From Narcine bancroftii (taxonomy: Eukaryota): a stretch of DNA of 64,000 nucleotides. The stretch spans positions 100,130,001-100,194,000 of the forward strand of contig NC_091471.1 in the NCBI RefSeq assembly GCF_036971445.1, read 5' to 3'. The translations under genes were made by a program, and so were the position numbers. Position 1 is the first letter of the stretch. Every line of letters starts with the position of its first letter. Positions 1 through 64,000 of the stretch are shown in pieces. A model generated the notes under the pieces. It was not told the DNA's origin. It did no database searches and worked only from the letters and a program-made list of their open reading frames with translations.

Positions 1-204
1 GATGCAGACAGAAGACTGAGGGGAACAATAGGCTTTATTGAGCAAGAGACTGCTGGCCCGGGTCCAGGGTCGGAAAATGAGCCGGGAAGGAGAGGGGACT
101 CGACCTCTATGGCCAGGGGTCACATGGGTAGAATCAAGAGAGGAGCTAAGGCAGGGAGACCCCTGGAGAGCAAGCCAGCCAGTGGATACAGCCCTATCAC
201 CGCA
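1..204 (-). mobile_element. Gypsy LTR, cut by window edge, related to the LTR at 13198-13428
   Basis: Colinear similarity, e.g. GAAGACTGAGGGGAAC..TTTATTGAGCAAGAGACTGCTGGCCCGGGTC..TATCACC. Confidence 0.85.
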
Positions 205-544
205 ACCTCCAGAAGTGTATCCAAGTGTTGGCAGTCAATCACTTCCATCATTGATGTTGCCATAATGCACCCCACCATTAAATAATAGAGACTAGTAAAA
301 ACTAATATAACTGGAAAAATCCATAAATGAAAATATAAGCATTGATGTAGTAAGGAAAGCTACATATTGGATAGCATTGGTTTAATATTAAAATGATTAC
401 CTCAAGTGGAGAGAACTAATTTATGTTAACCAGGCCAAACAGGCTTGGCTAAATCTCATATTGTGATTTCTGTATTAGTTTTGAAACACATTCCAAATTA
501 ACTCCCATTATAAAATTTTCAGTTAAAGCATCAGCTGCATATAC

Positions 545-870
545 TGTTCACTGCATTATCACATTTACTACATACAGTAAACAGTAAAGAATGATAGCAT
601 TTGCTCATTTCTTTATCTGTGAGGGAACATAAATTTCTCACCAACCTGGTCAAATTGCCAACACTGCCAACTTTACACTCTTTGAATCTGCTTCTTTCTT
701 ACCAGTACATTGTACTGAACTATATTGGCTTAATTTTACATAGTATGAGCTTTGCAAATTTGGAGAAAAATATTTGTAAATACCAACTCATTGCTATGAT
801 ACTATCCAATCTGCTGCGAGATCATCACATTCTGATCTCATGTAAAAGGAAAACACAATACTGGTTTGAC
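545..870 (+). repeat. Diverged local duplicate, copy 1 (copy 2 at ~3565-3880)
   Basis: Shared ordered blocks TCTGTGAGG, ACATAAATTTCTCA, TGGTCAAATTGC, CTTCTTTCTT, TGTACTGA, TATTGGCTT, TTTTACATA, TGATACT.TCCAATCT. Confidence 0.75.
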
Positions 871-1373
871 AATACTAGAAATAATTCCAAGAATCTGTCA
901 GAAGGATAAAAAAAAAGAATAGCTCTTTCAAAACAACAGACATAGTCATGGTGAACATTGCCTCCTCCTCAATTGTAGGATGTTATCTACTGTTGGCTGA
1001 CTTTTGGTCGATTATTATTCAGAGGGATCGTTTCATCATTAACAGTGGAAACAACACAAAACATTATTGCCGTCACTGAATGTATAAATTCAGACTTGGA
1101 TTGTCATGTTTTCAAAGTTCTATGGTTGAACTATTGTTTTATTGTGATGTATCTTATTTATTTACAGTTGTTAGCCAGTTACCTGGCAACATTACTATTG
1201 ATGATAAGGATTCAGTGGCTCTCCTGAAATCATTTCAAGTCTGATTTTTCTTCTGATTTTGGATTTCTTTAAAGAGTATTTCTGATTATAGCTGAAAGAA
1301 ATATCAGTCATCAAGGTCCTACTTAATTTTTCACTGTGCATGAATCTTTCAGGAGGAAAGAAAAGAAGAAACC

Positions 1374-1379
1374 ATGCAG
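1374..1379 (+). CDS. PDCL2: PDCL2 coding exon 1 (Met-Gln)
   Basis: ACC-ATG-CAG|GTAACA: Kozak-like start followed by a GT donor. It supplies the MQ that precedes DPNEDTEWND in PDCL2/PDCL3 proteins and joins exon 2 in phase 0. Confidence 0.75.
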
Positions 1380-1579
1380 GTAACAAAATGTTTTAGATTT
1401 ACTAAAATCTAGTCAGAAGCATTGAAAAAGAACACTTTTCTTTGGTCTATCAACCTGGGCTTGAATTTCACTGAGGCTAGTATGCATTCTAAATTGAATG
1501 AATTTGGTTCCTCTGCCAGAGAGCAGGATGAGTGTAACATTGAATTGCTAAATAATTGAGAAATTTCAGATGTGTCATT

Positions 1580-2340
1580 ACCAAGATTGCACAGAGCCCA
1601 AACTCTGTAAGTTCTCAGATGACACTACTGTTGCTCTAACAGCAACAAGACTGAATACAGAAAGGATATAGGAAGTCTAGTGGGTTAGTGTCAAGACAAC
1701 AACTTCTTCCTCAATGTGAGCAAGACTAAGGAGCTAGTCATAAACTTCAGGAAGAGGAAAAGAGCTTGCTCTCCTGTCTGTGCTGCAGATAGTAAGCAGT
1801 TTTAAGTTCTTAGGATTAAATATCCCCAGTGTCCTATCCTGGACCAATCACATTGATCCAATAGCCAAGAAGATGAACCAAACCCTCTGCTTTCTCAGGC
1901 ATATCCTTGGCATCCCTCAACAACTATTACAGATGCACTATCGAGAGTATTCTGTTGAGATGTATCACTGCGTGGAACAGGAGCTGCTGCATCCAAAACT
2001 ATAAGGAATATCACACAAACTTATCTTCCCTCCATTGACTCCATCTACACCTCCGATGCCTGAGAAAAGCAGCCAATGGACCAATGGACTTATCCCTTCT
2101 GCCCGCACTCCCCTAGGTTTGAAGTCATGTGTCACCAGATTCAAAATGAGTTTATTTTCCATTTCTATCAGATTACTGAACAAACCTCACACTCACAACC
2201 TTACTCTATTCAAACTGATCTTTCACTATAACTATGCTCTATTTATTTATTCTGCTGTTCTTGTGTATGGATTAACTTGCTGAATAGCAAGCACAACCAT
2301 CCTTTTCACTGTTCCCTGGTACACAAAACAATAAATGTAA
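1580..2340 (+). mobile_element. Rex-Babar/L2-like LINE 3' fragment, decayed
   Basis: RT C-terminal motifs KFSDDTTV, NVSKTKELVINFR, SFKFLGLNI..LSWTNHI; AATAAA near the end. Confidence 0.75.
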
Positions 2341-3564
2341 ATTGACTGGAGTTGCTTTTGTGGAGCAGGAAGAGGTCATTTTAACCTCCATTTATAACAA
2401 AATGGGACGGGGTAGAGTGAGCTGTTACAGTTGCCTGCTGCTCCTACCAAAGGTGCCACCATCTTCTGAGCAGACAAAGTAGTATCCAGTAGGGATTTTG
2501 AAGTATGCAGATCAGCATCTAATGACAGGCTCCTGATTAAAACGTGTTGGGCTGTGATGTGGCTTTTCTAGTTCGTCCATCCAGCATGAAGAGGTTGAGA
2601 AGAAAAAAGGGCAAAAAAAAACCCTCCAGATGGCATAAATCTGCAAGACAAACAGTAATTTTCAGCATTTTCTGATTTGAAGTATGTTTTTATGTGAAGT
2701 AGTTGGGAACAAAAATAGATGTTTATTCTTTAACTACTTTCCTCATGAACTCATGAGTAAGAGATCTGGTCTCAAAAATTAACTACGAGATTCTAGCTTT
2801 CCTCTTACCTGGACAATGAGGTTTTCCACTATGCTTTCCAAATGATCTTTATAAGTACTGAGACTCAACCAACTGTGCACGCCGTTGGTCTCCTCCCGCC
2901 CAACATTAAGCTTCTGCCCCTCAACATGCTGCTGCTTCTAACAGGGACTGATCGATTCTCTGTCATTGGCATTTCATTTTACCTGTATTTTAAGAACCCT
3001 TCAAAGCAGAGTAGAAATAGTTCATTTTAATCTCAATCGTTGATGGTATTGGGAATGTGTATTGAACTTTGATCTGCACCTAACCTGAGAAAGGTCACTT
3101 GAGCCAATATTATTTGATGTTGAGTGTGCTTGGTATGAAAAAATGGAATATATTTTTAAAACACATCAACATTTCAAATACTTGATCAGAAGTAGTCATT
3201 GAAAAGCCATTCTCTGGATAAATTATATTTCAGCAAGCAGTAAAGAAAATGCATAAATATATATCTTCTTACTTAGAATATCTTTTTTTCTCAATGCTTA
3301 TGGATAACATTCAACATGTATACATATCTGCAATAATTTGTTAGTTCAGAAATGTTGGATAATTCTAAATTAAATATGAAGTTTGCATCCCTTTTCACAA
3401 TTAATCAAAATCCTCTTAGGACATGATCTAGGATCTCCTCGAGCCAGGAGTATTTGCCAATGTGCAAAGAAATGTTTTGAAATAGACCTGTGTATTCAAA
3501 AATTCTAAACAGAATCATTCAGGATCAGTTTATAGAAGATGTATAGTCAAAACTTAAAAATTAA

Positions 3565-3880
3565 CTCTGATCTGCATTAAAATTTACTAATTTCTTTATA
3601 CTGTATTTATTCTGTGAGGATACATAAATTTCTCAAAAACATGGTCAAATTGCTAACATGGCCAACTTAACTCACTTGTACTGATTGTGTAAGCTTCTTT
3701 CTTTAGCAATGTACTGTACTGATCTCTATTGGCTTTGTTTTACATAATTTGAGGCAAATGTTTATAACTGCCAATGCATTGTCAAAATAGTTATATTAAA
3801 TCTTTTGTTTCTTTGATTAAAGCTGATACTGTCCAATCTACTATGTGATCTCACAAAGAAAAGAAACCAACTTGTTTTGA
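3565..3880 (+). repeat. Diverged local duplicate, copy 2
   Basis: Same ordered blocks as 545-870. Confidence 0.75.
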
Positions 3881-4169
3881 AATGCCACTTATAAAATTGA
3901 AACAATCCCTAGGAAGTCAGAATGCAGTGAGAGAAAATTTCCCATGAAGAATTGGTAGATGATGACAATCATTTTGAGCTGTACAGGGTTGAATCAGTCT
4001 CTACATTAAAGCTGTAAGATAATAATTTCCAACGTGGGAATGATCTGTGGATTGGGGTGCTGGCTGAGTTCCTATCAGATTTAATGCTCTAGTTCTTCTC
4101 CCACCAGGCTGCCACATAAATTGTTAGAATAACAGGACATCAGGTATTGAGATATATTTGAGGATTGGT

Positions 4170-5521
4170 CTATTTATGAGGTAGTCCCACTTCGAGGATG
4201 AATTGCTTCAGCTTTTGGGGTCCTGAGGTGGCTCAAAGGGCCCATGTGGGGTCCATCAATTTTGTCATACAAGACGTCCTTGATGGGAGGGAAGCTGGGT
4301 AGTCTGGGTGGAGAAACACGATAATTGGAGTCTTCACGGAAGTGAGTTGGGTTGACGGTTCATTGGACATGCCGAGGGGCATGGTCTGGAAAGTCTCAGC
4401 ATGTCTGCCCTCAAGGTCCAGTAGTAGGGAATGTGCCCGCTGAGGTTTGTCCACTGAACCCATTGTGAAGGACCAAATGAAGGTGGTGTCACCGAAATGT
4501 ACAGGAATTCACCTCTTGCTAAAGGTTCTCATGGCGGTTTTGTTGGCAGCGCGCAGGCATGGGCCATGGTGCCTCATGTGCATAGTGGGTGTGACACTTA
4601 ACTTGGTCCCCGTGTCAACGAGGAACCTGCGGCCTGAGATCCTGTCCCAGACAATGGAGAAGGCTATTTGGTGGACGGGAATTTGGCTTTGTCCTTGGCG
4701 GCAGCCACGTAACGTGGTTGACAAAGTCTATGGCTTCATGCTTGGAACAGTAGAGAACATCCACTCGCGCCGCAGCCTTGTGCGGGTTGCTGAAATCCAC
4801 AACGGCCAACAGGAGTTTGATGTCTTTGGGCGTCTGCTTGAAGAGCACCTGCTCGAACATGAGGCATGGCTTGTGCCTTTCTACCAGTGTAAGCAGGGGT
4901 GTCCTGTCACCTAGGCCATCCAAGTGAAGGAGCCTGACGGCTATCTCATGTCATGAGAGGCCTTATGTGCTAATGAGGAGGTTTTTAAGAGCCACGTACT
5001 TACCATCCTCTGGCTGTGCCTGGATGAGGTCATCAACTCATGAGGCGGCTTCCTGTTCGAGCGAGCTAATGATGTAGAAGTATCTCGTTGAATCTGAGGT
5101 TATCTGTTTGATCTGGAACTGGGCCTCTGCTTTGCCAAACCAAGTGCAGGACCTGTTTGTCCAGAATGTTGGCAGCTTCAATGTGACGGCACCTATGGCT
5201 GCGGGTTCCATTATGTCGAGTCTTCAGGATGTGTAAACTCGTCAGGGTCACCACTGTAGCAGGTTGTGAGTGAGGGCAGCGAAAAGACTGAGGCAACACG
5301 CTGAGAACTCAAATATCACAACTGCTTTGATTTGAATTCCGCGCTGCAGTCTTTAAGCCCATCTCCAGTCTCGCCCCCTGGGTTCTGGCACTTGTGTCAC
5401 GATGACGCGAGAGTGAATGTGCCCTTCTTGTCTGGACCAGAAGAGGTTGTCCCATGACACCATTTTTGCTGCGGTTGCCCCGCTGACTGTGCGTGACAGA
5501 TGGGGTCAGTTCGCTGCTACA
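4170..5521 (-). mobile_element. Gypsy (CsRn1-like) 5' part: LTR, tRNA-Trp-like PBS, gag, protease
   Basis: LTR 5255-5521 with TGTAGCA..TGCTACA termini. PBS TGGTGACCCTGACG follows. Gag starts MEPAAIGAVTLKLPTFW..WFGKAEAQF; protease DRISGRRFLVDTG. Confidence 0.8.
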
Positions 5522-5814
5522 AAGATGTACGTTGCCATGAGCTAATGGTTTAGGAAGTAACATATTGGTGTGGATAGAAGATTAACTGACAAACAGGGAA
5601 GCGACAGAGCGCAGTGTGCCATAGGTTTAGTTCTAGGTAGGAGACAACACTTTACAATTTATATAAATGGTTTGGATCAATGCCACGAGGCTGTGCTTGC
5701 TAAGCTTCCTGATGAAATCAAAGTAGATGGGAAGTAAGTAGGAAGTGGACATATGGAGGCTGCAAAGAGATTTAGATAGGGGTAAGTGATTGGGAAAAGA
5801 TCTGTCACATGGAA

Positions 5815-5935
5815 TATAACCATATAACCATATAACCATTTACGGAGCGGAAACAGGCCATGTCGACCTTTCAAGTCTGCACCGGTTCACTAGAACAACT
5901 CCACTAGCTCAACCAAACTGCTTCCCTGCAGTTCT
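5815..5935 (-). mobile_element. Short CR1 3'-end insertion with (TATGGTTA)n tail
   Basis: Reverse complement of the CR1 3' end at 32090-32160. Confidence 0.7.
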
Positions 5936-6784
5936 TCGGGGTCCGTATCCTGCCTGGTCTGTTTATGATGCTCGACCTTAGCAAATGCCCTCTGGCCTAG
6001 TATAGAATGGGACTATGTGAAATCATCTATTTTGCCATGATAAATTTAAAAAAATGTTATTTAAATGGTGAATGACTCAAAGATCTTCAACACAGAAGTA
6101 TCAGGATGTCCTAATGTACAAGTTGTAAATGGCCAGTATGGAATAAAAATTCTTAGGAAAGCCAACAGAATGTCAGAATGTATTGCTCGGGAAAATGAAT
6201 TTACAAGTCAGGAGATGGTTCATCAGCTACAGTAAAATTCTGATAATCTGGCACACTTTGCCCTTTGGTAATGTTGGACTAAAAGATTTTCCAGATTATT
6301 GGATGTTACTCCAATTAATATCCAAACACACATTTATTTCAGTTTTTATTTATTGACTGCTCAGCAATATAGTAAAATTTAACTATGAACCCAGTGAATT
6401 TAAAGTGAATGGGAAATATAAACTTACTCTGTATCCTCTGCCAAATCACAAACTGACCCACATTCCTGACCGAAGTTGCTAAACCTGGTTCTGGCCACTC
6501 ATCAAGCTGTACTCCTGCTGCATAGTCTGAAGCCCTCTCTCAGTTGCCCTCCTGATCTCTGGCTGCACACTAGTATTCTATAGCTCAGAAAAGTCTAGTC
6601 ATACTCTGGAACAATGGGTGAGCCACATGGCAAACCATCAGGATTTTTGATCAATCAAATGCTTGATTATTGGAGATTTGCCATATTAATAAAAGTAGTA
6701 TCCAAAAATCTGGAAAATCTGCCAGCCACCAAAGTTTCAGAAGTGTTAGATTATTGGTGTCTAACTGAATTGGAGGCTGATGAT

Positions 6785-7018
6785 AGACGAGAAAGTCTGC
6801 AGATTCTGGAGTCTAGTGCAGCACATAAAAGTGCTAGAGAAACTGCAGGTCAAGCAGCATTCATAGGAAGTAAAAGACAATCAATGTATTGGGCCTGAGC
6901 CCTTCATAGAGAATGCCATTCCTGAGGAAGGGCTCAGGCCTGATCTGTTGATTGCCCTTTACTCCCTATGGATGGTGTGTGACCTGATGAATTTCTCCAG
7001 CACTTTTGTGTAGGCACA
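6785..7018. mobile_element. Penelope-type inverted terminal-repeat remnant (hairpin)
   Basis: Arms ~6815-6906 and ~6925-7018 are imperfect reverse complements (GGCCTGAGCCCTTC/GAAGGGCTCAGGCC; AAAAGTGCT/AGCACTTTT). Confidence 0.6.
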
Positions 7019-7619
7019 AGTGATATCATCTCCAAGTACTATGTTCAGTATCAGGCTCCTCCTTTCAGGATGATAAGAAGTTGAAAGCATTTCAGAGAAG
7101 ATTTACGAGACTGATACCTGGAATGAGAGGTAGTCTTCTGGGAAAAGTTTGAATAGATTTGGCTTGTTTCTACTGGAATTTGGAAATGAGAGAAGAGATG
7201 TGAGAGTAGAAAGGATATTTTCTTTGGTGGGAGAACATAGAACTAATTAAATAAATAATTGCATGTTTAAGTTAGAGAGGAGATTTTTTTTTCTCTCTAT
7301 CAGAGGACTGTGAGTCTTTGGAACATTATTCCTTGAAGGACAAAGGAAGTAATGTCCTTGCATATTGTAAGACAGGCATAGAAATTATTTTGTTAAGCAA
7401 GGGGTGAAACATTACTGCCGTTAGGCGGGTCTGTGGAGCATATTCAATGGCTGAACAGGCTTGAGAGGTTGAGTGGCCTACTTCTGCTCATAATTCACAT
7501 ATTTGTTCTTGGCATTTATAAATGTTCTTTCTATATTGTCTTTTTGCAAAGATATTAAAAAAAATTCCAAGAACTTGTTGCTAAATTGAAGTACAAATCA
7601 GGATTTTCCTTTCCTCGAG

Positions 7620-7740
7620 GATCCCAATGAAGATACTGAATGGAATGATGTATTGCGAAGTTTTGGCATTATTCCTCCAAAGGAGCAACCAAGGGATGAA
7701 GTTGAAGAAATGGTTTTACGTTTGCAAGAGGAAGCGAAAG
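7620..7740 (+). CDS. PDCL2: PDCL2 coding exon 2
   Basis: Encodes DPNEDTEWNDVLRSFGIIPPKEQPRDEVEEMVLRLQEEAK, matching the PDCL2 N-terminus (EEMVLRLQ is PDCL2-type). Pyrimidine tract plus AG acceptor and GT donor; 121 nt. Confidence 0.95.
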
Positions 7741-7951
7741 GTGATAATTTAATGATGCCTAACTGAGTATTTAAAGACACAACATTATTAGAATTGACAA
7801 GAACTATACTGTATACTGTAAATCTACTGCTAAAACAATGTAATTTATTTTCTTTAAACAAAATGCAGCATTAGTTACATCTCCAATAAAGCTATCAAGG
7901 AAAATGTATTTATGAAAAGTAAATGATAGTCTACTAAGAACATCATCATGG

Positions 7952-8295
7952 TGGTGAACTAAGTCCTTGGTTGTGATAGAATTCCATTCCCGAGAGATGT
8001 TTGTAACTCATCCTGCTTGTAAGCCAGAAATGAACAAAGCAGTGTATTGGAGAGGATGGGAGGAACAGCTGGAATGGGAGAGCGAGCAGGCCTCATCTAT
8101 AGTGGTGAGACCAAATGCTTTGCTGTTCGCCTGTACTCTGTCATCAAAGGCCAGGTGGATCTCCTGGTTGATAGCCATTTTAATTCCACTCACCATACTG
8201 CCACAGGCTGGTATGTCCTCAACCTCATCCATTGCCAAATGTAAACTTGTATCTGCATATCTTGTATTTCTTTAATAAAATACTTGTGTTCAACA
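7952..8295 (+). mobile_element. Possible solo LTR
   Basis: TGGTGAAC..GTTCAACA near-inverted termini and AATAAA just before the end. No TSD is visible. Confidence 0.35.
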
Positions 8296-9369
8296 GAATT
8301 AAATAAATAAAATATTAACTATTCCACTGAAGCACTTAAAAACACATGAGCAAAGAGAAAATTGATCTGCTTTTAATTGTTATGGAATAACCAAACTCAG
8401 AGGAAAACGTTATGAAAATATATCCATGAATGCAGAATTCAATTCGGTCATAATTATACAACCTGTCTGCATCACCTGTCAATGGAAATCTTCCTGGATA
8501 CTATGCCCTTAGTCTTTCCCAATTCAATTTCAATCAGAGCTTTTTGCACACTGATTTAAAGAGTCCTAAACCTAGACTGTCAACAAAATAATTAAAACCT
8601 TCTGTGAGCTGACCAGGACCGTTTTATATTAATATTTTCTCTATTTGTGATTCAAGTTCATCAGTAGTGAGCCATGGACAATCTGCAATGTACAGTATGT
8701 GATTAAGATCTTTAATTTCATAGCATTGTGAATGTTCAGAGCAATTGTTATAATAAGAATTACTTATTCATATCCAAATGGTTTTTTACATAACAGTGCA
8801 ATACTTCCATGGCTGGTATGTTTCTTCCACATTCTATTCTTCAGGAAGCTTTTCTGGATCTGAATGACTTCCCAAAATCTGCATCTCATTTCCATCTATT
8901 GAAAACCAGAGAGGAAGCATTTTTTAAGATAATTGTTAGTGAGTCTTCAGAATAATTGATTATTGTTCATTATATCATAGGATTTTAACGAACTAAAATT
9001 TCAGTCTTTTTTTAAAAATGCATGAATGAATATAGTATGCTTCAAATCACAATGTTTTAAAGGGACTGTTGTTATATAGTCAATATAATGTGAACTATTT
9101 TGTAACTGCATAAGAATACACCCTCCTCCCAGTAGTAACTCTAGTGCACCACTGTGGGGTGCATGTATATGTATAGAGTTTGTGTGAACAGTTTCCTGAG
9201 ATGGTGGAAGACATCAGTAAGTGAAGTATTTTTTGTTATTTGAATCTAAGGTATTTAAGAAGCCTTCCAAGTAACACAGAGACATAACATTATGGCAGTG
9301 GTATAAGAGAACCACTGCCATAATGCAGAGCAGGCGGCTCGGACTCCAGAGCTGTGCTTGGATGTGGCA

Positions 9370-12300
9370 CCATTGAGTCTGTGGCATGGTCGGCAGCCGG
9401 CAAGGCAGTCATGGGGTCTCCGGCCCTTGCTAGGTCTCATATTGGCACAGTGTCCTCGTGACCGACTAGGTACCTCACAAATGCGTACTGGGGGTTGGCA
9501 TATATGAGGTGTACCACTTCAACCAGTGGATCCATCTTATGGCCTCTGACGTGCCTCCAAAGAAGAACCGGCCCTGGGGATATCAGCCAGGGAGTGATGG
9601 AAGAAACATTTGCCGACCTCCTAGGGAAAGCAAAGAGGCATTCATGCAGGGTTGTGTCAGTAGCAGTGCAGAGTAACGACTGGATGGCAAGGAGGGCTTC
9701 AGGCAGAATGACCTGCCAGCGGTACACTGGTAAATGTTTGGACCTAAGGGCCAGAAACACCGCCTTCCAGAAGGTGCCATTCTCCCTTTCCACCTGGCCA
9801 TTACCTCTAGGGTTATAGCTGGTGGTCCTGCTGATGGCTATGCCTCTGGTCAGGAAGTACTGATGCAGCTCCTCACTTATGAACGAGGTGCCTCGGTCAC
9901 TATGAATATAGTCGGCGTACACGAACAAAGTGAAGATCCAGCTCAGGGCCTTGATGACTGTGGCTGAGGTCATATCCGGGCAGAGAATTGCAAAGGAGAA
10001 CCTGGAAAATTCATCCACCACCATCAGGAAGTAGGCGTTCCTATTTGTGGTCAGGAGAGGGCCCTTGAAATCAACACTAAGTCATTCGAAAGGGCGGGTG
10101 GCCTTTTCTGGCAGGTAGAACTGAGGCTTACACTCGGCGCAGATTTGGAAGCATCTGGTTGTGGACCAGACATCCTCGACGGAGTAGGGGAGGTTCCTTG
10201 ACCTGATAAAGTGATAGAAACTCGTGACTCTGGGGTGGCACAGACTGTTGTGCAGGATCTGGAGATGGTCAAGATGCGCTCCAGCGCACGTCCCTCGGGA
10301 TAGGGCATCTGGATTGAGCTTACCCTGTCAATACAATATGTCATAATTGTAGGTGGATAACTCAATCCTCCACCTCAGAATCTTGTCATTTTTGATGTTA
10401 CCCCGTTGTTTGGCACTGAACATGAAGGACACTGTCCTCTGATCAGTCAACAAGGTAAATCTTTTACCAGCTAGATAGTGTTGCCAGTGGCGCACCGCCT
10501 CAACGATCGCTTGCGCCTCCTTCTCGATGGAGGAGAGCCAGAGTTCAGGACTGTGAAGGGTGCAGGAAAAAAAATGCTACCGGCCTGCCTGCCTGGTTTA
10601 ATGTAGCGGCCAGTGCGAAGTTTGGGGCTTCGCTTTCTACCTGGAAGGGAACGGACTCATCCACGGCATGCATCGTGGCCTTAGCGATGTCTCCTCAAAT
10701 CTGATTGAAAGCAGCTTGGGTCCCTGGCGATAGTGGAAAAATGGTTCCCTGAATTAGGGGTAGGACCTGATCGGCGTAGTTGGGCACCAACTGTGCATAG
10801 TATGAGAACAGCCCTAGGCATCTTTTCAGCATTTTCAGGGTGTACTGGACAGTGTCCCAGAAGTGGTCACATGTGGTCAGGGTCGGGAGCAATGACACCA
10901 TGTGCCTCGATGCATCCAAGAAGGGCCAGTGTTGAACACACACTTGTCCTTGTTGTACATCAAGTTAAATAACTTGGCCGTATGCAAGAACTTTGCAAGG
11001 TTTGCATCGTGGCCCTGCTGATTATGGCCACAGATGGAGACATTGTCGAGGTAGTGGAATGTTGCCATCAACCCGTGTTCCTCCACCATCCGGTCCATCA
11101 CTCTCTGGAAGGCAGAAACACTGTTAGTAACACCAAAGGGCACCCTCAAGAAGTGGAAGAGTTTCATGTCAGCTTCGAATCAGGCATAGATTCGATCACT
11201 AGGATGGAGGGGGAGTTAGTGGTGAGCCGACTTGAGGTCAACAGACAAAGAAATCCTGTATTTGGTGACCTTATTGACCAAGTCGGCTAGATGGGGGAGC
11301 AGGTACGCATCCAGCTGGGTGAAGCGGTTGATGGTTTGACTATAGTCAATTACCATCCAGGGCTTGCCCACCCCTCTGTCCATGAGGACCTGTGCTCTCC
11401 AGGGATTGGTGCTCAGGGCTATGATCTCCTCCGCCAGGAGTCGCTGAACCTCAGCCCTGATAAATTGCATATCCTCCGAGCTATAGTGCCGAATTTTGGT
11501 GGCGATGGGTTTGCAATCTGGGGTGAGGTTCACGAACAGCAACAGAGGGGGCACCCTCAAGGTGGTGAGGCCACAGGGTGGTGAGGCCACAGGTTGTAGC
11601 TGGGGACCGAGTGCCAGGCTCACTGGACATCGCTGAGGATTGAGTGCCAATGCCGGTGGACGGTGACGGAGATTGGGAACTGGGGCCACAGGATGGTAAC
11701 GGGGGCCGACTATCCAGTTGGGGATGATCACCCAAATGCTGAGGGCTGTGAATGGTCAATGGTGGTTGGGGGCTTCCAAACGCCATCGTCATGCTCCTAA
11801 ACTGACTCTGAAAGTCAAGGCCTAGGAGGATCGACGCGCAGAGGTAGGGCATGATTAATAACACAAAGTCATTATAACATTAACCCCCCCACCATCAGCG
11901 ATACTACACAATACCCCCAGATACTCATCTGTTGGTCCCTAGCCGCCATTAAAACCATCCTGGTCGTGGGTCAGACCAGGAGTGAGAATCTCTGGATCAC
12001 ATCGGGGTGTACGAAGCTTTCCGTACTGCCGCTATCAAAAAGACAGTTAATTTTATGTTCATTTACCTCAATCTGCATCATTGAGTTTGAGATCGGGTGA
12101 GGACCGGCTTGATTCAGTGTCACTGAAGCGAGGAGTGGCATTCCTTCATCATCGTTGTCGGTGGGGAGGCCTGCCCAAGATGGTGACCTCCATGTTGACC
12201 ATGTAGCATCGGATGAAGAAAAAGTCAGAAGTGGAGTCAAGGCCATCAGAAGTGATGTCACTGGCGCGGTAGGCAGAGGGGCTGAGGTTGGGAGTGGTGG

Positions 12301-13428
12301 CCAGTAATATGGCACTCCCCTCACCGCACATGCGGTCAGCACCGGAAGTTCTTCAGGAACGCACGCTGCATTGCTTGCTGGCTGCGATCGGGACCTGCAG
12401 ACCCTTTGGTAGTGGCCCCTCTTTCCTCAGCCCAAGCACATCGCTCCTTTCGCAGGGCAGAGGCACCTTGTGTGCTTGGCCTGCCCACAGAAGTTGCATC
12501 TCGACGATGCAGTCAGCGTGATTGCAGCCGTGGTCGGGTCGCTGATGCCTGACTCTGAGTCCCAGGCTGATGGCTCTCGTGGTGGAACATACATAGTTGG
12601 CCCACTTCTGCCTACGATAGACACTGCTTGGCGCTGGGCCAAGTCCAGAGTTCTGACCAGTTTGATAGCCTTTTTGAGAGGGAGCGGCCCTTCCTCAAGG
12701 AGTCTTTGCTGGATGTAGTCCGACCTCAAACCCGAAACACAGGCGTCTCTGATCAACTCTTCCAAGCACTGGTTCAGTGATATCATGCCCGGGCCCGTGA
12801 GATCCCCCAAACAGTCTTTTCCCAGTGTGACCAAGGACTGGACGAATTCTTTGGCAGACTCACCAGGCTGCTGTTTCCAGGATGCCAGCAGGTAACGGGA
12901 GTAAACTGAGTTCACCTTTGGTTTATAGAGTGCCCGCAGCTCAGCCATCGCCTCGGTGTAGGTCGCACAACCTAGGATGGTCAAATAGGCCTTCTGGCCA
13001 ACTCATGCTTGAAGCATCTTGAGCTTCTTCTCATCCGAGTCGACCATCTCCGCAGTGACATCGAGGAAATTATTAAAACAGTTCACCCACTGCTCGAAGA
13101 GTACTGATGCACCCAGGACTTGGGGGTCTACTTCCAGCCATTCGGGGCGCTGCAATTTCTCCATAACCAAAGAGTTCAAAAATCAAGCTCAATAAATTGT
13201 TGGACACTATTAGTAGCCCCAATAATGGCGCAGACCGAAGACTGAGGGGAACGATAGGTTTTATTGAGCAAGAGACTGCTGGCCCGGGTCTAGGTTAAGA
13301 AAATGCGCAGGAAGGAGAGGGGACTGACCTTTATGGCCCGGGGTCACATGGAAAGGATTAAGGGAGGATCTAAGGCAGGGAGACACCCGAAGGGCGGGCC
13401 AGCCAGTGAATACAGCCATATCACCACA
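9370..13428 (-). mobile_element. Gypsy LTR retrotransposon (5' LTR, gag, PR, RT, RH, IN; 3' LTR lost)
   Basis: 5' LTR 13198-13428 and gag ATG at 13164. Zinc knuckle CNFCGQAKH, protease LFDSGS, RT YLDNV, integrase VVDEFSRF/HSDRG/GNGQVERENG. Multiple frameshifts. Confidence 0.92.
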
Positions 13429-13474
13429 GTTTGTTTATCACCTTGAACCAGGTCTAATCATAGAATTAAACGGT

Positions 13475-13744
13475 TGTGGAGGTACACTCTCTCATGGTGA
13501 GCCAGCCCCGCGTGTAATGCCAAGTAACGGGGCAGCCATGGGAAGATGGTGCTGTCAGAGATTTCTCCCTGCCTCAAGTCTCCTGCCCAACGCGCGCCTG
13601 GAGCAGCGAATATGATGTCACAATGCACGAGGTGACTGAGTTCATGCTGCCCTTAAAAGGACGCGCACTGAATTTGAATAAAAACAGTCATTAACGACTT
13701 TCAATATGGTGGCTGAGTCTTTCTTGGCTGTGTCCAGCACTACA
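13475..13744 (+). mobile_element. Solo LTR inserted in the host gag
   Basis: TGTGG..CTACA termini, AATAAA, flanks CGGT/CGCT. Removing it restores the gag frame SNHRIKRYEFQGLMQETD. Confidence 0.75.
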
Positions 13745-13781
13745 CGCTATGAATTTCAAGGCTTAATGCAAGAGACTGATT

Positions 13782-15971
13782 CTTTCTCTTTTCTTTCTTT
13801 GGCTTGGCTTCGCGGATGAAGATTTATAGAGGGGGTAAATGTCCACGTCAGCTGCAGGCTCGATTGTGGCTGACAAGTCCAATGCGGGACAGGCAGACAC
13901 TGTTGCAGCGGTTGCAGGGGAAAATTGGTTGGTTGGGGTTGGGTGTTGGGTTTTTCTTCCTTTGTCTTTTGTCAGTGAGGTGGGCTCTGCGGTCTTCTTC
14001 AAAGGAGGTTGCTGCCCGCCGAACTGTGAGGCGCCAAGATGCATGGTTTGAGGCGATATCAGCCCACTGGCGGTGGTCAATGTGGCAGGCACCAAGAGAT
14101 TTCTTTAGGTAGTCCTTGTACCTCTTCTTTGGTGCACCTCTGTCACGGTGGCCAGTGGAGAGCTCGCCATATAACACGATCTTGGGAAGGCGATGGTCCT
14201 CCATTCTGGAGACGTGACCCACCCAGCGCAGCTGGATCTTCAGCAGCGTGGACTCGATGCTGTCGGCCTCTGCCATCTCGAGTACTTTGATGTTAGGGAT
14301 GAAGGCGCTCCAATGAATGTTGAGGATGAAGCGGAGACAACGCTGGTGGAAGCGTTCTAGGAGCCGTAGGTGATGCCGGTAGAGGACCCATGATTCGGAG
14401 CCGAACAGGAGTGTGGGTATGACAACGGCTCTGTATACGTTTATCTTTGTGAGGTTTTTCAGTTGGTTGTTTTTCCAGACTCTTTTGTGTAGTCTTCCAA
14501 AGGCGCTATTTGCCTTGGCGAGTCTGTTGTCTATCTCGTTGTCGATCCTTGCATCTGATGAAATGGTGCAGTCGAGATAGGTAAACTGGTTGACTGTATT
14601 GAGTTTTGTGTGCCCGATGGAGATGTAGGGGGGCTGGTAGTCATGGTGGGGAGCTGGCTGATGGAGGGCCTCAGTTTTCTTCAGGCTGACTTCCAGGCCA
14701 AACATTTTGGCAGTTTGCGCAAATCAGGACGTCAAGCGCTGAAGAGCTGGCTCTGAATGGGCAACTAAAGCGGCATCGTCTGCAAAGAGTAGTTCACGGA
14801 CAAGTTGCTCTTGTGTCTTGGTGTGAGCTTGCAGGCGTCTCAGATTGAAGAGACTGCCATCTGTGCGGTACCGGATGTAAACAGCGTCTTCATTGTTGAG
14901 GTCTTTCATGGCTTGGTTCGGCATCATGTTGAAGAAGATTGAAAAGTGGGTTGGTGCGAGAACACAGCCTTGCTTCACGCCATTGTTAATGGAGAAGGGT
15001 TCAGAGAGCTCATTGCTGTATCTGACCCGACCTTGTTGGTTTTCGTGCAGTTGGATAACCATGTTGAGGAACTTTGGGGGGCATCCGATGCGCTCTAGTA
15101 TTTGCCAAAGCCCTTTCCTGCTCACAGTGTCGAAGGCTTTGGTGAGGTCAACAAAGGAGATGTAAAGTCCTTTGTTTTGTTCTCTGCACTTTTCTTGGAG
15201 CTGTCTGAGGGCAAAGACCATGTCAGTAGTTCCTCTGTTTGCGTGAAAGCCGCACTGTGATTCTGGGAGAATATTCTCGGCGACACTAGGTATTATTCTA
15301 TTTAGGAGAATCCTAGCAAAGAAGCGAGCTGCCCACCAGGCTCACCTTACAAAGCCGTCCTGTCCAGACAAGAAACAAGCCTTCCGTCGTGCATGCAGCC
15401 ATCTTCAGCGCAAACTCCGGGAGATCCAAAATGAGTGGTGGACTAGCCTCGCCAAGCAAACCCAGCTCAGCGCGGACATTGGCGACTTCAGGGGTTTCTA
15501 CGAGGCTCTAAAGGCTGTGTTCGGCCCCTTACCCCAAGTCCAAAGCCCGCAGCGCAGCTCAGACGGCAAAGTCCTCCTCAGCGACAAGATCTCTATCCTC
15601 AACCGATGGTCAGAACACTTCCAATCTCTTTTCAGTGCCAACCGCTCAGTCCAAGATTCCGCCCTGCTCCTGCTCCCTCAACAGCCCCTAAGGCTAGAGC
15701 TGGATGAGGTCCTCACCCGGGAAGAGACATATAAGGCAATTGAACAACTGAAAAGTGGCAAAGCAGCAGGTATGGATGGAATCCCCCAAGAGGTCTGGAA
15801 GGCTGGCGGCAAAACTCTGCATGTCAAACTGCATGAGTTTTTCAAGCTTTGTTGGAACCAAGGAAAACTGCCTCAGGACCTTTGTGATGCCATCATCATC
15901 ACCCTGTACAAAAACAAAGGCGAGAAATCAGACTGCTCAAACTACAGGAGAATCACGCTGCTCTCCATTGC
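13782..15971 (-). mobile_element. RTE-clade LINE, 5'-truncated with inverted 5' segment
   Basis: RT on - strand at 13848-15322 (FVDLTKAFD, GVKQGCVLAP, LFADD) with an (AAGA)n-type tail. Upstream ORF segment on + strand at ~15320-15971. TSD AGAGACTGATT at 13771-13781 and 15972-15982. Confidence 0.93.
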
Positions 15972-18900
15972 AGAGACTGATTAAACTGTTGATAACTTCC
16001 TCATTAGACTAAAAATTGTTGCTGCAATATGCAGATTTAAGGATATAGAAGAAAGATGAATTGATCAACATGTTAAAGAGTGTCTATCCTCTTGAAGGAT
16101 AGCTTGAAGCTGGCTGAGGCTATAGACACAGCTAGAGTCTTTGAAGCCACGAGGTCACAAATGCAATCCCTATCTCTGCAGACCTACCACAGCAAAGGGA
16201 AGGAAGGGTTGATGCAATAAAGAACACAATCAGATAAGTTCAAACCCCTAGGTCCTGCAGGACGTGTGGCAGACAACACCCTTTTGATGACCAAATCAAA
16301 TGCCCCACATATGGTTCTGAATGTAGAGCCTGTGGTAAAGCAAACCTCTGGGGGAAGATGTGCAGGTCTGCTATGAAGAAAACAGTAATACCAGTGAAGA
16401 AAAAAGACAAGAAGAAGATCCACCACATTAAAGGAAACAACAGTGAAGACTCCGACAGCCAGATACTGGACATGGAATCCATACACCTTCACAAGATGTC
16501 GGGTGAGATGAAAGAAGGAAGCGAGTTACACACAAAGATCCAAATATAGAGAACAATCCAGAACAAGCCTACAATATTTAACCTAAAGGTGAAGTTGGAT
16601 TCTGGATCACAAAGCAATGTCCTTTCACTCAGAGAACATAATAAAAGGGTATCCAAAAGACAGTGCATTGGAAACAGCAAATGTCACATTAATGACCTAT
16701 GGTGGACCCATGATCAAGCAGCTAGGGAGAGCTAAGATCAATGGCTGCCATAAGGGAAAGGACATCCTCTGTACGTTCTATGTGGTAGGTGCAGACAAAC
16801 CAGCAATTCTAGGTCTGGATAGCTGCCAGGAGTTGCATTTGATCTCTGTCAATTATGAGATCCAGATGGAGAAGATATCCAAAAGCATCAACAGACACAC
16901 ACAAAAAAAAAGAAGAAATGATTTCCACAGAAGTACCTGCCAGGCCATGTCACACAGTGGGAGCAAACTCGTTCACCGAGAATCAAGTGGTATTTAATAG
17001 TAGCCTGTTACTATTCTTAGTTTCCATTCTTCAAAAGGGTGAAAGACCTGAGAGCCACTATCACCTCAGAAATGAGAGCGCTCTTTGCTGAACAAGGAAT
17101 ACTGAACAAGTAATATGTGACAATGGAACACAGTTCAAATCACAAGAATTCAGAAAGCTGGCTGCAGAGTATGGGTTTGTTATCACTACATCATCCCCAT
17201 AGGTCATGGGTTCATTGAAAGACAAGTGCAAACTGTGAAATGCATGCTAATTAAGTGTTGCAGAACAAAAGACCCATATCTTGCTCTTCTATCATTACGA
17301 GCAACACCTTTAAGGGCTGACATGAAGTACCTAGCAGAACTTCTAAATGGCAGGAGATAAAAAAAAACAACTCTGCCAAGCAAAATACACTCTCCAGAAG
17401 ACCAGAAGGAAACCAGAAGAAAACTGGCTGACATGCAAGAAGAAGGACGCCAGCATTATAACAAACATGCAGAAACATTGGCAGGACTCTTCAGAGGGCA
17501 GCATATGCATATTTAAGAGCTGATGTTGAAAACATGGACCCCAGCAAAGGTCATTGGATAAGTCGAGACACCAAGATCAATCATTGTTGAACCAGACTCT
17601 GGAAATCAGTTGAGGATGAACAGAATTCACATCCAGCCTACACATGATGTGTTGAAGTAGAAAGCTTTAATACCAGCAAAGCCTGCAACACCAATATCAA
17701 GTGAGGTATCAAGTGAAGAGACCACAACCACTAATAATGAAACATCAACACAGCAGTTGTCAGCTGAAGCTCAACAAGCTACATCACCTACACATGTACC
17801 AGCAACACAGAGCCCAAAGGTTGCAGCCAAATCCACAAGATGGTGAAGGAACATACTGCTGCCAGTGTGATATCGATAAGGACTATTTAAAAATAGTTGT
17901 GTAAATAAACTAGTGTAAAAGTTCATTTACTTAATTTGCACTGGAAAGAAAGTGATTAAAAAAAACTATTTTTTTCTTTATCTTGAGAAGGAGGGATGTT
18001 ATATAATCAGGATAATGTGAACTATTTTGTAACCACATAAGAATACACCCTTCTCACTGTAGTGCACCACTGTGGGGTGCATGTATATGTATAGAGTGTG
18101 TGTGAACAGTTTCCTGAGATGGTGGAAAACATCAGTAAGTAGACTCTCTTTTGTTATTTGAATCTTGGATTTAAGAAGTTGCCCACGGTAACAAAGACAT
18201 AACAACCATTATTTAGGTTATTTTACTAAAAACAGCTCAAAAATTGTGCTCCACTATATGACAACCAACTTTGGCACAATATTTGATAATTTCCTGAATA
18301 CTCTTAATTCATTGTACCAAATTGCAGTGGGAGGAAATGGTCAGAATTATTCTTCACATCATATTTCTCTTATTATAAAGACAAAAATTAACATCCTTAC
18401 CATCTGATCATCTTTTGGATAATTTGATGCCCTTCACTCATACAGAAATACTATACAGTGTTATTAATAAATTAAATTCATCTTTGTGCAACAAATACAC
18501 TAATTTGTATTATTTTTTTATGACAGACATTAAATCATTTAGAATGTGTTCAACAATAGTAATGGAAAATACACAAAATGATATATTCTGAAAGATAAAA
18601 AATAAGAAAACCTGAGAACATGACAGTAAAATTATCAATACACAATGTTTCTAAATCTTTATCAGAAATTTAAACAAAAACAGAATTGGCTGGAAATACT
18701 CAACAGGTGAGGTCGAATCTATGGAAAGAGAAATAGATTTAATATTTCGGAACAAAGACACTTTGTCAGTACAACCTTCAGTTTTTGGTTTAAATTTCGA
18801 GCATCTGCAATTTTGCTTGCCAATGAATTATTTTTTTGGAACACCATAATGCTGAAAACAAAAAAAAAGTGAGCACATCTGGTCATCAATTTTTTTTTTT

Positions 18901-19162
18901 AATGGCAGGTGAGGCTCTCCATTGGAAACATGGTTGGAACTGCTTTCACTCTGTTTCAGTAAATTTGTCAAAAGTATAATGGAACCACCACCCACACCAC
19001 CAATGGTTTGTCATCTTATTCTGGCAACAGGAAGGAATCAGGACAATGTTCATGTTGTGGACCCATATGTTAGCAATGTACTGCTGACACTTAATGACAA
19101 AACAAAATAATTCAGTTATTATTCACTCTCATGTATTATTTCCAAACATTTGCATCTCATAG

Positions 19163-19253
19163 TTAAGCCTTATGAACGGATGAATCTTGCAGAGCTAAAG
19201 GAAGCAGAGGATGAGTTTGATGAGGAAGATGAACGTGCTATTGAAATGTACAG
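19163..19253 (+). CDS. PDCL2: PDCL2 coding exon 3
   Basis: tag|..|gtgagc. Encodes (V)[29 protein letters not shown](R); 91 nt, phases consistent with neighbours. Confidence 0.95.
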
Positions 19254-20434
19254 GTGAGCATGATGAATTCTAAACAGCTTTCGTACTAAAGGGATATCTT
19301 TTGCTTTACACATTCAGTATGGTCTATCTGTAGCTCAAGCCCTATTAACATACCCCACTTTTTCACACTTATCTTTCCTTCTGCAGTCTATGCATGTTTC
19401 AAAAGGATCTAATAGAATTTTGAAGGAATAGGGATAAGAATGCCAATATAAAATATGTAAGCATATATTCTCCATCTCCTTTAAATGTTTAGAAGAAACT
19501 TTACCAACTGGGAATCCATTATTAAAAATTCACACACCAATCATTATCCATCATTAGGCATCTGCCCAAATACACTGAGCCTTGCCCCATCGCCATTCCA
19601 CTCACTGATCTTCCATTGTCTAAGCTCATAATCCAACAAACCCATGATGGAGACTATGATTTCCAGCCAATCCCTCTCCATCTACCTAAGCCCTGATCTG
19701 ACCTGATTCTCCAAAGCTGGCACCACTACTTCAATTTCTAACTCCAGGCCCTATCTAAGCCAAATTGCCTCACCCTCCACCTGCTCGCCCTCCAGGATCC
19801 ACAATTGGTCTCGAGTGACTTTAATTAACAAGCACATGCAATGCATTACACAAGTTTGTAGTGATGGGCTCAGAGCCAAACTGGCATCGCAGTAAAGACC
19901 ATCTAACATAGTGATGTGTGCACAAGAATTGCTAGGCAAGCATGCTCAGAGAATTGTACATTGTGAACCTAGGGGTCACCTTAGTGGCATTTGTATGTGA
20001 AAGACCACCTACTGTGAAAATTGCTCGTGATTTACATGATTCCCTCAATTTTATGGCTCTAACTGGGGGTAAATATTTGCATTCCCTATCTGTACCACAT
20101 ATGAGGCACAGTTCAATTCTGGCAATGCATTAATAATAGGATGGGAAACATTTTAGAAGGTATTAAGGACTAATATATAAAACCTATTCACATGAATGTG
20201 TAAAAACAATCCAACAGGAAATAATTCCTACTGCTAGTAAAATATGGAAAATATACATGAAGAATTACAGAGATGATTATGCTGATATTGGAAATAGATT
20301 CCATGGGCTTAGGATTCTTGGGATTCCATCTGACGTTGGCTTCTACTTGACTCACGCAGAAGCGGTCCACACAATGAGCCTTGATGATACCCTTTGACTG
20401 CTGTTTCTTGCATGGACACATTACAGTGGGAACG

Positions 20435-20672
20435 TGTGATAGTACAGATCTATCACCAATGTATATAGTGTATATAGTTACAGTATCTAGACTGTGCTTA
20501 CAGCGATTGGCTGAGAGCTTAGCCACGCCTACTGTCTGGGCCTTAAAGGGTTGTGTCCCTAGCCAGGTCCGATCATTCCGGACTGGTCGGCCACCTGTGA
20601 AGAGCTCCTGTCTTTTGCTAATAAAGGCCTTGGTTTGGATCAACAAGTCTGGTTCTTTCGACGAGCTCTACA
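20435..20672 (+). mobile_element. Solo LTR related to the LTRs at 48087 and 52635
   Basis: TGTGATAGTACAGAT..CTACA with shared ATTGGCTGAGAGC.TAGCCACGCCTACTG and CCTTGGTTTGGATCAACAAGTCT; flanks GAACG/GTACG. Confidence 0.9.
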
Positions 20673-20832
20673 GTACGTGCACTTAAAAGTACCAGCAACT
20701 TTCCCCTTTTGTGGGAATAACTACCTCACTCAAAGATGGGAGATCAGAAAGATATGGGAACTATACTTATTGCAATTCATAGACATGCAGTTGTGAGATC
20801 TGTCCTGAAATCAGCTCACATTTGTTTCTTAG

Positions 20833-20976
20833 ATGCCAGAGAGTGGCAGAATGGCAAGCTGTACAGAGAAAAAGGAGATTTGGTGAGCTGGCTGAACTCC
20901 AAGGAAATGAGTATGTGAAACAAATTACTTATGCTGGAGAAGATATATGGGTCATACTTCACCTTTATAGACCTGG
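20833..20976 (+). CDS. PDCL2: PDCL2 coding exon 4
   Basis: tag|..|gtatgt. Encodes CQRVAEWQAVQRKRRFGELAELQGNEYVKQITYAGEDIWVILHLYRP(G), the start of the thioredoxin-like domain; 144 nt. Confidence 0.95.
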
Positions 20977-21214
20977 GTATGTCGTCATTTTATCTCCCAT
21001 ATATTTCAGTAATTTAAGAAGTATGACAAACTTATAAAGTTTCAACAAACAATAACGCTATAACTAATTCTACAAACCATAATGCCCCACATCATATATA
21101 TTACTATTAAATGGTTTAGGAATATTTTTGTTCACTCAAGTAAGATCAAGAATAATGTTTTGGTGGCAAATATTTCAGAAGTCATGTTGAAGTTGCTGAA
21201 TTTCAGATGCTGAA

Positions 21215-21460
21215 ATTAGAACATAGAACATGACAGCTTCTGCCTACCAAAAAAAATCCCACTATTTTTAATAACCCTCTATTTTTCTTTCATTCATGTG
21301 CCTCTTAAATGCCCCTATTGATCCAGCATCCACCGTCATAGCTGGCAATGCATTCCAGGCACCCACAACTCTCTGTGTAAAAAACCTAACCCTGTTGTCT
21401 CCCCTAAACTTTCCTCCTTTTACTTTGTACAGTTGTGTTTGCTACTCCTGCCCTGCGAAA
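21215..21460 (-). mobile_element. CR1-like LINE 3' fragment
   Basis: AGAACATAGAACAT tail and GGCAATGCATTCCAGGCACCCACAACTCTCTGTGTAAAAAA (reverse strand FFTQRVVGAWNALP). Confidence 0.7.
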
Positions 21461-21866
21461 ATGTTGGAACATGTTGCAAATATTTTGTTCTTTGGGCAGG
21501 GTCTACAGAGAAAGAAACAGAGTTAATATTTTAGGTCATTTACCTTTCATTAGTGCTTGGGAAAATTAGAGATTTTAATATGGAATGAAGTTGAGGGAAA
21601 AATAGATTTGCGTGGTAAGGAAAATAAGAGGTATTATAATGCAAGCTGAAAGAAAGTAGTGCTGGGAAACATAAAAAATGCATACACATTGACATGAGGA
21701 CCTGTGAATAGTAGAAACAGAATTAATATCTGAAATAACCAAAAGTAAATTAGTGCTTGAAATTTGAAATAAAAATGCTGATCATCTCAATTGTTGAATT
21801 CAGTGTTGACTCCAGGGGGCATTTTCAGCCTAATTGGAAGGTGTGGTCATGTTCTTTGAGCTTATA

Positions 21867-22185
21867 TAGGTGCTCTTCTACCTACAATGGAGTCATGTTC
21901 TGATGAACCCATCGTAAGTGGAAAAACTGTATACCACACCTACCGAACATCATAGTGTAGCTTACCTTAAATGAGCTCAGACCACTTACCATAGCCCACA
22001 GCTGGGCAAATTTATCCAAAACATATTAAATACATTACATATAATTAATATTACATATAATTAAATGTTGAATACATTTTATTCTACACTGAAATAAACA
22101 ATTTTGACTTGTAAAATATGGCACCAGTGTACCTTCATAACTTTAAAATATTTTGTTGAGCCACCTGTAAGTGGAGGAGCATCTG
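21867..22185. mobile_element. Tc1/mariner (Tigger-like) MITE
   Basis: Imperfect TIRs AGGTGCTCTTCTACCTAC / GTAAGTGGAGGAGCATCTG, with TA on the left flank. Confidence 0.6.
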
Positions 22186-22204
22186 TCCAATGTTTTCAGT
22201 TTCA

Positions 22205-22445
22205 TTGAGATACAGCACTTTAGCAGGCCCTTCCAGCCCTGAGCCTATTTCCCCCCCCCAATAACACCCATGTAACTAATTAACCGACTAGCCTATATGT
22301 TTTTGGAACATGGGAGGAAACCAGAGCACCCAGAGGAAAACAACGCAGACAAAGGGAGAATGTCCTTACAGACATTACTTGATTTGAACCCGCATCTCTA
22401 GAGCTGTGATGGCATTGTGTTAACTGTTATGTTAACTGTGCTGCC
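22205..22445 (-). mobile_element. tRNA-derived V-SINE-like element
   Basis: GGGAGGAAACCAGAGCACCC..ACGCAGAC..GGGAGAATGT core and a B-box-like segment (TTTGAACCC on +); similar to 62395-62650. Confidence 0.7.
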
Positions 22446-23931
22446 AATTTGTATTTTATTGGAATCAATTAAAAGGCATGGGAGTGGGACAAGTAGAAAA
22501 TGATACTTGGGGGTCTCCGTTGCAGAAATTCCATAAAGCAGACTTCCAGTTTGTTTTTTTTATCAGTAATGTACAGGATGCTACATCATGAAATGGAAAG
22601 ATTTTTCATCCCCTGGGCCTCACTGGCAAGGCCAGCATTTATTGTCCATTCCAAATTGGCCATGAGAATTGGCCTTGAACTGCCACCATGAGGGCACTCC
22701 CACCATGCTTTTGGGAGAAAGTTCCATAATTTAGACTCAGTACCAATGAAAGACCTGTAATGCACTTGCAAATAAGGATTATTGCACATATGAGATAGGC
22801 ATTGCCAAGTCAGTAGTCTAATTGTGAATTATACACTAGTCATCAGCCCATATCTTAAAATTGAGATACACACGTCAAGAAAAGACAAGGAAGAATCAGA
22901 GATAGATTCCATGAAGTAAAGCACAAAGGTCTGTGGACACGGTGGTTGAAGTAAAATTACATTTCTGGTTTGATCGCTTCATCAAGCCTTGATAAAAAGC
23001 TCAAAACCCAAAACACCGGTCATGTATCTTTATCTGTGCTATATAAAGTACACTCTGTGACCTGCTCAGTTTTGCCAGGATTGTGATTTTACTAGATTCC
23101 ATGAACATGAGATGGGAACTATCTAATTCCAAAGAGTAGAGCTGAAGGAAGAAATAAATGAAATGTACACCATTCATTGGTGGAAAAAGAATTATCAAAG
23201 GAATATTTCTGAAGATTTAATTTTGATTCAAAAATATAAAATGAATGTGTGTATTGATTTTGTTCAATGTATTTTAAGTGGAATATGTGGTGAGATAATC
23301 AATGATTAACCTATTAGAATTAAATTTGTTGGATGCCAAAAATGACTATTGATTGGAACAGTGTGACCTCAGAAGTGGAACATGTTTTGAAATAGTATGT
23401 TAGAGATATTTATCCTTCAAAACAGTAATAGTTTTGCCAAAAGGTTATCCTGCCCTTAATTATTAAATACTTCAAAGTACAACAAACATTTTAACTGTCA
23501 ATAAATACAGAAATATGCTTATTTTACTATTTTTCATACAAAATTTTGATTTGTTGATGTCAATCACGTAATTAATTTTGATATTTGCTATTTTTCTTAC
23601 TCCATTTCCTATTTTTCGTCTGTTAATTATTCTATATTGTCCTACTTTAATGAAACTAACTACACAGTTCAAACATAGGAAATTAATTTTACTTTAACAT
23701 ATTATTTTAACATTTTATTTCACGGCTACTTGTTGAAAGCATAGAATCTATGCAAACCCCGTATGGTGAAATATCCAACTTGCTGACAGGAATCGTAACT
23801 GATACATCTCACACATCTTTCAGAGGACAAAATATTGCAGTCCATCAATGCTTATGTCCCACTATGAAGACTCAATCTTTAATGCAAGTAAATTAAAAAT
23901 AATAAATTTAATTACAAGAAGAACAAGCTGC

Positions 23932-26900
23932 ATGTTTTTCAAGATGGCGTCAGAGAGAAAATAGGTAATGAGCAGAGCTCATCAGAAGAAAGAAGGAAAA
24001 AGAGAGAAAAAAGAACTCCTTGAAAAAACATAAAGAAAACATTGAAGAAATAATTTTTTAAAAACCAAGAGAGAATGGGAAGAAAGAATAAAGCAAAGAA
24101 TCAAGCTAGAGGAGAAAATTGGAACAGATCACCTCGTGTTGGAAGGGAAAAGGAGTTCGACCTCTGGCCCACGCAGACATTGGCAGCAACAGTGGTGGGA
24201 ATGGAGGCTTTGACCATCCTGCAGGTCAAAAACTAACCAGGTAGGTTGAATGAGGTCAGCATGACAGAAACAGGAGTACAAGGGGGTCTGGAGAAGAACT
24301 CGAGTGTGGAGGAAGGAACACCATCGGGAACATCGTCGAGTGACCACAGAGTGGTGAGGGCCATGAGAGAGGAGGTGGGAGTGCTAACAGGTGACCACAA
24401 AGTATGGAAGGCTGCAACCGAGGAGACAGGAGCTCCATCGGACGACCACAGAGGGTGGAGGGTTGTGAGCGAGGAGGTGGGAGCACTGTCGGGTAATCAC
24501 AGATGTAGGAGGGCCACGAGCGAGGAGGTGGGAGCATTGTTGGGTGACCATGGAGTGTGGAGGGCTGCGACCGAGGAGGTGGAAATGCTGATGGGTGACC
24601 ACGAAGATGTGGCAGAGGCCAGTGGGCATCTCAACTGACTTGGGCCCGGAGGGGCAGTGAAGGTGGCAAGAACAACAAGGAAGAGGAATAAAAGGCACTC
24701 ACCTGGTAGGGCAAATCCATGCAGGGGCCAGGAGGTGGAGGTGGTGATGGGCACGCGAGGCATCAGGGATGACAGACTGCAGGACCAGGGAGGAGTTGGG
24801 ATGCCAAGGACAGCAGGGAAGGCAAGGGCAACATTAGTCCAAAGACTTCGGAGGAAAGAAGAGGAACAAAAGATAAAGGCAGGGAGGAAGAAAGTCAAAG
24901 GAAAAGGGAGGAAGAGGGCTCAGCGGCCTCTGCCAGAGACATTATGGATGAACGTTGGTTTTAAAAGACTGGTGGCAAGCCAGAATGCCATCAAAGAGAA
25001 ACTAGATAATCTAACCAACAGGGTGGAAGTAACAGAAGAAAGAAAAGAAAGAATAGAAGAAAGTCTGGAAAAAAGGGAAGGAGAGATGGACATATGGGAG
25101 AATGAAAAAGAAAGAATATGGGAGAAAATTTCAACAGGAGAAATAATATTAAAATCGTGGGGGTGAAGGAGGGCACGGAGGAAAGAGACCTGGTGGGGTT
25201 CTTCAAAACGTGGATTCCTGAGGTGTTGGGCAGGGATAAAATTGGAAATGATCTGGAGATAGCGTGGGCCCATCAGTCTTTTGCCCCCCCAAATAGATTC
25301 AAATCAGCGACCCCAATCTGTCCTGGTTAGGTTCCTTTGCTACCAGGACAAAGAGAGTTTAAAGGGCTGTGGCAAGGGAAGCAAAGGAGAGAGGGGCTCT
25401 GGTGGAATATGGAGGAGTGAGAGCCTCTTTTACCTGGATGTAAGTGCAGCACTTGTAAGGTGCAGGAGGGAATTCAACCAGGTGAAAAAATATCTTAGGA
25501 TAAAATAGGACTGAGTTTATCCTCCTTCACCTTGCAACACTGAAAATATTTTGGGCAGGAAGGTAGAAAAAGTTTTTTTACAGGCCCTCAGAAGACATTG
25601 CTTTATGTGGAAAACCTATTGCCCTTCCAGGGGTAAATTTAAATAAGGGGAACAGGAAAAGGGGGAATTGGGGGAAATATTGATTGTATATATTGTAAAT
25701 GGTATGATTATGATGGGTATATTTCATTATGGTCAACTGTGTTATTGCCTAAAGGAGAATAGCTAAGTTAAAAGAAGAATTATTATGGGGAGCTCAAAGG
25801 GGAGAGACTAGGGTAAGTGTGAGATGCATGCATTGGGCATGCCCCAAAATGGCAGGGGAGTTGGCACCAATATTTCGGGCATTGGCGCCAAGAAAGGTAG
25901 GGGTTGATTGGGGGGAGAAGGGCAAGGGAAAGGATTAGTTGGGGTACTTTTTGTATTACTTTGAATTGTTTGTTCCAGTCTTTTTAGATCATTTAGGTTT
26001 TGTTTGGAGCAACATTGTCACGCCATAACTTTGGTGGGCAGTCAACTGCGTTAAAATGAAGGTGATGCCAAGGCTACAATATCTATTTCAGTTGTTACCC
26101 ATTCCATTGCCCCAGGGTTTAAGAGGCTCAGTGGGTGTGTCAGAAAGTTCCTGTGGAATGGTAAAGTGGGCAGAATCTCCACAGAAACATTGACAGGATT
26201 ACAAATTGGGGGGGGGGGGGGGGGCGGTTTAGAATTGTTAGATTTCAAAAAAAATTATTGGGCGGCCCAGGTGAGATTTATTGCCTCACTCTTTGAGGAA
26301 GGGGACCCTCCTTCCAGGGCACAAATTGGACTGCATGCAATAGGTGAAAAGATAACAGGACAGTTTATATATAAATTGGACACTAAATTAATTTCAAAGC
26401 TTGTACTTCTGACATGGCAAAGAATAAATCAATATATTGGATTGAAGATAGGGATATCTCTCAAAATGCCCTTGACCCAGAACAACCTAATACCCATGAC
26501 TGTGGAAGATAAGATCCTGGACACCTGGTACCAGAAAGGGGTCAGGTGTATCGAGATTGTTGCAAGTGAGGGGCAGCTCATGTCATTTAAACAATTAAGG
26601 AATAAATATGATTTGTCTAATAGAACATTCTTCTGCTATCTGTAACTAAGATCTTCTTTGAGGGACAAATTGGGACCATCCATGACTCTGCTTATGTGCA
26701 GTGACATGGAAATTCTAATTCGAAGGGGGAATGTGAGTAAATTTATAACCATTTTATATTCCAAAGTGAGAGCCTGAAGCTGGGTTTTACAAAGGTTGAG
26801 GGAGAGGAGCTTGGGCACAAAATCCACGAGCGGTGCTGGTCAGATCTGTGTCTGGACAGTATGGCTGCTGTTATTTATGGCAGGTACAGGTTGGTGCAAT

Positions 26901-27752
26901 ACAACTTCCCACATCAACTGTACCTCACACCACAAAAATTACATAAATCTAAAATTGAAATCTCAGAAATGTTCTTTAGGTATGGTGTGGAGATTGGAAC
27001 TTTTATCCACTCAACCTGGCTGTGCACAAAGGAGAGATCCTTCTGAGAGGACCTGGGGGACATTCTGAAAAAAATTACAAAGGTGAATTTTCCACAAGAT
27101 CTGGAATTGTACCTTTTGGGAAACATTATGGACGTGTTTTAGACTGTCCAAATACCAAATTCATTTTGTGAAGGTCACCTTGTCCATAGCCAGGAAATGT
27201 TTAGTGGTCATGTGGAAGTCCAATTCCCTGCTAAGTATTACACAATGGACTAAGGAAATGCCGAGTTGCATTCCCATGGAGAAAATCACATATAATTTAA
27301 GGAGGAAATATGACACCATCATTACAGTATGGCAATCTTATCTGCAGTATATGGGTCTGTAGATATGATTATCCCCCTTCGGAACAAGGTTACTGAAACA
27401 ATCCGCCCCAACATAGAAATAATTGGGATCAATGATATGTGATGTGGAGCAGGCAATGTGCTCTGTTAGTAATTTTTTCTTCTTATTCCTTACCTTTGAT
27501 TATCCAGTAATCTTGGAGGTTTTTCTTCTCTCTCCTAGGTTTTACTAGGTCATTGACTCCAATGGTAGTTAGGTTTTTATCTTATCTGTATAACTTATAT
27601 GACTATTCTTAGTTGTACTGGGGCAAGGGGGTGGGAAAGGAGTGGGGCATGGGATAAAAATGGACTCTGGATGTTATACTGGTGTTGGAAGAGATTGCAT
27701 TGTATGTTTGAATTTACATGAGTCTGTGAAATCAACAATATTCAAACAAAAA
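23932..27752 (+). mobile_element. L1-clade LINE with both ends, ORF2 EN/RT missing
   Basis: 5' CAAGATGGCG motif; ORF1 remnants (ENFNRRNNIKIVGVKEG; RPQSVLVRFL); ORF2 C-terminal part only from ~26020; A-rich tail. TSD AAGAAC(A/C)AGCTGC at 23919-23931 and 27753-27765. Confidence 0.88.
24338..24615 (+). repeat. 51-bp (17-codon) tandem repeat, ~5.5 copies, in the L1 5'/ORF1 region
   Basis: Recurring G.GTGACCAC..GAGGAGGTGGGAG; translates as GDHxVWRAxxEEVGAL. Confidence 0.85.
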
Positions 27753-27969
27753 AAGAACCAGCTGCTTAGAGCAGGAAAAGGATACTCTTATACTGAGAAC
27801 AGATGTACTAAAACGTACTTCTTATACATATAACCTCATGCATTTTAAGCAGGAGGATGAGAGTTTATTGAAACACACATTAGTACAATGAACAGATACA
27901 CTGCGATTCTTGCTTGCTGCAGACACATAGGTTTGTAAGTTACACCAACAACAAGAGTATAAATTCATT

Positions 27970-30900
27970 TACCAGAATATGCCAGGACAGGAAAAGAGAT
28001 AATAAATATATAAGGATAGGAACAGCTGTTATTGGGCAAGCCTGCAACTGACATTTGGGAATCATTTAAGGACCAACAAATTGAGGTGCAGGGCTGGCAT
28101 GTACCAGTAAGGATGAAGGACAGGAATGGGAAAGAAAACAGGACCTTGAATGAACAGGTCATGAATTTAGTCATAAAGTAAAAGGAAGCACATGTAAGGC
28201 TCAGGAAGCTACAATCAGAGAGAACCCTTGAGGAATATAAAGGTTGCATGAAGGAGGTCAAGCAAGGCATTAGGAAGGCTAAAAGGAATCGTGAAATGCC
28301 TTTAATGAGCAGAGAGAATATTTAACATCACATGTGAGTGGGGAAAAAAAATTGAGAACCACTGCTCTTGTAAGTTACAGAGCTTTACCACTTGAACATG
28401 TAAAGGGAAAGCCATGTTTGACGAAATTTGTTGAGTTTTTAGAGGAGGTGACAAAAAAAGTGGATGAAGGTAGGATGGTTGATGTGATCTATTTGGATTT
28501 TAGTAAGACTTCTGATAAGGTTCTGCATGGAAGGTTAATAAGGAAGGTTCAGTCACTAGAGATTAATAGAGAGATAGTGACATGGATTCAGAGATGGCTG
28601 GAAGATAGACAGCAGAAAGTCATGGTAGACAACTGTCTGTCAGGTTGGAAGCCTGTGACAAGTGGGGTGCCTCAGGGATTAGTGCTGGGTCCTTTGTTGT
28701 TTATCATTTATATTAATGATTTGGAAGAGGGTATGGTTAACTGGGTAAGCAAATATGCAGATGATATGAAAATAGGGGGAGCAGTGAATAGTGAGGAAGG
28801 TTTTCTTGGATTACAGAAGGATTTGGTTTGTTTGGAAGAGTGGGCTGAAAGATGGCAGATGGAATTTAATGTCGACAAGTACAAGGTGCTGCATTTCTGA
28901 AAAAAATAACCAAAATAGGACTAATGCAGTTAAGGGGAGGGGATTGAGGTACAAAGTGGAACAGAGGGACCTGGGGTTATGGTACACAGTTCATTGAAGG
29001 TGGATTCCCATGTAGAAAGGGAGGTTAAGAAGGCATATGGTTCAATACATATCCATTTACTGTTACCTTCGCCAATGGTCCATTGGATTAAATGTTTTAA
29101 TCCAATTAATATATTTTTCTGGTAGATTAAATCTCTGTAGTACTTTGAACAAATAATTTCATTCTACCTTATCAAAGGCTTTTTCTGCATATAAAGCTAC
29201 AGCCACTGTTGGCTTCTTATTTCCTTGAACTGCATGAATTAGATTAATACATTTACAGACATTATCCGCTGTTCGTCTTTTCTTAATAAATCCAGTTTGA
29301 TCTTGTTTTACGATTTTTGGTACACAGTCGGCCAATCTGTTTGCTAATAATTTTGCTATTATCTTATAATTTGAATTAAGTAGAGATATTGGTCTATATG
29401 ATGCTGGTGTTAGTGGATCCGTCCCCATCTTTGGTATTACTGTAATTATTGCTGTCTTACATGAATCTGCCAAGTTTTGTGTTTCTTCTATCTGGTTCAT
29501 TACTTCCAGGAGAGGAGGAATTGAAAACTCTTTAAATGTTTTATAGAATTCTATTGGGAATCCATCCTCTCCAGGTGTTTTATTGTTCAGCAGCTTTTTA
29601 AATATATCCTGTACTCCCTCTATTTCAAATGGATTTATCAGTTTGTTTTGTTCCTCATCTTGCAATTTCGGCAGTTCAATTTTAACTAAAAACTCTTCTA
29701 TTTTATCATCTTTCCCCTCATTCTCAGTTTGGTATAATTGTTCATAAAATTCCTTAAAGTTCTCATTGGAATATAATCCATTGGATTATTTGTAATTTGT
29801 TTGTCCTTTTTCCTTGATGCCAATAGAGTTCTTTTAGCTTGTTCTGTTTTAAGTTTCCAGGCTAATATTTTGTGTGTTTTTTCTCCTAGCTCATAATACT
29901 TTTGCTTTATTTTCATTATGTTCTTCTCCACCTTAATCATTTGTAATGTTTCATATTTAATTTTTTTGACCACCAACTCTCTTCTTTTTGTTATATTGTC
30001 CCTTGTTGCTAGTTCTTTTTCTGTACTTGCTATCTCCCTTTCCAACTGTTCTATTTCCTGATTGTAGTCCTTTTTCATCTTAGTTACATAATTTATTATC
30101 TGCCCTCTAATGAAAGCTTTCATTGCATCCCATAATATAAATTTGTCTTACACTGATTCGGTATTTATTTCAAAAGACATTTTAATTTGGCATTCAATAA
30201 ATTCTCTAAATTCCTGCCTTTTAAGTAGCATGGAGTTTAACCTCCATAAAGCTCACCAGTATTGCATCATTTACTCAATGTATGGAAGAAGATTCACTTA
30301 TAAAGGAAAAAAAAACAAATTACCAAATACCAAAATTGTTATTGATGCAAAATCAGCTAATCCCCTTTACAATAGTTAATCTTTCATTTAGAGAATGGGA
30401 AAGAAAAGGAATTAAAAGAATAGAAAATTGTTTTTTGGGAAATAATTTATTAACATTTGAACAAATGAAGTACAAATATGGAAAAACTCATGTACAATGT
30501 TTGCATACTGAAAGCCTACTTAAAGGATAAATTGGGAAACAGACTGAGATTACCGGAAGGAAGCAGCTTTGAATATGTGATAATAAAAATATTTATAATG
30601 AACATGTACATCAAGCTGCAAGAGATGGAAAATGATGAAATAAGCTATAAATCCAAACAAAAGTGGGAAAAAGATTTAAACATAAAGATAAAAAAAGAAA
30701 CATGGGAAAAGTTTGGAACTATGAAGAATATAATAAACACAAGGTTACGCATGAAACAGTATAATTGGTTACACAGGTTATATATCACGCCCCAAAAGTT
30801 TTAAAAAATGCGATCCAAGATTATCAAATAGATGTTTTTGCTGTAAGAAGGAAATGGGAACAACAGTACATGCTATTTGGGCATGTGAGAAAATGAAAAA

Positions 30901-32160
30901 GTTTTGGGAAGATCTAAATCAGGTATTAAATAAAATCACAAAAACAACATACCAAAAATCCAGAGATCTTTCTTCTAAATAATATAAGTAAGGAATTAGG
31001 CCTCAAACTGGATGAAGTGCAAAAAAGATTTATTATGATAATCTCAGCTGTAGCAAAAAAATGTATAATGTCAACTTGGAAATCAGAAGAGAGCCTGAGA
31101 GTACAGCAATGGCACATGGAAATGAATAAATGTATTCCATTGGAAAAAATAACATATAATTTAAAAAATAAAGTCACATTATTTGAACAAATTTGGAACC
31201 GTACATGGCACATAACAGAGAGGGCTTGCCTTGGACCTCCACCCCCTAAAATGATAAGAAGACAAAATGACTTGATCCAGTGTGTAAAAGTAGATGACAC
31301 ATTTTTCTTGTTCATTTTCATTGTGTGATGACATTGTTTAATGGTTTTATTATACTGTATATGTTGAACATTTAATGGGTTTGGAGGGGGGTGGGAAGGG
31401 GGAGGGAAGGTAGGGGGGAATAAAGGGGAGAAAATGCCACTGTGTATATTTAAGAGGGAAATGTTTGTATGTTTTTTGATTGATATGGTTCACAGTGTGA
31501 AAACAAATTACGAAGGCATATGGTATGGTTGCCTTCATAAATCATAGTATTGAGTATAGGAGCTGGGAGGTGATGCTGCGGCTGTTTAAGGCATTGGTGA
31601 TGCCAAGTTTGGAGTATTGTGTCCATTTCTGGTCTCCAAATTATAGAAAGGATATAGATAAGGTGGAGAGGGTGCAGAGAAGATTTACAAGGATGTTGCC
31701 TGGCTTACAGCATCTGGATTACGGAGAAAGAATAAGGACACTGGGACTTTATTCATTGGTACATAGATGGCTGAGAGGGGATTTGATAGAGATATTTAAA
31801 ATTATGCAGGGAATAGATAGACTGGATGTAAATAGACTCTTTTCCCTGAGGGCATGGGAGGTTAGAACAAGAGGGCATATGTTAAGGGTAAGGGGGCAAA
31901 ACTTTAGGAGAAATATTAGAGGATGCTTTTTCAATCAGAGAGTGGTGGCAGAATGGAATGATTTCCAAAAGAGATAGTTGCGGCAGGGTCCCTTCTGTCA
32001 TTTAAGAGTAGGTTGAATGTGTACATGGATGTGAGGGGGTTGGTGGGTTATGGGCAGAGAGTGGGAGGGGGGAGCTGGTGGAGTTGTTCAAGTGAACTGG
32101 CGTGGACTCGAAGGGCCGACATGGACTTTTTCCACATTGTAAATGGTTATATGGTTATAT
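27970..32160 (+). mobile_element. CR1-clade LINE interrupted by an L1
   Basis: RT motifs VDVIYLDFSK, VTSGVPQGLVLGP and SKYADD. Resumes at 31525 (LEYCVHFWSP..ERVQRRFTRMLPG); tail ATGGTTATATGGTTATAT. Confidence 0.9.
29042..31511 (+). mobile_element. L1-clade LINE with 5' inversion
   Basis: - strand ORF2 piece at 29042-~30248 (KTPGEDG, YRPISLLN, AEKAFD), then + strand ORF2 C-terminus and 3' UTR. TSD GAAGGCATATGGT at 29029-29041 and 31512-31524. Confidence 0.9.
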
Positions 32161-32931
32161 GTCACCCACTGAGCTCCTGATGACGTGTAGTCTAGGCACC
32201 ACACTCCTCTTCTTTGCAGACCCAAACAAGAACAAATGGAAACAAAAGCATCTGCAAAGGAGACAAATGTTAGGAGCCCACAGGATCCCAAAACCCAGCA
32301 GCAATAGAAATTCATCAAGACAAATGGTTACTTAAACAAAAGTTGCTTTTAATTATCTTTAAACATGAAAAAGGGATTAAACTTTAAATAATTACTATAA
32401 ACAACCTAACTTAATCCCCTTCTAATTCTAAGTGCACGTATATGTAATGTGTGTATAAGTTCAGAAAAGTTCTTTAATTCACAGTGCAATCTCACTTCTC
32501 ACTCCTTCAAGTTCACTGGTATCAGGCAATTCTTTTACTGTGCACAGAATTGAACATTTATGAATTTCACTAGGCTTTGGTGCATGGTACCCCTCAGGAA
32601 GGTTCTTGTCGGTTTTCAGAGAGAGATTTGTTGCTCATTGGACACTTCAGTTTATCCCTTCCAATCATTCACTTCAGTGTCTTGCTGAAGAAATTTGCCC
32701 CATCAGGGTTTCCAGATGATAACCTCCTTCTTTCAGGTTACACAGAGTTCCTTTTGTTTCCTTTATTTCAAGTGAAACATTATGCAGCCAGCCATCTCCT
32801 CTTGTTTGGTTCACAAGGCTGTTGACCAGACTGAACTAAAAACTCACAACCCATCTTCAAAATGGGTTTATTCTACAAGCCTGCCAGCGTGTTATGTTCC
32901 AGTCCCAACTGTTGCTGCTGAACTGTAGAAC

Positions 32932-32973
<42 letters not shown>

Positions 32974-33905
32974 AAGAGAAAACCATGTGATCCTCTTAGA
33001 ACAGCCAACTGCATTCAGATAGACTGGGACTCCGGACCTAATCTTCAGAATTTGTTCATCTGTTGCTTTCCAAAGAATCCATTACCCCACAGCATATCCA
33101 ATTAACACCTACTTGTGAAGTCCTTATAGGCACTCTTCATAGTTTTTCAAAGGTACCTGGAGCTTGAACTGTCTGGTTGAACAGAGCTCTGGCATTTTAA
33201 ATGAGATCTGTTTTGAAGTGTTTGTATGTGACCTAAACTAAAAATCGTGCCACAATTTATCTCCTTTAAAACAATATAAAATACAACATAATCTGTCACA
33301 CTTCCCCCCTACAAAGGGGGAAACCAACTTTAAAATCACTAAAATGATAACATGTTATCGCAATGTAACCCAATGTTGAGAGTATATCAATTTTAACATC
33401 TTGACAAACAATCTGCTATCACATTATTTGTACCTCTGATATGATTAATTTGCAGATTATATTCTAGTAATATTAAACTCCAGTTTAACAATCTTCTGTT
33501 TTTTTCTTTATTTTATTCAAAAACACCAGAGGATTATGGTCAGTAAGTATCACAATTGGTTCATGAGCAGAACCAAGATATACATCAAAATTCTGCAAAG
33601 CAAATATTATAGACAACAGTTCTTTTTCAATAGTGGAATAGTTCCTTTGATTAACTTGATTTTTTTTTTGGAAAGTAGGCAACTGATGGCAAATTTCATT
33701 ATGTTTTGTAATAAAATTGCACCTGCTTCCCCCTCACTGGCATCTACTGCTAAAAAAAATTGTCTGTCAAAATCAGGAGATTTTAAAAGAGGGTAATGGC
33801 ATAGCATCTCCATTAAATTTTCTAAAAATCTGACAAAATTTAGTCCACACAAATTTCTCTCCTTCAAAAGATTTGTTAAAGGAAGTGAAACTTCAGCAAA
33901 ATTTC
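32160..33905 (-). mobile_element. Gypsy 3' end: RT/RNase H, PPT and ~1.1-kb 3' LTR (Gmr1-like order)
   Basis: LAVDASE, NYSTIEKELL, LTDHNPL, NVIADCLSR then a stop. PPT AGGGGGGAAG abuts TGTGACA at 33300. LTR spans ~32160-33300. Confidence 0.78.
32937..32970 (+). repeat. (CT)n microsatellite inside the LTR
   Basis: Perfect dinucleotide run. Confidence 0.95.
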
Positions 33906-34003
33906 TGGAGAAAACAAATCAAAGATCCTACACTGTCAGAATAGAGGATGGTCAAATACTGAGAAGGAATTGAAAGAGCCTGCTGAAAATGCAAGAGACA
34001 CCA

Positions 34004-34393
34004 TGTTACACTCCTGAAAATGGGGAGAAATAATCATAAAAGTGATCGGGTGATGTTTTCTCAGTGGGAGCGTTCACTTGAATCCAATGATCAAATATAT
34101 ACACAATTTCCAAACAGCATACCAGTTCAGTTACAGTAAAATATATACCCTCTGTAAATTGCAAGGATATACAGTATTTCCCTAAGACATTATTCTCATT
34201 TTCTCTACTGATTCTGTGAAATAATATGTAACTATGGCTCAGTAAACTCTCACAAAAATTGTAGAAGTTCTTAAATACACAACATAACAAAAACTTTCAA
34301 ATACATTTACTTATGTGTACATTTGACGTAGCCACATGGCGGAATCACTCGACACAGCTATGGATGGCACTCTTCTAACACGCCGGGGCTTTG

Positions 34394-34478
<85 letters not shown>

Positions 34479-36180
34479 GGTCATACTCGGCAAAACTGTA
34501 CTTTAACTAACTCAAAATGTTAAATCAACATTCCCTTGACACTCAAAACATCTTAATGCATTATCGCAACCACTCTACCAGTGTGGAATACCTGCAACAT
34601 TCCTGAAAATGGGGAGAAATAATCACAAGAGTGATCGGGTGATGTTTCCTCAGTGGGAGTGTTTACTCGAATGAAGGACATACCGCAATTCCACCTGGGT
34701 AATGTGGGCGGAGGCACTATAATACTATTATGGTTCCATTCTTACGAATAGAGAATTTAATAAAGAATGAATGAATTAAAATATTTTGGCATTTTAATGA
34801 GTTTCTATTATTTTAGGCACCTTTTGAACACATCTTATAAACATCTTTCAAGTACATTCCTTTTAAGCACATTTTTACCCTTATCACAGCATTTTCACCT
34901 TATGACAGATCATGAATTTACTATCTTTTAAACGTCACACAAAGCTAGGACAAAAGTTTCCCCTGGACTGTTAACAGAGATACAAGAGCTGAAGGCAAGT
35001 GTATCTTCCTTAAAAGGACTCAGTTCAGAGATAGCCCAAATTAAAAGGACCCTACGGTAGACTAAGTCTCAGCCACAGTGCTATGCCCCATTTGCAGGTA
35101 GGCCAGATAGAGACCTCCAGCCATGTTTCACCACAGCAGTACTACAACAGGTACAGTCAGCCTCAAATACCTACTCCAATGCAGTCCCAGTATGAACCTA
35201 ATCAGTATTCCAGCACGCTGTCCATGCTCCACGAAGATGTTTTGTCTGCCACAGACAGGAGTGAATGAACGCTGCATGCAGTGCTGCTGATGTGGAAGTG
35301 GAGAACATTTGCAAGTTGGTTGCAAAATCAGAGTAATTAGACCATCTAGGGAAGCTCCTTTAAAAGGGAAATGGTTATCACCATGCCTTGACTAGCAAAG
35401 ACCAGAAATGAACAAATTGTGACAGTATAGGCTCACCTGATGAACTGAAACCATGCTCATCCTGTAAAGAGATACTTTATTATTCCGAAACATGTCAAAA
35501 CCAAAACTGGGCTGAACAGAAAAGAAAATGCACTCATTTGTTGAATGCCAGTGAAAAGTTGTTCTGTACAGAGAAAAATGCTCACACGCCACCCCTTCTA
35601 GCTCGAGTGGACCATCCCCACAAATTCACCTTGCTAATTGACAGGCACTGTTTTGTTGAACTTTGCCTGAATTGGCCACTAACTGCAAGCTCTAAGGGAC
35701 ACAGGTCCTAAGGTGGTGATAATCGATGAAAGATGGAAAGAGGAACACCTGCCAACCACAAGGCTGAGGGATGTTTCAGAGATCATTTACTCACCTGATG
35801 GTTTAACATTGACTGCCGCCAACGGAACTGAAATGGATTGAAATGACTTTGCGGCTATCTGCTGGAACTGACCAAGCAGAAGAATTGATCATTCCAGTGC
35901 TTGTAATGAAAGGATGGCACCTGTCTCATCCCATGATAGGTTTCAATGTTATTGAACACATCCTGACAATGACTGAAAAGACTAAACAGTATAGCACTGT
36001 GAAGGAAGCCTTCTCAGATCTCAAAAGGAATAAGGTGAGAGCTTTTATACAGGCTGTGAGAGCTGAGCAGGTAGATGAGTATACAGTGGAAACAATGAAA
36101 AAGGAGATCGTAGTTCCAAAGCACAGTGGCATTCAAATTAACTGTCAGGTAGCTGCACAGCCCTTTAAGGAGCTGTCATT
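34004..36180 (+). mobile_element. Decayed Gypsy 5' part (probable LTR, gag, protease)
   Basis: Starts TGTTACA. Cys-rich gag knuckle remnant ~35235-35325 (CFVC..CGSGEH), protease-like DTG ~35700, and FSDLKRNKVRAFIQAV region. Confidence 0.55.
34396..34476 (+). repeat. (CA)~40 microsatellite
   Basis: Perfect dinucleotide run. Confidence 0.98.
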
Positions 36181-37632
36181 ATTACCCAACAACAATGATG
36201 CTTCGAATTACTTGGATCATCTGCTTGCTCTATGAACCCGTGCGTTTGTTTTTGATGCTGGTGGTGTTTTTATAGTCGCTGCTTTTTTCAAATTTTCTGG
36301 CGTTTTAGCTACAATGTTGTGGTAATTAGTATTTGAGAACCTATATTGATAATATTTTTGAAAATGAGGTAGTAATTAAAAGAAACTAAGTCAGTGAAAT
36401 ATATTTAGGCTGTGCGTATGACATTGTAATTTAAAGGTGTAATTTCTCTCACGACTATTGCCATTAGATTCAGCAATATACAGGAATTACGATTTACGAG
36501 TAACATTAGAACCAATTCTGTATGGACTGATATGGGAGGAGGTCCATGGGTGGGGGAGGGGTGAGGGGCGGGTTTACCACACTGGATGACACCAACACTA
36601 CTTAGTGATTCCACTGAATCAGTGCACACAAGTTGAGCAGTGTATTTGCAACCCTTTGTGAGACCAAAGATAAAACAAAAATACACTGTCTCTGTCAAAT
36701 CCAATAATTAAGTTAGAAGTTCAGCAGCTCTTGCCTTCCATCATGACTTCCGTCATAGACCACAAACATTACTCCATCCTTCTTGAAAACCTGCAATGAT
36801 TTGAATAATAGTAGAGAAATGCTATATTTTTATTAATGTCTTTTCACACATCTAGACTTCTTACATAAACAATGCTTGGTTTTAGACCCAGATATCACTC
36901 AAAATAACAGTATGAAAATAATATGTATCATGTAAAAAAAAACAGAAATATGGGAGGAAAATGACCCTCCAAATTGTTACTCTGGACAAGAGGTGTTTTC
37001 TGCTCTTCTTCCACTAACTTCATGAAAATGCATTTCCTCCCCACAATTTCTGTGAGTTTACTGGATGTGTAGATTAAATATTCAATGTACTCATTACACT
37101 AAGATAATTAGCAGTGCATGTATGCTTTGTCTAATTGTTATTGACTGCAAATGAACATATTTCCAAGAAAAGATTAGATAGAAGTTTGTATTCTCACATC
37201 TTCAAGATGTGGACTGCCACTAAAATGCCTTTCATTCCTTTTTTTACTTTTCTATTTCTCCCTCAATTTAATCTTTAATTCCATCCCTTCACATGTTTAC
37301 TGACCTCATGAGTTTATGGAGTTAATTTCTGTTTAGTTCATAATTCTTAAACCTCTTTGATTCAGAGATAAACAAAGATTCTGTTGTTCTGTTGTCGATA
37401 TCAAACTTATTGTGGAACTTCATGAGCATACTTTTTTGAACGAAAAGTTGCAGGAATGTAATGTTACAAGTAATGTTGATCCAGCAAATTGCTATAAGAT
37501 ATTTGTCTTCTACTGTTCACAGAAAATAGATATGTAGTTATGGTAACTCAGCTTCCAATTCCAGCAAAAAAAATTTGAACTTCAAAAATGAAATTTGCTT
37601 TACCTTGTAATTCTAAACACAATACTGTAGAT

Positions 37633-37943
37633 CAGTAGTTCTCAACCTGTGATTAGTAAGGGATTACTTAAGGTGTTATGTGGGTGGAAAGAAAAAGTTT
37701 GAAAACCACTGTTTTAATCATACCAAATTGACTCATTATGTGCACGGTTTCGTAACTCCAAAGGAAACAGGTCAATGACAATTTTTATCAAGCAAAATAA
37801 TTCAGTTACAATTGGGCTAAGAGCAGTGATTCTCAACCTTCCCTTCCCACTCACATGCCACCTTAAGCCATCCCACAGAGCATCCACCGCTGGCATAGGG
37901 ATTAATTAAAGTGGTGTGTGAGTGGAAAGGTAGAGAACCACTG
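37633..37943. mobile_element. hAT-family MITE
   Basis: TIRs CAGTAGTTCTCAACCT / AGGTAGAGAACCACTG and a perfect 8-bp TSD CTGTAGAT at 37625-37632 and 37944-37951. Confidence 0.92.
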
Positions 37944-38273
37944 CTGTAGATGGAAATGTAGAATTTGAATTTGAAAATACTGATAGGTTCCAGGACCTTT
38001 TATGATAAGAAAATTATAATTTATTACTGGTAACTTCAATTTTGCTGCCTGAGGTGTATTTACACGTTAGCTCATTGCAGAACTCTTGTCATTTTTGGTT
38101 TTCTGAATTATATTATAGTAATCCAATGTTTTCAATTGTAGACATGTTTAAGATTGGCTTATTTCTTTATACTTGGTTAATCTTTTATAAAATGCAATAA
38201 CATTTAATTTGTTATGCAAATATTAAGGCAAACAGAGCTGGATAACATTTATTTGTCACTATTATTACTGCAG

Positions 38274-38479
38274 CATACCAATGTGCATTTTACTCAATCA
38301 TCTTTTGGATCAGCTGGCTAAGAAATATCCAGATGTAAAATTCATGAAGGCTATTGCAAACATCTGTATTCCTAACTACCCAGACAAATGTTTGCCAACA
38401 ATATTTGTGTATTTTGAGGGTCAAATGAAGGCAAAGTTCATTGGATTGGAATGTGGAACTCAAGATATGAAGTCAGAAG
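38274..38479 (+). CDS. PDCL2: PDCL2 coding exon 5
   Basis: cag|..|gtaaag. Encodes IPMCILLNHLLDQLAKKYPDVKFMKAIANICIPNYPDKCLPTIFVYFEGQMKAKFIGLECGTQDMKSE; 206 nt. Confidence 0.95.
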
Positions 38480-38554
38480 GTAAAGAGAGCTAATCTTGAG
38501 CAGTAGTTTAAACATTTCTGTACCTTCTACTTAATTAAAGAATGTAAGGTAAGA

Positions 38555-38795
38555 TCAATCTACTGGAGGAGTTCAGCAAATCAAGCAGTATCAGTGGAAG
38601 AGAAAGAATGGAAAAATGTTCCAGGCCAGAACCCTTCATCATAAATCAGAAATCTCTCCTTTACACTCTCAGTCCTGATGAATGGTTCCAGCCCACAACT
38701 CTGACCAATCTTTTTACCTTGCTAATGATACTTATCTGCTGAGTTCCTCCAGCAGATTATGTTTTACAGATTCCAGCATCTGCAGTCTCCTATGT
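38555..38795. mobile_element. Penelope-type inverted terminal-repeat remnant
   Basis: CTGGAGGAGTTCAGCA / TGCTGAGTTCCTCCAG arms, CTTCATCA / CTGATGAA, and GATTCCAGCATCTGCAGT end motif. Confidence 0.6.
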
Positions 38796-41394
38796 GTCTC
38801 CTTTTACCTTCAACAGCATTTCTTTTCCTCGTCCTTTGTTTGTCTCCCTACTTCTCCTGAAACAATAATTCCTTGTTAAGAATATTGTTTCACTGATAGT
38901 AATAATTTTCTAGTTGATTTTTTAATGCAGAAACATCCATTGTAAGTGTTGATAAAACTGTTTAATCCTCTATATTATGCATGCACACATGTAAACGCTT
39001 ATGCATTCAACTACACATTCCCACCTGTACCTTATTCAAGTGCATACTTTTTATGTAAAACAATGAAGAGCTTTGCCCATACCTTGCTGTCAAATAGGAC
39101 CATAATTTTTCACAAGTGAAGAATCATAGAAACTTTGAGAATGTAATTGTGACTGGGTTAGCTCTTTGAACAAGCAGTCATCTCACTTTCTCAGTCTTCG
39201 TTTTAATGTCAGAAATATCCCATCAACATCTGTCCAACTTTTTAAGATTATATACGGAGTCAATTTCAAAATCTTTTCAGGGATTTTCGATCTCAACTTT
39301 TCTCTGAGTAAAAATAAAGTTTTCCTTATCTTTCCTCTAGATCTTTTGCCACTCATTTTAAATCAATGATTTCTTCTGACTGAAACACTCATTCACCAGG
39401 GAAGTGCTATTCGCTTTATAATGACCAACTCATGTTCTTTCATTCTTTATTTGGTTACCTCTAAATCTTTGTTTCAAGAAGATCCACCTTATTTTTCCTA
39501 ACCACTCCTAACTGGAATTTTCAATTCTTGATAATACTTGTAAAAGCCCTCTCTCTAGCCCTTTTAAGGCCTTTCTTAAATCTTTTAAAATCATGTCATT
39601 TCCAATATATTTCTTTCAAAGTACATTACTTTACAGTGTAACACTTTCTGATGGACTTCTGTTACTCTCTCTAAATGGCTAATGTGATTCTGGAGGCCTT
39701 ATCACAAATTGTATCTTCCATTCTTTAATCATCTGAAAACTTTGCATTGCTTTTTCCTTCACATGTATCTTTTACCACTAAAATAAGCAATGAAATTAAA
39801 ATTAACCCTAAGGAAACACCAGTGTATATTCATTTGAAAATTCCTGAAGTACTGAAATTTGTTGATTTATGGATGTGTTATTACACTACGATGGTGGGAA
39901 ATGAATTAAAGTTGTAAATTTTACATTTTGAATAAGAGTGTAGTGAATTGTAGATTTTCCAAACAAATATTAGTATTTCTGTTCTTAAAGAAATAAGTCT
40001 TAAGTCAACTAACCCCTAGAGATATTTCCCTTATCCTATCAAACAACACTGGCAGTTGGGTGCTATTTCTCATGTGTGGATCTTTATGGTGCTTGTAGTC
40101 AGAAACCTAAAGGAGGCCAATCCCATGAGAACTCACCGCATGCCACAGTACCTTACTATTGCCTTCTGAGGCATATGACTTGAAGGAATTTTGAGGGGTA
40201 GCAAAGAAGCAGAAAAGCTCACATCCTGAAAGAAGACAACATGTGCCATTCCCCTTGCAGCACAGAAACTTGATGAGCTAGGATTTATCTGCAAGAAGAC
40301 AGATGACAGAAAATGAGAGATGGCTTGACAGCCTCTATTTGTTCCATCAAGGTAGACATCTGCTTCTCCAATGTTGATATGATTCACTTTGACTTGAAAC
40401 ACAAGCTAAAGTGGAAACAGCCATTTTTTGAATGTCTAGCAAAACTGTAGACTGTGAAAACAGACTGCTTTTTCACATGAAGCCTGCAGAATTCCTGAAA
40501 TGGCTCCGCTCTCCAAAATAAACTACTGATAGATTGGAAATTGATTCTTCCACAAAGTCTACCATGGAAGGGAAATTACACAATACATCACTGTTTACTC
40601 GTGTAAGAACTTTGCCTTTCCTTGCAGCACCCCTGAGGTTTACACCACTGGCTATTCAACAAATGAGTTTGAAAAGGACTTTTGGATTCCTCAAAATGCC
40701 TCCTAGACTGTCCTTAATACCAGTACCTGCTTCCTCTCACAAATCCTATAGTGTATGTACTGTTTCATGCAGATACCTCTATATCCCAAGGGCAGTCACG
40801 GCACCAGTCTCTCAGCTGCTCAAGAGGAACAATGAAGTGTGCAGCTGTGGTTGTAAAAGAGTCGATGAGCAATAAAGAGGCAGAAATAATCAATAATGTG
40901 AGGAATGAGATGCTGCATATATTAAAATGTGAATGAGACTATTATTTTGTGAAGACTTGAATTTGTTGGTGCTCCTAGATTCTGGAATCTACAGTATGTT
41001 GCTTGTATTATCCACACCCACTCTCTGCTATTGCAGTTTGCTCTGCCAAATATTATTGCTGTATCAGCTCATAACTTTGTAACTATATCTGTTGTAACCT
41101 TGCTTGAAAAAAACCTAGCTGCACAATTCACTTGAAAAAGCCTGCATCTCAGTTTTAGGTAATGTGCTTTATCTTTAAACACTGGTGGGGCCTACTGTAA
41201 GTTTTGTGCCTCAATGAGAAGGTCGTCTCTTGAGCTGACACTGCTCGGTGAGCAGTGAAAAGAAGGCACGACCAGCAAATATACCTGATAATCCAATTCA
41301 CCTCTTGCCACCTCATCAGGAAAGCTTGTGGGATGAATAGGTGTTAAGATAAGCTCCTGTAATCCACATAATGATGTTCAGGATTGTAGGTGAG

Positions 41395-44020
41395 TGTGGT
41401 GGTGTGGTGTAATCAATGACCATTCCCAGACATGAAGCAGGTAGTCAAAGGCTTTATTGATCAGAAGATCCAGACATGCCTCTACATGCTGCTGGCTCAC
41501 GTCCAAGGCAGGTATGAGGGAGGAGATTAGAGATCTCGGCCTTTATTAGGAGATCTTATCTTTGGCTTGGCTTCGCGGACGAAGATTTATGGAGGGGGTA
41601 AAAGTCCACGTCAGCTGCAGGCTCGTTTGTGGCTGACAAGTCCGATGCGGGACAGGCAGACACGGTTGCAGCGGTTGCAGGGGAAAATTGGTTGGTTGGG
41701 GTTGGGTGTTGGGTTTTTCCTCCTTTGCCTTTTGTCAGTGAGGTGGGCTCTGCGGTCTTCTTCAAAGGAGGTTGCTGCCCGCCAAACTGTGAGGCGCCAA
41801 GATGCACGGTTTGAGGTGATATCAGACCACTGGCGGTGGTCAATGTGGCAGGCACCAAGAGATTTCTTTAGGCAGTCCTTGTACCTTTTCTTTGGTGCAC
41901 CTCTGTCACGGTGGCCAGTGGAGAGCTCGCCATATAACACGATCTTGGGAAGGCGATGGTCCTCCATTCTGGAGACATGACCCACCCAGCGCAGCTGGAT
42001 CTTCAGCAGCGTGGACTCGATGCTGTCGACCTCTGCCATCTCGAGTACTTCGACGTTAGGGATGAAAGCGCTCCAATGGATGTTGAGGATGGAGCGGAGA
42101 CAACGCTGGTGGAAGCGTTCTAGGAGCCGTAGGTGATGCCGGTAGAGGACCCATGATTCGGAGCCGAACAGGAGTGTGGGTATGACAATGGCTCTGTATA
42201 CGCTTATCTTTGTGAGGTTTTTCAGTTGGTTGTTTTTCTAGACTCTTTTGTGTAGTCTTCCAAAGGCGCTATTTGCCTTGGTGAGTCTGTTGTCTATCTC
42301 ATTGTCGATCCTTGCATCTGATGAAATTGTGCAGCCGAGATAGGTAAACTGGTTGACTGTTTTGAGTTTTGTGTGCCCGATGGAGATGTGGGGGGGCTGG
42401 TAGTCCCCTTATGGGGAAGGGCTAATGGTACAGGTCAGGCTAGCCTGCCGAGCCCAGTGAGGACATGCCCAGACATGCCCGCAGTATCGTGTTCCACCAC
42501 ATTCACTCCTCCTTTTTTTGAATGAAGCCTGGCAGGGTGATGCAGTGCAATGTCCATCGGCACAGTTCTTGTAGTCCATACAGTTCAAAAGGTACAGCCA
42601 CTCCAGCCATTTTATTCAGCGCTGAGATCTCTGATGTACTGCTGGCTGTATCGTTGGTTCCAGCAGAATGGTGGCTTGTTTGACCGGTTGGGTGTTGAAA
42701 GGCTGAACAGTATCTATGTGTACTGGGTCAGTAGGGAGTGGGGAAATTTTTTGTAACAGTGTGGGGGGGGGGGGTGGGGGGAGAAGGAAACACTCCAGTT
42801 GGAAGGGGAAAACACTCGGGGGACTGTGTCGGAAGTGGGATCACTACTTAATTGGTCAGGGTGATTCCTGTGGCCAAATCGTCACTGCCTGGGGGTATCA
42901 GGTGCACCTCCTATGCCGGGCCCCCCACTTGCACCTGGTCCCAGATACTGGGGATTCGTCTGCAGGAGGAGCACTTCCTCAACCAGTGGGTCTGCCTTAT
43001 GCATTCTCTTCCGGAGAAGCACTGGCCCTGGGGTCGTCAGGTAGACTGGCAGCGTGGTTCTCGAAGCCGACGTCCAAGGGAAGGAGAACAATTTTTTATG
43101 GGATGTTCCATTAGTTGGTGTGCAAAGTAGGGACCTGGTGGCATGCAGTGCTTCTGGAAGGATCTCTTGCCACTGGAATACGGGCATTCCTTTCAACTTG
43201 AGGGCCAAAAGGACTGCCTTCCAGATTGTACCATTCTCCCTCTCCACCTGCTTGTTCCCGTGAGAGTTGTACCTGGTGGTTCTGCTTGTAACTATGCCCC
43301 TGGAAATTAAGTATTGCCGCAACTCCTCACTCATGAAGGTGGATCCCTGATTGCGATGAACATAACTGGGGTATCCGAACAGAATGAATACTGTGCTGAG
43401 TACGTTAATGACCGTGGATGTGGTCATGTCAGGGCAGATGATGGCAAATGGGAAACGTGAGTACTCATCCATGATGCTCAGGAAGTAGATGTTCCAATTC
43501 GTGGACGGGAGCGCCCCCTTGAAGTGCATGCTGAGACGTTCGAAGGGGTGAGTGGCCTTGATGAGTTAGGCTCTCTCTGGTCTGTAAAATTGCGGCTCGC
43601 ATTCCACACAGAATGGGCAATTGCGAGTGAGCTCCCTGACTTCCTCCACTGAGTAGGGGAGGTTACAGGCTCTCACAAAATGGTAGAGCCTTGTGAATCC
43701 AGATGGTGGATGCTATCAAGGAGGGCATGGAGGTGTTCAACTTGCATCCTGGCGCAGGTTCCCCTGGACAGGGCATCGGGTGGCTCATTGAGCTTGCCCG
43801 GCTGATACAAGATCTCATAATTATAGGTAGACAGCTCAAATCTCCACCTCATTATCTTGTAATTTTTGATTTTACTCTGCTGTTTATTGTTAAACATAAA
43901 AGCAACGGTACTCTGGACAATCAGCAGGGTGAATGGTCTGCGGCCAATGGCGCAAGTCCTCCACTATAGCTTGTGCCTTTTTCTCAATGGTGGAGTGACT
44001 GCATTTGGGGCCTTGGAGGG
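41395..44020 (-). mobile_element. Gypsy 3' portion A (RNase H end, integrase, PPT, 3' LTR split by RTE)
   Basis: LTR 41395-42501 with TGTGGTGG..CCACCACA termini; PPT AAAAAGGAGGAGTGAA; integrase IMDEYSRF..QVERENG. Confidence 0.85.
41560..42405 (-). mobile_element. RTE LINE 3' fragment, same family as 13782-15971
   Basis: Near-identical to 13795-14642; short flanking repeat CTTAT. Confidence 0.93.
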
Positions 44021-45210
44021 TGTAATGTGACAGAGAGCACTCAAGACCAGAGAGAGTACAACACACTTTTATTCAATAAGAATGGCACACATGGTCTGTG
44101 GACTGAACTGGGGTTTTGGTGGGGATCCACAATTTACGTCGAGATATGCAGAAGGCAGAGTCAGGAGCCAGTCCTTAGAGCATTGCTCCAGTCGTGAGTT
44201 CCCAGTTCACTACATTCACCCCTTCATTTTGAATGAAGCCTGCGGGTGAAAACAGAGAACATTGGATAGTCAAATTTTTTTTTACAATATTTACAAGTTC
44301 AACCTGTGAGGAGGTCTGGAAATGTGGGCAGAGCGCCGCAGTGTCAGATGGCCTTGGACTTCCTGACCCTCCTGTGGTTCCAGGACCTTGGGGTGTGGGT
44401 GATCTGGCTCTGATTGAGGGGGTGGCTGGAGCCACTTCCTGCGACAGCTCATCTGAGCCCCTTGGCTTTTCTCCGGAAACCATGCCTAGGTCAGAATCCT
44501 GGCCCCCTTGAGATGATGAACTCTCAGTTCTGGCAGGTTCCAGGTCCCTGATCGAGACAGTGTCCTCCCTTCAATCTGGATATGCCACGTAGGCATAAGT
44601 GGGGTTGGCATGGAGTAGGTGCACCTTCTCAACCAGGAGATCGGATTTGTTCCTCATCACATGCTTTCAGAGCAGCACTGGACCTGGTGCTGTAAGCCAT
44701 GCAGGGAGGGTTGTCCCTGACATTGACTTTCTTTCGAAAGAAAACGTTAGCACGTGAGGAGTCACATTGCTCGCAGTGCCAAGTAGTGAACTAATGGAGT
44801 GGAGCGCCAAGGGTAGGACTTCCTGTCAGCATGGGTCTGGAAGTCCTTTGGACCAGAGGACAAATTTTATGGCCTTCCAAGCTGTAGTGTTCTCTTTCTC
44901 AACCTGTCCATTCCCCCGGGGGTTGTAACTAATCATCCTGCTGGATACAATGCCTTTCAACAGCAGAAACTGTTGTAGCTCTTCGTTCATAAATGATGAG
45001 CCCCAGTTGCTATGGATATAGCCAGGATATCCGAACAGGGCAAAAATAGGGTCTAGGGCCTTAGTGACGGACGGCACGGATTTGTCTGGGCAGGGAATAG
45101 CGAACAGGAAATGAGAGTACATGTCAATGACAGTGAGAAAGTACACATTCCCATTCGAGGAGGGGAGGGGTCTCTTGAAATTAATACTGAGACATTCAAA
45201 GGGCCTGGAT
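44021..45210 (-). mobile_element. Gypsy 3' portion B (integrase, PPT, 3' LTR)
   Basis: LTR 44021-44214 (TGTA..TACA); PPT GAAGGGGTGAA; integrase VIDMYSHF..GNGQVEKEN. Confidence 0.85.
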
Positions 45211-45254
45211 AGACAGCAAATGGCAACAGAATTTTAACACCTTTCATTCTGAAC

Positions 45255-46370
45255 TGTAATATGTGGAAGAGGATCAGAATACTCTAGGGTCACTTTTTAA
45301 AGTGACACAAGAAGTCAAAACCCAGCAAAACTGGAGCACATAAATTCTTAAGTACATTGTAGTGCAAATATAAGCTCTCATCACTGGAAGGAGAACAAAC
45401 GCTTTTATTAGCTTATAATTATGGGTAGGGTTTCACAGTAGTCTTTGGAAGGGTTCTGGGTTTAGGCAGGAAACCAGAGTTATATGTGAGCAGATGGTAG
45501 TGGAGCCAGCCACCAGCACAGCACACTACCAGTTCACTGCATTCACCCTTTCCTGCAGAATTTAGGGTCTGTGAATGATGACTGAGAATGTGGGTTCAGA
45601 AAAAGGAAGTTGAAAAATTTACAGTTATTTACAAATTTACAGATTTAAGCGGTCTGGGGGTCTGGAGATCCTGGTGGAACGCCTTAGCACTGGAGGGCCT
45701 TGGACTGCTTGGGTCTCCTGGTCCCCTCGTGAGGGAGGAGAGGCAGGCTGGGTCTCTGGGTTATCAGTGGAGGAGGATGCACTTTCCTCCTGAACCGAAT
45801 CCCCTGAGGCCCTGACTGGGGGTGGCGAGAATGAGCTCCGTGGCTCGCAGGGCAACATGAGGCAATGGTTCCCTCTGTTCCAGTGGGTGCCAGGTCCCTG
45901 ATGGAGACAGTGTCCTCTCTGCCATATGGGTACTCCACATATATGTATGTGGGATTGGCATGGAGCAGTTTCGTCCTTTCCACCAGGGGGTCGGTCTTGC
46001 TTCTCCTCACGTGCTTTCTGAGGACTGGGCTAGGAGTGGTGTGCCAGTTTGGGAGTGTAGTTCCAGAAGCCAACCTTCTTTTAAAATTCAATAAGACCTC
46101 GTGAGGAGTAGCATTGGCCATGGTACATAGTAACGACCAGATGGAATGGAACACCGTAGGGAGAACTTCTGGCCAGTGTGAGCCTGGAGGGCCTTTTGAC
46201 TTCAGGGCCAGTTTTACAGCCTTCCAGACCATGGTGTTCGCCTTTACAACCTGCCCATTCCCCCAGGGGTTGTAGCTAGTAGTCCTGCTGGATGCGATGC
46301 CCCTCGGCAGTAGGTACTGACGTAGCTCGTCACTCATAAAGGTTGAGCCCTGGTGACTACCAAGGATTAA
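45255..46370 (-). mobile_element. Gypsy 3' portion C (integrase C-half, PPT, 3' LTR)
   Basis: LTR ~45255-45541; PPT GGAAAGGGTGAA; integrase GNGQV..REDTVSIRDLAP; ends LRRSTRISRPPDRLNL. Confidence 0.82.
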
Positions 46371-46439
46371 CATTCACCATGAATGTCCTTACAATTTCCT
46401 GTACTATTTCCCTCACATTTTCCTCCACAACATAACTGT

Positions 46440-47860
46440 CAGGAAACTGAAAATCTGTGCCAACCAACTAGCCGGAGTGTTCACAGATATTTTCAACATC
46501 TCATTGCTGCAGTCAGAGGTTCCCACCTGCTTCAAAAGGGCATCAATCATCCCAGTGCCCAAGAAGAGTAGTGGGAGCTGCCTCAATGACTATTGCCCAG
46601 CAGCACTAACATCTAATGTGATGAAATGCTTTAAGAGGTTATTCATGGCTAGAATTAGCATGTATCTAAGCAAAGGACTGGACCCATTGCAATTCACCTA
46701 ACATCACAATTGTTCTACAGCAGACACACTATCACTAGCTCTCCACTCAGCTCTGGATCACCTCGAAAACTGCAACTCGTACTTAAGCTTCTCTTCATAG
46801 ATTACAGCTCAGCCTTCATCTCCATTATTCCCTCAGTGCTGGTTAACCCTGGGCTTCTGCACCCATCTCCACATCTGGATCCTTAACTTCCTCATTAGAA
46901 AACCACAGTCAGTATAAATTGGAAATGCCTACTCCCCACGATCAACACAGACACCTCAAGAATGTATGATTAGCCCATTGCTCTACTCACTATACACCCA
47001 TGACTGGGTGGCCAGGCCCAATTCCAATACTATATTCAGATTTGCCAACGACACCACAGTTGTCGGCAGAATCACAAACAGCAATGAGGAAGTGTACAGG
47101 AGGGAGATAGATCAACTTGTTGAGTGGTGTCACACTAACAATCTTGCACTCAACATTAGCAAAACCAAGGAGATGATTGTGGACTTCAGGAGAAAGTGAA
47201 GAGAACGCAAACCAGTCCTCATCGAGAGCTCAATAATGGAGAAGGTCAAGAACTTAAAATTCCTGGGTGTCAACATCTGAGGATCTGTCCTGGAGTCACC
47301 ATGTTGATGCAATCATGAAGAAGGCTTGCAAGCAGATATACCTTGTGAGATGTTTGAGGAGATTTGGTACATCACCGAAGACTCTCGAAAATTTCTACAT
47401 GTGTACCATGGAGAACATTTTGGCTTGTTGTATCATTGTCTGGTATAGAGTGCCAATGCTTAAGACAAGAAAAACTCCAGAGGGTTGTTAACTCGGCCTG
47501 CAACATCATGGACACCAGACTTCACTCCATTGAGGACATCTACTGTATAAGAGGCAGTATCTTATGAAAGCAGCCTCTATCCGCAATGACCTCCACCACC
47601 CAGACCATGCCTTCTTCACTCTGCTACCATCGTAAAAATTATATACGAGTCTGAAGGTGAGCACTCAAATAGACTTCTTCTTCCCCACTCCCATCAGATT
47701 CCTGAATGATCAATGAATCAAAGACGGTGTGTTACTTTGGCTTCTCGTGCACTATTTTCATTTATTTATTTTATGGTGGTTTATGTGAGTGTTTGCTCTA
47801 TGATTCTGCTGCAAAACAAATTTTGTGACTTGTTCATGACAATAAATTCAGATTCTGAAT
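46440..47860 (+). mobile_element. Rex-Babar/L2-like LINE 3' part
   Basis: [58 protein letters not shown]; tail AATAAATTCAGATTCTGA. Confidence 0.85.
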
Positions 47861-48086
47861 TCTCCATTCCCTTCTCAAAAAGGTTACTGGTACCTCATCT
47901 TTCAGTTCTCCAGCTTTCACTTTCAGCAGATTCTCCATTTCCAATCCATTATTCTCCATTGTTTGTTTCACCTCCAGACGAGATTGGATTATTTTTTCCT
48001 CATTGTCATTTTAGAATCTCAATGGGATCATTTTTATTTCCATCATCCTCAATGTTAATAGCATCAACAACATTGCACTCAGTCAC

Positions 48087-51000
48087 TGAGATAGTACGGA
48101 TTCTATCACCGATGTATATATTGTACTATAGGATGGCTGTGATTGGCTGAGAGCGTAGCCACGCCTACTGGCAGGTCTTAAAGGGTTGCTCCTAGCCAGA
48201 CCCAGATTATTCTGGACTAGTCAACCTACATGTGATATGCTCCAATCTTTTAGTTAATAAAAGCCTTGGTTTGGATCAATAAGTCTTTGATTCTTTTGAC
48301 GTGCACTACAATTTTATTAACCAAAACGTTTTCTAGGGATGGAGCGTATGCTATGACCGGAATGCCTCAACATTGACCCGCAGTCAGCTACTGCCCCAAA
48401 TTACTTCAAGCACTGGGTGAGGTGTTTCAAAGCTTACCGTGGAGGAAGACGGCCATCGACTGCTAGTATTGATGTCTATGGTGTCCCCGAGGGTCTATGA
48501 GAACATCCAGGACGCAGCCACCTACACAGTAGCCATGAAGGTGCTGAAAGGACTCTACGAGCGACCTGTGAACAGGGTTTATGCCTGGTACAAGCAGGTG
48601 ACCAGGAGGCAACTGTCCGGTGAGTCCTGTAGAGCTTACCTCCAAGCACTAAGGGTACTGGGCAGAGCCTGTGCCTGCACAGACAGAACTGCTGCTGAGA
48701 TCACTGACGATCTCATTCAGGATGCTTATGTGGCCGGGGTCCGATCGAATGAGGTGAAGCAGTGCCTGCTAGAGCAAGGGGGACAAAACCTAGAGGACGC
48801 AACCCGGATCGCAGAGACGATGGAGGCTGCAGTCTTAAGTATGGATGCTAACTCTCAAGTCTGGACCCCACGCTATGAAGTGAGTAGGATGCCTCTCCTT
48901 AACTCTACTAACCCACAGCCCACTGATGGCCTGTCTGCCACCGCTACCCTGCCTGATTCGACCTGAAGTGCTACTTCTGTGGGAGGGATAAGCACAGCAG
49001 GATCCAGTGTCCTGTAAGGAAAGCCAGGTGCCAGAAGTGCCTTAAAAATGCCACTTTGCTGTAGTCTGTGGCTCCAAAATGGCCACCATCAAACATAGTT
49101 CCTCGTGTGAGGCCCAACCACCATCCCCTCATTCAAACCTCTCTTCATCAGAGCTCTCGTCCAATGAGAGCGAGGGCTCGATCGCGCGGCAGCACCTGAA
49201 GTCATGGGCAGGCACTGAGCGCAGAAGGGACACTCCACCCTCACCGCGATGACGTTGGCCTGCTTGGACCACCAACAAAGAGCAACGGCTGCCCAGGCCC
49301 CGGCCTCGACTCAAGTGACCTCAGTGACGGTCGCCTCAGCCATGATTCTGGCCCAGACTTCAGCGACCACTGCCGCTGACCTGGTAACTGCTGCCAGCGC
49401 CACAGACCAGGTAACCGCCATGGCTACCACTGCTGCCACTGATGCTGCTGACCAGGTACCCGCCGCCGCTACTGCTGATGACTGGCCGACCGACCTTCCC
49501 ACCGCTGACTGCAAGCAGCGACCCCCAGCACTTACCGTTGGCAGCCCAATGGCCCCAGCCGGCTGCAAACAGCAGCCCAAGCCACTCGCCACCAACAGCC
49601 CCAGCCCGACTGCTCCAGTGACGTCACCACGCACACATAGTGCACTTCAGGCCCAATGCTGAGTGATGTCATCACGCAAGACTCCACTATCCCCAGCACA
49701 GGTCGCTGCATCAGTGACCCTGGACCAAGACTGCCCCATCCCCTCACAAAAGCGGTGGAACAGATTAAAGTGCACGGACACCATACTAACTGCTTATTTG
49801 ACTCGGGGTCAACTGAGAGTTTTATCCATCCAGACCTAGCCAACTGTTGTGGACTGGTCATTCTCCCCACTGACCAAAAGACTTCATTGGTGACTAGATC
49901 ACACTTGACTGGAGTAAAGGGGTATTGCGTGGTGACCCTAAAGTCCAGAGCATCACATTTATCGATTTTAAAATGTTGGTCCTCCCTCAACTGTGCCACC
50001 CATATTGCTGGGACTGGATTTTCAGTGCCAGTTCCGAACTGTTTCCCTGCTGGGGAAACTGGGGCCCCACGCACCACTCTCTGTCTGTAACCACACCACC
50101 CCGGAGGCTTCCTGCCAGCGACAGCCTACACCACCCGCCCCCATGCCCCACATGTAGCCTCTCCACTCTCCGGGTTACTCCTCCAGTACTCTTCGCAAAC
50201 CTCACCTGTGGCTGGAAACCAGTGGACACCAAAACCCAGCAGTATAGTTACGAGGACAGGAAATTTATCACAAGCGAGGTGCACAGACTGCTGGACAAGG
50301 GCATTATCGAACCTAGCTCAAGTCCCTGGAGGCCCCAGGTGGTGGCTGTTAAAAATGGGGAGAAGCTGCAGATGGTGGTTGACTACAGCCAGACAATCAA
50401 TCGCTTTTCGCTTCTGGATGAGTACCCCCTCCCACGGATCATGGATGTGGTGAATCAGATTGCCCAATACCGTATGTTCTCCACCATTGACCACCATTCG
50501 GCCTATCACCAGCTCCCGATCCGCCAAGAAGACCAGCCTTTCATGGCCTTCTAAGCAAATTCCTCAGGGTACACTTTGGGGTCATGAATGGCTTCGCGGT
50601 TTTCCAGCGGGAAATGGACCAAATGGTCGAAGAGAACGGGTCAACAGCTACTTCCCATATCTGGACAACGTCACCATCTTTGGCCATGACACGGAGGATC
50701 ATGATGACAACCTTGAGAAATATTTTCCAGACTGTGATTCGGCTGAACTTAACCTACAATTTCGACAAATGCGTCTTCTGGACCACTCGGCTAGTGTGGT
50801 GGAGAACAGGGTGGTAATGCCAGACCCTGACCGCATGTGTCCCCTCATGGACCTGCCACACCCCGCCCCCCACACCCAAATGGCACTCAGCTGCTGCCTG
50901 GGCTTCTTTTCGTACTACGGCCAATGGGTTCCACACTACGCCGACAAGGCACAACCACTTATCAAGACCAGCTCCTTCCCGCTGTCAACCAAAGCCAGAG

Positions 51001-52866
51001 CTGCCTTTGATTGCATCAAATCAGACATCATCGCTGCAACGCTGCATGCCATCGACGAGTCCATTCTGTTCCAAGTAGAGAGCAATGCATCTGATTTTGC
51101 ATTGGCGGCCCCTTTGAACCAGGCCGGCTGGCTGGTAGCCTTCTTCTCCAGGACCCTCCAGGGCCCTGAGAGCCAACACTCTTCTGTCGAGAAGGAGGCC
51201 CAGGCCATAGTTGAAGCAGTACGTCATTGGAGGCACTACCTCACTGACAGGCGCTTTACACACCTGACCGACCAACGTGCAAACTCCTTCATGTTTAGCA
51301 ATACCCAGCGAGGTACGATCAAGAATTACAAGATCTCTAGGTGGAAAAATCAAACTCTCCACCTTCAATTATGACATACTGGTAAGCTCAACGACCCGCC
51401 AGATGCACTCTCCAGGGGGATGCACCAACATACAACTGGACAGGTTTCAGAGACTCCACGAGGAGCTCTGTCATCTGGGGGTCACTAGGTTTGTGCACTT
51501 TGTTAAGGCCCTCAACAGTTGAGGAGATTCGCTCCATGACCCGAGCCTGCCCGGTGTGCACTGAGTGCAAGCCCCACTTCTTCCACCTGGAGAACACCCA
51601 CGTCATCAAAGCCACCCAGCCATTTGAATATCTAAGTGTGGACTTCAAGGGGCCCCTACTGACGACCAACCATAACACCTACATTCTTACAGTGATCGCC
51701 GAGTACTCTAGCTTCCCATTTGCTCTGCCCTGCTCAGACATGACTGCCTCCTCAGTCATAGAGGACTTGCATAGCATCTTTGCCATCTTTGGGTACCCCA
51801 GTTACATCCACAGTGACCGGGGATCCTAGTTTATGAGTGCAGAGCTACGGCAGTACCCCCTGGAGCACGGTATTGCTTCGAGCAGGACCACCAGCTATAA
51901 CCCACATGGTAATGGGCAGGTCGAAAGAGAGAATACCTCCGTCTGGAAAGCGGTCACGTTTGCCCTCCAGTCTAAAGGCCTCCCCACCACTCTCTGGCAG
52001 GACGTACTCACTAGTGCCCTACACTCCATCTATTCCCTCTTATCCACTGTGACACATGACTCTTTCATGAGGAAATATGAATTGGGAACAACCAACACCA
52101 GTGTGGCTCACTGTTCCCGGACCTGTCCTCCTGCGACACCATGTCCGCTACACAAAGAACGACCCTTTGGTTGACCGAGTGACGCTGCTCCATGCGAACC
52201 CGCATTACACATACATTGAGTACCCGGATGGGAGGGAGGACACGGTTTTGGTAAGAGACCTAGCCCAAGCCGGATGGGACCCGGCATTGCTCCCAACCCA
52301 ACCTCCTCCAAATCCTTCTCCCCAGGTCACGTGCTTGAACAGAGGGATCAGCACCACCCCACCAGTGGCAGTGGCAACAACTCAGGCCAGCCTGTCGACA
52401 ATCCCATTGGGGAATTCAGCGAGACAGGGCACGCACCCAAGGAGCCCACCAGCGACACGACTCCAGCGGCCCCAATCCCAGCACCACAGCGGTCACGCCG
52501 GGGTCACGCCGGACAATCAGGCCCCCCAACCTTTACAGCTCCTAACCTCCCACCAGTCTCTCTCTCTGCTCCCCCTTTTTTTATTTTTACAGCCCGCCAT
52601 TCACCCCGGGGTCAGTTCTCAAAGAAGGGGTGAATGTGATAGTACAGATTCTATCACCGATGTATATATGTGTATATTGAAGTATAGGATGGCTGTAATT
52701 GGCTGAGAGCATAGCCACGCCTACTGGCAGGTCTTAAAGGGTTGCTCCTAGCCAGACCCAGATCATTCTGGACTGGTCGACCTACATGTGATACGCTCCA
52801 GTGTTTTGGTTAATAAAAGCCTTGGTTTGGATCAACAAGTCTTTGATTCTTTCAGTGTGCACTACT
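48087..52866 (+). mobile_element. Full-length decayed Gypsy LTR retrotransposon
   Basis: LTRs 48087-48310 and 52635-52866, roughly 90% identical by eye. Gag ATG at 48339, CYFC..H..C knuckle, LFDSGS protease, YLDNV RT, RNase H (EKEAQAIVEAV), integrase HSDRG, PPT AAAGAAGGGG. Flanks GTCAC/GTCCC interrupt a LINE motif (NNIAL | KTKELIADFR). Confidence 0.95.
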
Positions 52867-53305
52867 GTCCCAAAACTAAGGAGCTGATTGCAGACTTCAG
52901 GAAGGGAAAACCAGAGGTATTTAATCCAGTGATCATTGGGGGAATCACAGGTGGAGAGGGTGAGCAAACTTAAGTTTTTGGGAGTCACTATTTAGGAGGA
53001 TCTTTCCTGGACCCAACACACCAATTGCATCATGAAGGACGCACATCATTTCCTCTACTTCCCCAGGAGTTTGCGGAGGTTAGATAAGACATCAGAAACC
53101 ATGGCAAATTTCTACAGATGTGTGGTAAAAAGTATGCTGATCAGCTGCATCATGGTCTGGTATGGGGACACCAATATGCCTGAACATAAAGCCCTTCAAA
53201 ATGTAGTGGGCACAGCCCAGGACAGCTTAGGCAAAACCTTCCACACTATCAGGGAACACTGCTGTCGGAGGGCAGCAGCAATCATCAATGATCCACACAA
53301 TCCAC
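52867..53305 (+). mobile_element. Rex-Babar/L2-like LINE fragment (target of the Gypsy insertion)
   Basis: KTKELIADFRK, LSWTQH, NFYRCVVKSMLISCIMVWYG. Confidence 0.8.
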
Positions 53306-53309
53306 ACAA

Positions 53310-55965
53310 CCTTGGTACATTGAAAACACATCCTGATAATTAGAATTAAATCCATTTAATTTATGTAGAGTATAATTGATGAAGAAAATTATATTGAACC
53401 ATTTGATATTTAGCATTTTAAATGTATTTGTAACACTCTCTTGATACAATTTGGACCATATTTCCTCCTGAATTTGTATATTCAAATCTTTCTCCCATCA
53501 TAATTTTGATTTATATAAATCTTTCTTCCTTTTAGTTCTGTGCAATTTTATATACATATTAATAAATTTCTTAATAATCAATATATCTGTTATATATCTG
53601 TCTTCAAATTCATTTTGTTCCAGGAGACTCAAATCTGTTCCTAATTTCATTTTTAAATATGATTTTAATTGATAATATGCAAAAATTGTATTATTTTGTA
53701 TATTATAGAATTATCTTTTAATTGCTCAAAAGTTTTTAAAAATCCCAAAAAACAATCTTTTATCCTCTGTATACCTTTACTTACCACTTTTACTTTTGCT
53801 GATCATGCAACACTTTTATTTAATTTACGAAAGTATGTGGAATCCCAAAAGCATTGTGTTTTAAACAAAAAATCCCATTCCAATCTATCAAATGCTTTCT
53901 CTGCATCTAACTCAACTGCTACTGCTGGTATCTTTCTATTTTGTGTGACATTTATCAAACTTAAAATTTTAACTATTTTATCTGCTGCTCTTCTATTTTT
54001 AATAAAACCAGTTTGATCCATGTTTATTAATTTTGGTAAAAATTTAACTAACCAATTAGCCAATAATTTTGGTACAATTTTATAATCCATATTCAATAAT
54101 GATAGAGGTCTGTATGGAAAAGGTTTTAAATAATCTTTCCCTTTCTTTGGAATGACTTATTAATGCTGTTTTAAAAGATTCTGGTAGTTCATGCACTTCT
54201 TCCATTTGGTTTAATACCTCCATTAATACAGGTACTAATAACCCCTTAAATTCTTTATAAAATTCTGGTGGAAAACCATCTTTATTATTCTCTAATGACA
54301 TCAAAGTCTCATAGATTTCTACTTCAGAAAAAGTATTAGATAATTCTAATTTTTCATCTTCATCTAACACAGGTAATTTTACTTGTTGCAAATATCTCTT
54401 CTATTTTATTATCATCTTTCAAAGAATCTGATTAATAAAGTTTGGCATAAAATTCCTTAAAATTATCATTTATTTTCTGCATTTTATAGAAAATTTGATC
54501 AGTACTTTTATTAGTGGCAATTATTGCCCTAGAAACTTGCTCTGCCTTTAATTGCCATGCTAGTACTTTATGAGCCCTTTAACCTAATTTGTAATATTTT
54601 GTCACAATCTCATTATATTGCTCTCCATTCTGTAAGTTTGTATTGTATTAAATCATAATTTTGTTCATTCTAACAATATTCATTTCTCTTCATTTTTTTG
54701 CACTTGTATTTTTCCAACTGATCTACCTCTTTCATGTATTCCTTCTTTACCTTTGATCTCTTAAATATGCCTTAATAAAATCCCATATCGTAAACTTACT
54801 CATTGCTGAGTAACTTCAAAAAGAAAAAAAATTATCTGTGGTCTCATAAAGTCACAAAGTTCTTTTTTCTTCAGTAAATGTTGTATTTAACCTCCACCTA
54901 TAACCTATCTTTTGTTCTTCTTCCAACAAAATTGACAGAATTAAAGGTGAATGATCCAATAGAACTCTCGCTTGATACTCAGCCTTTTGTATTCTATATT
55001 GAAATTGTGCAGAAATTAAAAACATATCCATTTATGTCAAAAAGAGTTAAAAATATTTCATCTTAACCCCATGACTTTCATTAAATCTATTGCTATTTTA
55101 GCTACTTTATTTTTCATCATTTTATCTCCAAATCTATCTAATTTAGGGTCTAAAGTAAAATTAAAATCTCCCCCTAATATGATTTTTCCCTTAGTATTTG
55201 ATAATTGCATAAAAACATCTTGTACAAATTTACCACCATTTACATTAGGTGCATATACATTCATTAAGGTCCAATATATCTGATAATTTACCATAACATA
55301 ACTTCCTGCAACATCTACAATTGTGTCTAATATTTTCACTGCTATATTTTTATTTATCAATATTGCTGTTCCTCTAGCTTTTGAATTAAATGAAGATGCT
55401 ATTACAGTTCCTACCCAATCTATTTTTAATTTTCCATGTTCTTTTTCTGTCAAATGTGTTTCTTGTAAAATCTATTTTTGCCTTTTTCACATAAACTAAT
55501 ATTTTTTTCAGCTTCATTTGATTCTGTATCCCATTAATATTAATACTAATAAAACTCAATTTTCCAGCCATCGGATCACTAAATCTACTAACCATCCAAC
55601 TTTCCACTCCCATCTCTCTCATTATTAAAACACTAAGATTACATTTCATAATATTTTTGACATATTTAGGTGTATTGAGAAAAAGAAAAGAAAAACAGAA
55701 GAAAATAGAACCCCCCCCCCACTAATGGCGAACATTATTAATGATATGTCCTTAAAACCCTGATCTATACAAATTGTGGTCAAAACCACACCAGCACTCA
55801 TGACTCCATAGAAGTTAGTCCTTCACTCCCAACTCGCCAATTACTGTACTGTCCCTTATTGTATTAGAGCTATACAGTCTTTGCCAATTACAATTTTTTA
55901 TTAATTCATAGATCCATTTGTTTCCCTTATTTCAGGAGAAATACTCTAGCCAGCCATTTCCTCTT
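53310..55965 (-). mobile_element. L1-clade LINE fragment (ORF2 EN and RT N-half, then jump to C-terminal region)
   Basis: ORF2 start MAGKLSFISININGI at 55571; NVYAPN, ILGGDFN, DQTGFIKNR, LDAEKAFD. Confidence 0.85.
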
Positions 55966-56310
55966 GTAACAACAACAAGGGTTTTGAATAGGCTGAACTT
56001 ATAACTCACAACCCATCTTCAAAATGGTGTTTTTTAACAAGCTTGCCATTTTGCAGCCTCAACTGCTACTGTAGAACTGACTTCCCTCTCTCTCTCTTTC
56101 TCTCTGAGAGAAGAATCCTGTTTATTTTTTCTCTCTCTCTGCTTGTAAAATCCAAATGACCTCTCCCAAGGTTCATCTACAAGTATGACCCAGAAGTCCA
56201 GAATTATTACCATTTTATTTCACTCCCCTTTCCCTGCTCTAGCTCCTGTTACTCTACAAGTTCCAATAAAAGTTAAAGCAACAGCACTTCAAATTTTGAT
56301 TAAATACTCT
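55965..56310 (-). mobile_element. LTR fragment related to 32160-33300
   Basis: Shares AACTCACAACCCATCTTCAAAATGG and CTGTAGAACTGA followed by a CT run. Confidence 0.7.
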
Positions 56311-56335
56311 GCATTCTTCTGGACACAACATTCTT

Positions 56336-59300
56336 TTTAAACTTTATTTATTTGATCAAAATACAGATAATAAGTACCAATAAACTAAGCATGAACGATA
56401 TATTTTATATATATAAAAAAAAGAAAAAAAGAAAAAGGGAAAAAAAGAAAAAAAAGGAAACCCCCCCCAGCCAACTCTCCTGAGAGCCAAAAAGAGAAAG
56501 AAAATTAAAGAAAAATTAAGCATACATATTAAGATCTAATCAATGTAAATCAAAATGTAAATATTCTGAATATAACAACCACTTATTAATAAAAAAACTA
56601 TAGTTATCACGCGAAACATATGTGAATTTTTCCATTAGTAAACAATATCTCATCTCATTATGCCATCTATTAATATCAATCATATTCGTATCTTTCCACA
56701 TACTAGCAATACATTTTTTCGCTACAGATAATGCTAAATATACAAAAGCAAGTTGAAATTTATCTAATCCCAGATCTTTCAGAGGTTGCAAGCTACCCAA
56801 TAAAAATACTGTCGATCGAAAGGTATTTTAATCTTATACAGGTATTCCAGAAACAATTGTACTTTCTTCCAAAAAGATTGTATATATATATATATACATG
56901 ACCAAACCACATGAAAAAAAGTTCCAACAGCGTTACCACATCTAAAACACAAATCTGATTCATGAAAACCATATTTTTTTAACTTTTCAGGTGTTAAGTA
57001 TAATTGATGTAAAAAATTATAATTAATCATTGCATAACATGCATTTATCAGTCTAGTTACACTATCATAATAAATATCTGACCAATCATCCTCGGAAAAA
57101 ATAAAAACAATCTCCCTTTAGATTTATCCCAGCCCTTTTTATCCATACCATCCTGTAATATTTGATTCATAACTAAAATATAACCCTTCTCTGGTACCTT
57201 TATAAGAAAAGTCTCAAATTTAGTCATTTCAGATAAAGTCGTATCTCTACCAAGCACATGCTTTACCCCAAAGATCAAATTTGATAATAAAGAAACAAAG
57301 AATTCTTATCAATACCATAACTGTCCCTCATCTGATCAAAAGATAAAAATTTACCTTCTTTAAAATAATCTCCAAAATTTTCCACACCTTTAAATCTCCA
57401 ATGTAATAAACTTTGATTATGTATTGAGAAAGAAATAAGTTGATTATTATACAACGGAGTCAAGGCCGACAATTCACCACTAGAATCTATCATTTTCTTT
57501 TTCTTTGTCCATAACTTCATTAATTGTTTTAGTATAGACACATTATGTTGCCACAATGCATTTACACTTAATCGGACTGTTTAAACTTTGAACATTAAAA
57601 GTAGCAAACCTCAACTTTGACATATCTACTAATATTACTAAGAACTAATAATATCGATATATAAAAACTCAGATCAACGTAAATAGGCCCTCCAATAGGA
57701 GAAAAAGAAACCACAAATTAAAGACTAAATAAAATGAAAATGTAAAAAATAGAAAAAAAGATAGAGTAAAAAAATACCCAAAAAAACCTACCAAAAGGTA
57801 GTAATCCCTAAACCAAACTTGGGTGTGGATCACGCACTAGTAGCTGATGACTAATAGAACATAGAGCAAATCTCTCCCTCCCCAGCCAAACAAAGAATAC
57901 CAACAAGATATCATAATGAGATAAAAATAAAGTAAGAATAAGAAAGTTCTTCTATTCATCCAAGAGATTCCAAACTCAGCGACCCCATTTCAAGAGAAGT
58001 TAGATTCTTTCCATTCCCATTTCTCCCATTTCTACCATTTCTTCCATTTCCAGAACAACCAGATTTTTCTTTAGGAGACAATGGGTGGACTACTTCTTTG
58101 TCCTCTTACATCTGGCAATGAATCAGCAAAAATCATTGCTTCACACTCATTCTCAAAAAACCAAGATTGAAAGTTTCCACAAAACACCTTCAACACTGCC
58201 GGATAGTGAAAAGTAGACTTATAGCCTTTATGCCACAAAACTTCTCTAACTGGATTAAATCGATGCCGACGCTGAATAACCTCTTGACTCAAATCGGGAT
58301 AGAAAAAAACTCTACTATTCTGAATCATTAACGGAGCTTGTTATTGTCTCGCATTTTGCACTGCTAGATGAAGTATTGTTTCTCTGTCCAAATAATTCAA
58401 ACATCGAATTATCATGGGTCTCGGTGATTGACCAGGAAGAGGTCTTCTTCTTAAGGCTCTATGAGCTCTTTCCAATACCAAGCCTCCAGAGAAAAAAATC
58501 TTGCCCCAATATTTGTGGGATCCATTCTGTAAAAAAATGAAGAGGATCTTGTTCTTCCATACCTTCCGGCAAACCAACAATCTTCACATTATTCCTTCTG
58601 CTTTGAATCTCCAAATAGTCTACTTTCCTCTCTAACTCCTTCTCACATTCTCGCAATTCTTTAACGGATTTTTTCACCTCCATCACTTTTTCTGTATTAG
58701 AGGCCACTTGCTGTTTACATTCCAAAAAAGCAAACTGAATTTTTAAAAAATCTTCAGAAAATGCTTCCACACGTGCATTAACTGTAGTGAATTCTGACCT
58801 CATACTATCTTTCATTTGAGACAACTCTTGCATTATCGGCTGAGTGACAGTATTTAACAGATTAAATTGTAATTGAGAAAGACTCAACCCTGCTTTCTTT
58901 AACGTAGTGATAGAACCAGGTAACTGCAGCTCCTGCTGCAGCTCAACAGCAGGCATTTTAACAGTCTTACTGCGAATCTGAACTCCCAGCGACGGCACCC
59001 CCAACCTCTTCAGGAGATTGATGCTTGTCTCCCCCCACAACTCGCTGTTGTTTCAAGAACTCATGGATAATACCGAGCTCTTCAGGTTGGAGTACTGCCT
59101 GAGTGGTTTCAAACAATGGAGTCATTTTCCTGCGTGCTCCCTCTGTTAGAGTTAGCAGATTGCCAGAATCAGGACCCACTTCTTGGGAACACGCACCTTC
59201 CTCCTGAGAATGAGTAATTCCAGCGATATCCTTCTCCTGGTGAGTAGTAGTGATTTTTTTTTTCAGCTCCCACAGCCAATCTAGGCATGGAAGAAATTAA

Positions 59301-59539
59301 ACCTGAAGCTGTAGCAGGCTGTTTAGGCCCTAAATCTTCAGCACTCCGAAAATGTAGTTTCTTCTGCACTTGAGGTTTAATCTTTTTAGCATAAATGGCC
59401 ATAACAGTTCCTTAATACTTTAAACTAAGTTTTTTAAAAGTTTAAACTTGAAAACAAAGAGTTAAAAACGGGTTGTTAAAAGTCTGGCCAGAGAGGTCGA
59501 GATTACACGTCTAGACTCTACGCCATCTTGCCACGACCC
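56336..59539 (-). mobile_element. L1-clade LINE with both ends, ORF2 EN/RT missing
   Basis: 5' GGCAAGATGGCG; ORF1 (LEIQSRRNNVKIVGLPEG, ERAHR, FFYPDLS). The first ~22 ORF2 codons (MSKLRFATFNVQSLNSPIK, ATG at 57623) are joined to the ORF2 C-terminal region. 18-bp TSD TCTGGACACAACATTCTT at 56318-56335 and 59540-59557. Confidence 0.92.
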
Positions 59540-59959
59540 TCTGGACACAACATTCTTGAACAATTTTAGTTCATAATCATATGCGATATTTTTTTAAAAA
59601 GCAAGTGTTGATAATAATTCTACTGTTTGTTTAATTTATTCTACCCTTCTCCCCTTTCACATATCTTGTTTGTTCTTCTCTATCCGAACAATCCTTTACA
59701 CTCTTTCCTCTTGTTCTGGCTTCAAACTGTTATAGTCTATTTGCAGCAAAAGGAAACTTGATGCTTTTAAATGATATGACCAAGAATGTACTCTAGCCCC
59801 ACATTCTGTGGTTCCTTTCTAATATCTGTAATTGCAATACTGCCAGTATCAAAGATACTCCAAGAATAAACTTAATTTAATTAATCTATATATCACTGAA
59901 GATATTCAGACAATTGTGAATGTACAAAAATACTTTATAAACTATTATTTTCATTCAAT

Positions 59960-60295
59960 AAGATTGCATTTCTATTTAGAGCTTGTTCCACATACGAACT
60001 ACCCTCTCAATGAAAAAGTTGTCCCACGGGTCCTTCTTAAATCTTTCCCCTCTCACCATCAATCTATACCCTGTTATTCTAAAATCATTTAGTCTTGGAA
60101 AAATATTGTGACTCATTCACTTTATCCATGGCCCTCATGATTTTATATGCATCTAGAAGGTAACCTCTCAGCCTCCTCTGTTCTACGGAATAAAGACCCA
60201 GCCAATCTATCCCATCCACAGAACTCAAGCCCTCAAATCTGGGCAACATGCTGAGGAGTCTCTTCTCTGCCCCTTCCAATTTAATGACCCCCATT
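59960..60295 (-). mobile_element. CR1-like LINE 3' fragment
   Basis: LGLYSVEQRRLRGYLLDAYKIMR. Confidence 0.75.
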
Positions 60296-60339
60296 AAACT
60301 TAATGAAATTCTTGTGAGGTAAGTTAATGCTACATTATA

Positions 60340-61270
60340 ATAACATAAGAAATAGGATCAAGAGTAGGCCATCTGGCCCATCAAGCTTTTTCTGCCATTT
60401 AATGTGATCATGGATGATCTGAAGATAGGCTCATCTCCATCTACCTGTCTTTTCACCATATCCCTTAATTCCCTTACTATGTAAAAATCTATCCATCCTT
60501 GTCTTGAATATATTCACTGAGGTAGCCTCCATTGCTTCAACAAGCAGTGAATTCCATAGATTCACCACCCTCTGAAGAGTTCCTCTTCATCTCTATCCTA
60601 AATCTACTCCCCTGGATCTTGATACTATGTCTCCTGGTTCTAGTCTCCCCCACCAATGGGAACAATTTACCTATATCCATCTTATCTGTATCTTTCATTA
60701 TTTTATACATTTCTGTAAGATCTCTTCTCATTCTTCTAAATTCAAGTGAGTACAGCTCCAGATGACTCATCTCTCTTCATAGGCTAACCCCCTCATCTCT
60801 AGAATCAACCTGGTGAACCTCCTCAGCACCACCTCAAAAGCCAGTACAGGGTACATTCTTCCTCAATTAAGGAGACCAGAACTGCTCACAGTACTCCAGA
60901 TGTGGCCTCATTAGTACCTTGTACAGTTGCAGCATAACCTCCCTGTTCCTAAATTTAATCTCTCTAGCAATGAAGGCCAACATTCCATGCCTCCTTGATA
61001 GCCTGCTACACCTGCAAACCAACCATTTTTCAATTCATGCACAAGCACTCCCAAGTCCTGCATGGCAGCATGCTACAACCACTTTCCATTTGAATAATAA
61101 TCTGATCTTTCATTTTTCCTTTCAAAGTGGATAACCTTAAATGTATCAACATTGTACTGCATCGACCAGATGTTTGACCACTCATTTAATCTATCTGTAT
61201 CTCTCTGCAGACTCTCCATATCCTCTGCACAATTTGCTTTTCCACTTAATTTAATGTCATTGTCAAACTT
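60340..61270 (-). mobile_element. CR1-like LINE 3' portion
   Basis: LQRDTDRLNEW, LELYSLEFRRMRRDLTEMYKIMK; CR1-type 3' UTR ending near 60340. Confidence 0.82.
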
Positions 61271-61560
61271 AAAAGCATCATGCCTCTTAAAAATGGAAAA
61301 GAAATAATGCAACAACATCCCTTAGAAATGGTTTTCATATCCCAGTTTGGAAATTACATACACATCAATAAAACTATATTTCATTCCAAAGTAGGAAAAA
61401 TCTTGGGCTTGAGATAAACTTTAAAAGTATTGTATAATCTTGTTTAGGATTTATCTATTTAATGGGATGATGTCATATTCCAATCCCACATAAAATACCA
61501 TAAGTCATAGCTAATTAATAATAAAAATAATAAATAAGGCAGCTAATTTTTTTTTTACAG

Positions 61561-61706
61561 AGTTGGAATGGAAGCTAGCAAACACAGGAGCAATAAAGAT
61601 GAACTTAGAAGCAAACCCCAAAATGAAGACTGATGACATGACAAGATCATCTATAAAAAAATGTTCTGTTCAATACGCTGATGAAAGTGACCATGAAGAT
61701 GCCTGA
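61561..61706 (+). CDS. PDCL2: PDCL2 coding exon 6 (terminal)
   Basis: Poly-T tract then acag acceptor. Encodes (E)LEWKLANTGAIKMNLEANPKMKTDDMTRSSIKKCSVQYADESDHEDA-TGA. Spliced CDS totals 714 nt with no internal stop. Confidence 0.93.
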
Positions 61707-61741
61707 TATTGACAGAAAATATCACCAGATCATTAGTATTG

Positions 61742-61747
61742 ATTAAA
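61742..61747 (+). promoter_or_regulatory. Candidate PDCL2 polyadenylation signal (ATTAAA)
   Basis: Variant hexamer 35 nt after the stop codon. The context is AT-rich, so it could be chance. Confidence 0.3.
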
Positions 61748-62394
61748 TATTACATTACATATATGTATTTAGCACATTTCTATTTTGGCTTACATCCACA
61801 TTTAGTTTTGCTAGCTGGTTTTGCTAAGTCTAACATACCAGATTTCAAAATCCTTGACTCAACAGAACTGATGGATTCTACTAATTATAGACAGGAATGC
61901 TGTAGAATCCCTTAAGCCTTCTCGACAATTTGGGATCTGTACTCCAACTTTGTTTTTGTTTCATATCTCTTGGCATCTTTACCAACATCTTGACATAATC
62001 CCTCATCACAATAAGGGTACCTCCAACAATACAGCACTTCCCCAGTAATGCATGGGGGCTGTCAATGGAGATTATGTGATGAATTCCCTGGGATGAGACC
62101 AATGTAGCACCATGAGGTTAACACTCAAGAATATATAAATGGCATGAAGAGGGTGTGGGTGGAGGTGGGGAGGGGGGGGAGGGTGGGGGGAACAGGAGGA
62201 ATGTAGTCTGTCTTTTGCTTTCCATATTCCAAAATTGTCAATGACTCCTGGCAAATTTGAATTAGCAGATTAAATTGATGGAGTTTGCAACATTTGCATT
62301 TATCCACTTAAATTTTGATTAATAGTGCAGGATTTTCTTAAAATACTTTAAAATTTGATTCATTATGGAAATACCAGAAATGTAATTAAATCTA

Positions 62395-62650
62395 ATTAAT
62401 AATTTAATTTTTTTAAATGTGGACATACAGCACAGTAACAGGCCATTTTGGCCCATGAGTCCGTGCCACCCAATTTACACCCAATTAACCTACACCCCTG
62501 GTACATTTTGAATGGTGGGAGGAAACCAGAGCCCCCCGGGTAAAAGCCACGCAGACTTGGGGAGAATGTACAAACTGGCACTCGAACCTCGGTCCTGGTC
62601 ACTGACGCTGTAAAGACGTTGTGCTAACCGCTTCGCCAACTGTGCCGCCT
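62395..62650 (-). mobile_element. tRNA-derived V-SINE-like element
   Basis: Minus strand begins GGCGGCACAGTTGGCGAAGCGGTTAGC (A box) with GGTTCGAGTGCC (B box), then the V-like core and an AT-rich tail. Confidence 0.8.
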
Positions 62651-62959
62651 GTACTCTTAGATTGAAACAATTATGTAAAATTAAGGTGGGAAATTGTTTG
62701 GTTTAGTAATGATTGATATGCAGTGAGAGTGCAGTGCTGTGGTTGATCTGTGTTAACCTGCTGGAATGGCTCAGAAGAGGAATTCAGCTAGTAACGAGAT
62801 GGGAACTTGTGGTGGAAAGGAAAGGTAATTTTCTTGGTCTTTTTGAAGTTAATGTGGAGGAACTCATGCTCAAGTAATTATTGACTGAGGCTACACAGTC
62901 AGACAATAGAGAAGCAGCTGAGGAAAGTAATGAACCTAACGATCTTTAGCATTGCTGAA

Positions 62960-63590
62960 AAAATGATCCTGTACCAATAGAGTGTTAACATCGTGGTCAA
63001 AAAGGCTACTTTTATGGTACTTTCCTATATAGGCCAATGTACATGGTCAAGCTAGAGTTGGAGCACAGCTAGAGTAGTCTGCATTGTTCCAGTCACAGTA
63101 TCTAGTTCCAACAACACTAGATTGCAGATTTTTTTAAAAATCTGTTGTCAGAACTTACTTCAGAGGAGTAATTTTGCATTACGGGCAATCCAAAAAAAAA
63201 ATTAATGAGGTTAATTCCTGGGAATTATCACCAGAGATTGAAAAAAATTAGATCTATATTCTTTGGATGAAACATATACAATTCATAGGGTGCATGGCAG
63301 GGTAGATCTCAAAATGTTTCTACGTGCAAAAATTAACAAACATGGGGCCAAAATTGGTAGGGCACAAAAGATTCCTGCAGTGAATGGTGAATTTCTGAAA
63401 TTCTCTATATCAGAGAATTGTGCAGACCAGATCATTGGGGATTTATAAGAGGGAGTAGATAAATTGTTGAATGATCAAGGAACTGGAGGCTACAGAGAGA
63501 GTGGCACAGAATGCCTAATGTGGCCTCAGCTGAATGTTGAGGAAGGTTTGAAAGGCCAGGTGGCTTATATCTGACCCTGTTTCTTAATGA
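62960..63590 (+). mobile_element. Highly decayed CR1-like 3' fragment
   Basis: ETYTIHRVHGRVD remnant and a CR1-like 3' UTR. Confidence 0.5.
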
Positions 63591-64000
63591 TATTGAGCTG
63601 GGATTATTTCTTGGAAATAGGACTGGAGGAGGAATTAACTGAGATGTACATTGAAAAACCTAGAGTTAAATCCAATGAAATTAAAAACCTGGAGGCATAG
63701 TCTTATCTAATTTGTGAAAGGGTTACAAGGAAGAAGGGGGATAACTTTTCATGTGGAGTGAGATCTGGGGCAGGCTAATCAGCCAGAAGTTGTGATACAC
63801 ACTGGTATCAATGATGTAAGTGGAGAAAAAGATGTAAATTAAAAAGTGGAATCTCCATGCTGGCAATCTCCAGAATTGCATAGGTCAACAAGTTAGAGGG
63901 ATATAGAGAGCTACGATCCGGGAGTGGATCAATGGGTCAAGGTGGAAAAAAGTTTGGCATGTACTAGATAGGCTGATGGGCCTGTTTCTGTGCTGTAGTG

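Follow-up and report, generated by a model that had tools for sequence, protein, structure and literature searches.

The window analysed here, a 64-kb stretch of the Narcine bancroftii genome (contig NC_091471.1, positions 100,130,001-100,194,000), carries a decayed Ty3/gypsy element on its minus strand and raises the question of how such an element begins reverse transcription. Self-priming is the simplest reading, because the site where a tRNA should bind matches a segment of the element's own long terminal repeat (LTR).

Leader-LTR complementarity in the window

On the minus strand, the 5' LTR of this element (family 1; Table 1) ends in ...CCAACA at 13198 and is followed by A at 13197 and then by TTTATTGAGC (13196-13187), the exact reverse complement of GCTCAATAAA (13269-13260) within the same LTR. 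The loop of this duplex measures 63 nt, the gag ATG lies at 13164, and 12 of 14 positions shared by the LTR segment (the arm) and its complement (the site) are paired in the window copy, with two mismatches at positions 11-12. A preliminary description had proposed this pairing and LTR end, and its coordinates proved correct on re-reading the sequence; it had also called the LTR dissimilar to the one starting at 48087 (family 2), and self-BLAST of the window shows no similarity between the two. No 3' LTR of the family 1 element was found within the 64-kb window. Sister copy L023 keeps both LTRs. Its 3' LTR, bordered by a 5-bp target duplication, runs to ...CCCAACA; because it ends at the same CA, next to the duplication, the family 1 LTR end is settled without using the pairing. 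A second family 1 LTR straddles the window start (L261), and its leader pairs at 14/14 positions before a short gag start.

Table 1 Features of the family 1 and family 2 elements and related LTRs in the window
Feature	Position	Strand	Remarks
Family 1 5' LTR of decayed Ty3/gypsy element	13198..13428	-	231 bp, TGT...ACA; start common to copies; end from 3' LTR and 5-bp duplication of sister L023
Family 1 LTR arm, predicted self-primer	13260..13273	-	Includes AATAAA; 13260-13269 perfectly paired in window copy
Family 1 single-A spacer after terminal CA of LTR	13197..13197	-	Identical in 24/24 anchored families
Family 1 primer-binding-site position	13183..13196	-	Complement of arm, no TGG; 13187-13196 perfect
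Family 1 broken gag-pol	9425..13164	-	Order gag, protease, RT, RNase H, integrase
Second family 1 5' LTR at window start (L261)	1..204	-	Arm 34-47; LTR end, leader and gag start just beyond window
Family 2 5' LTR	48087..48310	+	Same lineage, LTR sequence unrelated to family 1
Family 2 LTR arm	48248..48262	+	15 nt
Family 2 primer-binding-site position	48312..48326	+	14/15 pairs in window copy
Family 2 3' LTR	52635..52865	+	No complementary leader behind
Solo LTR related to family 2	20435..20672	+	Host sequence next, no complementary leader

Taken alone, a single 10-bp duplex is unremarkable. Matches of 10 bp occur about once per 10 kb in the window, and two of its eight perfect inverted repeats of at least 10 nt with 18-110 nt loops are the family 1 and family 2 leaders. 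Whole-leader folding z-scores were not significant relative to shuffles (-0.47 for family 1 and -1.04 for family 2 at 48087), and the duplex of the 48087 leader was found in the centroid and was absent from the minimum-free-energy structure. The match frequency and z-scores are compatible with chance pairing of AT-rich sequence; it is the fixed position of the duplex, together with the family data below, that makes it non-random.

Matched variation within families

First-look candidates in the source genome numbered at least 2,430 for family 1 and at least 4,189 for family 2, and 30 loci of each were fetched. Of the family 1 loci, 28 were used, L007 and L030 being left out because of deletions; each of positions 1-14 forms a Watson-Crick pair in 24-28 of these copies, and position 15 does so in 0/28. 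Two positions have changed on both sides, in 4 and 6 of the 28 copies, with one-sided changes there in 1 and 3. Family 2 was represented by 24 copies and by 6 others that carry a deletion; among the 24, pairing holds at positions 1-15 in 19-24 and at position 16 in 1/24, two positions show both-sided changes (8 and 10 of 24 copies), and the six remaining copies lack one base in arm and site alike, that is, a matched 1-nt deletion. The matched variants of families 1 and 2 mostly track subfamilies and therefore represent few independent events. In a third family of the source genome, 16-18 nt are paired and the best-kept copies have AGTAAA facing TTTACT, many other copies being decayed.

A young family (L201-L240) has intact ORFs of about 1,400-1,480 aa, whose length follows a tandem Ala-rich repeat that separates Gag from protease, and identical LTR pairs; 39 of 40 fetched copies were parsed as full elements, 36 of the 39 with identical 5-bp duplications. 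The bases just beyond the pairing edge are unusually variable in this family (4 states, 5 tree steps): among 4,492 windows, 24 reach 5 steps and 3 reach 4 states. Copies L233 and L137 carry an arm change in both LTRs and an unaltered site, and L131 carries an arm change in both LTRs plus the matching site change. Comparing 5' with 3' LTRs defined the LTR ends of family 1, of the young family (39/40 copies) and of five metagenome families, and in each the complement begins one A later. In L023, L024 and L202-L240, in both families, the polypurine tract (PPT) is followed by AA before the TGT of the 3' LTR, and the gap between 5' LTR and site is one A; the cDNA ends may thus be asymmetric. We note that L167 carries, at 94-270, two tandem copies of LTR end plus site in its leader (CACAA-TTTAACCAACTT).

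Conservation of the arrangement across families

A scan of marine metagenomes yielded 118 relatives, of which 80 were kept; 69 of these included the start of gag together with upstream DNA, the other 11 being left out. These 69 and four source-genome loci formed 37 clusters at 85% gag identity, each represented by its first-listed member. In an unguided search, the best duplex lay directly after the CA+A of the LTR in 28/37 clusters, compared with a background of 3.3%, and duplex scores of at least 10 were reached in 30/37 clusters versus 101/1,480 shuffles. By eye, four of the eight unanchored clusters show the arrangement with mismatches, one is without the arm in its 5' LTR and three are without an LTR end. 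The 28 anchored clusters and one that fits after a one-base shift, minus five close sisters, gave 24 non-redundant families; because these were picked for having the anchor, 28/37 is the unbiased figure.

Across positions 1-12 of the 24 families, 276 of 288 cells (96%) are Watson-Crick, with 1 G-U and 11 mismatches; 67 of the Watson-Crick cells depart from the commonest pair through changes on both sides, and slid controls pair at 22-35%. The family's own LTR is strictly the best partner of the site in 21/24 families. Complementarity continues past the poly(A) hexamer, positions 7-13 averaging 6.5/7 Watson-Crick with the own LTR versus 3.8/7 with the LTRs of other families, and a canonical TGG follows the LTR in none of the 24. 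The single-A spacer, already described as kept in the two window families, recurs in every anchored family. With the duplex fixed in position, pairing far above slid controls and changes on both sides, chance AT-rich matching is refuted by the cross-family data, and we give it practically no credence. The pairing of leader and LTR is real and lineage-wide, and it is probably functional.

Arms are about 11-18 nt long and loops 24-73 nt. The last base of the arm is A in 24/24 families, followed by GCC or ACC in 18, and position 10 is G in 21/24. AGT, which we take to resemble the initiator consensus, stands 11 nt from the arm end in 11/24 families. Arm hexamers are AATAAA (8 families), ATTAAA (4, plus 1 straddling the arm end), AGTAAA (2) or none (9). 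The preliminary description had named two findings that would refute it, related families without complementarity past AATAAA or with canonical TGG sites, and neither was encountered in the 24 families. The poly(A) hexamer itself does not stay constant, nine or ten of the 24 arms having no standard one. A stem starting directly after the arm (RCC...GGY) is present in 23/24 families, with a mean of 4.1 bp versus 3.7 bp in controls; barely above control, it is only a hint of conserved structure. In 6/24 families, sequence downstream of the site offers a partner of at least 4 bp like that in the Tf1 pretzel.

Predicted self-priming and competing readings

We consider it likely that this chromodomain-less Ty3/gypsy lineage with a Mag-like Gag primes itself as Tf1 does, the RNA start, cut and priming step being inferred from the DNA. 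In this scheme the transcript would start at the 5' end of the arm or a few bases before it; the arm would fold onto the site over the 24-73 nt loop; the RNA would be cut at the 3' end of the arm, presumably by the element's RNase H, to leave a 3'-OH; and the RT would extend this end through the spacer A and U5. The arm copy in the 3' LTR would supply the poly(A) signal in the many families with AATAAA or a variant. Less certainly, plus-strand synthesis may copy the primer back into the site, such that arm and site would evolve together.

The sharp stop of pairing in families 1 and 2 (after positions 14 and 15, respectively) fits a primer with a fixed 5' end. These two families have no initiator at the pairing edge, and TATA-like and initiator-like words lie 35-50 nt upstream, so their arm may not be the transcript 5' end. 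Because position 1 never varies, the primer end could be one base off. Contigs of four presumed-RNA runs contained no clear poly(A) junction, contigs being unable to show RNA ends and arm depth being confounded by sister subfamilies; because young intact copies exist, RNA ends are directly mappable.

Pairing could also involve the other end of the RNA, with the arm copy of the 3' LTR pairing with the site. Both LTRs contain the arm, which invariably closes with an A-rich run, and sequence alone cannot tell which of its copies pairs. RNA normally ends 10-30 nt past a poly(A) hexamer, however, so where the arm is that hexamer the RNA should extend further on, and a 5' start agrees with the abrupt distal limit of pairing and with the AGT at position 11. 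We know of no precedent for such 3'-end pairing in Ty3/gypsy elements and regard it as unlikely.

Alternatively, the duplex might serve only to hide the poly(A) signal of the 5' LTR against premature termination, with something else doing the priming. AATAAA, ATTAAA or AGTAAA is found in 15/24 arms, and the complement lies only behind the 5' LTR; yet the 9/24 arms without such a hexamer, some of them from decayed copies, still pair, and the complement sits exactly at the primer-site position, where no tRNA site is found. Since nine or ten arms lack a standard poly(A) hexamer, masking AATAAA is not all that the duplex does. We consider concealment as its only function quite improbable; it may be an additional one.

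The primer could instead come from the host, as a piece of tRNA or another small RNA, in which case the duplex would serve packaging or dimerization. Some copia lineages are known to be primed by half-tRNAs in the absence of TGG (PMC6317226), and some arm letters are fixed, G at position 10 among them. However, the site varies between families (26 distinct 10-mers in 29) and tracks the family's own LTR down to the matched deletion, which leaves a host primer very unlikely.

Under self-priming, several features suggest that the primer is copied back into the site: the near absence of G-U pairs, the matched deletion, the sharp distal edge and the variability of the bases beyond that edge. L233 and L137, changed in the arm only, and L131, changed in arm and site, would represent two stages that copying predicts. 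Weighing against re-copying, a review describes the site of Ty3 and Ty1 as inherited, with no copying of the primer (PMC7472051). If the arm is the primer and the site is rewritten from it each cycle, matched changes may arise automatically. The covariation between the two window families had been read as evidence for a selected RNA structure; changes on both sides now extend across 24 families, but covariation need not mean compensatory selection on the helix and may come partly from copying of the primer into the site.

Lineage affiliation and hosts

The elements have Ty3/gypsy features (TG...CA LTRs, target duplication, PPT and the order protease-RT-RNase H-integrase), and their best solved-structure match is Ty3 RT. 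Relatives form at least 1,268 protein clusters, mostly single ORFs near 1,200 aa, with named matches in rays, a shark, a sea anemone, whipworms and a prawn. Viral contigs yielded no relatives, and a protein search for longer proteins with the broken window gag gave no match. No chromodomain was found at the integrase C-terminus in the L220 ORF, in 120 listed homologues (precomputed domains) or in 20 scanned full-length relatives. Twin CCHC knuckles, a Mag-type feature, are present in the Gag of 99/120 listed homologues, and the RT motif reads Y.DN in most of the 120 (mostly YLDN). In an RT-RNase H tree, 44 rows of the lineage form a group apart from 42 other Gypsy rows (SH-aLRT 100), the comparison set containing no named Tf1, sushi, Mag, SURL or Cigr-1 references; a PF24626 search of the source genome for sushi-like reference RTs gave broken pieces only, which were left out.

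The single ORF of about 1,200 aa, elements of about 4.1 kb and Mag-type Gag resemble Cigr-1. Cigr-1 of the Mag lineage is a tentative lead for the clade name. The marine-animal host range reported in PMC6238403 for the Mag lineage and Cigr-1 clade is also similar, and the literature searched held no statement on Cigr-1 priming. The Saci2 clade was rejected, as it has 4-bp target duplications (PMC12471100) versus 5 bp in 36/39 young-family copies.

Comparison with known self-priming systems

Self-priming is established for Tf1 of Schizosaccharomyces pombe and has been proposed for Tf1/sushi chromoviruses, Tj1, Tcn1 and TAR copia; among Ty3/gypsy elements, the literature consulted ties it to the Tf1/sushi chromoviruses (PMC4600332, PMC6317226, bioRxiv 2022.12.06.519325). 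In Tf1, the site is paired with the first 11 bases, and RNase H cleaves the RNA between bases 11 and 12 (PMC7175516). Like Tf1/Tf2 and the Tf1/sushi chromoviruses (also Tj1, Tosmo and Tcn1), the present lineage has the Ty3/gypsy domain order and no tRNA site, and its primer-site position is complementary to a segment of its own 5' LTR (11 nt in Tf1, about 11-18 nt here). Unlike them, it has no chromodomain, a Gag with twin CCHC knuckles and an RT with mostly YLDN; its arm often overlaps the poly(A) signal; and the three-duplex pretzel, in which both flanking duplexes use site-adjacent sequence (bioRxiv 2022.12.06.519325), is not conserved. Priming and cut have been shown in Tf1, whereas here both are predicted from sequence. 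The lineage likely works like Tf1 while departing from Tf1/sushi membership in two features, the chromodomain and the pretzel.

Outside the chromoviruses, LTR-to-primer-site complementarity is also described for the Ty1/copia elements TAR, Houba and Osr-1, for which self-priming is predicted by the criterion that applies here (at least 10 bp, starting 0-5 bp after the LTR; PMC6317226); unlike the present elements, these belong to the copia superfamily in plants and have integrase before RT. No report of self-priming in the present lineage was found in the literature searched, with subscription papers, GyDB and Repbase notes lying outside that search and possibly holding one. This appears to be a known mechanism in an apparently unreported lineage and architecture.

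If the reading is correct, a second widespread lineage (at least 1,268 protein clusters and thousands of candidate copies in the source genome) would self-prime, and tRNA-free priming would be older or would have arisen more than once, which bears on the proposal, made in PMC3601003, that hairpin priming preceded tRNA priming. Such elements would also escape tRNA-fragment silencing, and annotation tools requiring a tRNA site would miss or mislabel them. More tentatively, and with some doubt, we suggest that a large animal Ty3/gypsy lineage spanning cnidarians, nematodes, crustaceans and cartilaginous fish evolved self-priming independently of Tf1/sushi, that one LTR segment of 11-18 nt combines the functions of transcript start, poly(A) signal and primer, and that the primer site is rewritten from this segment each cycle.

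Other repeats in the window

On the minus strand, 42945-46358 holds three further pieces of the lineage described above, from integrase or RNase H, two of them about 1,350 bp apart. The plus-strand solo LTR at 20435-20672 is close to the young family, and its flanks (GAACG/GTACG) differ by one mismatch. Two 96% identical copies of a LINE 3' end look-alike, which we take to be perhaps RTE-like, occupy 13792-14642 and 41554-42405, one about 360 bp upstream of the family 1 LTR. A 220-bp repeated element is present at 9056-9289 and 17983-18204, with one copy where the family 1 element breaks off, and at 24326-24629 some five or six diverged 51-bp units are repeated in tandem.

Follow-up and report, generated by a model that had tools for sequence, protein, structure and literature searches.

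How does a Ty3/Gypsy retrotransposon begin reverse transcription when no tRNA-type primer site follows its 5' LTR? The question is raised by an element occupying positions 48087-52866 on the + strand of the window, by which we mean the whole 64-kb stretch of DNA analysed here; the host genome measures 3.3 Gb, and the closest named proteins come from rays and sharks. An earlier note had pointed out that no TGG-type site lies past the 5' LTR, and that a one-base spacer, A, and a stretch complementary to the LTR precede the gag ATG at 48339, and our re-reading of the sequence agrees. Self-priming of some form is highly probable for this element and its relatives. We put at roughly 60% the more specific reading that the element's own RNA, cut internally just after the poly(A) hexamer, would serve as primer instead of a tRNA.

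The hallmarks of Ty3/Gypsy elements are all present, namely an LTR pair bounded by TG...CA, a target duplication, a polypurine tract and the domain order protease-RT-RNase H-integrase:

48082..48086, + strand: left target-site duplication GTCAC; the element sits in a LINE fragment
48087..48310, + strand: 5' LTR, 224 bp, with 3' end CACTACA
48178..48183, + strand: TATA-like TTAAAG, predicted promoter, 84-85 nt ahead of the paired segment's last base
48207..48213, + strand: initiator predicted from motifs, with its A at 48209; one base decayed in the window copy
48248..48262, + strand: paired LTR segment, candidate 3' end of the self-primer, terminating in AATAAA-A; 14/15 against the primer site
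48263..48310, + strand: stretch from the paired segment to where the 5' LTR ends
48311..48326, + strand: one-base spacer A and 15-nt primer-binding site without TGG
48339..52600, + strand: gag-protease-RT-RNase H-integrase with stops and frameshifts, no chromodomain
52621..52634, + strand: polypurine tract
52635..52866, + strand: 3' LTR, 232 bp, in which 52804-52818 is 15/15 complementary to the primer site
52867..52871, + strand: right target-site duplication GTCCC

The window element is a dead copy of a Gypsy clade that lacks a chromodomain. Its gag reads MERML and then meets a stop; between its two LTRs there are differences at about 19 of the 224 aligned positions and an 8-nt indel. Target duplications of 5 bp accompany 13 of 15 two-LTR copies (exact in 10, 4/5 in 3), as well as L091, L092, L093 and L115. 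LINE reverse-transcriptase fragments at 46357-47500 and 52872-53343, presumably of L2/Rex-like type, flank the element, which appears to have inserted into one. Between gag and protease lies an Ala/Thr-rich repetitive linker (49220-49660), which in the intact relative P0001 has expanded to tandem repeats of 15 residues. A search of Rfam over 47900-48600 returned just two weak matches far under gathering scores, the viral contigs searched held no relatives of the element, and the protein atlas offered only generic gag and pol clusters.

Complementarity between LTR and primer site

The 16 nt at 48312-48327 are the exact reverse complement of 52803-52818 in the 3' LTR (16/16) and match 48247-48262 in the 5' LTR at 14 of 16 positions; at up to three mismatches this 16-mer finds just two further sites in the 64-kb window, each with three. 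The complementarity originally described thus stands for both LTRs, but its sixteenth pair is private to the window copy. At the position of G52803, C makes up >99% of contig depth and G occurs in none of the 5' LTRs of 20 fetched copies, so the family duplex is 15 bp and not 16.

Conservation of the complementarity among copies, on which the original proposal depended, was borne out within the family and clade-wide beyond it. In the 20 copies analysed of 40 listed, the LTR segment and the post-LTR site change together in three subtypes, and one subtype of the window family carries a one-base deletion in both arms. Across 32 copies of this family, pairing holds at 401 of 416 positions; when the sites are permuted among copies, the mean is 359 and the highest value in 5000 trials is 384. 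Two more families behave in the same way (175/182 pairs against 154 permuted, and 124/130 against 106), and a fourth, of 17 copies, has a single duplex type, no covariation signal and no initiator match.

LTR-only searches with two unrelated LTR ends from elsewhere in the window gave 24 matches followed by gag; every one began with a T-run complementary to a segment of its own LTR, and none of these LTR-anchored junctions carried TGG. A motif-free scan found a 13-nt inverted match of at least 12/13 upstream of gag in 104 of 132 loci (two more of the 134 lie too near a sequence end) and in none of 131 control windows inside gag. Altogether 124 junctions were called in 26 clusters, 111 of which match at 11/14 or better; several of the 13 below that level are mis-called or decayed, and two other-host clusters (8 records) have a weak or partly deleted primer site. 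The first 4-6 pairs and the following G are forced by the search pattern in pattern-found own-genome loci, and the lack of TGG in all 124 junctions follows in part from the pattern by which junctions were called and is not evidence. At positions 7-14, which no search pattern forces, 19 cluster representatives (13 from the own genome and 6 from other hosts) show 141 of 152 pairs, whereas 10000 permutations average 74 and never exceed 101; the effect is large, and as the clusters are related these permutation figures are not to be read as probabilities. Genome-wide, the patterns matched 2710 and 4938 times, against 120 and 1064 for reversed controls.

Relatives occur in sharks, rays and a fluke, all three known from their proteins, and in other, marine hosts. 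Loci L091, L098, L102/L119, L116, L173 and L175/L177, found by protein searches of metagenomes and genome bins, each have a duplex of their own, as do L104 and L174, also from other hosts, by the motif-free test. The host of L091 has young copies, with LTRs that are 99-100% identical. The pairing is real and extends across the clade, and it is probably functional.

Other clade sequences lie in and around this material. A second, 3'-truncated member at 9400-13428 on the minus strand (LTR end 13198) has its own LTR/primer-site duplex of 10-12 bp. Three stacked 3' fragments (integrase, polypurine tract and LTR) from different clade families occupy 42400-46400, also on the minus strand, which suggests nested insertion. 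In the family of window 45358-45541 (L032-L060), most LTRs carry a second AATAAAAGC complement near their own 3' end, an alternative within-LTR hairpin that would compete with the primer-site helix. Gypsy elements also turn up in bacterial-labelled genome bins (L173, L174 and L176, of about 4 kb, and L175 and L177-L179); three of them are one-LTR contigs with overlapping ends. These bin-derived elements are probably eukaryotic contamination or collapsed repeats. Another such bin holds a Gypsy element of a different lineage (L180:786-8056) with a weak chromodomain match (E=0.004) and an envelope-like frame downstream.

Duplex geometry and predicted transcription start

The CA of the LTR is followed by a single unpaired base, which is A in 113 of the 124 junctions, and the loop measures 38-65 nt. 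The 3' end of the paired arm reads AATAAA in 80 of 111 junctions, ATTAAA in 17, GTTAAA in 8 and ATCAAA in 2, with 4 decayed; the GTTAAA and ATCAAA ends belong to three families from other hosts. GCC follows the arm in 74 of the 111, and does so in five of seven other-host families where no pattern forced it. Pairing ends sharply at 13-14 nt: with the register set on positions 1-7 alone, 102-106 of 112 junctions are paired at each of positions 8-13, 78 at position 14, 46 at position 15 and 25 at position 16. Mismatches in 107 junctions comprise 12 G-U against 18 A-C, and so show no wobble excess.

In folding, the mean pairing probability of the main helix exceeds 0.85 for 13 of 19 representatives and is 0.63 for the decayed window copy, and the loop is itself structured (p=0.003-0.006). 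A second helix between the upstream LTR and the gag start codon was considered and rejected (native -210.5, permuted mean -224, p=0.85).

Promoter motifs place the start of transcription well upstream of the duplex. In the window copy the predicted initiator follows the TATA-like box by 31 nt and precedes the paired segment by 39 nt; within the window family a TATA-like box is found in 31 of 33 copies and is joined by an initiator in 29. More broadly, a TATA-like box stands 52-90 nt upstream of the paired core in 78 of 94 own-genome junctions, 52 of which also have an initiator 27-34 nt past the box, and at 22-40 nt in only one; these counts cover own-genome families, use search windows of unequal size and rely on a motif list picked after the sequences had been viewed. 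From these motifs we predict that transcription begins some 30-47 nt ahead of the paired arm. The earlier note had instead expected the start at the beginning of the paired segment, an expectation that the motifs, with a single box at a matching distance, do not support. The initiator-like TCCAGT it cited is present in the 3' LTR, but the 5' LTR reads TCCAAT, and the initiator linked to a TATA-like box lies 39 nt further upstream.

Candidate priming mechanism and its alternatives

A primer site that covaries with an LTR segment over 13-15 base pairs makes priming by the element's own RNA likely, and the 3' end of the arm faces the LTR end, which is the geometry required to prime minus-strand strong-stop DNA. 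In the reading we favour, the transcript would begin some 30-47 nt upstream of the arm, and its 5' R copy of the arm would fold onto the primer site. The RNA would then be cut immediately 3' of AAA(A), in most cases before GCC, probably by the RNase H that the element encodes, as happens in Tf1. From the 3' OH so exposed, RT would copy through the loop until it reached the cut; the first strand transfer would then proceed via the ~15-20 nt between the cut and the typical poly(A) site. During plus-strand synthesis, RT would copy some 13-14 nt of the attached primer until RNase H releases it, and the primer site would thereby be rewritten from the LTR in every cycle.

Such rewriting would explain why covariation is fast and confined to Watson-Crick changes, and why the length is fixed. 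With a start far upstream, the 13-14 nt length must be fixed by something other than the start site. It is similar to the distance between polymerase and RNase H in RT of the Ty3 type, the Ty3 and CaMV enzymes cutting RNA 10-14 nt from the polymerase site, although that spacing was obtained with other enzymes than the one at issue here (PMC11363490).

The same duplex may also mask the 5' poly(A) signal. Hiding of the 5' LTR signal is plausible, since AATAAA or ATTAAA closes the paired segment in 97 of 111 junctions; as the primer site is not part of the LTR and does not follow the 3' LTR, only the 5' signal would be maskable.

An unlikely variant is that the primer comes from the identical segment in the 3' R, with the RNA end or a second RNA pairing, being cut or trimmed to the hexamer and priming while the 5' R stays template. 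Both RNA ends contain the segment, which stops at the poly(A) hexamer in 97 of 111 junctions, and in the window element, a single old copy, the 3' LTR pairs better than the 5' LTR (15/15 against 14/15). Sequence alone would fit a primer from either R. However, the local 5' fold is favoured and forms first, with helix probability above 0.85 in 13 of 19 representatives, the loop is held at 38-65 nt, and Tf1 employs its 5' copy as self-primer (PMC10085805).

Internal cutting of the 5' R also has to be weighed against the strict Tf1 mode, in which transcription would start at the first paired base and the 13-15 nt arm would be the entire primer. Such a start would account for the sharp boundary at 13-14 nt, and primers of Tf1/sushi elements lie at the RNA 5' end (PMC10085805, PMC4600332). 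We nevertheless consider this mode quite unlikely, as a TATA-like box stands at the matching distance in 1 of 94 junctions and further upstream in 78 (52 with an initiator), and the arm often starts in a T-run.

It is very unlikely that the duplex serves only to hide the 5' LTR poly(A) signal while another primer is used. Its fixed register with the hexamer and built-in 5'/3' asymmetry would suit such a role, but its partner arm sits exactly at the primer position, one base past the LTR end in 113 of 124 junctions, the wobble excess that a purely structural helix would allow is missing, and three families have GTTAAA or ATCAAA ends.

Priming by tRNA is the rule. In the same genome, elements that we take to be Mag C-like, Mag A/B-like, CsRn1-like and Gmr1-like from RT motifs (the last also from an integrase preceding RT) have TGG within six bases of the LTR. 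These four lineages, together with covariation within and between families, lend strong support to the idea, first raised in the earlier note, that a Gypsy lineage without a chromodomain primes itself. That note had also proposed comparing the site with tRNAs: the 53 distinct 14-nt primer sites reach an exact match of at most 9 nt to 28 host tRNA genes, a sample of 13 anticodon types. Priming by a tRNA end or internal tRNA fragment, with the LTR match incidental, can be set aside as extremely improbable even though this is the usual route and the tapeworm Saci2, a possible relative, has variable primer sites assigned to different tRNAs (PMC12471100), since each of the 53 sites tracks its own LTR, the matches to sampled tRNAs are this short and TGG occurs in 0/24 LTR-anchored junctions.

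Placement and comparison with known systems

As the earlier note had stated, there is no chromodomain: PF00385 is absent from five of five intact relatives and from the last frames of the window element, and of 16 matches to it in a genome search none lies beside a Gypsy pol. In RT-RNase H trees the clade forms one side of a branch with support of 100 and has a long stem, and fluke protein P0029 falls inside it. The clade groups with Mag-like rows, apart from sushi, with support of 92 in a quick tree of 49 rows and of 97/87 in a tree of 28 of those rows, but forcing it to join sushi costs 11.7 log units and is not rejected (AU p=0.28), so that an independent origin is favoured and not shown. 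These trees are unrooted, include 4-8 fish sushi proteins and contain no fungal Tf1, Cigr-1 or Saci2 sequence, and the Gmr1 row L159 (178 aa) was left out of the 49-row tree for its length. Against Ty3 RT the clade scores 183-201 bits, and two outgroups score higher (238 and 279). The own genome also holds highly decayed sushi-like chromovirus fossils (L392 and L394); a sushi-like fossil copy of this genome led to the fish chromovirus proteins with PF00385.

The broadest statement of our case is that a large animal Gypsy clade evolved self-priming independently of Tf1/sushi, with an internal primer cut where the hexamer ends, a start site far upstream, a primer site rewritten each cycle to a length set by the polymerase-RNase H ruler of the RT, and a single helix serving both for priming and for silencing of the 5' poly(A) signal; taken as a whole it is tentative, and less likely than not to hold. 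If it is true, the element would be freed from tRNA supply and would be predicted to escape silencing by tRNA fragments. A second self-priming clade, without chromodomain and with thousands of copies in one genome, would make tRNA-free priming common in animals and probably of more than one origin. The clade would also provide a natural covariation series on how primers are cut and inherited, and would link priming to the choice of poly(A) site. Annotation that forces a tRNA on every primer site will mislabel it.

Published accounts tie Gypsy self-priming to Tf1/sushi chromoviruses (PMC6317226, PMC10085805), and that tie, with predicted plant Copia cases, is what the wider literature consulted offers (PMC6317226, PMC4600332, PMC3601003, PMC3670739, PMC8556966, PMC11042837, PMC5445492, PMC7472051, PMC5341516, PMC5006619, PMC11363490, PMC10085805, PMC6934838, PMC6238403, PMC12471100). 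The literature searched, which did not cover the older Tf1 and Cigr-1 papers or Repbase notes, gave no earlier account of self-priming in this clade.

For the clade's name our best guess is Cigr-1, on the basis of shared features and of a published listing. The LTRs of Cigr-1 are 245 bp long, its single ORF runs to about 1210 codons and its gag is SURL-like, features that the intact relatives of our clade, at 1180-1245 aa, resemble. The Cigr-1 clade is known from Ciona and, according to PMC6238403 and PMC8556966, from molluscs and annelids as well. Among its reference elements PMC6238403 lists Cigr-1 with Mag, with which the clade described here also groups, and the excerpts of these two accounts make no mention of primer sites.

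The flatworm Saci2/lennie clade likewise has a single Gag-Pol ORF, TGT...ACA LTRs and variable primer sites (PMC12471100). It differs in having 4-bp target duplications and LTRs of 251-521 bp, against 5 bp and ~185-230 bp here, and its author assigned tRNA primers to it (PMC12471100). For the plant TAR Copia elements (Houba, Osr-1) and Tcn1, an LTR match of 10 bp or more has led to a prediction of self-priming (PMC6317226), which shows that the mechanism can arise outside Tf1/sushi. These elements belong to the Copia superfamily or to the chromoviruses and have plant hosts, unlike the clade described here.

Closest in mechanism are Tf1, Tf2, Tj1 and the wider Tf1/sushi group of fungi, fish and mosses, which share with our clade the Gypsy domain order, the lack of a tRNA site and a primer site complementary to their own 5' LTR. 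About half of Tf1 cDNA retains the copied primer site as single-stranded 3' DNA (PMC11042837). Loci L016 and L018 are tandem elements with one common LTR, a likeness to Tf1; in them a 3' LTR is followed by a primer site of another subtype, and a 5' LTR is preceded by a polypurine tract. Tandem elements sharing an LTR have been described for integrase-independent Tf1 insertion and are common in other LTR elements too. The differences from Tf1/sushi lie elsewhere. Fish sushi proteins carry a chromodomain and our clade does not; the third duplex of the Tf1 'pretzel', between the loop and sequence past the primer site, was not detected above permutation (p=0.12 and 0.52); the Tf1/sushi primer lies at the RNA 5' end, whereas the arm of our clade is predicted to be internal; and this arm, unlike theirs, terminates on a poly(A) hexamer. 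The priming proposed here would be of a known kind, the self-priming of Tf1/sushi, and what is likely new is its presence in a clade that apparently stands outside that group.
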